A DNA stretch of 64,000 bases from Sphyrna mokarran (GCA_024679065.1 JAGIQG010000003.1:29574001-29638000), one strand, 5' to 3'; positions 1 through 64,000 are shown, numbered from the stretch's first letter. Notes: generated by a model not told the origin, from the sequence alone. Numbers and translations: made by a program.

Positions 1-349
1 TGAGACCGAGGTATGCTAATTGTCTTAGTTATCTTAATCTAGAAAACTGTTTTATCAGTTTCAGTGTGGTGAGATTATTAATATTAATCAACTTAAAAAA
101 TCTATCTGTTTGCTCTATTCCAATGTCACCTACCCAGTAACTGCACTTCATCTGAATTATGCAGAAATCATATGGTGATAAAATTTGGTGGAAGATATTG
201 ATGGAATGGAAAATTTCTCATGGGAGGCCATAAGGTTATGTAGCACGCTGCACATGACCACTCTCCTTGACACTTGCACTGACTATTATAAAACTCACAC
301 AGTGTGTGTTAGAATTTCAGATTCAGACTGAGTGAGACAAATCAGAGTG

Positions 350-2470
350 CTATAGCAGAGTTTTAGCGTTGGGCAGAGGTCACTATACAAGCCTGAGGAA
401 AGAGTTGGCCCAAGTAAACTGAGCATAATAATTCAGGGCAGGACATTTGAGGAAGAATGGTGAATGTTCAGCGAGATATTGAATATCTCTCACTTAAAGT
501 ATATTCTTGAAAGGAAGAGGAATTGTAAAATAAAAAAGCAATGTTCCATAGCTAGACAAGTAAGTCAAAGAGGACATAAAAATAAAAACTAGGGCATACC
601 AAACATCAAAAGCTAGCAGCAAGCTGGAGGGTTGGGAGACCTTTAAGGTTCAGCAAAAATAGAATCAAAAGGGCTAAGATGAAATAAGAATGGAAACTAG
701 CAGAAAACAAACACAGATACTGAAAGCTTCTATAAGTATATAAAGAGGAAGAGAATAACTAACGTAAATGTTGGCCTTTTAGAGGACGATACTGATGAGG
801 TATTAACGGGGAACACAGAGGCACTAAACCAACATTGTGCCTCTGTCTTCACATTAGAGAATAATGAAGATTTTCCAAAAACTGTAGTTAATGCAGAGGA
901 ACTTGGTGCAATAACCATCACTAGGGAGAAGGTATTTAATTAATTACTGGCTTTAAAGGCAGATAAGTCTCCAGGACCTGATGGCCTGATCCTAGGGCAG
1001 TAAAACAGGTGGCAGCAGAGATAGTGAATGGATTGGTTGCAATCTTTCAAAATTCCTCGGATTCTGATAAGGTCCCAGTGGATTGAAAACACATTAATGT
1101 GTTGCCCTTATTCAAAAAGGGAGCAAGGCAAAGTAGGAAACTATAGGCCAATTAGCTTGACCTCTGTGGTGGGGGAGTTGCTGTAATCAATTATTAAGGA
1201 GAAGCTATTTGAGTTTTTGGAAAGACAAAACTCAATTCACCAATGTCAGCATAGTTTTATGAAGGGAAAGTCATGCTTGACAAACTTGCCTGAATTCTTC
1301 GAGGACATAACTCACCAGGTAAATAGTGGGAACCTATGGATGTGGTATAAAAGACTGATCCAGAGGGCATGATCGCTGTGGATTGGAGATAGAGTACTAG
1401 ATTGGATTGAGGATTGGCTGACTGATAGAAAGCAGAGTTGGGATAAATGGGTCCTTTTCTGGCTGGCAAAATGTAACTAGCAGGGTCAATCCTCAGACCT
1501 CGACTATTTACAATCTATATAAATGATCTGCAAGCAGAGACAGAGTGTAACAGCAAAATTTGAAAATGATACTAAAATAGGTGGGAACGCAGCCAGTGAA
1601 GATGGTATAAATATTCTACAGATGGATATGGATAGGCTAGGAGAATGTGCCAACATTTGGCAGATGGGGTTTAATGTGGATAAGTACGAAGTTACCCAGT
1701 ATGGCCAAAGGAAAAAATAGAAAAGCAATTTATTACCAAAGTGGAAAGCAGATTCAAAACGCATCCATGCAGAGGGATCTGTGTATTTATGTTCATGAAT
1801 TGCATAAAGTCAGTATGCAGGATAGCACATAATAAAAAATGCAAGATGTTGGCATTTATTGCAAAAGGAATATAAAGGTATTGTTACAATTGTATAGCAT
1901 GTTGGTCAGACCACATCTAGAGTATTGTGTCCAGTTTTGGTTTCCTCATTTGAGGAAGGATGTGGTGGCATTGGGGGCAGTTCAGAGGAAATTCACCAGA
2001 TTGATTCTGGGAATGAAGGGGTTGATGTATGAAGACAGATTAAACAGTTTGGGCTTGTACTCACTGGAGTTTAGTAGGATGATAGTGGATCTGATCCCAT
2101 TTTAAATGGGATTGATAAAGTAAATGTAGACCACATGTAACCTCTTATGGGAGATTCTGAAACAAGAGGTCACGGGTATAGGTTGAGAGGCAGCATATTT
2201 AAAATTGAGATGAGCAGGAACTACTTCTCGCAGAGGGTGGTCCATTTGTGAAACTCTGCCACATAGCACAGTGGAGTCTGATTCGTTGAATGGGATAGCA
2301 AGAGAGAGATAAATGTATTTCTAAACAAAAGGGAAAAAGGGATATAGGGAACTGCTGGGGAAATGGATTTGAAACCAGGGAGAGATCAGCCACGATCTGA
2401 TTGAATGACAGAGTAGGCTTAAAGGGTCGAATTTGCATACTTTTGCTCCTAATTCCGAAGTTTCAATGTT
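350..2470 (+). mobile_element. CR1 LINE, decayed ORF2 (RT) plus 3' UTR
   Basis: Frameshifted CR1 ORF2 motifs (DKSPGPDG, NYRPISLTSVVG, LVRPHLEYCVQFW) and a CR1-type 3' tail near 2380-2470. Confidence 0.9.
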
Positions 2471-3032
2471 TGTAGCCTTCTACAACCCTGTTTGTAGAAT
2501 GGACTTTGTCATTTGATGCACTCTGGGTTCTGAGAACTACATAGATCTCACTAAGCCAAGGACATTAAGCATATCCTTTACTTTCCTAAACTCTTGTCTT
2601 TCATTCTGAAAAAGAATAGCCTCAAAATGGGCAGGAGACCTGGCAGAGTAGATCACAGACCCAGTTACATGTTTGAATTAGGAAAATAAGGATAAAGGGC
2701 TTTATTCCACATTTTCCTGTTGTGTGATTATGATTTATCGTGATTGTGAAATAAAACAAGGAAGATACGAAGAAAGAAACAAAAAGTTGAATTTTGTATA
2801 TTGTAATATAATGATGGTCTGAACGTCCCCCTTAATTCAAATTTCTTCTCCACATACACTGCCTGACTGCTAAATATTTCAGCTTTTGCTGTATTTTTCT
2901 TCATGTTTCCACAATTGTTTCTATTTATGCTGAGAACAATTCTTTAAGTTACAAAGCTTTGATTAGCATTATAATTAATGTTGAAAAAATTGATACCAAA
3001 TATAATTACCCTATTATTGTTTATACACATTT

Positions 3033-3157
3033 CATAGAATCCCTACAATGCAGAAGGAAGCCAGTGTGCCCTGATCCTCTGACAAAACACTCCATCTATG
3101 CCCATTCCTTACCCTATCCCTGTAACCCTGTGCACTGATCACGGCTAATCCGCCTGC
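3033..3157 (-). mobile_element. HE1-like SINE, 3' part
   Basis: catagaatccctaca...ctatccctgtaacc is the reverse complement of the SINE tail seen at 39000-39177. Confidence 0.7.
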
Positions 3158-3159
3158 AT

Positions 3160-3700
3160 ATATCTTTGTTGATGACCACAGTAGCACCTCTCTGTACCCT
3201 TGACTATAGAATCCATTATATCAATCCTCTCCCCCTGCCGCTCTCCCCCCCAACTTCTGTACAAACAAACCACTTGTGATGCCAGAAGTTTGGCTGTGTC
3301 TGCATTCTTTAGAGAAACGAACACTCTCACCACTTCCAAAATGGAATACCAATTTGCAAGTGGGACTTCAGGGGACTCCTGAAATATCTGACTACCTGCC
3401 TGTTGCTCTCAAGCTGCCTGGTTGTCACCCATTCCCCTTGTCCTCAAGTCTCTTCAGCTGCAATGTGATTATCTCCCTAAATGTGCTATCCACAATCCCC
3501 TCAGATTCGCAGATGCTCCACAATGTCCCCAGTCATTGTTCCAGCTCAAACTTGAATTTCCAGGAGTGGCAGCTGGACACAGTTCCAGCATACATATTGG
3601 TCCCAGGCAGTGCAAATGTGCCCAGCTTCCCACATAGAACAGGAAGAGCAAAGCATAGCTTTGTGCTCTCCTGCCATGACTAACCTCTTTAAATTAACAA
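3160..3700 (-). mobile_element. CR1 ORF1 fragment (coiled coil plus SGNH-esterase start)
   Basis: Minus frames read ...LGTLWSICESEGIVDSTFREIIT and IMDSIVKGTERCYCG, resembling the CR1 ORF1 GDSIVRGTDRRFCG motif. Confidence 0.75.
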
Positions 3701-3961
3701 CTTTAGAATATGTTTTATTAAGTAAAATAAATCAAATAAGTCCCTACCGTTGCTTTAACAATGACTTAGAACTTAATATAGTTTGAAAATACCCACCAAT
3801 CAGCTGCTCCTGTTGGTTCACATCACTTTCTGAACTGCAACATCATCTTGTAACACTGCCCTCAGTCCCTGTACACCACCAAGGTAAGTCTTATCTTATC
3901 ATTCTTTTGTAGTCTCCTGAACCTTGGGTTTCCTCCCAGGTCTGAGCTCTACTGACACTGA

Positions 3962-4186
3962 AAAGGCAAGTTCCCTTCCAAGCCACATACCATCCTCACT
4001 TGGAACTACATAACCATTCTGTCACTGTCACTGAGACAAAATCCTGGAACTCTCTTCCTACCTGCACTGTGGATGTACCTAAATCACAGATTATGGCGGT
4101 TCAAGCTTTTCAAGGGCAATAAGAATGGGCAGCACATGCTGGTCTAGTCATCAATGTATCTGTCCGAAAGAAAGATTTTTTAAAAA
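3962..4186 (+). mobile_element. 3' end of a CR1/L2-clade LINE (probably the family at 62200-64000)
   Basis: ccaagccacataccatcctcacttggaac...aaaatcctggaactc...aagggcaataagaatggg ending in an A-rich tail. Confidence 0.65.
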
Positions 4187-4781
4187 ACTCAATCTGCATA
4201 TCAAAAATGAACCAATGTATATTATCTTTGTTCATGCAGTCATGTCATTTACCTTCTTCCTATATTTTGTTCTCTATCAGTTTCTTTCTAACATTGTTCT
4301 CATGAAAAGTATTTATTTTCCTGAAACATGATTCATAGATACTTCCTCCAGCATCTCAACTGACTTTGCCCCACTCCTCATCCCATCAAAGTCTAACGCG
4401 ATCCCAGAACAGTCAACAGAATTTGGAATGCCATGCCATTTTTCCCTTCCATTAACCAATAGGTTCAGCCGACAGTAGTGCTCCTGCCCCGATTCTGCCT
4501 GAAGTGATCTAAAAACCAAAGGTTCACTCTAGGTCCTCTGTGGTTCAGATGGTTCAGCTATCCATTGGATATTGAATTCATTTAGCCATTGGAAAGCTTG
4601 ATAAAACTCCCTTATGCAATCAACTATATAAATACCATCCATTTGCCATATCTTGCTAAATTAATTACACACATTAGATTTCCAGTATTTCTAACTATCT
4701 GTTGGTTGCCCAACAAATCAAAACTGAAAAGCTTAATTATAAACTGTGCTTACAGAATAAAAATCAATAGATATTATTTGT

Positions 4782-6598
4782 TTTGGCAGATAAGACAAAG
4801 GTGAATCCAAAGAGCTTCTACAAATACAGAAAGGGCAAAAGGATAACAAGGGAGAGTACAGCCTCTTAAGGATCTATGTGTGGATCCACAAGAGATGGGC
4901 GAGATCCTAAATGAATATTTCTCATCAGTATTTGCTGTTGAGAAAAGCATGGATGTTAGGGAACTTGGGGAAATAAATAGTGATGTCTTGAGGAGTGTAA
5001 TTATTACAGAGGAGGAGTTGCTGGAAGTGGTAAAACATCAAAATAGACAAATCTCCGGAACCAGATGAAGTATATCTCAAGAATTGTGGGAGGCTAGGAA
5101 GGAAATTGTGGATCCGCTGGCTGAGATATACGATCCATCGATAGTGATGGATGAGGTGCCTGAAGATTGGAGTGGCAAATGTTGTGCCTTTGTTTAAAAA
5201 GAGCTGTAGGAAAAAACCTGGGAACTACAGACCAGTGAGCCTCACATCTGTGGTGGGTAAATTGTTGGAAGGTATTTTGAGAGACAGGATCTATGGGCAT
5301 TTAGAGATACAAGGACTGATTACGGACAGTCAGCATGGCTTTGTGAGTGGAAAATCATGTCTCACAAATTAAATTGAGTTTTTTGAAGGGCTAACCAAGA
5401 AAGTAGATAGGGCAGTGCAGTTGATGTTGTCTACATGGACTTTAGCAAGGCCTTTGACAAGGTACTGCATGGTAGGTTGTTGCATAATGTTAAATCTCAC
5501 GGGATCCAGGGTGACGTATCTAAATGGATACAAAATTAGAGGATGATCGTAGAGAGTTGTTTTTCAAACTGAAGGCCTGTGAGCAGCAGTGTTCCTCAGG
5601 CATCAGCTGGACCCACTGTTGTTCATCATTTATTTTAAGGATTTGGATGAGAATATAAGGGGCATGGTTAATAAATTTGCAGATGACACCAAGATTGTGG
5701 CATAGTGGACAGTGAAGGAAATTATCTCCAACTGCAATGGATCTTGATCAATTGGGCCAATGGGCTGACAAACAACAGATTGAATTTGTCTGAATTAAAT
5801 TCCAAGTGATGCATTTTGGTAGATTGAACCAGGTCAGGACTTACTCAGTTAATGGTAGGGAGCTGGGGGGAGCAAAGAAATCTAGGGGTACATGTTCATA
5901 GCTCTTTGAAAATGGAGTCACAGATGAACACAGCAATGAAGAAGGCATTTGGCATGCTTGGTTTCATTGGTTAAACATTGAATACAGGAATTGGGACGTC
6001 TTGTTGAAGTTGTACAAGATATTGGTAAGGCAACACTTGGAATAGTGTGTGCAATTCTGGCCACCCTATTATAGAAAGGATATTATTAAACTAGAAAGAG
6101 TGCAGAAAATATTTATTAGGATGCTACCATGACTTGATGGATTGAGTTATAAGGAGAGGCTGAATAGACTGGGACTTTTTCCTCTGGAACATAGGAGGCT
6201 GAGGGGTGACCTTATAGAGGTCTATAAAATAATGAGGGGCATAGACAAGGTAGATATTCAATATCTTTTCCCGAAGATAGGGGAGTCTAAAACTAGAGGG
6301 CATAGATTTAATGTGAGATGGGAGAGATACAAAAGTGTCCAGAGGGGCACTTTTTTCACACAGAGAGTGGTGTCTGGAACAAACTGCCAGAGGTAGTAGT
6401 AAAGGCTAATATAATTTTATCTTTTAAAAAGCATTTAGATAGTTACATGGGTACGATGGATACAGAGAGATATGGGCAAAATGTGGGCAATTGAGATCAG
6501 CTTAAGGGTTTTTTAAAAAAGGGCGGCATGGATAAGTTGGGCCAAAGGACCTGTTTCCATTCTGTAAACTTCTATGACTCTACGATTGTACGATTCTA
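4782..6598 (+). mobile_element. CR1 LINE, 5'-truncated, decayed ORF2 plus tail
   Basis: ANVVPLFKK, PGNYRPVSLTSVVGK, FADDTK, RRLRGDLIEVYKIM; ends in degenerate ttctatga repeats. Confidence 0.92.
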
Positions 6599-7068
6599 AA
6601 AATGAGTAAACTTCTCAAAATATGACACGTTATATTGAAAGATACGCACTATATATAGGAAATAGTATTATAAATATTTTACACTTTACAGAACTTGATT
6701 AAGATGAAAATAACTATTTGTTCTATATTGCCACAACTGTATTTTCATCATATGGATTATAAATGATATATTTCTTTTGTTTATTTTTTCCTCTCCAGAG
6801 TGTTTTTTTTTAGTTATTTGTACATTATTTCATTACACACAAAGCTTCTCTACTGTTAAAAGAAATATCTCAAAACATTTAGATCAGTGTGGAAGGAATG
6901 GTCTTAACCTTATTTAAGTGTTTAAGTACTAGAAAGGCATTTAGTATTCAAAATCTTCCCATTCAGAGATGGGTATTGTATTAAATGAATCAGGATAATG
7001 CTTCTAATGCAATGTCAATGAAAGAGACACAAATCAAACTTTTGTGCTTTATTTTGCTCTGCCAATAT

Positions 7069-7343
7069 TAAAGTTTATTTATTAGTGCCACAAGACGACT
7101 TACATTAACAGCGCAATGAAGTTGCTGTGAAAACCCCCTAGCTGCTACCTGTTTGGTACACTGAGGGAAAATTTAGCATGGCCAATGCACCAAACCAGCA
7201 CATTTTTCAGATTGTGGGAAGAAATTCACGTAGACAGAGAGCAAATGTGCAAACTTCACACAGATAGTGACCCAAGCATGGAATTGAACCCAGGTCCTTG
7301 GTACTGCGAGGCAGCAGTGCTAACTACTGTACTGCTGTGATGC
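7069..7343 (-). mobile_element. tRNA-derived V-SINE, tail type B
   Basis: Reverse complement of the SINE head/body at 16934-17215, with a ...gtggcactaataaataaact tail. Confidence 0.85.
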
Positions 7344-8356
7344 TTCCTATGATACTCTGCACTTCTATGATGTTAACCCTCAGTAAGGTAGAATTTCACA
7401 GTTGATGTTTGTTCTTTACCATGATAGATACATGTTCATAAACTCTTCATGCTATAACATAGACTGGCAATTTGTGCACCTCACAGGTTTCTGCATGGGA
7501 GAAAGAATATTGATTTTTTTCTTGTCTCACCAAAAGATGGTCAAGCAGTGGTAGCAACGTACAATTCCCTGGTTCAAATCAGGTGGCTTGCCACTCAAAT
7601 TCTTGTTTTAAGGTTATTTGATAAATATTTGACAAATAAATTATTTGATAAATCTATACAAGATTTCATAATGTATTCATTTGATTTGTTCTGTAATTTA
7701 AAGGCAGCACCGGGGAAACACTGCAGCAGTTTGTACAAAATAAATTGCATTATTAAGCTAAATTAGACTGAGAAAGTCACAGATTTTTCAGTTGGTGTCA
7801 TTTTAACATATTTAACAAATTTAAGAATTAGTTATCTGGCTATGAACATCAGAAAATGCAAGCTTTTATTTTCCATCTTCTGAGCAAGTCTTAACTGGTT
7901 GAGGACATCAATATCATTGCACAGCGTAAAGCTAATTTGACAGGCAAAGGATTGAAGAATCCACAGTCATGTGGTGACAGTAATCTCCATGGAAACAGAC
8001 AGCCATTTGAGATAGATACAATTAATATGAGTCTAATCTAAATAATCCTTTTGATTCATGTAAGGATACAAAAAAAATCATCCAACTGTCTGTACCAAGC
8101 TTCAGATATAAGTACATGAAACATAAGCTTAGATCACATTGAAGAGTGAACATTATTTTGCACACAAATAATAATTAATCTGAAAGATAATCAGAATCAT
8201 TTTAAAATTATAAAGGACTCTGAAACATGTATATCTGCATATATTGGATGTTGGTGGAAACATTTAAGTTCATTGCAGGAATAATTGGTGGTCATAGGAT
8301 CATTAGGAGTTACCTAATATACTAATGAAATGTTGTCCATTGGTTAGGTATGTATG

Positions 8357-8618
8357 GGTGGCAACGTGGTTAGTACTGCTACCTCACAGCATCAGGGACC
8401 CCAGTTCGATTCTGGCCTTGGGTGACTGTGTGGGGTTTTCACATTCTCTCCATGTCTGTGTGAGTTTCCTGCTACGTGCCAAAGATGTGTGCATTAGGTT
8501 GATTAGCCATGATAAATTGACCTTTAGTATATGGGTGGATTAGCAGGGTAAATATGTGGGGTTATGGAGATGGGGGATGGGCCAAATTGCTGTCTACTCC
8601 ACAGTAGAGATTCTATGA
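8357..8618 (+). mobile_element. HE1-like V-SINE
   Basis: A box tggttag, B box gttcgattc, conserved body, attctatga end. Confidence 0.8.
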
Positions 8619-9654
8619 ATATATCCCCAACTGCATGAAGAACATTTTGATCATCAGACCCATAGTCATTAAAAGACATCAGGTGATTCTTTAATCACTT
8701 TAACTTTTTTCATGTATCTGGATCTTATAACCATGTTATCAGAGAAAATAATTAGGTATGTACTATCTGTGCAATCTGCATGGAAACAGACAGCCATGTG
8801 AGACATGGTGCCATACTTAAAGGGCACCGGGGTAGCCATTTACTCACTGCAGGCCAGATTCAGAATCTCTCGCCATGTCCCAGAGCCAACAAGGCTCGGC
8901 TCCACAGTTCAGTGATGACCCCTGCAGATTCTCTTCTAGAGTTTTGAGGAAAGGCAGAAAGTCCTGTTGCCCAGAGATGGCAGCAGGAGTCCCTCCCAGT
9001 TGACCATGGCAACCTGGAAGCAGGTTGCCATGATTGTTATCACCCATGGGTGCTAGCACAGAAACAGCCAAAGATGTAGAAAAACAATTAATGATCTGTT
9101 ACCCTCTACCAGAGTAAGTGAACTGTCTGCTCACTGCAAACTGATACTCAAGATTATCAGGCAGTGTAAGTGTGCGAGCGCAGAGGCATGTCAGACAGGA
9201 GGTTAACTGCAGGGCATAGCAGCAGATGGGATATTTTGCACTGAATATGTAGCAGTCACTTCATACCCTTAAATGTTCATCAGTTGCAGGACATATTGCT
9301 TATTAATCACTTACAAAGGCAGGTCCAAACCTTAGGCATATATGCTCCTAAACTGCTCATGTACCCCCTAGTGTGGCACTTAACCCTTCTGTCTGTTTGC
9401 CCTAGCTGTGGCCTAACCAGCATTTTAAACAGGTCCAACAGAACCTCCCTGCTCTTACATTGAATGCCTCTGTAGCTTAGCGGGCCAAGACAGGCAGAGC
9501 TATTCCAGATATTCAATTCCTAACCACATTTGAAGAGGAAGCTGCAGAAATAGTTGTGGAGGAGCAGAACCCTGCCTGTATCAATGTTAAAACAGGAGTC
9601 TCCTAGCAAACCACTGAGGACTGCTCCAATTTGCATCAACAGAATGCAACATTT

Positions 9655-9966
9655 TAAAGTTTATTTTAAAGTTAATTTAATATTTGTGTCACAAGTACGT
9701 TCACATTAAATATGCATGAAGTTATTGTGAAAATATCCTAGTTGCTACACTCCAGCACCTGTTCGGATACACTGAAGGAAAATGTAGCATGGCCAATCCA
9801 CCTAACCAGCATGTCCTTTGAACTGTGGGAGGAAACAAGGACACACAGAGTAGAGCCTCACAGACCTGGGGAAAACATGCAAATTCCACACAGACAGTGA
9901 CCCAAGCCAGGAATCAAACCCAGATCTCTGGCGCTGTGAGGCAGCAGTGCTAACCACTGTGCCATC
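9655..9966 (-). mobile_element. tRNA-derived V-SINE, tail type B
   Basis: Full reverse-complement SINE head (...ggttagcactgctgcctcacagcgccag) and type B tail. Confidence 0.85.
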
Positions 9967-10237
9967 CTTGTTTAGAGTTTCAAGGAGAGAGCCTACCACC
10001 ACTTCCATTAGATTTTCTTTCTTCCATTCCAGGAATTAAGAGGAAAAAGTGAAGGACAATAAAGCAGACCATCTTCATCTCCAATCCCACCTCTGATGAT
10101 GATAATTCACCTGCACCCTTTACCTGTACAGAGAGACATTCACCTTAGTGAGTGCCTGTTCTAGAGCAGGTTTTTGGTCACAAACTGAGCACCTTAGATA
10201 TCAATACACAGCTGATGGAGGAAGTGGCAACCAAAGT

Positions 10238-10722
10238 CATAGAATTTAGTAGCCTAGAAAAAGGCCATTCGGCCCATCATGTCCATACTGGCCATCAAGC
10301 ATCTATCCTAATCCCATTTTCCAGCACTTGGTCTGCAGCATTGTATGCTATAGCCTTTCAAATGCTCACCTAAATGCTTTGTAACTGTTGTGAGGATTCC
10401 TGCCCCTTTCAGGCAGTGAGTTCCAGATTCCCACCACTCTAGATGAAAAAGATTTTCCTCATTTCATTATACATCTCAATCAGGTCCCCGCTGAGCCTCT
10501 GCTGTTCCAGGGGAAACAACCCCAGCCTATCCAGTCCCTCCTGTTAGCTGAAACAGTCATGCCCAGGCAACATCCTGGTGAATCTCTTCTGTACCTTCTC
10601 TAGTGCAGTCACCTACTGCCTATAGTGCGGTGACCAGAACTGCACACCGTGCCCTAACTGTGGCCTAACCAGCATTTTAACCAGCTCCATCAAAACCTCC
10701 CTGCTCTTACATTGAATGCCTC
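10238..10722 (-). mobile_element. CR1 3' fragment
   Basis: aggccattcggccc tail; ccaggcaacatcctggtgaatctc and gaccagaactgcacac are reverse complements of ORF2 C-terminal motifs. Confidence 0.85.
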
Positions 10723-12439
10723 TGTCGCTCAGAGGAGTGCTGGAGATCAGGTCCCTCATGCATATGACAAGCCTCTATACTCAGTCATAACAGACATGTT
10801 AGAGATCCAGAGACAGGCAGGGGAACATCAGGCACAGATGTCAAAGACCACATGCAAACTAGACTTAAAGCAGTAGGAATCTGTCCATGATCTGTCTGTT
10901 GTCGTGGTTCTTGAATACGAGCACTCGGCCACCTCCATGGAAAGGTGGCAACCATCTTGGAGAGTCAAGTTCAACAGAACACATACTGGCTGCTGGATAT
11001 GTGCTTGGAACTGCACTCCATCACTCAAGTCATTAGTGCATTGCCAAAGTGGTTAAATGAGAGAGGGATGAGCAATCTCAACTTTCTTCCAGGTGTCCAT
11101 CTCCTTAAGGAGTCAGGGAAGTGTCATTGTACAGATACAGAGAAGGAGTACATTATTATCCTAGACCAGGAGCTGTTAGAGACATGTTGCTCCTAAACTG
11201 CTCATGTACCCACTCAGATGACACTCAATCCTTCTATCTGTCTGCAGGTCAAGAATATCCACAATAATTCCTGACCTTAGCTCTTTATGAGATGGTAAGC
11301 TGGTTTTCATAAAAACCAGCTTGGCATCCAAGCGGTTTCATCCCAGGACACGCAAAGTATTTCCTGCCATTCTACCTCCCCTTTACAAATGGCCCCATTA
11401 CCTCCAGCAGGTCAAGCACTAGCATCTGCACAGAAATCCCTTAAACAGGCTAGGGCTGTCTAAGCCTCAGGCCATCATAAGGCATCTGCTAATATCATTA
11501 CAGTCAGTAGGGTACAGTCAGCAGGATGCGTCCGACATTGTCAGAGCTGCATTTATACATAGCCATAGGAAAAGAAAGATAAAGACATTTTAAAGGCACA
11601 AAGATTGCACAGATGCACTGTATACACTGTTGGGAAAATATATTCACACACCATTTACAAATATCCTCGATTCTCACCTTATCTCTAGTTGCTTCAATGA
11701 GATTATGCCGGGGAGTCCGCTGCCACTCTGCCTGTGACCAATGGGGTCTGCTGCCACTCTTCCTATGATCAGTCAGGGGGAAGGGGGGAGGCTTGCTGCC
11801 ATTCTGCCTGTGATCAGGGAAGGGGCTAGGCAAAGAGCCTGTGATTGTTCTGGGTGGTGGAGGGCTTGGGGGGTATAAGGGGGTGACTAATTTTGTGAGG
11901 GTGGGGCAATGTCTGTGGGTGTTAGGGGGAGGTATTATCCAGCCCAGCAGCAATGTGGCAGGAGAGCCACATTCTATCATTTTTTTTCTGTGAATGCACA
12001 TATGGAAGCCCGATTGGAGTTTCAGGATTTTTGGCACATTAAGCCCCCTCCACTTCTGCTGCATGATTCGGAATTGCTGATATTTTTTCAGGCAGAGTGT
12101 GTCTAGGATGCCTCAGAACGGGTTTAAAATTCGGATCTGAAACACACCCAGTTTCAAGTCCGCCCAAGACTTAGAGTCAAAATGGTAAAATAGTGGCCAT
12201 AAGGAACGATTATACCATTTTGATTTTACGTGCTGAATCTGGGCGCAATTCAGATCAAACTTACAAACTTGTTCTGAGGCACTCCCATATGCACTTAGCC
12301 TGAAAAAAAAATTGTGGGTCTGAATCAGTGTGGGTGGGACTTATCGCACCCAAAACACTGCTGCTCCAATTGGAGCCTTCAACTGCGCATGCGCAGTGAT
12401 AAGAAATTTGAAAAACATTCCCCTGTCACTTCATTCCAA

Positions 12440-12650
12440 GATGTAAAGATGCCGGCGTTGGATTGGGGTGGTAAGAACTCAGTAAGAATTTAGCAACACC
12501 AATTATTAATCCAACCGATTTATTTGATAGTAAAAAAGCGAGCTTTCAACACTCCCGTGTCTTCCTCAGGCAAGTGCAGAAAAGCTCGCTTTTTTACTAT
12601 CAAATAAATCGGTTGGATTAATAATTGGTGTTGCTAAATTCTTACTGACA
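12440..12650. mobile_element. Miniature fold-back Penelope-like insertion
   Basis: Inverted arms of about 70 bp; TSD tcattccaa at 12431-12439 and 12651-12659; matches the 3' end of the element at 49772-52114. Confidence 0.9.
12536..12575 (-). ncRNA. Minimal type I hammerhead ribozyme
   Basis: Minus strand: ttgc CTGAGGA a GACAC ggga GTGTT GAAA gctc gc; stem I is weak. Confidence 0.7.
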
Positions 12651-15600
12651 TCATTCCAACGCCACACAAAAAAAAAAGCAGATAAAGCAGCCCAGGAGCA
12701 AAAAGCAGGAACAATGGCCCCCACAGACGTCGCCATCCCCACAATATAACTGTCCCCCTTATTCACCCACCCCCCCCACTACTCACTTGTCTTCAACCCA
12801 CTTCCCTCCCATTGATCGCCCACAGAGTGGCAGTGGACCCCTTGCCCCTGCAGCCCTCCAGCACCTCCCCCCCAACAGAGAACCATTGGCCCACCTCCAT
12901 CCTCCTCCTATGCCCCCACCAGAGAATAACCTGGCCCTCCTCCTCCCTTCTCCATCAAAGAACAATCAGGCCCCCCCCCCCTCCCCCAATCTGAGTCAGC
13001 GGGCTGTTAGAAGCTCTGAACTTACCTCTTCAGAGGCTGGAGTGCCCGAGACATGTCTTTGCTGAGCATGTCTGTTTTGTGCCGAATCTGGCCCGGTGAA
13101 CGCAATGGTAAAAGGGGGAAATGCAGGTAAAATTGGGCATCTAGCTCATTAGGTCAATTTAAATACATGTAAATGCATTTAAAATGACGTTGTGCTGTTT
13201 CGAGTGCAGTTCCGATCATGGCTATTTTCGGGCCTTGGTAAAGTGGGAATCTGTACGGAAGCAAGTGCAGATCGCGCTAATCGCCTCACGTCTGACTTTA
13301 CCAAGTTTTTGCGCCCGAAAACAGACGAGACGTAATGGTAAAATCAGGCCCATAGTCTTAATTTTGAAGCTCTTGTAATTGATTAGAGGCTGTTGTGCCA
13401 CATCTTAGATAATGGGATAGCTTTGAAAAATATACTTTACAGTTCAACTAAAGAAAAAGATCAGTCACAATCCAATGCTCAATGAAAAATCCATCTTGAT
13501 AGCTCACTAATATTTTGCTATTCCAGGTAGATTTCTGCCATAGAAAATGCACAATGCTGCTTAGCACGCCATCTGGTGGATAAACTGTTAGAAACTAGCA
13601 TGGCCATTTCTCACCTTGATTTCACATTACGTAAGAAATCTTTCCAATCCCTGGATCATTGGAGACGGGATGTGCAACCCAAGATGTTCATTGACTCCTG
13701 GAATCCTGACACATTGACCTCCATGGGAATTCCCTGGGAAGTTTGAACTTCCAAAACACAATTCTCCTGCTTCCTAGAAGTCTCTGCAAAAGTCTCCAAC
13801 ACGCAGTTGGACAATTTGGACAGTTCCAACATACTTACCTGAATAGTTACTTGGGAAGAAAACCAACTCTAACTCCCGAGTATCGGGTTGGAATTTTACC
13901 ACCTGCCCACAAGGGAATCAGAGGAGATAAAGGTATGGAGAATGGTTTCAGGATGAACAAGGCCATAAAATTCCACTCATTGAGTCAGTCACATTGACCA
14001 GACGCCTCCTTTGTCTACCCAATTACCCCCCTCCCCCACTCCAAGCAATCCACTAACCTAACCCAACAGCATCTCCCTATATAGTGTGGGGTAGACCTGT
14101 TATTTGAGTGCTAAGGACAGGAAGCCCCTCTTTGGTGAGGGGTTGTTGTTCTCCCCTGGACAGCTGGAGCCTATGCAGGGTTCACCATGCTAACCCCAAA
14201 CCGCCCACTACCTTCTGATGACCCATTTGAGCAGACCTGACTACCCCTCCAACCTACCTGACTAGCCACTAATCTGATTGACTTACTTGACCATACAACC
14301 ACATAATCGACCTACTGATTCACCCACCTCACACACTTACTCACTCACCCAACTATCACCCTGTCCGCACTCACCCTACCCACCTGCCACCCTACCCAGC
14401 CATCTACTTCCCGCCCTATATGAACCACCTAGTCATCTTACCATTCTGTCCATCCATTCTGCTATTCAAAAACATTCACTAGTGCTGTAAAGAAGCAGTA
14501 AAAGGCGGTTTTGCCTTCTCTTCCCCTGTTGTGACAGCACCACAATAAAGTTCTTCCAAAGATTGTATATTCTGTATTTCTGTAAATGTTTGGCTCAGAA
14601 GCTTTGATTAGAAATATAGAGCATCATTTAGCACAGGAAGTGCCAACATTGTCACCCCCCTGAAGACCTGAGTCATTAAACTCAAACAGTTCAGGGCAAA
14701 AGATCTGTCACTATCAGCTCATTAATACTATCAAAAGCAAGAGAATCACAGTTTTGTACAATGGTGGAAAGTAAGGTTCAGGCAAAAGATCAGCCATGAA
14801 ATGGTGGGGCAGATTCGAGAAGCCATAGAGCCTTCCCAGCTCCTTTTTCTAATATTCTAACTCCGAGTGTCCGTGTAACACAAAGGCACATTTTCTTTCA
14901 CTTGTGGGATGTGGGATTGGTAACTTGCTGTTGCAGTGGGCTAGCTTGACGTGATAGGATGAATAGCCTCTTTCTACACTTTTATGAATTGAGCTCTAGA
15001 TGCATCGGCAAGGTCACTGGTCATCACCCATCATTAAACCAGCTAACTTGTTACAGCATTTTAAAAAGGACATTGTGCAAATTCTCCCATTTTCAGGCTA
15101 AGTGCCCATACCACTGGGAAAAGAGGAATATTTCCCACTGGTGCTGGCAGTGTCTGTCAGGTGGGATCGAAAGATGTAAATCAGGTCATCTCACTGAACC
15201 CACAAGCCAGTCAATCTCTTCAGAGATTGGCAACCTGATAACCTGATCTCCTCAGAGACAAGTTGCCCCTCCCCCAGAAAGGAAGTGGTGACTCCTCACC
15301 ACCCCAATCTCCCACTGAACACAAGAGCGCCACCCAACCCTCACAAAAGAGGCACTTCCTGGTTTGGTGATTTCAGGCAGTCCTGATTTTTTTCAATTTC
15401 TGCACTTCTCTCTCCTGTAAAAACGTGCAGTTTCTTCCAAAGGAATGTAATGTAACTTCCTCTTTTGCAGGCCAATTATTCCTTTTGAAGAAACCACAGC
15501 TGTCAATCAGGCTTAGAGTCTCTGTTTACATTACGGTTAGGATCAATAGAGGTACTTGTGATGCTTTCAAGCACTAAGGAGAATGTAAATAAACACTGTT

Positions 15601-16933
15601 AAATAGAACCTATGTAGAAGACTCTCAATGCACTAACAGAGATCAAAGGTTTCCAACGGAACGGGGAGGGTTTCAAAGGTTGCAGCTTACTAGGAAAGCT
15701 CAGGGATTTCAAATCAAAGCTGTGTGCACACATTGGGGTTAGGTACACAGCTGTAGAGAATGGAACCAACTGCCTACCCCTTGAAGCGGAGTGGGGGGAC
15801 TCTGAGGGGAAAGGGACTGTGTGAGGGGTCTGAGGATGGGATATGAGAAGGGAGTCTGAGGGGGAAGGTGGGCTGAGTGGGAGGTCTGAGGGTGGAGGAG
15901 GCCTGCACACCCTCATGCATGTGGAGTGCAGTGAAGAGTGCACTACACTCTGATGCACTCTGAGTGCACTATAATCTGAGTGGTGTGGGGAGGGGAATGC
16001 CCCTCTTTCTGAGAGATTAGATGTTGGGGTCCAGCACGCCATGTCCACATTGATGATGATCAACACCAAAGCTTGCCTGGTACCATTTCTACTGGGAGAC
16101 GGAGTGCATGGTGCGGGTCTTGTAAATGGTCATCAAACCCGCTAAATATATTACAATGAATGGGTTTGCATAATTATTTAGTTGTCACCCTTTCTGCATG
16201 GGGCCCTGATCAGGGCATCAGGTGAATCCCAGTAGCCCTGATTTTAGCCCGTATACCCAGTTCAGCAGGAAATTGGCATTCTCATCATGGGTGATCAGGA
16301 TTCCCACCACCACCAATCCGGATTCCTGCCACCATTGAAGGGGGGCTGTGAATCCTCCCATTGAAAGCCAAGCATTTATCATTGAATTGGAGTCACATTT
16401 GCTACTCTTACACCAAATGAGAGCAGCAGCTGCACGAATGAGTTTTGAGTTTTGCTACAATCTGGCAGGAACTGATCTCCAATAATGTGCCACAATTCAG
16501 GCAGGTGACCCGAGACTGGCTTGCAGTCAGATTGTTACAATCACAATGTCTACTATTTCCTCTAAGTTCACTCCAGGATGCTTGGGAATACTGTGTATTG
16601 CTGTGATATCACAGCAGTGCTATATGAGGGAGGAAGTGTCCCTCCGAGGTCTCCCATACTGACAATAACATATTTAAAACAATGGTGAGCCTGAACATTC
16701 AGCCATTGTGTTTTTATATTAAAAAAAACAGGAATTGTTCAAATAAAAACAACCAAAAGCTTTTTTTTTCCATACTTCGGACTGAGCTCGTTGTTGTCTT
16801 AAATAACTTGTTAATACAACTCTGCCATGCAAAATCACTGCAAATCTCAGTGGATCCTAACAAAATGAAATTGTCTATCCTTGACGTTGGGAAATGAGTA
16901 TGTTTAAGAACCAATTTTACTCTGTTATACCTA

Positions 16934-17215
16934 GGCAACATGGTGGCACAATGGTTAACACTGCTGCCTTACAGTGACAGGGACCTGGGTTTGATTCCTG
17001 GCTTGGGTCACTATCTGTGAGGAATCTGCATGTTCTCCCCATGATGGGCTTTCCCCAGGTTTCCTCCCACAGTCTGAAATATGTGCTCGTTAGGCGCATT
17101 GGCTGTGCTAATTTCTTCCTTAAATAGGTGCTGGAGTGTGGCAACTAGTGGGTTTTCACAGCAACTTCATTGCAGTGTTAATGTATGCCTACTTGCGATG
17201 AATAACATAAATAAA
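16934..17215 (+). mobile_element. tRNA-derived V-SINE, tail type B
   Basis: ggcaacatggtggcacaatggttaacactgctgcc head, B box, and ...gcctacttgcgatgaataacataaataaa tail. Confidence 0.88.
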
Positions 17216-17219
17216 TTAC

Positions 17220-17307
17220 CCCCAAGCTTCATCTCAAAGCACATGAATTTGAGTCTCTGATGTTTGCTCCCGAGATATGAAGCTTGCTGCCAGAAGTGTG
17301 ACTTCAT
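17220..17307 (-). CDS. Candidate alternative first coding exon of MCF2L2 (MKSHFWQQASYLGSKHQRLKFMCFEMKLG, phase 1)
   Basis: ATG plus 29 codons plus G|gtaa donor in the same phase as the recognised exon; non-repeat context; no homology recognised. Confidence 0.35.
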
Positions 17308-18102
17308 CAAGTCAGCCCAGCTGCTCCTGTTTTTACAGAACACCTTGAGGCACCGATAATGGCCTCCGATTGTACGCAGATCAACTGATGAGCATTCCCT
17401 CCAGAGAACCTGTGGCAGCCATTTAAATAAAGCAGGTGCAAAGCAGAGACACCCCGCTGAACTGAGACAGACAATCTTCATCAAGCACCTCTTCAAACTG
17501 GCACAGAGCTCCACATTGCTTCCTTGAATATGCAATGATCAAGGGCTGCCCATTTTGTCTTTAAACAGCACCTCACAAAAATTGTGTAAAAGTTAATCTT
17601 CAGATCTAACGGGATATCAGTAGATGATTTGTTCTCTCTGTCTTTGACGTGTGGGGAAATCCATAAACCTGTTCTTCACTTTTCAGAAAGGAACTCAGGT
17701 GGGTGAGGTTGAACTGCAGTATAAATGCAAGTCTTTCATTCTTTTTTGATTTTTGGGATTATGATTTTACAGCCAGCACACAGAAGATGCATCCTAATGA
17801 TGCATTAACTGAAAAAATGAAGAGCATTCACAGAATACTAATAATGCAGAGGTCATGGAAATTTAAAATAAGCAAAACTCTGTGGATAATGGTAATATTT
17901 GTCATGAAATGCCTGCAAAACAAAATATTTTCAAAAGAGGTAACCAGTTTACTCCGCTTACTCCTCTGCATAATTCACACTGAATTTATTGATACATTTA
18001 GCCATATTAAGCCCTGGATGTGTAGCTTTAGCAGTATTGAAGATGCTCAACACTATTCAATAGCAAAGAGTTAAGTTTGATCATCGAGCTGTCTTAACAA
18101 AC

Positions 18103-18160
18103 CTGTATCTGGGGAATCTGAAGGAAATCCTGCATTAATGAGCCACCTTGCCAGAGGCAT
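18103..18160 (-). CDS. Candidate alternative first coding exon of MCF2L2 (MPLARWLINAGFPSDSPDT, phase 1)
   Basis: ATG plus 19 codons plus CAG|gtttgt donor in phase 1; no homology recognised. Confidence 0.3.
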
Positions 18161-20759
18161 CTAGTCGCTGTCGGAATTGCCAACAGGATTTTGATGGATA
18201 TCATTCCTGGCAGTTGGCTTGTGAGTTTTGTTGCCAGTATTCCCTCAGTGATCATCAGTGCCAGCAGCATGTCACCTCCATCTGACACTGATGGATTCGA
18301 AGCCTCAAAGTCAGAGCATTGACAGCATTTGTGAAGTTGCATCAAAGTTGTCCAATTGTGACCGTCGATCCTGTTCTCAATGCTACAGGAAAGACATTGC
18401 AATTGTTCTTTCTGGGTGTGTTCCATGAATTCCATTCAAATGAGACGACTTGCACTATTCCATGTTTTAATGACAAATACTGTATTCCAGAGTCATACGT
18501 GTCAATACTTGTGAACTAATTATTCACATTGCATGGTATTCAAAACATGTGGCAGTGAATGGTGCAGACTTGCTGACCCAATAAACTTTTCATACCACAA
18601 TTGTTTTATGTTCAGGCTCCAGGGTATCAGAATCTGTGGGCCAGTTCCCAATGCTGGGAAAGCTGCAGGGAAAGAAGTGCAGAGAGGGGCGAAGAGGGCA
18701 GGAAGGGGTGAAGAGAGCAGGATGCAGTGAAGAGAGCAGGAGAAGTGGGAGTGAAGAGGTAAATAAAGTGAGAAAGTGGGAGGAAAAATGTGAAGCAAGC
18801 GTGGAAGTGGGAGAGAACAGATGAGTAAAGCGTTGAAGTGGGAGTAAAGAGGCAAGGTGAGAGGAGGGTGAGTGGGAACAGTGATGTATGTTCTTTTTTA
18901 TCTTTGGTGTGCACGGATTCTGATGCAACCAACTGCCTGGGACCCTTTTGTCAGAGACTTTAAGGCTAAATGTAGGGAGAGAGAAATAAACAATAAGGAT
19001 TTTAAAGCAGAACCTTTGGTGAAATAAGGGAATAGGCTTGGAACTGACTATTAATAGCAACTTAATAAAAGGAAAGCTCAACGGTTTATAGGATTTTTTT
19101 TTATATATGAGAACTAGACGGGGAAAAACTACCTTGTTCAGCGATGAACGTGATCTTGGCACACTGAACTAAAAATATCACACTATAAACTTGAATCAGC
19201 TAAATTAAGGGTTTTTTTGTTATATAAAAGTTTTCACAGGGAAAATACAAATATATAGGTGGGAATTATATAGCGGACAGGAGAAAACTGGTCTGCATGT
19301 ACCTCCACTTGGATAAGAAAATCAGTAAGAAAGCATTGTATAGGAATACTGAAAGCAGTACCCTATAATCTAGACGGAATTAACGCATAGATAGATAGCT
19401 TAAATATTTTTGAAGGTGTAAAACCAATGGAGAGAGGACATTGCTTTGTTAATGCTATCCTGGGAAACTGGTAATTTAATAGTTGAAAGTGGTTCACTTG
19501 CCACATTGGCATTTCTTATGCTAGACATTTCAGGGACAGTCATCCCCCCTCTACTAGAAGGGCCTGCCAAGACAAAGTAATCTAAGATAGCAGCCCCAAG
19601 GAAAACTTTCATGGGAAATTATGGTGATGCCTGACCCATTCATTTATATCATCAGAACATGAAAGGGTTTACAAAGAGGCCTAGGGTGTGGTTTAAATGC
19701 ATTGTGTAGAATGATTCAATTATGTATAGAAAATAGGGCATAGGTTTCACAGTACATGTATTTTTCCCATCAATTTTCTTGAAGTCATCATTAATCAGGA
19801 GATTCTTCATAATTTACCACGACTACAGAAATAAGACTACTTAAATAATTTGAGAGTCGATCAGAACTTGCATTATAATCAAGATACTGCTTATACATGA
19901 CCCCCTCATCCAGATAGAGTAAAGTTATGCTTTTATATTCCATTATAACACTTAGTCATATGGAAGATTACTCAGATTTTGTATTGTCTAGGAAATGCCT
20001 TTTCCTAGACATTTAACCAGAAAAAAAACATTCCCCCTCTTGGAAGCTACAGCAAATAATTGTATTTCATAGTATAAAATATATTTTTTATCATTCTGTA
20101 AAACAACTGAAAAAAATAAATAATCAGCAATTTTAAATGTAGAAAAACACTTATTGAAAAGGAAAACCTTCTTTCTGTGAATTTTATACCATATACATCT
20201 AACAATCATTGTTATCAAAGTACTATTCATTATTAAATATGTTTATTCCATTTTTCTTCTAGGAAATATCATAAGCCCATTTTTATAGTAAAAAAACTCC
20301 TAATGGAATTCCAATATTAGCCAAGACACCAGAGGGAACAATAAATTACACAACGCAAGTTAAACAAGCTTGTTCATATACATCTTGCACTATTAGAATT
20401 GGAATTTATGGAGAGATCACTTGGTTGGGATTTGCTTTAATTTCCAGTGTCCACCATATCACACCATTTCATAACAAATGTAATAAATGTGCATGGTTTC
20501 ATTCTCAAACAAGGCATCAAATTTGCAATCTGTGAACATAAAGCTAACACAATATAATAGTCGCTGTAAGAGGATTCTCAATCAGCTACAAAGTATTAAA
20601 GAAGAAATGGCAGTGTTAGTGAATACATTTTGGACATTTTAAAAAGATACCATAGTAATGAGTAGGATTCACCCATCTCACCATCACCAGACTGTGCAAG
20701 ATGTCAGCAAACCAAAACAGAAAGGTCGACAGCTTCAAGAAGATATCTATTTCTTGATT

Positions 20760-21870
20760 CTGCCGCCCTTCCCCAAGCCCATTACCTGTGAGGACTCATG
20801 TCCCACATGGACCTCCACCCACCGCATTTGGTGTCTCCATCCAGTGCAGCCTCCTTTCCCTCTATCTTCCATTGCTTGTCATCCTCAACCAATTCCTTGC
20901 CCTCCTGCCTACCATTGTGAATCCTTACCCTTCCCTCAATCACCTCTCTGCACAGCCCCCCTTCCACATTGCCCCACCTTTGTCTTCCTGAGGCCAGGCA
21001 CTACTACCACCCCACCTTAAATCGCACTCCACCGTGACCGAACTTCAGACCTTTGTTGTGGGGGCTGCATGAGTCCTGCAGCACAGTTCTGTCCAGACAG
21101 ACACTGGCGTGTGGCACCAGGGAGAAGGATATCCCAATGCTCCCCAACCTCAGGCAAAGGTACTGATCCAATTCAGTGACACAGGAAGGTCTGTGAGTCC
21201 AGCAGCACAGTATTGTCCATGAAGGCCAGTCCAACATGGATATGGGGGCAGGAACCGGTCTGCCCCTGACAGAGTAGTGAACAGTACACCAGGAGTCCTG
21301 TAGCACTGTGGCAGAAAGCTTTGTTGCACTCACCACCAAGGCTCTTGCCAACTGAGAACCATCTTATGCACGCCACTCCTTGACAATCGATTTTGATGGC
21401 AATGTGATTTCACGCAATCTGATCTGACACAAGGTTGAAAAGGCTGATGGAATTCCAGGAAACAGCTGTTTCAATAAGCATTCATGAAATGACGTTTGTG
21501 CCACCAGCCAATGAGAAGTCCATTCTGCCATTAACCCGCCATTGGAAGAATTCCAATATGATTTTACATCATTGGGTTTCATTTTTTGACTACCATTAAA
21601 TTCTCTGCTCATGCCCCCACCAAAGCCAGATGGGCTACAGAGAGTAATGAGTGCATTGGGCTGGTGTTTAAATATGGCGCTATAAACCATCAACTGAGGG
21701 TGGGCAAACAAATCAGCTACCGACTCACCAGGAAAGCAGGAGGAGTTCTGGCCTGTGCGGAATTACTGAGGTTCTGGTGCGGGATCCCAACATTCTGGTC
21801 AGACAGACAGGGACTGACAGACCTGCCCATCAAGGCACTTCATCTCAAAATGGTAGAATTCCTCCCAATA
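20760..21870 (-). mobile_element. Decayed Harbinger-type element
   Basis: GC-richer block ending in ...ggtagaattcctccc, like the other MITE ends; family assignment is tentative. Confidence 0.4.
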
Positions 21871-21949
21871 TTATCCTATTGCTTTAAATTAATGGTTTAC
21901 TAAAATGTCTAATTGAACACATTAGCTCAAAATAACAGGAGGAAGTTCA

Positions 21950-22267
21950 TCTTGATCCCTTCCCATCTCTGTAATCTCCTCCAGCTGCACAATCCTCCAA
22001 AATATCCGCATTCCTCTCATTCTTATCTCTTGAACACATTTAATATTATGAATTTCACACAGGTGGCCGTGCCATCAGCTGCCAAAGCCCTAAGCTCTGG
22101 AATCCTTCACTTGTCCACCTCTCTTTCATTTCTTAAGATGCCCCTTGAAATATACTTTTTTTTTTAAAATCTCCTTTATGTCAAGTGGCATTTCACACAA
22201 GGGTAGAAACCATCTTGAGACATTTTATTACAATACAGTTGATATACATCTGCAAAATGTTGTTGTT
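21950..22267 (+). mobile_element. L2-type 3' end
   Basis: atctctgtaatctcctccagc...ccctaagctctggaat...gacattttattacaat...gttgttgtt tail. Confidence 0.6.
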
Positions 22268-22384
22268 AAATGTTCCTTTAATATTCTGGCCAAGGAGCCT
22301 TTCTGCGTATTAGCTAATTATTTTAATTTGACAGCTTTCATTTCTTAAAACAGCATTTCAAAACAGTAACAATATGATAGCATT

Positions 22385-22620
22385 GCGGAAAAAGAGACAG
22401 GCTGTTGAAGTTTCTTATCTTGCACTCATCAAGACAGATACAAGAATATCAAACCAGTTCTGTTTGCAGAGGATAGGTCCCTGCATATGAAAACATGTCG
22501 CTTCTGGCAAATGTAAAAGACATTATGACTGATTATATTAAATTGGTTGTCGGTGTAATTATTAGCACACACACAGAATTGTTCAGCAAATGCTGTCCAA
22601 TTGCAGAATAACATCTTCCT
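22385..22620 (-). mobile_element. Penelope-like family 2 fragment (GIY-YIG C-terminus plus decayed hammerhead)
   Basis: Minus frames SAIGQHLLNN..CANNYTDNQFNIIS..MQGPILC, followed by ttgatgagtgcaagataagaaa. Confidence 0.65.
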
Positions 22621-24185
22621 TTGGACATCATCTTCAGATTTTTACAAACACAGATTGATAAAGTACAAGTCAAGCTCTGCCTTTCACCCAAATGACCCAG
22701 ACTGTGCCAATGTAGTGTTATTCAAAGCCAGACCATTACAGTTCAGAGCTACTTCGGGTTATCTTGTTGGGCAATCTACAGCATGTTCCACTGAAAGTCA
22801 CTAATCTCCCATAGCCACACTGCAGCCACTGGGGTAGCACTGCAACAAGCAAGGATACCCCCAAGGCAGTTACTAAAGGAATGTACAAGGGTGAATAATT
22901 AAAGTTATTATGGATTATTAGAAGTGTCATTAGATAAGATTGATACAGAATGGTGTTTTTTTTAGAATTTTGATCAAGAAGATGGTGTGATGATCCAAGG
23001 GCAGGGAGATAGAAAGTGAATTTTGGCAAGGGGAGTCCGTGCAGCCATTGATGGAAAATCCTTTCCAGAACAAACAGATTATGGATGTCTCCTCCTCTTT
23101 TAGCAACCTGAGAAGGTTCAACAGATCACCACGAGCTTGGAAACAATCCTAGAATGTTCTTAAAAGGCCAAACTGCTGATTCAGACTGCCGTCAATTATT
23201 TGCTTCACATTGTTCCTGGGCTCAGGATGGTGGTGTGCTACCTACACATGGAAGCAGAGGGAAGACATGCGTCAGGTGTAAAGCGAATAGTTCATGGAAC
23301 TAAGCAGCCAGCCATTGTAGTGGATGACCAGCAAAGGTGAAAAGGTGTTGCTGGCTTGTGTAGTGCCAGCACAAACAGCACTGTGGAGCTGAATGCTGCA
23401 GCATTAATGGTTATTTGTACAATTTACAAGTTACAAGTGCATATTATTTTCTTTGTTTTGCTCTGTTTCCTTGAGCATCTTAATTGCACAGCATGATTCA
23501 AAAATGTACTAGTAAACAGATGTTAATGTGTTATTTTAAATTATCCACACACAAATATTGTGAAAGGCTCCAAAAGTCCTAATGCTCCAAAATTAGTTTT
23601 CAATTTTTAAGAACTATCAGAATCAACAAACTCTGATATTCTGATATTTTGTACATTTGACCAACTGCCAGTAAATGTTTGCTCATCATCTCTACAGGGA
23701 AAAAAAAATTAGATCTTAATTCTCACTAGCTGCCACAAAATATTCCAAAATACAATGTAAGGGCATTACCCTTTGGAGTAACTATTATAAAGTCAGTGTT
23801 CCTTCAGGGAATCTACATTGATGTGTTATTATTCATTCACCCAATAGAAAACAGTCCTTTGTGAAATCAAAAAAGACATTTTAACTGGGTTATAGTGCTG
23901 TCAAACTATGGATTTCCACAAAAAAATTAAATAGTTGATAATGATTTAAACCAGCCAGATCTGTGATTGCTCTCAGAAAAGTTTTTTTGCTGTCTTGGAC
24001 CAGCTAATTCTTTAAAAATAACAAGTAACTTTCAAAGCTGCTTCTGTGTAATTCTAGAGAACATTTCTCTTCCAAAAAGGAGAGTGATGGAATGCTTTAC
24101 AAAAAGGATGTTTAACGTCTCCTTGAAACGAGTGCATCCCTTAAGTAGTATATTGTTAAATTCCATGTTCCGTGTTGGAAAATGT

Positions 24186-24672
24186 CACGTCCTTTTCAGG
24201 GCAGTCGATCTACCTTTGTCCCCACCTGGCACTCAGCTCTCACCTGTGGCTCCCCGTAGTTATTTGCATGTGACAGCAGCCACATCCCAGGCAACAGCTT
24301 TGAAAAGCCAGCTAAACCAGGTGAGGATAGCCAACGGGTCTCAACCCTGGGTGAGATAGAGAGATGTCTATCCCAGCACATGAAGACAGAGTCCGGCGGA
24401 TTGAGCGGACATGACCAATGGAAAATCCAACAGTCAAGAAGGCAGTCTCTACAAGCGTCATGGAATGCGAAGAACAGAACAAGACACAGAAGTAGTCCTG
24501 GTCATCCACTGTGTCTAGTCCCATCTCCAGCCTCAATTCTTGCCTTGCCACTGGATCTAGATGGGAATTGGGAAGAGAGAGCAAGGCTGACACTGTGCAA
24601 GTCTCCCTCACTTTAATCCAATTCAAGCACCAGTCTCGACACCATTATCATCATCATCAAATTCATTCATCA
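24186..24672 (+). mobile_element. RTE-derived SINE-like element
   Basis: About 490 bp, (CAT)n-like tail, TSD gaaaatgt at 24178-24185 and 24673-24680; the RTE assignment is from memory of the 3' motif. Confidence 0.6.
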
Positions 24673-25339
24673 GAAAATGTATACAAATTGAGAATAGTAG
24701 TAGTCTGGCAGAAGTCAGGTTGGAGGCGTCATCCATGCAGGGTAATACCTTGAGATGTATATAGTTATGAGTTATTAATAAACACTTAGGCCTAAATTTT
24801 CCAGCATACTTCCCTCTTGAGAGTCATAGTGCATGGGATGAAAAATTTAATGGACCAACAAAAGGTTTTGGCTTTCAGCACGAGTTTCTGTTCTCATGGA
24901 GCGTAAGAATGAAAAATCTCTTAATGTTCAACCATAGAAGCCGCCAGATCGCTACGTGAGACACAAAACAATGAAAGGAAAAGGCTCCTCTCGCAGCTTA
25001 CAGCCAGGTAGCCTTCACCTCAGGGCCTACAATACTGATCTAGTGAAGTGACACGCTTAAAACTGCAGCTGACTGTTCACTATTGTACAAGCACCCGCTC
25101 ATTCAATAAGGCAGAGCCTAATCCATGAAGCCACAGATAGATCTATTGATGACCCCCTTGTGTCATAATAATATCCCTCCCCCCTTATATCCGTGACTCT
25201 CCCAACATCCCCACTGTGAAGAAGTCCTTTCTATCGCTTGGCATTCAGGCAGGAGTCTGTTGAGGGTGAGAAGTTGGCAAATGTAATTTGTTAGCAAGAT
25301 TGATGTAAGCCTATTTGTGACGCTAATAAATAAACTAAA

Positions 25340-27905
25340 CATTTCAAGGAAGGATGAAAGATCAATGAGTTATAGGCCAGTTAGCCTAATTATCAGCCAT
25401 TGGGAAAATACTGGAATGTATTATTAAAGAAGCCTTAAGAATGCTTTTAAAAATGTATAGAATGATTAGAACAAGTCAACATGGCTTTACTAAAGAGTTT
25501 TACTAAATCTTGTTTGACAAATGAATTATGTTTTTTGAGCCTGTAATTTAGTAAGGTGGATAAAGGAACCAGTGGTATATCTGGATTTCTAAAATACATT
25601 CAATAAGATATCACACAAAAGATTACAAGGCAAGGAAAGGGCTCACGGAACTGGGAGCGATGTATTAGCACAGACAGAGGCTTGATTAATAAACAGGAGT
25701 CAAAGAATGGGCATATGCGAGGATTTTCAAATTGGCAGACTGTGATGAGTGGAGTAGCACAAGGACTGATACTGTGGCTTCAGCTTTACAATCTAGATTA
25801 TTGACTTAGGTGAAGACAAAGAGTGTAAAGTATCTAAGTTAGCTGATAACATAAAGCTAGGTGGAAAACTAAACTGCTGGGAGGACACAAGTGAGGCTGC
25901 AAAGAGATATGGACAGATGGGCAATAAGAAGGCAGATGGAGTATAATGTGGAGAAATGTAAAGTTATTCACTTGGAAGATTAGGAAAGCAGAATATTTTT
26001 TAAAAGGTGAGAAACTTGTAAACATTTATATTCAGAGAAACTTGCAGAAGGTGTGCTCGTACGAGGAATGCAGGAAGTCAGCATATAGGTAAGCCAAACA
26101 AATAGGAAGGCAAATGGCGTGTTGCCCTTTATTGGAGTTCTATGAGGAAGTGACTAGTGCGGTAGATAGAGGGGAACCGGTGGATGTGGTGTTTTTGGAT
26201 TTCCAAAAGACGTTTAACAAGGTGCCTCACAAAAGATTGCTGCAGAAGGTTAGGGTGCAGGGAGTTGGAGATAGGGTATTAGACTGGATAGAGGATTGGT
26301 TGTCTAATAGGAAGCAGAGGGTAGGTATTAATGGGTGCTATTCTGATTGGCAGCTGGTGACTAATGGAGTGCCCCCAAGGATCAGTGCTGGGACCTCAAC
26401 TATTTAGCATTTACATAGATGATCTGGAGGAAGGGGCTGAGCGCAGGGTGATGAAATTTGCTGATGACATGAAGATGAGTGGAAAAGCAAATGCGTGGAG
26501 AGTGTGGAAAGCCTGCAGAGGGGTCTGGATAGGTTGAGTGAGTGGGCGAGGACCTGGCAGATGGAATATAATGTTAGCAAGTGTGAGGTTATCCACTTTG
26601 GTAGAAATAATGGTAGGAAGGATTGTTATTTAAATGGTGAAAAGCTGCAGCATGCGACAGTGCAGAGGGACCTGGGGGTCCTTGTGCACGAATCACAAAA
26701 ACACAGTATGCAGGTGCAGCAGGTGATCAAAAAGGCGAATGCAATGTTGGCCTTTATAGCGTGGGAGATAGAATATAAAAGTAGGGAGGTACTTTTGCAG
26801 CTGTATAGGGTACTGGTGAGGCTGCAGCTGGAGTACTGTGTGCAGTTTTGGTCGCTGCATTTGAGGAAAGATAATATTGGCCTTGGAGGGGGTGCAGAGA
26901 AGGTTCACTAAGCTGATACTGGAGATGAGGGCATTGGATTATGAGGAGAGACTGAATAGGCTAGGTTTGTACTTGTTGGAGTTTAGAAGGCTGAGAGGAG
27001 ATCTTACAGAGACATACAAGATAATGAAGGGGATAGATGGGATAGAGGTTGAGAGACTCTTCCCACTTAGCAAAGATAGCAAGACTAGAGGCACAGCCTC
27101 AAAATAAGGCGGGGGGGGGGGGGGGGGGGGGGGGGACATGGTTCAGATCAGAGTTGAGGAGGAATTTCTTCACTCAAAGGGTGGTGAATCTTTGGAATTC
27201 TCTGCCTGTTGAAGTGGTGGAGGCTCCCTCACTGAATATATTTAAGTCAAGGGTGGAAAGGTTTTTGATTAACAAGGGAATTAAGGGTGACAGGGAGAAA
27301 GCGGGAAAGCGGAACTGAACCACTGCAGGTCAGCCATGATCTTATTGAATGACGAGGCAGGCTCAAGGAGCTGAATGGCCTACTCCTGCTCCTATTTCTT
27401 ATGTTCTTATTGAAAGTGGATTAGAGTACAAGAATAAAGAAATCTTCCTAGATTTGTACAGGATTTTGGTGAGACTGAACCTGCAGTTTTAGATACAATT
27501 TTCATTTCCACAATTAAGAGAGGATATCCTTGTGTTGGAGTTAGTACAGCAAATGTTCACTAAGCTGGTCCCTGGGATGAAGGGGTTGTACTTCACTGGG
27601 GTTGAATAACTAGGTTCTATATCCTCTGCAGTTCTGAAGAACAAGAGGTGATCTGATAGAAACATACAATATTCTGAAGAGGTTAGATGATATCTTAAAC
27701 ACACAGGCATAATCTCAGGGTAAGGGCTGATTATTTAGGATTGAGATGAAGGGAAATTATTTAATTCTTTACCCCAGAGGATTACAAATGTTTCATTGTT
27801 GAACATATTTAAGGCTGGAATGTACTGGGGAATGAAGGAGTTGAAGCCACAATTGTACTGGATGGTGGAACGTATGGTCTACTCCTGTTCCTAGTCTTGT
27901 GTGAT
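25340..27905 (+). mobile_element. Old CR1 with a younger CR1 (about 26131-27410) nested inside
   Basis: The old copy breaks at ...cctttattg and resumes at ...ttattgaaagtggattagagtac; the inner copy has DFQKTFNKVPH, FADD and its own ttcttatgttctt tail. Confidence 0.9.
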
Positions 27906-28151
27906 TTCAATCTCCTCTCCATTCCTGCTGTGATGGTTGCTGCAGCCTAAAGAATCTAAGTTTAGGAAAGCCTTTCTGACATGCTCTGAGATCTCTTTAA
28001 TTAGAAATCTTCTTTTTGAAAGAATTAACACTCCCGGCAGCAGTGGATAGCCAATTTAGTGGCAAAAAAACTGGCCCCTTGGGCCAGACTGGGGAAACTG
28101 TCAGGATCTTATTGATGTCAGACAGGCCCCAAGCTGCAATCCGAGCAGTCA

Positions 28152-28348
28152 TGATGTAGAGATGCCGGCGTTGGACTGGGGTAAACACAGCAAGAAGTCT
28201 GACAACACCAGGTTTAAATCCAACCGATTTATTTGATAGTAAACTCACAAGCTTTCGATTTATCTGACAAAGACCAGAGGGTCGAAAGCTTGTGAGTTTA
28301 CTATCAAATAAATCCATTGGATTTAAACCTGGTGCTATCAGACTTCTT
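28152..28348. mobile_element. Miniature fold-back Penelope-like insertion
   Basis: Inverted arms of about 65 bp; TSD atccgagcagWca at 28139-28151 and 28349-28361; hammerhead motif at 28259-28296 (+). Confidence 0.9.
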
Positions 28349-28556
28349 ATCCGAGCAGACAGCAGGGAACACATCCCCATTGACTCTGAGTTCCCTGTAA
28401 ACATTCCAGGCTCGAGTGAGTGTTAAGTGGTTCCAGCCCGTACTCGGGAGAAAGTCCAGCCTTCAAGACTGACTGACCAATCCCATTGGCCTGCAGCTCT
28501 CCGGTCGCTGCATTGACAAGAGCTGCAGTGAATTGGAGATGCCATGGGAAGCATTC

Positions 28557-28705
28557 CAAAAAGGCGTGCTGGTTAGGTGCACTGGCCATGCTAAATTCTC
28601 CCTCAGTGTATCCAAACAGGCACTGGAGTGTTGTGACTAGGGGGTTTTCACAGTAACTTCATTGCAGTGTTAATGTAAGCCTACTTGTGACACTAATTTA
28701 AAAAA
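28557..28705 (+). mobile_element. V-SINE 3' half, tail type B
   Basis: ggccatgctaaattctccctcagtg...gtaagcctacttgtgacactaa. Confidence 0.8.
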
Positions 28706-29454
28706 GGCAAGGGAAGTAGGGAAAGCCGGGGTAGGAGAGGGGGTGCAGTGAGGGAATGGAATGATAGGGATCTCAGGAAGAGGCTGCAAGGGGGAAGGGG
28801 GTCTGGCGGCTGCCCAACTTTAGGGGGTGGAGGGGTCCAACTTCAGAAGGAGGCTTTAATGGAGGCACCAACAAACACACCCCCCCTTCCCACCAGCCAA
28901 GATGGAAGGCCATTTGATTTTCAGGGCCTCAATTGAGACAAGGGGAAGCTTCCCATCTGTGTCCTTGCCATTCCAGTGTAAAATCACTGCATGGTCAGGA
29001 TGGATGGGAACCCAGAGAGAATCCTGTTCCTTCAATTTCACATTTTCACCTTGCCTATAAACATAGAAATATGAAATTCCAGCCCAAAATGTTTCTCAAT
29101 GCTTCTTCCAAAAGATGGAAAAAATGATGGAGCGTGTGCGAAAGGTGCAATATCCAGTTCAGGACGCAGGGGCCCTTTTGTTAAACCATTGGCTTAACCA
29201 CAATAAAGGCAGCAACTCATTGAGCCATGGTGTCATAGCAATAAGAACATTATAATGAGCACCACTGTCACAGCCAGAAAGAACCCTGGAAATAATTGTG
29301 TTAGTGAGTAATGCCATGATTTTCACAATGCCGTAATTTCCTGGGATTTATGCACCACTACACCAAAATCATGATCACATATTCAGAAAGAGATACTTGC
29401 ACATCTTGTTTTCTCACTGTTTTCTCACAGTTTGGAGAAATGTAGTTAAATAAA

Positions 29455-30253
29455 GGATAGAATTCTCCTGAAAAAATTCTGAGTGTTGAATTTGCTGGAA
29501 AACTGGAGTACTTCATGTTTTTTTTCAGCTCAATTGCTGGCCAACCCAGGACCCCTACAATGCTGCCCAACTTCCCCCCCAGCCCATTAGTGACCCCCCC
29601 CCCCAACCATTCCCAACACCACCTGTCCTGGACTGACCGCCCCAGTCTCCAGCCCGTCCCCAACCCCCTGCTCCACGCAGCAGATCCCACCCCCCAGCAC
29701 GCCCTGAATGAGGGCCTCCTTCCCATCCCCATTGATCCCAATACAATGGCAGTGTAAACCCCATCTCCACTGATGGCCCTGAGCTCCATCCCCAATAGGT
29801 CACATCCCCCATAGCCCCCCCTCCCGCAATGCCTTTCGGTGGTCCCCTGGGCATAGGCACTTTGCCCCTTGGACAGTGTCAAGGGTGCAGGCTGGCAGTG
29901 CCAGGATGCCAATGCCCAGAGGGCACTCCCTGGTCATTCAACCTTCACTCCAGCAGGGTCAAAAGTTTGGAGCTAGTTTCATCCCTGCTGGATTGAAACA
30001 GTCTGGCAGGGTGGGAGAGGCTAGCAAGCCCAGAGAATTGAGGGCTGGGCTCACTAAATGTAAAATATCATTTCAATACTAGCTCCACTTCCCCACCGAT
30101 TTCTGGCATGGAGCAGACGATGCTGGAAATCGGTCATTGGGAGTTGCTCGCGGGGATGAACACTTGCAGGAATCCCGCAAATCACCCCCACACAATTCTC
30201 CCAGTGCACTGCACTAGAGAATGAGCGCATCAGGATAGCAGAATCACCCCCCA
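29455..30253. mobile_element. Non-autonomous Harbinger-like element
   Basis: Starts at ggatagaattctcc and ends at gaatcacccc; C-rich interior typical of the window's MITE-like repeats. Confidence 0.45.
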
Positions 30254-30403
30254 AGTCCCTGGTGACTTCTAATAATTGCAACGGTTAGTTCTGGGCAGAA
30301 GAAAGAGTGTTAACTGTTTGTTCCATCACTTATAATTGGCAGTTGTTAAAGAGTAAAGCAGCAAGAGCTGGGATTCATGCAATTACATGAGGGTTAAGAT
30401 TAA

Positions 30404-30518
30404 CAGCACAGTGGCACAATGATTAGCACTGCTGCCTCACAACTCCAGGGACCTGGATTCAGTTCTAGCTTTGGGTGACTATCAGTGCCACCGTTCTCCC
30501 CATGTCTGCATCGGTTTC
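30404..30518 (+). mobile_element. V-SINE 5' fragment
   Basis: cagcacagtggcacaatgattagcactgctgcctcac head. Confidence 0.75.
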
Positions 30519-31409
30519 AGATTGAAATTTGATATCAGTATTAATAATCTTTTGGTATATATAAAACAGCAAAAATTAGCTCAGTAAAACCACACAACTT
30601 GCTATAATTGATTTGATACATATTACAAATGATTTGTACTCACTAACAATGTTCCTATGGAACATTGTAATTTCTTAGCTAAGCCTTCTGATGTTTACAT
30701 CAGAAGACTTTGTACAATCCTGTCTGGTGCAGCCTCCTCAAATACATTGATTTGACAAAAAATATTCAGACCACTGGAAAATAAAGTTAACCCTGGAAAT
30801 TTTTACATGATGGGATTACTTCACAGATGCATCAGGCATTATCGGGAGTGCATTTTGCCTTTCAAACTCCATCAACTGCAATCAAACCTCCCAAATGCTC
30901 TTACAATTTCAGATGATATCACAGCATTTATCAATAGGCTTCACTGCAAATCCTACTTTCCCAATTAGTTACTGAATGAATTCCCACACGTTTCAAAATA
31001 AATCCAGATGGAAGTATAACATTCCTAGTCAGGAAAGGATAAGTTTGCATAAAAATATAAATGTGAATTATTTCTATTACCCATGATGAATTCCAATGCG
31101 ATAGTTTAGTATTCTTGATTTATCTATCCAATTATGTCCTTTATAAAAATGTGGTTTAAACTTCTAAATAAATGGATTTGGAGTAAAATAATTAGCTGAC
31201 AACTAAATTCCAGAAAGTTTTGAATTGATCAATTCTAAAAAGGTCAAATGTGATGAATTATGTTTTATTACACAAAATTGGGTAATAAAAACATTAATAT
31301 TGAAATCTGACTTTTTACTAAAGTAGATTTTTTTTTCTAAAGCATGATTCTATAATCTTGACCTTGCTTGATAACATTTTTATTCACTGATTTATGATTT
31401 ATCAAATCT

Positions 31410-32583
31410 TATAATACAAGAAATATATTTATATAACACCTCCCACAATCTCAGGAAACCCCAAAGAATTTTAGAACCATTGGAATGCTTTGAATAGAAA
31501 TCAATGATCAGGTCATCTTTTGCTGGTATTGATTTGATAGAAAAATACTGGGCAAGATGCTTGCCCAGCTCTTCCTCAAATAGTACCGTAGGGTAGTCCA
31601 CATCCCCCTGATCTTAATTTATTTTGTGAAGATGCCAGTGTTGGACTGGGGTAAGAAGTCTGACAACATCAGGTTAAGTCCAAGCTTGTGAGTTTACTAT
31701 CAAATAAATTGGTTGGACTTAAACCTGGTGTTGTCAGACTTCTCACTTAATTTATTTCACAGACGGTGAGCTGGGTTTAATACAGCAATCTGCCTGAGGG
31801 AGTTCTGCATTCCTTCTTTTCAAGAAAGCCACCCAAACAAAGTGTCACTCAGGCACTTAACTAAACAGTGGTGGGTTTTCCAAGGTCAAGGGCCCAGGGA
31901 TGGAGGTGCTGCCCATTGAGAGTGACTGACCCATCAGAGGCCAGCATTGGACAACAGCACCACTGAAGCAACAGTGGTTGCTGCTGGTATGACACCCACC
32001 TGAGGCCCACTGTCATTGCTGCAAACCAAACCACAAATGAATGATGAGGGGGAGGGTAGCATTCATAAATGGGAGAGGTGTCAACAGCAAAGTCAAGGTG
32101 TGGCTCTCTTATCAGGCAACATTCCCTCCCTCCACCCACTTCTAATGCCAGGTTCCTCAATCAGGCACCAAGTGTGTTTAAACAAGAGACCACCCTCCAC
32201 CCCAAATCCACAAGCAACCCCACGTGTTTTTCTGTCATGTTCTCTGCATTTTAACCCCTTGCGCCCTCTGAACACTGGGTTAATATCAGCAGCACCAGGA
32301 TGAACTCCTGAAGTGGGCATTGAAAAGCTCAATGAGAAGACTGTCTGTGGGTTGTCTTGCCATTGACTTAATCGGGGGGAGGGGAGAAAGGTGATAGCAT
32401 TCAGACCTATCACCCACCCATGCAATTAAATGCCTGGCTAACATAAAACCCACCATGTGGGAAAGGCATTAAATCCCAGTGCAGTGTACCCTCAGTACCT
32501 AACTGATGTCTCTGGAGTGGTACTTGAATCCACAACCATCTGACTCAGCGGTGAGAGTACCAGTACTGAGTCATGGTTGACAA
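31410..32583 (-). mobile_element. Old Deu-type SINE split by a MITE-like insertion
   Basis: Tail (atatttatataacacc) at about 31424, body ctcttcctcaaatagt, and head (ggtacttgaatccacaaccatctgactcag) at about 32520-32580. Confidence 0.55.
31625..31745. mobile_element. Miniature fold-back Penelope-like insertion
   Basis: Inverted arms of about 30 bp; perfect TSD cttaatttattt at 31613-31624 and 31746-31757. Confidence 0.88.
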
Positions 32584-34347
32584 TGCAAAGACAGTCATGG
32601 CTATCTTTTATATTGTGCTCCATCATACAATCATTTTCTGTTAGATACAGTTATCTATCTTGCCTCCAGATATTTGAAGTATATAGTTTTTTTTAAATAC
32701 TTCCACCCATTCATTGAACCCAACTATTCCGTGACTGCAGAGTAGAACAGCAACAACAAATATATAAGGTCAATTCCTAATGTAAGGAAGCGGTACATCA
32801 TATCAGTTCCTAGTAAAACTGAAATAGCCTCACCAAGCCAATCCCACTTGATGGAGCTATTACTTATGGAAAAAACACAAGTAAATCTGACCTACATAGT
32901 TCTGTGGATTTATGGGCTAGCTATCACTGGATGATTTAGCATTCAGTAATCTAAATTCTCTGCATATTATAGGACATACAATATGAATAAATGATTAATT
33001 CTTATGCATGATCATCACACCACATTGACACGGAACACATCACACAAGTTGTGGTTCACAAAAAATTATTTCAACAACAAATTGAAAACCTATTTTTCAT
33101 GTGGATGAGACTGTTATAATATTGTTAACTATATTTTCCTGCTGATTGGTATTGGGAGCAAATAAATGTGAACATATAAAACACTGCAAACTTCATTGAC
33201 CTTTTCATTCTCATCTGCGAGCAGAGAGAAATATTATCAATGTTTTTAGTGTGACAGACACCACTGAGTGATTTCAAGACAATACTCCAGTCTTAAAATT
33301 CAAGGGACATTTACAAATTACTCAGTCTCATGACATCATCTGAATCCCTTGATAGATTATCTGCCTGCCGATTATTATCCTCCATCCATTGTTCTCCTCT
33401 TACTGCTGTTGCAAAAGAAAAGGAAACTCGTAACTTGTAGACTTTGACCAAGTTAATTCTTTTTGCAATATTCTACTGTCCTGATGCTTGGCTAATAAGA
33501 TCCACCTGAATTGAGTAATTTAGCATCTAAACTCTAACAAGTACCTAGAGTAAAGCGCAAACCATCACCTGCAGAAAATTAGTATCACTTGAACGACAAA
33601 GGACATTCAGCAAAGGAACCAAACATCCACTGATATTTAATGTTTTATTTTCTGTTTGTGCACAAGGGCCCATTCTGGGAGAGAAAAACATATTTATCCA
33701 GAAACTTGGCATGTTTCCCTTTGAACCCAATTATCTAATGAACAATCAAGTTAAACCAAGCATAGATCAGCTATCTAATCCCTCCCCATGTACACAAACA
33801 TTGTGTATTGCCTCTGTCATATGCACCTGTGCAACATTTATCTTTCATGTTAGTCTTTTCATGCAGACCCTCAGAGCAGGATTGTTCGGTAGGTACACAT
33901 TAGTAATGAAATGAAAGCACTTTTGTTCCATCGATACAATTCATTGGCACCAGAGCAAGGATTCCCCAAACTCCTTTCATTCATTTTACAGAGGGCATAT
34001 CAGTCATAATTCTCCTTCTGAATTTGAACAAAGGTGCCAGAAGTGAGAAGAGAATGCTTTAGTGAGTAGCCACAAATTACCCGACTGGATATGTGCTTTT
34101 TATTTTGTGATGCTGGATAGGATCTTATTAAAATGTTATTCCCAGCATATTTTACACCCCTTTGGCAAATATCTCACAATCCTTTTCCCCAAATTTGACC
34201 ATTTTCACAGTGCTTTCTGAAGCATGATTATGCAGCCATATATATTAGATTTAAACTGAATCCTTCTGTAATGCTGGTCAGCTTGTCGAGTACGTATCCT
34301 TCACACAGAACTAAATACAATGAATTGATTGAAACAATGCTTCTTAC

Positions 34348-34426
34348 CGACATGAGTGATAACATTGACCAGTCGCTGTGTGAGCTCTTGAAGTGACATC
34401 TCTTCTTCCCTCAGACAGAGAAGCAT
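34348..34426 (-). CDS. MCF2L2: First coding exon of an MCF2L2-like Rho GEF (DBL family)
   Basis: Encodes MLLCLREEEMSLQELTQRLVNVITHV plus G|gtaaga (phase 1). This matches my recollection of the human MCF2L2 N-terminus MLSCLKEEMPPQELTRRLATVITHV|DEIMQQ. Exon 2 was not found in the window. Confidence 0.82.
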
Positions 34427-35369
34427 CTCACAGTCCTCAGCACCAAACCTACAGCTGCTCCTGTAGAATCTTCTCAAGCACACAAAGGCAAGTGCCACTC
34501 CCAGTAGCAATATTCCATTCAAGACACTGGCACTATTGCAGCTATTTCTGATCCTTTGTTAGCATCTGCAGTCATCTTCAACACCTCCTTTCAAAGAAAA
34601 TATGTAATTTTAGGCCAGGGAAACGTGACTTTGGGATATTTTTAGAAATGTGAGGAAAAAGCTGGTGAAATTCTGTATCAGACCTGCTCTATGCTCATTT
34701 CTATTAACACTGAGTCAGGCTTACACAGCAAATCAGTGTGCAGCTACCTGCCTCAAGGGAGATGCTGGGTGACCGTACTCCAGATCAAAACCTGGAGTCA
34801 TGGATTAGTAGGACTGGAACAGGAATAGCATAAAAAGATTATAGAGCTACAGCTTTAGCTGAATTAATTTAAACGCTCTGCTTCACATTGAGACTAAAAT
34901 TACTTCCTTGTTCAAAAGTTAATCTTTTAGACACGCATGCCAACCTGGCACATTGATAGTCTTTGATTATCCGTTTGGATTATCCTTCTTTGTGAGTCTC
35001 CGTTAAATGATATTTTCTATTGACATCTGCTCATTAGCTGCTCCAATCTCTGAACATTAGTAACACGGTAACACCACCATCTGCCACGGCCTGAGAGGAC
35101 AAAATATGCAAAGGGCCAAAAGTCAGGATCTTCAAGGGAGATCAATGTGAAAAACCTCAGCAATGTAATCTCCAAGATGCAGCTGCTGCTTGCACTAAAG
35201 CCTTGAGGGATCATTTCTGAAATGACAGCTGAAATCAATGCGCTCTGTAATCCGAGCATGTGTTCGAAATGAAGGCAATGCAAACCAGTCCTGTAAAATA
35301 GTAAATACAACATGTCTGGAAAGAATCTTGGAGTCAAGAGGTTAAGAGGGCAGAAAATATACAGTTAGA

Positions 35370-35694
35370 GTAGAATTACAATGCAGAGTTGGCCCATCAA
35401 GTCTGCACCAACTCTCCAACAAAGCTTCTAACCCAGGCCCTATCCCCATAACCCTATGTATTTACCGCTCAAAGCCTCACATCTTGGGACACTAAGGGAC
35501 AATTCAGCATGGCTAATCCACTTAACTTCCACATCTTTGGAACGTGCGAGGAAACTGGAGCACCAGGAGGAAACCCACACAGACATGAAGATCACAAGCA
35601 AACTCCACACAGACAGTGATCCAAGGCTTGAATTGAAGCCAGGTCCCTGGTGTTATGGAGCAGCAGTGCTAACCACTATGCCATTGTGCCACCC
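35370..35694 (-). mobile_element. HE1-like V-SINE (CR1-type tail)
   Basis: Reverse-complement head at 35640-35694; ggcccatcaagtctgcacc tail. Confidence 0.85.
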
Positions 35695-35733
35695 AGTTCA
35701 AAATCCCATTACAATCCTGGTCCTGGGACTCAG

Positions 35734-36159
35734 GATGTAGAGATGCCAGCGTTGGACTGGGGTAAACTCAGTAAAGTTTGACAACACCAATTTTAAATCC
35801 AACTGATTTATTTGATAGTAAATCTGCGAGCTTTCGGCCTTTGTGACCTTCGTCAGGCGAATGAGGTGTTCTGGTCTCCAAAAGCACACATATCAGCACA
35901 GACAGTTTACAGATTGCTGATTAGAATGCGAATCCTTACACCTAACCTGCCATTCAAGTCTTAAAGTGGCTAACAGCAGAGGTTAGAGGGATGTGTATTG
36001 TCTCCAGACAGCACAGTAAGTGAGGTTTTTTGCTAACCCAGGCAAGTCATGGGGGTTACAGATAGTGTGACATGAAGCCAAGATCCCTGTTAAGACCGTC
36101 CTCATGTGTGTGGAACTTGGCTATCAGTCTCTGCTCAGCGACTCTGCGCTGTCGTGTGT
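35734..36159 (-). mobile_element. 5'-truncated Penelope-like element (not inverted)
   Basis: Homologous to about 51670-52114; TSD ctgggactcag at 35723-35733 and 36160-36170. Confidence 0.9.
35822..35862 (-). ncRNA. Minimal type I hammerhead ribozyme
   Basis: Minus strand: attcgc CTGACGA a GGTC acaaa GGCC GAAA gctc gcagat. Confidence 0.75.
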
Positions 36160-36331
36160 CTGGGACTCAGACCAAATCTGTGCTATGGTGAGAATGTTTA
36201 TCTATGTTCTTTTCAATTCTTTATTTATGAAAATCTACTGGTAAACCTAAATGGCAAATATATGATCATAGGTACTAACTTTGTTAACTTACAGTTGCTT
36301 GTTTCCCAACTTGAGCTGATGTCTTTCCCAA

Positions 36332-36584
36332 CTTGGGTCATTGTCTGTGTGGGGTTTGCACATTCTTCCTGTGTCACTGTGGGTTTCCTCCAGGTGCTCC
36401 AGTTTCTTCCCACTCTCCAAAGATGTGAGGTTTAGGTGGATTGGCTATGCTAAATTGCCCCTTAGTGTCAGGTTTCTGACACTATATAACCCCATGTAAA
36501 TGCATGGGGTTATAGGGTTAGGGCCTGGTGGGATTATGGTTGGTGCAGACTCGATGGGCTTTCTTCTGCACTGTATGATTCTAT
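36332..36584 (+). mobile_element. HE1-like V-SINE, 5'-truncated
   Basis: cttgggtcattgtctgtgtgg...ggtgcagactcgatgggc...attctat. Confidence 0.85.
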
Positions 36585-37199
36585 AAAGCTTCTGTAGATA
36601 TTAGCTCAGCGGTTACAGTACTGATATTCTTACCAAATCTCTTTTGGTTCATGAGTTCTAACCACTCATGTGCTAATTAGAATATTTTGTGACTGCAGAA
36701 TGGGAAGTTGGAAGAAAGTCTCAATGTTGTCCCTTAAAAACACATTTGTGGGTCATTAGAACAGAATTGGAAATTACCATTGGAAATGCTGGCAAAGATT
36801 ATTCAATAGCAAGAAAACAAGAAAATAAGGAAACAACTTGTCAGCCATCTGGAGGTGGCTTTGGAAGTGGGAGATCTAAAAGTGCACCTTTAGAAAAATG
36901 CATATATTGGGTCATCTACCTGATGCAGTCCCACTTCCAAGCATTCTCGCTGGAGGTGGGGTCAAGCTGGAATTGGCTAACTGCCCGGCAATGGCAGGTA
37001 GCCAATTAGTGGTAATTAAGTGGCCACTTGGGGCAGATTGTGATACCATTAGGATGAAGGACAGCACCAGATATGTGTGCATGCAGTTGGATGCCATTTT
37101 GGATTTGCAAAGGCCATTTTTAGCGCTAAGAGTTCAGGCACTAAGCAACCAAACCTTATGGTCAGAAGCTTCTGGAAATAATTTTGGTTGATCATTAAG

Positions 37200-38510
37200 C
37201 ATCTCATGTGCACAAATTGTTGAAAGTGGCAGGACAGGGTGAGAAAGCACACAGGTCCTAGGCTTAATAGAAAAGAGGCACAATTTACAAAAGCAAGAAA
37301 GTTATAGTGAATCTTTATAAACACTGATTTGTCCAGTGTGGTTACTATACTTTGAGAAGAATGTAAATTAAGACATTGGAAAAGGTGCAGAAAAGATTCA
37401 GAATAGTTACAGGAATGAAAGACAACAGTGCCATAGGTAGATTTGCAATGCCAAGATTGTTCTCCCCAAAGCAGAGAAGATTGAGTGGAGATTTAACAGA
37501 CAGTTCAAAATCACGAGAGGCTAAACAGAATCTGGAATCTAGGTGCCCTTGAACACATAGCGCCTCACAGCACCAGGGACCCAGGTTCAATCCTGGCCTT
37601 GGGTCACCATCTGTGTAAAGTTTGCACATTTTCTCGATGTCTGTGTGGATTTCCTCCAGGTGATCCAGTTTCCTCCCACAGTTCAAAGATATGTAGGTTA
37701 GGTGATTGGCCATGTTAAATGCACAGTGTTATGGGGATAGGGTGGAGGGCAGTGTGGGATACTGTTTCAGAGAATTGATATAGACATGATGGGCTGAGTG
37801 GCCTGTTTCTGCACTGTAGGGATTCTAAGATTAATCAATGAAAGTGGAGAAGCAAGTGCAGCCAGTAATTAGGAAAGGCAAGTGGTATGTCAGCTTTCAT
37901 TGCAAGAGAATTTGATTTTAAAAATAAAGATGTCTTACTGCAGTTAGTCAGGGCCTTGGTGAGACCACACCTGGTATACTGTATACAGTTTTGGTCTCCT
38001 TAACTAAGAAAGGATATACTTGCCACTGAGGGAGAGCAATGGAAGTTCACTAGGTTGATACTAGAGTTAGCAGAACTGTCTAATTAGGAGGGATTTGTTC
38101 AACTGGGCCTTTACTCGCTCAAGTTTAGAAGGGTAAGAGCAGATCTGATATAAAATTTTAACAGGGCCGAACAGACTAGGTGCAGGGAGAATGTTTTAGC
38201 TGATTAGGGAATCTAGAACCGGGGACACAGTCTTAGCATACAGGGTAGACCATTTAGGACTGAGCTGGGGGAAAATGTCTTCAAAGAGTAGTAAACAGTG
38301 GAACAGTCTATCACAGAGATTGTGGAGGCCACCTCACTGAACGTGTTCAAAAAAAAAGGGATAGATAATTTTTCAATTTCAATGAAAGCAAGGAGTATGG
38401 AGAGAAAACGAGATTATGGCTTTGAGACAGAGGATCAGTCATAATAATAATGAATGGTGGAGCAGGCTTGAGGGGCTGAATGGCCTACTCCTGCTCCTAG
38501 TTTCTAAGTT
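37200..38510 (+). mobile_element. CR1 3' fragments with an HE1-like SINE (about 37560-37830) between them
   Basis: LVRPHLVYCIQFWSP-like segment; gaatggcctactcctgctcct tail; SINE body cgcctcacagcaccagggacccagg. Confidence 0.8.
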
Positions 38511-38835
38511 TTGTTGAATTGATTCTATCAGCTGAAGAGTTGAGAAGCAGTGCATGTTGATTCAAAGTGATTGGCAAAAAGATCAGGCACAACATGAGCA
38601 AAGGCCTCAATGCCATCACTTGGTTGGCTAACACATCTACTCAATAATTAGGCGATTATCAGCTTGAAGGTCAGCATTACCACTTTGACAGCTATGTTAA
38701 CTGCCAGGTAGCTGTAGTGTCCACCATCGAGGCCTCTCATTATTGGCGGACAACGTAGGGACCAAAGTGTCTTATCAACACCTTTAATCACATTTAGTTT
38801 TCATGTTTTTAAGTTTCATTTGAGCTTCTGTTTTT

Positions 38836-39177
38836 GGCACAGTGGCACAGCGGTTAACACTGCTGCCTCCCAGCACCAGACTCCTACATTCAATTCCGGC
38901 ATTGGGTGACTCTCTGTGTGGAATTTGCACATTCTCCCCATGCCTTCATGGGTTTCCTCGGGTGCTGCAGTTTCCTCCCACACTCCAAAAGACCTGCAGG
39001 TTAGGTGTATTTGCCATGCTAAATTGCCCCTCATCATCTCAATATGTATATGTTAGGGGAATTTGGCTGGTTAATGTGTGTGTTATGGGAATAGGACCTG
39101 TAGGATGTTTTGTTGGAGAGTCGGTGCAGACTCAATGGGCTGAATGCCTATGTTGCATTGTAGGGATTCTATGATTC
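38836..39177 (+). mobile_element. HE1-like V-SINE, full length
   Basis: tRNA-like head, V body, and CR1-type tail ending gggattctatgattct. Confidence 0.88.
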
Positions 39178-39518
39178 TTTTGTTGTCATTCCTTTATACA
39201 GCAGCCTTTTAGATTATCCTTCAATTTGTTAATTTACTTTATCTGGTTAACCCAAAAGGAGTGCAGCCAGTGGTCAGTATTTGCTAAGCACTGCCTCAAA
39301 GGGTGTTGGAGACAGATTCAATAGCGACCTTTGAAAGGGAACTGGACCTGAGGAGTAAAAAATTGCAAGGCTACGGAGAAAGAGTGTACAAGCGGGCAAG
39401 CTAAGTTGCTCTTCTATGGAATCAGATATACATACCAGGCCGAATGGCTTCGCTCAGTGCTGTGAGCATTGGGATTCTATGATCGCATCACAGAAATGGA
39501 TCCTCCTTGAAATATCGA

Positions 39519-39738
39519 TTCAATAATATTGTTTATTGAACGATATACATTCCAACATTATCTTGTAATCGAGTTCCCGTCTACGTATGCCCTGTTTGTG
39601 AGCCAAATCCTGCACTCACCTGATGAAGGGGCAACACTCCGAAAGCTCGTGTTACCAAGTAAACCTGTTGGACTTTAACCTGGTGTTGAGAGACTACTTA
39701 CTACGTCTACCCCAGTTCAATGCCGACAACTCCACATC
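39519..39738 (+). mobile_element. Short Penelope pLTR insertion
   Basis: Ends ...ccccagttcaatgccgacaactccacatc; TSD ttgaaatatYga at 39507-39518 and 39739-39750. Confidence 0.85.
39616..39652 (+). ncRNA. Minimal type I hammerhead ribozyme
   Basis: tcac CTGATGA a GGGG caaca CTCC GAAA gctc gtg. Confidence 0.75.
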
Positions 39739-40857
39739 TTGAAATATTGACTGAACTGCTGTGCTCCCGACTGGTTTTTGCTGCAAATTTTCAACACCTG
39801 AAATATTATATTTTTCACCTCATCTGTCAGGTTACTAGTAAACTGTAATGTAGCTAAACACTTTCATCGCATCTTTTGGCATTCATGTTGAATCTGACAT
39901 ATATTTAATGAGCTTGCCTTTACAGTGCCCTAGGCTTGTTACCTACGCTATTTTTAGGTAACACTCATTAGATTGTGAAAAGGTGATTAATGGGTGGATG
40001 AATCTGTTCCTTTGCAAATGGAGATGTCTTTCGTACGGTATCAGTGGTGGTTGAAACAGGAACAGGCAGATATTCCAGCGCAGGTCATTTCTGCTCCCAT
40101 TAATATCCAATAACAATCAACTCAAATTTTTAAAACAAACTTGTATTCATAAGCAACAGGTCATCAGTTCGAGTCAACACTTTGCAATCATGCACGTGGT
40201 ATACATTTTAGAGTAGCAGTCTCTGTGGAGAATGGAGGTTATGTGTGGGCGGCCCCTGGGGTGACACAGGATTGAGTGTTTTTCTACCCACAGATGCTGC
40301 CTCACCTGCTGAGTATTTCCAGCTTTTGTTTTGCTGTAAATAATGTGTGAAACACCAGCTAGCTCAGTATTCACTCTCAATGCTGTAGTACTCTTTCCGC
40401 GAAGTCCTACAATTACGGTGCTCAAGTACAATAGAATGCTGATATTAGGGGTTTTAAAATCAAATATTTAAAAAAAAATCATCGAGGCAGGCGTCCCCTC
40501 ACAATTTATATAGTAAACAAACAAAAGAGAAACGCGTTACCCGTTTAACTGTAGAGGTGCAGGATATATTTTTAAACAAATGAGTACATATTCACAAAGC
40601 TCCAAACTGAATCTATTATAAAGTGTGTTAATAAAAATAGCAAAAATAGAAATATATGGAGTTTGCATGTTCCTTAATTTGAGGCTATAAATGCAGTAAT
40701 CTTTCTATTTGCCACTAACGTGACCAAGACTAATTCATACATTGCAATGTTGTGTTTTGTGAGTCGAATTATTGTTACTATTGGTTTACACAAAGTGGGT
40801 TCTTACCTCACATGCACTCGGAGCGGTGAGGATTACGAGTCTTATAGTCAGGCAGTG

Positions 40858-41077
40858 TGGGACATGGGATTGTATCGTCTGCAGCTTTGTTATAAGTAGG
40901 GAGCGCAGGACACAGGGTTGTATCAGCGACAGCTGTGTTACAAAGAGGGAACACGGGACATGGGGCTGTATCAGTTGCTGCTGTGTTACAAAGAGGGAAC
41001 ACGGGACACGGGACACGGAATCATATCAGATGTAGCTCCATTCCAAACAGGGAACGTGGGATATGGGATTGTATTGG
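40858..41077. repeat. Degenerate minisatellite, unit about 48 bp, about 4.5 copies
   Basis: Units resemble gggacatgggNNtgtatcagNNgcagctgtgttacaaagagggaacac. Confidence 0.8.
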
Positions 41078-41454
41078 TTGGGACTGAAAAGAGAGCTCAT
41101 GGGGAAATCTATCATTGATTTGAGAGGGAAGGAGGGAGAGAAAGCGTAAAAGCTCAGGTATGAGAGATGGGCCAGGTAGTTGAGAACCCTGTCAACCACA
41201 GTAGGGACGAGGGGATGTCTCAGTTCTGGAAAAAAATGTCAGAGGCACCATCTTGGAGGACAGCATCATTGAAATAACTGCGCAAGGCAAAGAAACAGGA
41301 AGAATGAGATGAAGATCTTTTGTAAGCAAAGTCTACTGTCTAATTGATGGAATTAATTCGGAATGAAACTCATTAAATCATATTATTTGCAAATATGTTT
41401 CACATTCCATAAGTATAACATGGAAATATAACATAGATTCTATGATTCTATGCA

Positions 41455-41942
41455 TCTTTTTTGATTTGATTTATTATTGTCACATGTATTGGGATAGAAT
41501 GAAAAGTATTGTTTCTTGTACACTATACAGACAAAACATATAGTACAGAGGAGAGAAAGATAAAAGAGGTTGCAGATTATAGTGTTACAGTTACAGCTAG
41601 GACGTAGAGAAAAAACAGCTTAATACATGGTAGATCCATTCAAAAGTCTGATGGCAGCATGGAAAAAGCTGTTCTTGAGTTGATTGGTACGTGATCTCAG
41701 ACTTTTGTATCTTCTTCCCAACAGAAGAAGGTGGAAGAGGGAATGTCTGGAATGCATGAGGTCCTTGGTTATGCTTGCTGTTTTCCTGAGACAGCAGGAA
41801 GTGTAGACAGAGTCAATGAATAAGAGGCTGATCTGCGTGTTGGATTGGGCTGTGTTCACAATTCTTTATAGTTTTTTGTGGTCTTGGTCAGAGCAGGACC
41901 CATACCAAGCTGTGAGAAGTCTCAAAAGGATACTTTCTATGG
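41455..41942 (-). mobile_element. Rex1/Babar LINE 3' end (resumes at about 43138-43190)
   Basis: GRRYKSLRSRTNQLKNSFFHAAIRLLNG C-terminus; tacatgtgacaataataaatcaaatcaa tail. Confidence 0.8.
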
Positions 41943-43137
41943 TAGAACATAGATAGAACATAGAACATTACAGCACAGAACAGGCCCTTCGGCCTTCGAT
42001 GTTGCGCCGACCAATATAAAAAGCAATGCCCCTCCAAACTAAACCATTCCCTTCTCTTCCATATACTTATCAACTAACTCTTAAACGCCACCAAACTTGG
42101 CGCATCTACAACTGCTGCAGGCAGGGCATTCCACTCCCGAACCACCCTTTGGGTAAAGAACCTACCTCTGATATCCGTCTATAACTATCACCCCTTAATT
42201 TAAAGCTGTGTCCCCTCGTGCTAGCTTTCTCCATCCTAGGAAAAAGGCTATCACTGTCCACCCTATCTAAACTTCTAATCATCTTATATGTTTCGATTAG
42301 GTCCCCTCTTAGCCGCCTCCTTTCTAACGAAAACAACCTAAAATCCCTCAGCCTCTCTTCATAAGACCTGCCCTCCATACCAGGCAACATCCTGGTAAAC
42401 CTCCTCTGTACCCTCTCCAATGCCTCCACATCTTTATTATAATGTGGGGACCAGAACTGCACACAATACTCCAAGTGCGGCCGCACTAGAGTTTGTACAG
42501 TTGCAACATGACGTTGCGGCTCCGAAATTCAATCCCCCTACCAATAAAAGCTAAGACTCCATATGCCTTCTTAACAACCTTATCGACTTGAATGCCTACT
42601 TTCAGGGATCTATGCACAAATACACCAAGATCCCTCTGTTCATCAACATTATTAAGAATCCTACCATTAGCCCTATACTTTACACATTTATTATTCCTGC
42701 CAAAGTGCATTACCTCACACTTTTCCACATTAAACTCCATTTGCCACCTCTCGGCCCAGCTCTGCAACTTGTCCAAGTCCCTCTGCAAACTATAACACCC
42801 CTTCTTCACTATCTACCACTCCACCGACTTTAGTGTCATCTGCAAATTTACTAATCCATCCTTCAATACCCTCATCCAGATCATTTATAAAAATTACAAA
42901 ACAGCAGGGGCCCCAAAACAGACCCCTGAGGTACACCACTTGTCACCGAACTCCACAATGAATATCTCCCATCAACCACCACCCTCTGTCTTCTATCTGC
43001 TAGCCAATTCCTAATCCAATTAGCTAAATCACCCTCTATCCCATACATCTGCATTTTCTGCAGAAGTCTTCTATGGGCCACCTTATCAAACGCCTTACTA
43101 AAGTCCATATATACCACATCAACCGCCTTACCCCCTT
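41943..43137 (-). mobile_element. Young CR1, 5'-truncated
   Basis: [38 protein letters not shown]; (tagaaca)n tail. Confidence 0.95.
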
Positions 43138-43779
43138 CTGTAAAAATTGGTGAGAGTCATTACGGACGTGTGGAATTTCTTTTGTGTTTATTATATGAAA
43201 AATTTATTTCGGACAGTGATTTCAAAGTATAAAACAGTTAATTATTTACTTACAATGTATAATTCACAAGACATCTGTAAAAACAAAATCCTCCACATAT
43301 TAATATAGATTCACTAAATCTGCTATGGCACAACATTGAATATCATATTAAAATGTTGGAACTAACAATATAATTTATCACATGATAAAACAGCAATCAG
43401 AGTCTTTTTATGAATATTTCTGTGGATAACTGTCCTCCCATTCAATAGCTGATACGAGTGGAATTGATAATTATGTTTCAACTGCAAAGTGTCTGCCAAT
43501 TATTTTTGCAAATCCACTCAGGTAAAGTATCACTTTTGCTAAACTGCTACAGTCAGCAATTCAAATGTGAGTTACCTAAGCCAAACTTCTGCTGCATATA
43601 TTGCTGCCCAGATTAATCCTGCTTCACATCACAGCTTGCTTACAGTCCCACCAATCACTTCACTTGTGGAATGCAGGAGATTCAACTACACTCGAGGAAT
43701 ACTAAGCCAATAAAGGAGATTCTCTTAATTTTAAAAGTAAATGAAGTACTTGTGGAAGCATTGTCATGATGAATGTAGC

Positions 43780-44065
43780 ACGGAACTGTCAAGTACCCAG
43801 CTTGTTTAAATTCAAATCTGGCATGCCAATCTATTGGTCAGGACATTTGCCTTGGAAATGAACCAGGGAATATTGAAAGCCTCCGTTTAGTGAAGATATG
43901 CAAATGTTCCTTCTGTTGGCAATGGACAAGAATCTGGATGTGAATATATGTAGCTTCTAGTGCGCATAGGTGAGCCACACGTGTGAGACTGACTGACAAT
44001 ATTAAATTAGTTTCAGTGTCGCTCTGAGCACAATCAGGTGCTGCCCAATCATGGAATCATATCAT
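43780..44065 (-). mobile_element. Penelope-like family 2 fragment
   Basis: Minus frame RVAHLCALEATYIH, homologous to 22385-22620. Confidence 0.5.
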
Positions 44066-44154
44066 CATTCACTATATATCAAGCAAACTCATGAATGGGC
44101 CTAAGGCACCACTTTTAGTCCTGAAAAGTGCCCAGTAGCCAGCCACTGCACACT

Positions 44155-44460
44155 GCTACTTGTTTCATAGAGACATGCCTCACTCCTGCTTCATCAGACT
44201 GTGCCCTACAACTAAAGGACTTCTCAATCTATCGAATGGACCGCGTGGCGGCCTCAGGCAAGGCTAATGGAGGTGGGGTCTGCTTCGTGATCAACACCTT
44301 GTGATGCCTAGATGTAACGACACTGGCATGTTTTTGCTTCCCAGACCTAGAGTACCTGATGCTACTACTACTTTTCACAGAAGTTCACCTCCATTATCCT
44401 GATAACAGTTTACATCCCACCCCATGTAGACATTATATACACCACTATGAATAGCCTTGG
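44155..44460 (+). mobile_element. Rex1/Babar APE endonuclease fragment
   Basis: CFIETCL...FSIYRMDR...GGGVCFVIN...PDLEYLM...ITVYIPP. Confidence 0.75.
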
Positions 44461-45257
44461 TACAGGTTAATATACTTTTTCAAGTCACAAAGATTGACAT
44501 TAGCATATTAATTTCTCGAGTTGGATACAAGATGATTCTTCGAGTCTCGTTATGTACATTGCATTGTTCAGTACAACTTTGTTAATCAATTCTTGGATCA
44601 TTTACCCAATTATAATGTCAAACTGTTGTATTTGCACTGATGTGTTAATCATTTCCCCCCTCTAGATAGAATCATAGAAAAGCTACAGCACAAACAGGTC
44701 CTTTGGGCCACAAGTTGCTCCCATCTTATCTCTACCTACTAGGCTTACCTATAACTCTCAATCCTATTAAGTCCCGTGTACTCATCCAGAAGTCTCTTAA
44801 AAGACCTATCGAATCCGCTTCCACCACCACTGCCGGCAGCCGATTCCACGCACCCACCACCCTCTAAGTGAAAAACTTACCTCTGACATCTCCTCTGTAC
44901 CTACTCCCCAGCACTTTAAACCTGTGTCCTCTTGTGGCAGATTATTGTGTATTATAGAAGACTACACTCTCCCTTAACTATATGGAGCCTGGCTATCTTA
45001 ATGCTGGTTCTCCTGTTGTCGTGATAATTCAGAACAATCTCCTGCATATCTGAAGTTGATAGCATGTGTCAATCATTATCTGTTGGCAGAGCAAGCTCTA
45101 GCCGTCAGGATTAACCCTCTTCTTCCCTCTGGTGAGATTTGACTCTCTAGGCTTGCTTAATGTAGCCCTGAATGTATTATACTGCAATTAAATAAAACAT
45201 GAATGGATATATAAATTAAAATATAAAAGACACGATCCTTGATATTACATTACAACA
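44461..45257 (-). mobile_element. ERV 3' LTR (U5 end lost; CR1 fragment inserted at about 44667-44940)
   Basis: Homologous to about 57341-57887; begins TGTTGTA just after the polypurine tract aagggggaa (about 45259-45267, minus). Confidence 0.88.
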
Positions 45258-45519
45258 ATTCCCCCTTAAAGGCTCTTGGTCATTCCCAAGAAAGCCATTA
45301 ACAGACTCCTATTCATGTTCATGAACCCTTTTGAATTCTAAACTATATTGTGGATGTTATTGCCTGTCCTCTGGAAGCTCTCCTGCCTTGGCCATTGTGG
45401 AAGACACGGTACTGGATCCTTCAGGTGACCAGCCCTCCAGATCGTGGAAAGTGTCCTAAACCTCCCCCGTCTTGAATATGGGGTCACTAACTTCTCTCCT
45501 TCCCGAATGCTAAGGGCTG

Positions 45520-47720
45520 CTAGTAGAGTATGTTGAGGGACAATCTGAGTTTTACCCATTTCTGTAGTAGACAGCAGATAACTGTGGTCCACAGCAGCAT
45601 TATGTCCAAACCAGCAGTCATTCCTATTCTAATTATTTCCCACCTATCTGTTAATCGGTTGCCTGCTGACCCTGGAACGAATATATCCCACCAATGTTGT
45701 GTCCCGGACACACCCAATTAGGTGATGGTCTGGATAGCTAAGTCCACCTGGATCTTTCCCTTGCTTATCTGATCTGTCGATTGCTTGACATACTCCTGAG
45801 TGAGCCTATTGCTTGATGCATGGCCTGTCGGATTATTCTGCCCAGTGTTTTGCCAATGTACAGTGGGTCATCCAACCAGGCTCCAAATAGGTAATGTTCA
45901 TTTGGGAAGATGAAATTCCCCCGCTGTTAAAGAGACTGCTATTTGCAGAAAGAAGCTGTGACTGCTGCCATACAGGAGGCCCCCCCCTTGATTATTTCTA
46001 TACCTGGTGTGGTGAAACACCACTGCGTTGGGCCAACCTGTAAGGCTTTGAAAGCTTCTCCTAATGGCAGATCATCAACTATTACTTTGGTTATTTGATA
46101 AGAGTTCAAGGATTTGACAGGTGCACACTATGTAATGTGCTGACTCCACAGTGCTCATGTATGCCAGGTCACTTTGGTGGGCTCTATACCCACTGTGTCC
46201 AGTGTGGTAGACCCAGCCCTCCTGCACAGTTCCCAGTGACTCCAACTGATAGCTGTCCCTAAAGGTTCCTTTGGTTGGGTTTCCTGTGAGACTGCCATAA
46301 TAAAGTTTATCCCTCCTATGGCCTGTCACCTTGTCTTGTGACCACCAGTTTGTGCTTGTCCTTGTATATTTAAGGAGGTTTACTTCGTATAGTGTGGTGA
46401 ATAGTTGCCACAGGCCCAGATACTATCAATTGAATCTCTTGCGAGACTATCACAGGCTTTCCCTTTTGCTTGTGTTAGGTGGTGTTAATTACACCCGCAG
46501 GCCTGCAGGATCCCCTCTCCTTGTAGGTCTGTGGCAGTCAGTGCATACTCGGTCCCGTATACCCCTTATTGGAGCCCTTTTCCGACTTTAGTGCCTATCC
46601 AGGTGACATAACTGTTTGTCTCAGCTAGCTGCACTGAATTCATGATTGATTTAGCGCTGCCAAATAAACCTCCAATGTCTCCTAAAGTGCTCTTTTTATT
46701 ATGCCTGCATACCTAGATTCCGGGGTTATTCTATAATTACAGTTGTCAATGGCCTCCTGTGGTGTAGTTTTTGCCCATTTAATGGCATTGAAGCGATTGT
46801 GGATGTAAAACTTCCAACAACCCAGAGACGTTATATGTTATTTCTAAGGATGCCATTGTGATATTGTGTAGTAGAGTTTTAGGTTTTCCCGTCCTAACTA
46901 GTTTGTCCAAGGTGAGGACAACAAATTGAGAGCATCGGGTAGGCTTTTGATATCCACAAATAGAACAAAGAATAAAACAGCATGGGAAACAGGCCCTTCG
47001 GCCCAACGAGCCCGCGCCGCCACCCCCATGTTCCCTCAGCTTATAATACTCAGCTTATAATATCTAATCTCCCTACAACTGAGTCTATCTGGTACGTAGG
47101 TACATATTCCTGACAGTACTGACCTTCAAGACTGGGTTCCCAAACAGAGATTAGCCCATCCTGCCATTAAATTTAATTATGGACATCCCCATTCTGGTTC
47201 CTTAATGTTACATGGTAAGCTCACATACCCAACCATATGTGTACATCATATATCCCCTCAATAACAAACTGTCCTCTGAGTCCAATTCTGTTTTTAGTCC
47301 CATTTCAGAAGAATTGGGGAATTCGCAGTTCGTACAGGAAGCACCATCCTGTAGAGTGTCTCACAGCGTCCAATCCCCAGTCCATATCAGCCCATCCGCA
47401 GTGTGGGGTCTTTGAACCTAATCATCATTCTGGGGCACATAATGATTTTTAGCATGGTTTTTCCCCATATTGACATGACATGTGTCTGGTGGCTACAGGG
47501 ATTACTTAGTCCAAAATCCAGGTGTCTGGTTTCTTAATCCATTTGCCATTCCACCCTACCCGTGGGAAGCTGGACATATCATCCTGGATGCAGGGAGGTG
47601 TTCCCCTCCCTGTGAACTGTCGGTGCCTCCCAAGTCTCTGTACAGCTCACCAACGAAAGTATGAATCTGAAGAAAAAAAGTAACAATAATCCCCACCAGT
47701 CGGCGAAAGGCTAGATCTCT
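45520..47720 (-). pseudogene. env: ERV env, decayed
   Basis: Lies between integrase and PPT. Basic site plus fusion-peptide-like RHNKKS-TLGDIGGLFGSAKSIMNSVQLA near 46620-46710; HWWDIF plus hydrophobic anchor at 45520-45717. Small CR1 tail inserted at about 46960-47040. Confidence 0.7.
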
Positions 47721-47729
47721 TTAGATTAT

Positions 47730-48480
47730 TTATACAGTTTTAATTACACATAGTGTTTCCACCTCGGCGAACTTTTCATCTCTACTAAGATGCACATATA
47801 CCCTGAATCAATTACCTCATGGGTTGCAAACCTATCATTCAGGAAGAACTCTGACCAATACCTTATCCCCCACCTTGGGGTTCTAGGTTTGGATACTTTC
47901 CTTCTCTCTTTCCCAATCTCTGATTCTCTGTGTATCTACCACCTCACCTTTTAAACTGTGCAGCTATATAGCCAGGTGCTGGACAAATTGAGCACCCCCT
48001 CATTTGCATTTACAGACCCTTGTGTTCTCAGTCACTACATCCTAGGGAAGCGCCATGGCCCTTTCAGTCATTAGCTTAAAGTGCATCAGTCTCATCCCTC
48101 TAGCTGGGTTGCTCGCATTTTCATGAGTATAACGGGCAAGGCTATTACCCAACCCTGTCCTGTCTCCTCTAAGGCCTTTGTCAGACTATTTTTAAGAGTC
48201 TTGTTTGTCCTGCTGGTGGTATGGGACATGGAATCGCTGTTTGATTCCCAGTAGAGCATAGGCCTGCTTCATTATCCTCCCAGTAAAATAGGCACTTTGG
48301 CCTGAGTCTAATTGAAGTGGAACACCCGATCGCAGAATTACTTCCTCTGGTTGTGTCCTGGTCACTGCTCCGGCTGAGAAGACCCTGCAGGGAATACTTC
48401 CATTCGCTGGATGAATTTACCTACCAGCCCCAAGTAATACTTCTTGTTCTGTGACTGCAGGAGCAGTCTAAAAATGTCTG
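47730..48480 (-). pseudogene. pol: ERV pol, integrase remnant
   Basis: KKYYLGLVGKFIQRMEVFP; EVILRSGVPLQLDSGQSAYFTG..LLGIKQRFHVPYH; TNKTLKNSLTKALEETGQGWVIALPVILMKMRAT; GDKVLVR. Confidence 0.88.
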
Positions 48481-49819
48481 CCTATAGCCCGGTGGTTGGA
48501 GTCAATGCCCCAGCCTTCTCTCATCCTGCCCTCTCTCAATACCACTCTTTTTGAGAATGAGGAGCTGAATTTATCTTCATCATTAATGGAACAATAAAGG
48601 CACAAGTGCTGTGCGAAGGAAAAATAAATGTCAAGTATGTAATAAAAAATCTAATTATTCTATCAGTGGACTATTGATGTATCAGAGGAATGTAAATAGA
48701 TTCAAGCAGTCAGCATAAAGTTCGATCAAGGACTTTAGGGTATAATTTATTTCAGACATTCATCTTGTAAGAAACAAAATGTATCACAGGTGAGAGAGAA
48801 GAAAGCAAATGTTCCTCTGCTGTGCACATTGTTGCCACACTGAAGCTTTCTATCCTATTAAATGGATTCAATCTCACAAGGTTGGTCTACATGTTAGGAT
48901 AAATATATCATGGCTATCATAGCCATGGTATATCTACCCTAATACCAGACAAACAAGAATACATGACAAAGCTTAAGACTGCATAAGCTGATTCTTGGCT
49001 TTCTAGAAGTTAAAGAAACTTCATGTGATAATAAGATGTAAGAGTCAAACTATTAATTAAAGGCGCAGTGTAGTTTTTTTGAAAACTCAAACATTTGATT
49101 AATGTGACAATTTCACAAGGTTTTCGATGAATTTAAACTTCACAAGCTTTATAAAAGGCAAAGTTGGGCTATTCTTAAACAATGCTTTTGTAGGTGTTGT
49201 TTTCAGTGGCATAGTTGGTGGGGTTGGGTGGGGGGGGCGAGGCTGCAGGTGGAGCAACTGCTTCCCCTGAGCACATTTTTTTCAGAAGTGGCGTCTTTTT
49301 AATGAGGCGGTCCCCATGGGTCCCTGCAGAGGCTGCGAAGGACATAAATATGCTCAATAACTCCTGCCCATACCAACCTCCTGATTGACAACTCACAAGC
49401 CAATCCTAGGATGCTATGTCACCCTCCTCCCCACTCCGCCAATCCAGTACATGGGACCTCATGTAGTGCTGACTGACAGCTGAGTTCATCAATCACAGCA
49501 TGGGCGCGTCCACAAGTTCTGCCAATCCGGACATGGCTCCTCAGTCCTGCTCCGTCAGTGGGATGGCCCAGTCTATGGATGAACATTGGGATTCAGCAGT
49601 CTTCATTTTTCAGAAATGATAATGTTTTAACATTCACAGCAAACATTATGCAGGTCAGAGTAAAGTATTTTGTTAGCTGTCAGCAATGGTGAACAAAAAT
49701 GTATTGAAATGCTGTTAAGTCTGCAAATCCACCTGATGTACCAGTGGAGGGAGTTTGTTCTGAATAAAGTTAAGTTTCACAACACCAATTTTAAATCCAA
49801 CCAATTTATTTGATAGTAA

Positions 49820-49860
49820 ATTCGCGAGCTTTCGACACTATGTGCCTTCGTCAGGCAAAT
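49820..49860 (-). ncRNA. Minimal type I hammerhead ribozyme
   Basis: Minus strand: atttgc CTGACGA a GGCAC ata GTGTC GAAA gctc gcgaat. Confidence 0.82.
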
Positions 49861-50977
49861 GCAGTGTTCTGGTCTGCAATAGCACTCATATCAACACAGA
49901 CAGTCATAGATTGCTGATTAGAATGCGAATCCTTACATCTAACCTGCTATTCAAGTGTTAAAGTGGCTAACAATGTGTGTGAAGGGAATCCTGAGCATTG
50001 GTTAGAGAATTGTGTATTTTCTCCAGACAGCACAGTAAGTGAGGTTTTTTGCTAACCCAGGCAATTTACGGGGGTTACAGATAGTGTCTCATGAAGCTAA
50101 GATCCCTATTAAGACCGTCCTCATGTGTGCGGAACTTGGCTACCAGTCTCTGCTCAGCGACTCTGCGCTGTCGTGTGTCCCGAAGGCCCCCTTGAAGAAC
50201 ATTTACCCGCAGGTCGGAGGCCGACTGCCCATGACTGCTGAAGTGTTCGCCCACAGGAAGGGAACTGTTTTGCCTGGTGATTGTTGAGCGATGCTCATTC
50301 ATCCGCTGTCGTAGTGTCTGCATGGTCTCCCCAATGTACCATGCTTCGGGACATCCTTTCTTGCAACGTATTAGGTAGACAACGTTGGCCGAGTTGCAAG
50401 AGTATGTACCGTGTACCTGGTGAATGGTATCCTCACGTTTGATGATGTCGTCCATGTCTATGATCTGGCATGTCTTGCAGAGGTTGCTGTGGCAGGGTTG
50501 TGTGGTATTGTGGTCACTGTTCTCCTGAAGGTTGGGTAGTTTGCTGCGAACAATGATCTGTTTGAGGTTGTGCGGTTGTCTGAAAGCAAGAAGTGGGGGG
50601 TGGGGATGGCCCTAGCGAGATATTCATCATCATCAATGATATGTTGAAGACTGCGGAGAAGATGTCGTAGCTTCTCTGCTCCAGGGAAGTACTGGACAAC
50701 AAAGGATACTCTGTCCACTGTGTCCCGTGTTTGTCTTCTGAGGAGGTCAGTGCGGTTTATCGCTGTGGCACGTCAGAACTGTCGATCGATGAGTTGAGCA
50801 CCATATCCTGTTCTCATGAGGGAATCCTTCAGCGTCTGGAGGTGTCTGTCACAATCCTCCTCATCTGAGACTGTCGATCGATGAGTCGAGCGCCATATCC
50901 TGTTCTCACGAGGGCATCCTTCAGCGTCTGGAGGTGTCTGTCACGATCCTCCTCATCTAAGCAAATGAGGAGGATCC

Positions 50978-51772
50978 TCAGATGAGGAGGATCATGACAG
51001 ACACCTCCAGACGCTGAAGGATGCCCTCGTGAGAACAGGATATGGCGCTCGACTCATCGATCAACAGTTCCGACGTGCCACAGCGATAAACCGCACTGAC
51101 CTTCTCAGAAGACGAACATGGGACACAGTGGACAGAGTACCCTTTGTTGTCCAGTACTTCCCCGGAGTGGAGAAGCTACGACATCTTCTCCGGAGTCTTC
51201 AACATATCATTGATGACGATGAATATCTCGCTAGGGCCATCCCCACCCCCCCACTTCTTGCTTTCAGACAACCGCACAACCTCAAACAGATCATTGTTCG
51301 CAGCAAACTACCCAACCTTCAGGAGAACAGTGACCACAATACCACACAACCCTGCCACAGCAACCTCTGCAAGACATGCCGGATCATAGACATGGACGAC
51401 ATCATCAAACGTGAGGATACCATTCACCAGGTACACTGTACATACTCTTGCAACTCGGCCAACGTTGTCTACCTAATACGTTGCAAGAAAGGATGTCCCG
51501 AAGCATGGTACATTGGGGAGACCATGCAGACACTACGACAGCGGATGAATGAGCATCGCTCAACAATCACCAGGCAAAACAGTTCCCTTCCTGTGGGCGA
51601 ACACTTCAGCAGTCATGGGCAGTCGGCCTCCGACCTGCGGGTAAATGTTCTTCAAGGGGGCCTTTGGGACACACGACAGTGCAGAGTCGCTGAGCAGAGA
51701 CTGGTAGCCAAGTTCCGCACACGTGAGGACGGTCTTAATAGGGATCTTAGCTTCATGAGACACTATCTGTAA
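50978..51772 (+). CDS. Penelope ORF C-terminal part: RT thumb, Cys-rich linker, GIY-YIG endonuclease (5'-truncated, frame open)
   Basis: PCHSNLCKTC linker; NVVYLIRC..C..WYIGET..LRQRMNEH; VGEHF; GLN. Confidence 0.88.
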   Translation, partial: SDEEDHDRHLQTLKDALVRTGYGARLIDQQFRRATAINRTDLLRRRTWDTVDRVPFVVQYFPGVEKLRHLLRSLQHIIDDDEYLARAIPTPPLLAFRQPHNLKQIIVRSKLPNLQENSDHNTTQPCHSNLCKTCRIIDMDDIIKREDTIHQVHCTYSCNSANVVYLIRCKKGCPEAWYIGETMQTLRQRMNEHRSTITRQNSSLPVGEHFSSHGQSASDLRVNVLQGGLWDTRQCRVAEQRLVAKFRTREDGLNRDLSFMRHYL

Positions 51773-51985
51773 CCCCCGTAAATTGCCTGGGTTAGCAAAA
51801 AACCTCACTTACTGTGCTGTCTGGAGAAAATACACAATTCTCTAACCAATGCTCAGGATTCCCTTCACACACATTGTTAGCCACTTTAACACTTGAATAG
51901 CAGGTAGATGTAAGGATTTGCATTCTAATCAGCAATCTATGACTGTCTGTGTTGATATGAGTGCTATTGCAGACCAGAACACTGC

Positions 51986-52026
51986 ATTTGCCTGACGAAG
52001 GCACATAGTGTCGAAAGCTCGTGAAT
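51986..52026 (+). ncRNA. Minimal type I hammerhead ribozyme
   Basis: atttgc CTGACGA a GGCAC ata GTGTC GAAA gctc gtgaat; predicted cleavage after 52020. Confidence 0.82.
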
Positions 52027-52934
52027 CTACTATCAAATAAATTGGTTGGATTTAAAATTGGTGTTGTGAAACTTTACTGAGTTTACCCCAGTCCAACGCC
52101 GGCATCTCTACATCCTGAATAAAGTTGGCAGATAAATTCAGTCTGCCCCTTTTCTTGCTTCAGTGTAACTTGACTGCTTGACAATCACATACAACACAGT
52201 ACCTGATCATCTGTGATTAGTCAACATGACACATCACCTTATTTCACTCAGAGTTTCAATGTTTTGGAATAGGAAGAGGATAAATCAATGCCAAGAATTT
52301 GCATTTTATTTATTTCAACTAAAACTTACTGAGAAAAAATTGACACCGAGCCAAAAAGAAAAAGAGACAGGTGACCAAAAGGCTGATCAACAGGGTAGGT
52401 TTTTAGGGGCACCCATACAATTATAAATGTGTTTAATTTTTTTGGTGTTTATTTTAGTTTGAAAAAAGAGGTGTTTTGGTCAAAAATAAATGTTTTTTTT
52501 AAAGAAAATAAATTACTGAGAAAAGAACTGTTGGTTTGCATGCAATATGATGATGCCAGACTGTGATGATGTCAGTTTGGAGCGAGGCATGTACAGGGTG
52601 GGCGGGGATTGGCAGAATAGTAATAAGGGAGCGGTCCTTTTTTATGCCGTGATGCCTTTTTTATGTTCTTGCTCCCTCTAATCTTTGAATCTGGCTACAC
52701 CATTGGTTGTTTTGTATAAAGGAAATGCGATTCAAATTCATTAAGCCTTCCAGCATTTTTAAACTGTACATTAAGCCTCATAGAACAATTGGAAAATATC
52801 ATGCAGTCTTGCATCTCAACAGAAAAATATGGCACAAAATTCTGCTGGTGCTTCTAAATAAGAGTTCCTGAAAATCAGTGGGAGTTTTTTGCAGCTTCCA
52901 ACAAAGAATCAGAATGCAGTGCTCTCTCCAAGCA

Positions 52935-55900
52935 AATGGGGCTCATTTTAATCCAGTTTGATTCCTGTCTTAGTTCTGTTGGTGATTACTGTCCCTACAA
53001 AAGTGCTGTCTTTTCCTCTCCCCCTCTTGTGTGTGCCTTACAACTGCAACTCTGGTTTCGTGTTGCTCTTTTGCCTCTTTTTTTTAAACAGCTATCGTAA
53101 CTACTACCCTTTCCCATGCTTGTCTTTAGTTTGCCCCCTCCACCAGACTTCTCTTTGGCCATCCAAATTAAATACTTTTCCCCTCATTTTCTTTATCAAT
53201 TTTATATTATCATCAACTATAGTTTGTGCTCACCAAAGAGAAGGACTTGGTAGATGATGAGTTTGGGAAAGGATGTGTGGATAGTTTGAGTCATGATGAG
53301 ATCAAAAAGAGGGAGGATTGATGTGCTTGAGAAACATTAAGGTAGACAAGTTCCCAGGGCCTGATGGATATACCCCATTATAGTGAGAGAGGCAAGGGAG
53401 GAAATTGCTGGGAGCTTGAGAGAAATCTTTGTATCCTCACTTGCTACAGGGGAGGTCCCAGAGGATTGGAGAATAGTTAATTTGTTCCTTTGTTTAAGAA
53501 GAATAGTGAGAATAATCCAGATGAGCCTTACATCAGCAGTATGGAAATTATTGGAGAGGATTTTTCAAGATGGGATTTATTCCCACTTGGAAATAAGTGG
53601 ACGTATTAGTGAGAGGCAACATGATTTTGTAAACGGAAGATCATGACTTGATCAAGTTTTTCGAAAAAGTGACAAATATGATTGATAAGGGTAGAGCAGT
53701 GGATGTTGTCAATATGGACTTCAGTAAGGCCTTTGACAAGGTCCCTCATGGCAGACTGGTGCAGAAGGTGAAGTTGCATGGGATCAGAGGTGAACTAGCA
53801 AGGTGGATACAGAATTGGCTCAGTCATAGGAGACAGCGGGTAGTAGTGGAAGGGTGCATTTTTGAATGGAGGGCTGTGACAATTATTGTTCCTCAGGGAT
53901 CAGTGCTGGTACCTTTGCTGTTTGTAATATATATAAATTATTTGGAGGAAAGTGTAACTGGATTGATTAGTAAGTTTGCAGATGAGGCAAAGGTTGGTGG
54001 ATTTGAGGATAGTGACGAGAATCATCAGAAGATACAGCAGGATATAATCAGTTGGAGGCTTGGGCGGAGAAATGGCAGATAGAGTTTAATCTGGACAAAT
54101 GTGAGGTAATGCATTTTGGAAGGTCTAATACTTTGGCAGATAGGATAAAGGAGAACCCTAAAGCTTTTAATAGATATGTTAAGAATAAAAGATTGGTTAG
54201 GACAAGATTAGGGCCAGTCAAAGACAGTAGTGGGAAGTTGAGTGTGGAGCCTGTAGAGATTGATGAGGCACTGAATGAATATTTTTCGTTGGTCTTCACA
54301 CGGGAAAATGTCAACGGAGTTGGGGAGAATACTGGGATACAGGGTTGTAGACTAGACAGGATAGAGGTACATAAGGAGGAGGTGTTAGCTATTCTTGAGA
54401 GTATGAAAATAGATAAATCCCCTGGGCCAGATGGGATTTATCCCAGGTTACTCTGGGAGGATAGAGAGCAAATTGCAGAGCCTTTGGCTTTGATCTTCAT
54501 GTCGTCATTGGCTACAGGTGTAGTGCCGGAAGACTGGAGGATGGCAAACGTTGTCCCCTTGTTTAAGAAGGGGAGCAGAGACCATCCTGCAAATTATAGA
54601 CCAATGAGCCTTAGATCTGTAGTGGGGAAAGTTTTGGAAAGAATTATAAGGGATAGGATTTATAATCATTTAGAAAGAAATGAATTGATTAGGGATAGTC
54701 AGCATAGATTTGTGAAGGGAAGGTCGTGCCTCACAAACCTTATTGAGTTTTTTGAAAAGGTGACTAAAGAGGTGGATAAGGGTAAGGCAGTTGATGTGGT
54801 GTACATGGATTTTAGCAAGGCGTTTGATAAGGTACCCCATGGAAGACTACTGCAGAAAATGCAGATGCATGGGATTGAGGGAGATTTAGCAATTTGGATT
54901 AGGAATTGGCTAGATGATAGAAGAAAGAGGGTGATGGTTGATAGGATATATTCAACCTGGAGTTTAGTTACTAGTGTGTACCTTTGGGATCTGTTTTGGG
55001 GCCATTGTTGTTTGTTGTTTTTATAAATGACCTGGATGAGGGCGTAGAGGGTTGGGTTAGTAAATTTGCTGACGACACCAAAGTCGGAGGAGTTGTAGAC
55101 AGTGAGGATGGATGTTACAGTTTGCAGAGGGACATAAATAAGTTGCAGAGCTGGGCTGAGAAGTGGCAAATGGAGTTTAATGTGGAAAAGTGTGAGGTGA
55201 TTCACTTTGATAAGAGTAACATGTGTGCAGAATATAGGGCTAATGGTACGGCTCTTAGTAGTGTAGATGAGTAGAGAGATCTCGATGTACAGGTGCATAG
55301 AAAGTTGGTACTCAAGTTGATAAGGTTGTTAAGAAGGCGTATAGTGTGTTAGCATTTGTTGGTAAAGGGATTGAATTTCGGAGCCGAGATGTCATGTTGC
55401 AACTGTACAAAACTCTAGTGCGGCCGCACTTGGAGTATTGTGTACAGTTTTGGTCGCCACATTATAAGAAGGATGTGGAGTCATTGGAAAGGGTGCAGAG
55501 GAGGTTTACCAGGATGTTGCCTGGTATGATGGGCAGGTCTTATGAGGAAAAGCTAAGGGACTTGAAGTTATTTTCATTAGAGAGAAGAAGGCTAAGAGGT
55601 GACTTAATTGAGACATATAAGATGATCAGAGGGTTAGATAGGGTGGATAGTGAGAGCCTTTTTTCTCGGATGGAGATGGATAACACGAGGGGACACAGCT
55701 TTAAATTAAGGGGTGGTAGTTATAGGACAGATGCTAGAGGTGAGTTCTTTACTCAGAGGGTAGTAAGGGCGTGGAATGCCCTGCCTGCAGCAGTTGTGAA
55801 CTCTTCAAGTTTAAGGGCATTCAAATGGGCAGTGGATAGGCATACGGATAGCATTGGAATAGTTGAAGATAGAGGGTCATAAAATTGGTTACATTGGTCA

Positions 55901-57180
55901 GCGCAACATCGAGGGCCAAAGGGCCTGTACTGCGCTGTAATGTTCTATATTCTATGTTCTAATACAGATAGGAAATATATAGTAAATGGCAGAAATTTTA
56001 AGAGTATTGATAGACAAAAGAATCTAGGTGTACGTGTACACAGGTCACCGAAAGTGGTAATGCAGGTAAAGAAGGTAGTCAAGAAGGCATGCGGCATGCT
56101 TACCTTCATCGGCCAGGGCATTGAATTTAAAAATTTGCAAGTCATGTTGCAGCTTTATAGAACCTTATTTAGGCCACACTTGGAATAAATTGTTCAACTC
56201 TGGTTGCCACGTTACTAGAAGGATGTGGAGGCTTTGGAGAAGGTACAGAAGAGATTTATCAGGATGTTGCCTGGTGTGGAGGTATTAGCTATGAGGAGAG
56301 GTTGGAAAAACTTGGTTTGTTCTCACTTGAGTGACAGAGGTTGAGGGGAGATCTGATAGAAGTCTACAAGATTATGAGAGGCATGGACAGAGTGGATACT
56401 CAGAGAAGCTTTTTCGCAGAGTGGAAGAGTCAATTACTAGGGGGAATGGGGTTAAGATGTGAACGGCAAGTTTTAAGGAGATGTATGAGGCAGATTTTTT
56501 ACACAGAGAGTAGTGGGTACTGGAACTCATTGCTTGGGAAGGTAGTGGAAGTGGATACGGTAGTGACTTTTAAGGGACGTCTTGACAAGTACATGAATAG
56601 GATGGGAATAAAGAGATATGGTCCCTGGAAGGGTAGGAGGTTTTGCTTAAGTTGGGCAGCATTGTCTGTGCAGGCTTGGGAGGGCCAAAGGGCCTGTTCC
56701 TGTGCTGTAATTTTCTTTGTTCTTTGTGCGATAGATCCTTTGGGTCCCCCATTGTAAATCCCCTGCACCTGCACCTGTTTTATTACACCCAGCCATCTTG
56801 GCCAATTTTGCACTCTCTATCATGGGCTTCTTTTCCCCGTGGCTCTACCTTCTCACAGAATCATCTGATGTGGCTACTCCTCCTCACTGTAAGTGAGACT
56901 CTTCAATCTTTTCTCTGCTTTTTCCCTGGCGTGGGTTTTATGTGAAAACTTTGCTAAAGCTGCTTAAATTTTTTCATTAATACTATGCCAAGGCACATGG
57001 TATTAACCTTTGATTTCCTCAAGCTCACACAGTCAGACTCTTTCTGCATATAGTCCTTTTAGTACTGCAACTTACAGCTGGCCAAGGACTAGTGTGGAAT
57101 CATTCCCCTAATTATGGTTGATAAAATAAACCTACTCACCTGACTTGGACCCACATAGTCACCAGTCATCCAGTATGGTA
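52935..57180 (-). pseudogene. ERV leader and gag 5' remnant, split by CR1
   Basis: Removing the CR1 (TSD tttgtgc at 53223-53229 and 56723-56729) restores the frame NGGPKGSIAQTIVDDNIKLIKKMRGKVFNLDGQREVWWRGQTKDKHGKG downstream of the PBS. Confidence 0.55.
53230..56722 (+). mobile_element. CR1 with a younger CR1 (54132-55957) nested inside
   Basis: Inner TSD tctaatac at 54124-54131 and 55958-55965; both copies carry RT motifs and their own tails. Confidence 0.93.
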
Positions 57181-57197
57181 CCCTGCTCACAGCGCCA
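57181..57197 (-). promoter_or_regulatory. Primer binding site, tRNA-Ser
   Basis: Minus strand TGGCGCTGTGAGCAGG lies 2 nt after the LTR's terminal CA and is complementary to the tRNA-Ser(CGA) 3' end as I recall it (...CCTGCTCACAGCGCCA). Confidence 0.8.
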
Positions 57198-57199
57198 AT

Positions 57200-57887
57200 T
57201 GTAGGAGAGAAATAAAGCAAATTAAGTTCAATTGTGTTGAACTTCAAGAAAAGTTTTTATTTCACATGCATGAGGGAGATCTGGACTTGGGCCTGAAACC
57301 TCAAGTTTCTTGTGAGACCTTCTCTACTCTGGTAGATTGTTACTGCTTAATATATATTTTCAAGTCACAAAGATTGACATTAGCATATTAATTCCTCGAC
57401 TTGGATACAAGATGGTTCTTGTAATCTTGTTATGGCAGACTGCATTGTTCAGTATAACTTCATTAATCAGTTACTGGACAGTTCTGTTTACCCAATTATA
57501 ATGTCAAAGTGTTATATTTGCCCAATCGATTTGCACTGATGTGTTAATTGTTCCCCCACCTCTGCTAGATGATCATGTATTACAAAAGACTACACTCTCC
57601 CTAGAGTATATGGAACATCGCTGTCTTAATGCTGGCTCTCCCAGTGCGTGATAATTCGGAATGATCTCCTGCACATCAGAAATTGATAGCATGCGTTAAT
57701 CATTATCTGTCAGCAGAGCAGGCCGCTAGCTATCTGCATTAACCGTTCCCTTCTCTCTGGTGAGGCCTGGCTCTCTGGGCTTGCTTTATGTAGCCCTGTA
57801 TGTATTATACTGAAATTAAATAAAATATGAATGGATATATAAATTAAAATATAAAAAAGTCAAGATCCCCGATATTGCTGTACAACA
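57200..57887 (-). mobile_element. ERV 5' LTR (688 bp)
   Basis: TG...CA ends, TATA-like at about 57350, AATAAA at about 57256-57261, followed by the PBS; homologous to 44461-45257. Confidence 0.9.
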
Positions 57888-57889
57888 CG

Positions 57890-58030
57890 GTCTTCCACCA
57901 ATCAAAGTCCACTTGCCAACCAATCAGCACTCTCCTCTTGTGCAGTACAAATTGTTTGGTAATACTTGTGAGCTGTCCTGATGAACACAAGACAAAAAGT
58001 TTTGATAGCATCCCTCTTTTTTCAGCAATA
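57890..58030 (+). mobile_element. Penelope family 2 pLTR with decayed hammerhead
   Basis: gtcCTGATGAacacaagacaaaaag...cttttttcagcaata, homologous to 22385-22450. Confidence 0.55.
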
Positions 58031-58302
58031 CCCAACCTGTAAATCCTTCCAACATACACCAATAGCAAGCCTTAATAGCAAGACAGATTCCTGGTCAGCG
58101 AAATGAGGAATGAAATTGCAGCTATTACCCTTGCTATCCATTGCTGTGGGCTACATATACATTAAATGTATGTCACTACAGCAATTCAGGAGGACCAGTT
58201 GGTTGGATGGTTGGTATGGATCAGATTGACGCCAAAACGGCATAGAGTTTAATCCCTGTTCCAGCTGGGGTGGATTCAGGACATAACTGAATGTCCTACC
58301 CA

Positions 58303-58829
58303 TAGTAAGAGGTCTCACAAATCCATGCTAAAGTCCAACAGGTTTATTTGAGAGCACAGGCTAGCTTTCGGAGTGCTGCTCCTTCACTTGGTGAGTGGGA
58401 TTTCAGTTCACAAACAGGGCATACAAAGACACAAACTCAATTTACAAAATAATGATTGGAACACAAGTCTTTACAGGTAATCAAGTCTTAAAGATACAGA
58501 CAATGAGAGTGGAGAGAGGGTTAAGCACAGATTAAAGAGATGTGTATTGTCAGGATAGTTAGTATGTGGACTCTATCTTGGTTTCCAGAATGCTGTGCTT
58601 GCTATTGAGCTAGTGTATGAGGTGGTGGAGGAGTGTGAGAGAAGTGCAATGGCAAAGTCCTTCAGTGTAGTCTGTGTTATATGTTGACCTGAATGGGTTC
58701 GTGATCTGTAGTCTTTTCGGTATCTCGTCTGCTTTCTTGCATCTTTGTAGAAACTTGATGTCTGTGTTGATATGCACGATCTTCTTGGAGATCCTCTCCA
58801 CTTGGAGCTGGCAGTTTGCGGTGTCAATG
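58303..58829 (-). mobile_element. Internally deleted Penelope-like element
   Basis: ORF N-terminus (IDTANCQLQVERISKKI..DIKFLQRCKKADEIPKRLQITNP) joined to a pLTR with a mutated hammerhead at 58361-58397. Confidence 0.75.
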
Positions 58830-60554
58830 AACCTCATACACGAACTCTACAGCAAATGCTGCATTATGAAAACCAAGATAATGCCCTACCCATGACAGAG
58901 GTTGTGGCATTGTGGGTTGGACCTGGTCTTTGGCAGAGAACTCAAGATGATGCAGAAAGGTCCTGGTTAACAAAACTGACATACTACTCTCGGAGGTGAA
59001 ATCTTTACTGAAAACATGAATTCCCATCTTTTTAGTTTGTAGAGCTAGCAGTTCAGGGCTGTTAGTGTTGGAAGGATACATAGCATAGTAGCTGAGTAGT
59101 ATGGTACATTAGCTAATGGGCTGAGTTCCAAGCAAGTGGTTGAAATAGCTGTCATGGAGAGGAAAGAGTATGTGTAGAAATAGGAGGGGACAGAGAGCAA
59201 AGCCTTTAATACAATGGTGGAATGCAAGTCAAACACAAGGGAGAGGCAGACAGTTGAGGAATGCACGGAAGAGAGGGAGAAAAATGCATGGCAAAGTGTG
59301 AAATGGAGTTAGATGATGATAAAGGAAATGATTGGAAAATGATGGCAGTGAAAAATGTTAAGAGGAGAAATGAGGGATATTGAAGGCCATGAATACAGAG
59401 GTAAGTGACAACAGGGGGAAACAGGAAATAGATGGGGATGAATGGAGAGAGAAAGGGAGAGGATGGGAGTGGATCCTCAATACATGCAAAACTGTGAACG
59501 ATTTAAAGAGCTGGCAGATGGATTCCTCCAACTGGCATGCTGCATTGCTAGTGACATCCAATAGATCTCTATGTCATTCAGCCTTTTGCAGATTTTCCAC
59601 CAATAGTCAGCAGACCGATTCCAGAGGCTAATTATCAGACCAGATACCTCTTCCTCATCTGTTCTCTGAAAGCCGGGGGAGCTCAGCTGAATTTCCTGCT
59701 GCAGACATGTGTATATGCAGTAACCACTAGTTGGTGTGATCCAACTTGAACTCTATTACTAAGACCCACTATATTGCATGTACCTGAGCTGGTGGAAGAT
59801 GCAATTGATAACAATGATGCCTCAAATGGTGATGAGCTCTCCTCTTGCACTCCATCCTGTCTTCTTGCTGTGCTGGGGATGAAGATGGAGATGGGATCCT
59901 CCTCCTCTTCTGCCTGTGACCTTGTGCAAGTGAGATGGCAGAGCACCCAGTGACAGCATCAACTGCCTCCAAAGCAGAGTCAGAGGCACATTCCAGCCCA
60001 GGGCCCCATTCAACAGGAGCATTCTTATCAGGTGGAAGGCAATGGCCCAGCTCCGCATGACACAACGGCTCAGTCCTGTTCAAATGATCTGCAAGCTCCA
60101 ATGCCCTTGTACTCAATGAGGGGCTTGTGTTGTGCCAGATCCCCTCCTGTCTTCTCCCACTCCCTCTGATTGTACCAGTGTCTCTCCTGATCAAAGAGAA
60201 GAACAGTTGAGAGGGGTTGCATGTTACAGATTTTGGATTGCTGCATTTCAGATAACTCAGCATGCCTTTGGAAGATAGCTCACTTCTGTGCAGCACATTA
60301 TTATTCTTGTGAACTGGGCAGAGGTTATGCCCAGCTTCCCCCAGAGTACAGTGCAGATCCTCACACCAGGGAAAGGCTCATACATCCATGTGATGTGGAG
60401 AATGCTTGTTCTCTCACCACCTCCCCCATGGCATTGTGAACTATCAGCCGCAGCGGAATTGTACTCAATCATACTCTGTAACCTCACGGTCCAACATATT
60501 GCCTACAGAACAAATATTTCTCTTCGGTATTCACGCAGGGAGATGTAAATGTAG

Positions 60555-62192
60555 TTGTGGAGAACACTGGGATACAGAGTTGCAAACTGGAAAGTATTAA
60601 AGGAGATAAGGAGGATGTGCTAGATATTCTTGAGGGTTTGAAGTTAGATAAGTCCCCTGGGCCGGACGGGATTTACCCTAGGATTCTCTGGGAGGCGAGA
60701 GAGGCAATTGCAGAGCCTCTGGCTCTGATCTTCAGGTCGTCGTTGGTTACGGGTGTGGTGCCGGAAGACTGGAGGATAGCGAATGTGGTCCCATTGTTCA
60801 GGAAGGGGAAGAGAGACCTTCCTGGGAATTATAGGCCAGTGAGTCTTACTTCTGTTGTGGGCAAAGTATTGGAAAGAATTATTAGGGATAGGATTTATAG
60901 TTATTTAGAGAGAAATGAATTGATTGGGGATAGTCAGCATGGTTTTGTGAAGGGTAGGTCGTGCTTTACTAACCTTATTGAGTTTTTTGAAAAAGTGACC
61001 AAAGAGGTGGATGGGGTAAGGCAGTTGATGTGGTATATATGGACTTTAGTAAGGCGTTCGATAAGGTGCCCCATGGAAGGCTTCTGCAGAAAATGCAGAT
61101 ATATGGGATTGAGGGTGATTTAGCTAATTGGATTAGGAATTGGCTAGCTGATAGAAGACAGAGGGTGGTGGTTGATGGTAGTTATTCATCGTGGAGTTCG
61201 GTTACAAGTGGTGTACCTCAGGGGTCTGTTTTGGGGCCCCTGCTGTTTGTAATTTTTATAAATGATCTGGATGAGGGTATTGAAGGATGGATCAGTAAAT
61301 TTGCAGATGACACCAAAGTCGGAGGAGTGGTAGATAGTGAAGAGGGGTGTTATAGTTTGCAGAGAGACTTGGACAAGTTGCAGAGCTGGGCGAGAGGTGG
61401 CAAATGGAGTTTAATGTGGAAAAGTGTGAGGTAATTCACTTTGGCAGGAATAACAAATGTGTAGAGTATAGGCTAATGGTAGGACTCCCAATAGTGTTGA
61501 TGAACAGAGGGATCTTGGTGTATATGTTAATATATCCCTGAAAGTTGGCAATCAAGTCGATAAGGTTGTTAAGAAGGCATATGGAGTCTTAGCTTTTATT
61601 GGTAGGGGGATTGAATTTCGGAGCCGCAACGTCATGTTGCAACTGTACCAAACTCTAGTGCGGCCGCACTTGGAGTATTGTGTGCAGTTCTGGTCCCCAC
61701 ATTATAAGAAAGATGTGGAGGCATTGGAGAGGGTAAGAGGAGGTTTACCAGGATGTTGCCTGGTATGGAGGGCAGGTCCTATGAAGAGAGGTTGAAGGAT
61801 TTGAGGTTGTTTTCGTTAGAAAGGAGGCGGCTAAGAGGGGATCTTATTGAAGCATATAAGATGATTAGAGTTTAGATAGGGTGGACAGTGATAGCCTTTT
61901 TCCTAGGATGGAGAAAGCTAGCACGAGGGGACACAGCTTTAACTTAAGGGGTGATAGTTATAGGACGGATATCAGAGGTAGGTTCTTTACCCAGAGGGTG
62001 GTTAGGGAGTGGAATGCCCTGCGTGCGGCAGTTGTAGATGCGCCAAGTTTGGTGGCGTTTAAGAGGTTAGTAGATAAGTTTATGGACGAAAAGGGAATGG
62101 TTTAGGTTAGAGGGTCATTGCTTTTTCCTAATTGGTCGGCGCAACATCGAAAGCCGAAGGGCCTGTTCTGCACTGTAATGTTCTATGTTCTA
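60555..62192 (+). mobile_element. Young CR1, 5'-truncated
   Basis: DKSPGPDGIYPR through FADDTK to the ttctatgttcta tail; same subfamily as 41943-43137. Confidence 0.95.
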
Positions 62193-62199
62193 CTCTACA

Positions 62200-64000
62200 T
62201 TACCACCAAGTCCAGGGAACAGTCCTAGTTCAATGAAGAGCACGTGAAAGCATGCCAGAAGCAGCACCAGACATACCGAAAAATGAGGCATCAACCTGAT
62301 GAAGTTAGGGCACAGTCAAAAGGCATAAGTGGCAAATAATAGACAGAACTGAGCAATTCCACAAGCAATGGATCATATCTAAATCTTGCCACATCTAGCC
62401 CTGAGTAGTCGTGGTCAATTAAACAACTCACTGGAAGAGGAGGCTCCACAAATATCTCCATCCTCAATGTTGGAGGAGCCCAGCACATTAGTGCAAAAGA
62501 TAATGCTGATCATTTTGCAACAATCTTCAGCCAGAAGTGCTGAATGGATGATCCATCTCTGCCTCCTCTGGAGGTTCTCAGCATCACAGGTTCAGCCAAT
62601 TTGATTCACTCCATATAATAACAAGAAATAGTTGAAAACACTGACTACTCCAAAGGCCATGGGCTCTGACAATATTCTAGCAATAGTACTGAAGGCTTGT
62701 GCTCCAGGATTTGTTGTACCCCCTAGCAGAGATGTTCCAGTACAGCTACAACACTGGCATATACCCAGCAATGTAGAAAATTGCCCAGAAATGTCCTGTA
62801 TAGAAAAAATAGGACAAATCCAACTGTTCCAATATCAGTTAAGTAATGGAAGGAATCACCAGCAGTGCTATTCAGCAATCCATACTCACCAATAACAAAC
62901 TCACTGATGCTCATAAGGTCAGAAGTGGGGATGTTTGCTGGTGATTGTACAATGTTCAGCACCATCAACAACTCTTCAGATACTGAAGCTGTCCATGTCC
63001 AAATGAAGCAAAATCTAGGTTTGGGCTGACATGTGGCAAGTAACACTTGCGCCACACAGGTACCAGCAATAATCATGTTGCTGGTCAAAACTGTCTAGCT
63101 GTTTTTGAACGTTGTCCCCTTTATGTGACCAAATGAAGAATTTCTGATTTTTAAAATCAGTCTTTATTACAAGTTATAGCTCAGTTTCCAGTACACCAGC
63201 TGGCGCAGCCAAGAGCCCCAAATACAAGATCACACAGACAGATTATACTTCCACATTCAATTACAAAACCACCAATCAGAGACATATATTTGCATAGAAG
63301 CTATCTATATTCACTCACAATTTATTGATTAGGTTTACATCATGCATAAGCTATGAATACAACTAACCAATTACAACCTATGCATGTCTACTTGATTATA
63401 ATAGATCATCTGAGAAAGGAGCAGCACTCCAAAAGCTTGTGATTCCAAATAAACCTGTTGGACTTTAACCTAGTGTTGTGAGACTTACTATAATATCCAG
63501 TCAGTGTAAAGGCTTGTACATGCTACCTAATCTGATTTACCACCAGTTACAATCTGTTTTTCAGAAAACAACTTGTATCTGACTTGTGGATATCAATTAT
63601 CTTTCCATCTAAGGCTCCTAGAGCTTAATTAAATCCAGGGAGGTTTAATAAACAAACTCTTATGTTCAAACTGTAGATAGCATTGCATCCCTATTCTTAC
63701 CTTTAGACCATTTGGCTGTCAGAGCAATGGTCAACAATCTCACATTGTTTTTACAATCTCTGAGACTTAACAGCTTGTAGTTTGTGTCCTTTGGTCCTCA
63801 CTCACAGTCCGCATCTGGAATGATAGTCAGCTAAACCAAATTATTTAATTCTTTCAGTGAGCATAATTATTAATATGGCTACTATCTGTTTTCAGACTAT
63901 CTCCAACAAAAGAGGATCTAACCATTGTCCCTTGACATTCAAAGGCATTACCATTACTGAATCCGCCACTACCAACATCTTAGGGTTACCATTGATCAGA
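62200..64000 (+). mobile_element. CR1/L2-clade LINE ORF2 fragment, interrupted
   Basis: KAMGSDNILAIVLKACAP, VGMFAGDCTMF; resumes at 63895 (ISNKRGSNHCPLTFKGITITES). Confidence 0.75.
63076..63894 (-). mobile_element. Probable solo LTR containing a small Penelope pLTR piece (63404-63490)
   Basis: An 819-bp insert with TG...CA ends splits the LINE; minus-strand AATAAA at about 63163-63168; TSD degenerate. Confidence 0.55.

Follow-up and report, generated by a model that had tools for sequence, protein, structure and literature searches.

The window analysed here is a 64,000-nt stretch of the Sphyrna mokarran genome (GCA_024679065.1, JAGIQG010000003.1:29574001-29638000). It holds the first coding exon that we found of MCF2L2, a minus-strand gene whose exons map to 29.40–29.61 Mb, and, ∼ 15.3 kb upstream of the MCF2L2 start codon and outside the coding exons found, a palindromic Penelope-like insertion (Table 1). 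A motif search for MCF2L2 exons found none; the gene was later located by tblastn, which bears out its proximity to the insertion as proposed in an earlier reading of this DNA (the sequence-only reading). No further MCF2L2 exon was detected by tblastn in the 30 kb beyond the window, and a search for CRAL_TRIO_2 gave no match near it. The gene may also have an untranslated upstream exon.

Layout of the insertion

The insert spans 49772–52114 and is bounded on both sides by exact copies of a 12-bp target-site duplication (TSD), CTGAATAAAGTT, which occurs just twice in the window. A single TSD thus encloses both arms and none is found at the centre, in agreement with the earlier proposal of one insertion event. 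The arms lie head to head and point outwards, with their 5′-truncated ends at the centre. Self-alignment over 1,098 nt (97.5% identity, 25 substitutions and two one-base gaps) confirmed that they are near-identical over ∼ 1.1 kb, as first described. The inner ∼ 241–270 nt hold 17 of the 25 substitutions and the outer 830 nt hold 8.

The description of the insert as a palindrome is correct, but the symmetry is imperfect in three respects that had been missed: a 40-nt tail is confined to the right side (the left arm stops 40 nt before the element end), 92 nt are duplicated in tandem and a 12-nt templated insert sits at the centre. The inner starts of the two arms are at most 6 nt apart in element coordinates. 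The left arm carries six more natural 5′ bases than the right arm, plus the 92-nt re-copy, and the natural context beyond the re-copy (to about 50966) is confirmed in five other family copies. The tandem re-copy is likely a backward jump of the polymerase. At the central junction the top strand is predicted to form a snap-back hairpin with an 8-nt loop (−11.5 kcal/mol, DNA parameters); four sub-threshold Rfam miRNA matches to this hairpin were taken as chance. No independent read or public contig was found across the insert, the public contigs being dominated by other family copies, and the empty site was absent among the joints listed from public contigs.

Table 1. Features of the insertion and of its neighbourhood, in window coordinates.
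Feature	Position	Strand	Basis or remark
MCF2L2 first coding exon found	34349..34426	−	tblastn, vertebrate MCF2L2 proteins, E 1e-5, 81% identity
Left TSD, 12 bp	49760..49771	+	exact match to 52115–52126
Left tail-less arm, 3′ 1.1 kb of the element	49772..50869	−	alignment, self-comparison
Left-arm minimal type I hammerhead, predicted cut beside 49826	49819..49860	−	descriptor scan
Left-arm open 178-codon piece, CX4CxxC linker and GIY-YIG nuclease	50075..50611	−	translation, Pfam
Re-copy of the innermost 92 nt of the left arm (50870–50961) and 6 nt upstream	50870..50966	−	alignment
12-nt templated junction insert	50965..50976	+	inverted copy of 50945–50956, direct repeat of 50981–50992
Right-arm open 267-codon frame	50969..51772	+	RT thumb end, linker, GIY-YIG nuclease
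Right arm, mirror of the left	50977..52074	+	self-comparison
Right-arm minimal type I hammerhead, predicted cut after 52020	51986..52026	+	descriptor scan
40-nt one-sided tail	52075..52114	+	pattern also in 60/69 head-to-head insertions
Right TSD, 12 bp	52115..52126	+	exact match to left copy

Coding remnants and hammerhead motifs

The open GIY-YIG frame that had been reported for the right arm is present (267 codons; Pfam E 1e-4), but the left arm also keeps one (178 codons; E 3e-5), a one-base deletion near 50601 having shifted the frame upstream of its nuclease part. The right-arm frame has its first Met at codon 142 and lacks the RT core, and the copy is therefore dead. Using the motif definitions of PMC8557442, we recognize a CCHH nuclease motif (VYLIRCKKGCPEAWYIG and, after it, two histidines; the two cysteines fall between GIY and YIG) and, between RT and nuclease, the linker CHSNLCKTC, which fits CX2-5CxxC (CX4CxxC).

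Each strand also carries one hammerhead core, as the sequence-only reading had stated; these are the sole two descriptor matches in the window, and an Rfam scan of the window detected no hammerhead. The core consists of a 6-bp stem I, CUGACGA, an unpaired A, a 5-bp stem II and GAAA-GC-UC, and was found in 151 of 189 sampled family arms. Both copies are without helix III. They share this, the unpaired base before stem II and the palindromic AGCU with the minimal hammerheads of metazoan Penelope-like elements, from which, as those are described in PMC4209133, we see no substantial difference; pairs of minimal hammerheads on opposite strands are already published there. Both ribozymes are predicted to be inactive: the catalytic fold of the right copy is not the lowest-energy predicted fold, a read-through RNA is predicted to pair over 2,258 of its 2,343 nt with both cores included, and in vitro, single minimal hammerheads reportedly do not cleave (PMC4209133). 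Cleavage would call for helix III or a partner on the same strand, and here the partner lies on the opposite one. We regard both the hammerheads and the nuclease frames as passengers of the insertion.

The element family

A 26-nt pattern of the family has 7,336 exact matches in the 2.77-Gb genome. In the longer copy L047, 730 codons are open and encode domains that match RVT_1 (E 1.6e-9) and, just below the curated cut-off, GIY-YIG (E 3e-4); the best named relatives of its protein are shark proteins with 84–88% identity (Heptranchias, Scyliorhinus, Mustelus). The element is an EN+ Penelope-like element, with an ORF for RT and C-terminal GIY-YIG in the family and the C-terminal part alone in the window. 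The original assignment to Penelope thus holds, on the two domains of L047 together with the CCHH motif, the tail and the TSD. The inverted 5′-truncated copy, the one-sided 30–40-bp tail and the TSD are hallmarks of EN+ Penelope-like elements, as is a minimal hammerhead in the terminal repeat. With its CCHH nuclease and CX4CxxC linker the family accords with the Neptune/Nematis type, the label 'Neptune-type' being taken from the linker motif. Partial tandems that form pseudo-LTRs, likewise a trait of EN+ elements, occur in other family copies (L031, L054, L071, L079 and L135), not in the window copy.

An inverted arm was found immediately upstream in 23 of the 39 copies that, after the window copy, best match its right end and in 31 of 59 usable loci (60 fetched) obtained with two other queries. 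Among the first 100 exact matches, all on one contig, neighbours less than 5 kb apart were arranged minus-then-plus in 15 cases, plus-then-minus in none and on the same strand in three. Extrapolation from this one contig end gives roughly 1,000 such palindromes in the genome. The head-to-head layout is the commonest product of the family and already published for Penelope-like elements; we find no support for anything special about this locus. A self-propagating, MITE-like palindromic element was rejected, as the junctions differ among 69 insertions except in the segmental duplicate pair L136/L137. A 2.3-kb match at L056 was likewise discarded as a second copy of the same palindrome, since both junctions and TSDs differ.

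Ends, arm lengths and junctions across the family

The 69 head-to-head insertions comprise the window copy and 68 from 116 fetched loci, 17 of which had been chosen as close pairs of exact 26-mer matches; the segmental duplicate L137 was excluded, as was any insertion that reached the edge of the fetched sequence. One tailed and one tail-less end are combined in 60 insertions, two tails are seen in one, and eight are damaged or irregular. Single-orientation insertions (n = 54) end with the tail in 26 cases and without it in 25. These near-equal numbers indicate that both start sites are used; in the palindromes the two are paired, one at each end. A TSD of 10–17 bp flanks 57 of the 69 head-to-head insertions (12–14 bp in 49).

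Arm lengths were compared in the 53 regular head-to-head insertions that have a TSD. In 17 of them the tail-less arm exceeds its partner by more than 40 nt, in 27 the tailed arm does so, and in nine the two are within 40 nt. Since a copy made by fold-back cannot hold sequence that its template lacks, the 17 cases need a second primed strand. Two-piece junctions (n = 59) overlap by 1–7 nt in 23 cases, abut in six and contain inserts in 30; for nine of the 20 inserts of at least 7 nt, the match to the adjoining flanks is better than that to 95% of control flanks. Near-symmetric insertions are over-represented (6/69 within 10 nt, against 0.8 expected). Symmetric insertions share more unique alleles between arms (1.5 versus 0.4–0.8 per kb, p 0.006), and six of the 12 most symmetric share none.

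Templates of the two arms

Lineage markers suggest that in most family pairs the two arms were read from two different RNAs. Partner arms in 27 pairs with an identical fine 3′ haplotype are discordant in 44 of 220 upstream marker cells (20%), compared with 972 of 4,650 (21%) for unrelated arms with an identical 3′ haplotype; marker sites, bins and subfamilies were defined post hoc on this same small sample, in which neighbouring sites are linked. All three strongly linked sites differ in 6 of 45 pairs, each pair inside one TSD, and two very young pairs have four differing sites each, three and two of which are markers. The partner arm shares the lineage allele in 102 of 123 cases within the last 150 nt, then in 18/53 and 6/19 farther upstream, where ∼ 0.3 is expected by chance. 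The 3′-end type agrees within one core difference in all 61 of 61 partner pairs, against 1,817 of 4,126 cross pairs (44%). At finer sites L050 has a mixed 3′-end type. Single discordant cases may reflect later gene conversion from other copies.

Several simpler accounts of these patterns were considered and set aside. Subfamily succession behind the matched 3′-end types does not fit the ages of the three main types, which overlap in a coarse test (medians 0.8–0.9%, p 0.56, n 9–15). Shared private alleles are unlikely to be RT errors, as the youngest pairs differ at one to two non-marker sites per kb. A common start on one RNA followed by a switch was rejected because, with three one-template loci and four loci that are divergent and under-sampled set aside, the 3′ end shows no enrichment of rare shared alleles. 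Private changes occur at 4.2 per kb in arm interiors and 3.8–4.8 per kb near unique flanks, and allele sharing does not increase towards the junction (0/7), which speaks against a polishing artefact as the cause of the discordance. An assignment of symmetric insertions to one template and asymmetric ones to two, drawn from 23 palindromes, was weakened at n = 69: marker discordance is ∼ 10% in both classes (29/305 and 115/1,129, respectively), and the symmetric pairs L113 and L122 bear different linked haplotypes. The tail asymmetry, the arm lengths and the template markers together mean that fold-back fails as a general mechanism.

Origin of the window copy

In the window copy none of 28 markers is discordant between the arms. 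The arms have eight departures from their nearest copies in common, four of which were seen in no other sampled locus, and two two-allele patterns (with one allele in common) match only these two arms genome-wide. One of the eight shared alleles is of CpG type compared with 18 of the 25 arm differences (p 0.005), so the shared alleles are likely older than the insertion. The window copy is thus likely to be a one-template exception within its family, as judged from these sequence markers, and fold-back may have contributed to it. The sequence-only reading had the cDNA fold back and be copied before integration. One template and a snap-back signature are indeed found here, but each arm has sequence of its own, so that neither can simply be copied from the other, and most arms in the family point to two templates.

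The junction may be read as a top-strand snap-back around the 8-nt loop. It may equally be read as a pair of cDNAs, both halted at one base, with back-jumps of 92 and 17 nt; the cDNAs would then be joined through a self-complementary AT. On both readings the tail needs priming at a second nick, unless it was trimmed off the left arm later. Changes confined to the left arm are concentrated in its inner 241 nt, a clustering that priming from two strands leaves unexplained.

Discussion

On balance we favour the view that the window contains a dead, 5′-truncated Penelope-like insertion whose head-to-head arms, within one 12-bp TSD, were reverse transcribed from both cut strands. The layout, the TSD, the tail asymmetry and the family statistics are seen directly; the order of events is inferred from these end products. 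The enzyme would nick the two target strands 12 nt apart. The top strand would be extended from an inner start site, giving no tail, and the bottom strand from an outer start site, giving the tail. The truncated cDNA ends would then be joined head to head, bridged by a few templated nucleotides. For most of the family, the two arms appear to derive from different RNAs. For the window copy we hold two variants to be about equally probable: a single RNA may have been copied from both ends as far as a common stall point, or fold-back of a long top-strand cDNA may have brought it up against a short, tail-bearing one primed at the other nick. The excess of symmetric insertions and their shared alleles favour fold-back for a minority, the window copy included.

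Single priming, in which one cDNA is self-copied by fold-back and nuclease trimming at resolution leaves a one-sided tail, combines the self-priming proposed in PMC3846280 with the origin of the tail described in PMC8557442. The nearly coincident arm starts, the snap-back hairpin with its 8-nt loop on the top strand, the private alleles common to both arms and the excess of symmetric insertions all argue for it. However, it requires the left arm, with its six extra bases and the 92-nt re-copy, to be the first strand, and this is the arm without a tail; nor would the simplest fold-back slip leave the 12-nt insert together with an intact right-arm start. Arms from different templates in most family members, and tail-less single insertions that are as frequent as tailed ones, also argue against it, and we consider this explanation somewhat unlikely. 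The similarity of the arms could also stem from a two-template insertion whose arms were later homogenized by arm-to-arm gene conversion. A short spacer favours arm pairing, there are 8 differences in the outer 830 nt against 17 in the inner 270 nt, and left-arm changes are clustered (CpG 9/40 versus 2/58, p 0.007, with the boundary set post hoc). Converted decay would be rich in CpG changes, though, in conflict with the p 0.005 contrast between shared alleles and arm differences given above (3/29 versus 44/93 after adding two cases picked for many shared alleles), and shared alleles are also present in the inner part. Such homogenization therefore appears quite improbable.

That the palindrome acts on MCF2L2, as dsRNA, as a source of siRNA or as a ribozyme switch, is very improbable. 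In its favour are the minus-strand gene, whose first coding exon found is 15 kb distant, and the extensive pairing predicted for a read-through RNA. Against this, the insert lies outside the coding exons found, public contigs give no sign of its transcription, an estimated ∼ 1,000 similar palindromes are present in the genome, the CpG decay of the arms resembles that of neutral DNA, and each core is predicted to be paired with the other arm in a ribozyme type reported to be inert in vitro when single (PMC4209133). That no read or contig spans the insert would accord with a chimera arising in assembly or amplification, or with two separate insertions. Such an origin is scarcely credible given one exact TSD around both arms with none at the centre, 25 arm differences (18 of CpG-decay type) where a technical mirror copy would carry none, and an identical layout with TSD at dozens of loci.

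Priming from both strands agrees with PMC11167929, where the enzyme of PAc, a Poseidon element of Anolis carolinensis, is described as having two RT start sites a tail-length apart, with both strands cut and extended in vitro. PAc also has a hammerhead near the element end, and its protein is a predicted dimer. Poseidon is without the CX4CxxC linker, whereas the shark family has it, and PAc is reported to show no start-site difference between strands, in contrast to the pairing of tailed with tail-less ends in 60/69 insertions here. The insertion unit of Pen2/Pen2a from Adineta vaga (PMC3846280; scheme in PMC8557442) shows the same head-to-head arms, one-sided tail, TSD and junction palindrome; the arms here differ in measuring 1.1 kb and including the nuclease region. 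The self-priming explanation given in PMC3846280 fits at most a minority of the shark family. LINE-1 twin-priming and two-transcript insertions (PMC11702581) likewise have both DNA ends extended by RT and joined by microhomology or small inserts. In LINE-1, however, the second cDNA is primed at an internal site of the RNA already in use, which yields non-overlapping arms, and two-transcript cases are rare, with nine reported; in the shark family both arms start at the element 3′ end and overlap fully, and two templates are seemingly usual. What is newly added here is the family-scale tail asymmetry, the arm lengths and the two-template markers from 69 insertions. The main text of PMC11167929 gives no two-RNA model, and our searches of open-access main texts showed no paper that puts forward a two-RNA origin for inverted Penelope arms; a retrozyme preprint (10.64898/2026.07.22.740005), in its available text, has no bearing on the matter.

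A further, more speculative proposal, which we regard as unlikely, is that Penelope-like elements resemble retroviruses in being pseudodiploid, a protein dimer carrying two RNAs paired via the hammerhead AGCU, with one RNA primed per nick and each from its own start site. The sole direct hint of RNA pairing is a predicted two-molecule fold at the AGCU palindrome, and it is a weak one. If true, the proposal would explain the tail/no-tail asymmetry, the two-template arms and the matched 3′-end types, as well as the mosaic family haplotypes and a ribozyme core that is conserved despite cleavage being dispensable in vitro.

Taken alone the locus is ordinary, and it is of value as one among an estimated ∼ 1,000 natural products of a reaction whose steps are not defined in the papers cited here. 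A purified enzyme exists (PMC11167929), which puts the two-RNA idea within experimental reach. If the arms come from two RNAs, primed on the two cut strands, self-priming as published would be the exception. The enzyme would then write DNA onto each end of a break, and the family could evolve through recombination of RNAs that are carried together.

Neighbouring repeats and the MCF2L2 start

Besides the head-to-head insertion, the window holds older pieces of the same Penelope-like family, a 5' piece being included among the three fragments, and broken reverse transcriptase pieces from LINEs that we take, judging from their translations, to be CR1/L2-like. There are two candidates for the first coding exon of MCF2L2, at window 34349-34426 and at G000 C882 ∼29,562,600, and the two match different vertebrate isoforms.

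Other repeats in the window
Feature	Position	Remarks
Short older head-to-head piece of the family's end	28153-28345	80-88% identity (range for both such pieces)
Short older head-to-head piece of the family's end	12440-12648	80-88% identity (range for both such pieces)
Older family fragment	35734-36160	
Older family fragment	58557-58863	
Older family fragment	31682-31741	
Broken LINE reverse transcriptase piece(s)	53400-56800	
Broken LINE reverse transcriptase piece(s)	60482-61795	
Broken LINE reverse transcriptase piece(s)	42106-43232	
Broken LINE reverse transcriptase piece(s)	26093-26911	
Inverted repeat, 49 nt	48894-48942	24-nt arms, 88% complementary

Target sites

The final seven bases of the left-hand TSD copy in the window (49765-49771) are identical to the antisense strand of the element itself at the inner start site, from which the tail-less end was probably primed. 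The arm starts with part of these bases repeated, not with the bases used as homology. Elsewhere in the genome, two independent insertions from different subfamilies (L036 and L134) occupy one identical 13-bp site in repeated sequence; their flanks are near-identical and their TSDs identical, and the site is possibly a target hot spot. At L136 and L137, one palindrome with one TSD is present twice, ∼9 kb apart (G000 C1). This pair is a local segmental duplication and was entered once in the counts.

Junctions, substitutions and family structure

The central junctions of five loci (L084, L089, L107, L110 and L130) contain additional short pieces, some of which are one arm continued in inverted orientation, resembling L1-type twin priming or template jumps. 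Four other junctions (L051, L059, L111 and L119) carry iterated templated inserts of 22-58 nt; inserts of this sort are attributed to end joining by polymerase theta.

In the left arm of the window copy, private substitutions are concentrated in the inner 241 nt (50629-50869), which hold 12 compared with at most two in the outer 850 nt. Local hypermutation could account for this cluster, as could a patch derived from an older copy. In the family alignment, haplotypes of the element body and 3'-end types show free recombination with each other, and the Penelope-like family is therefore a mosaic.
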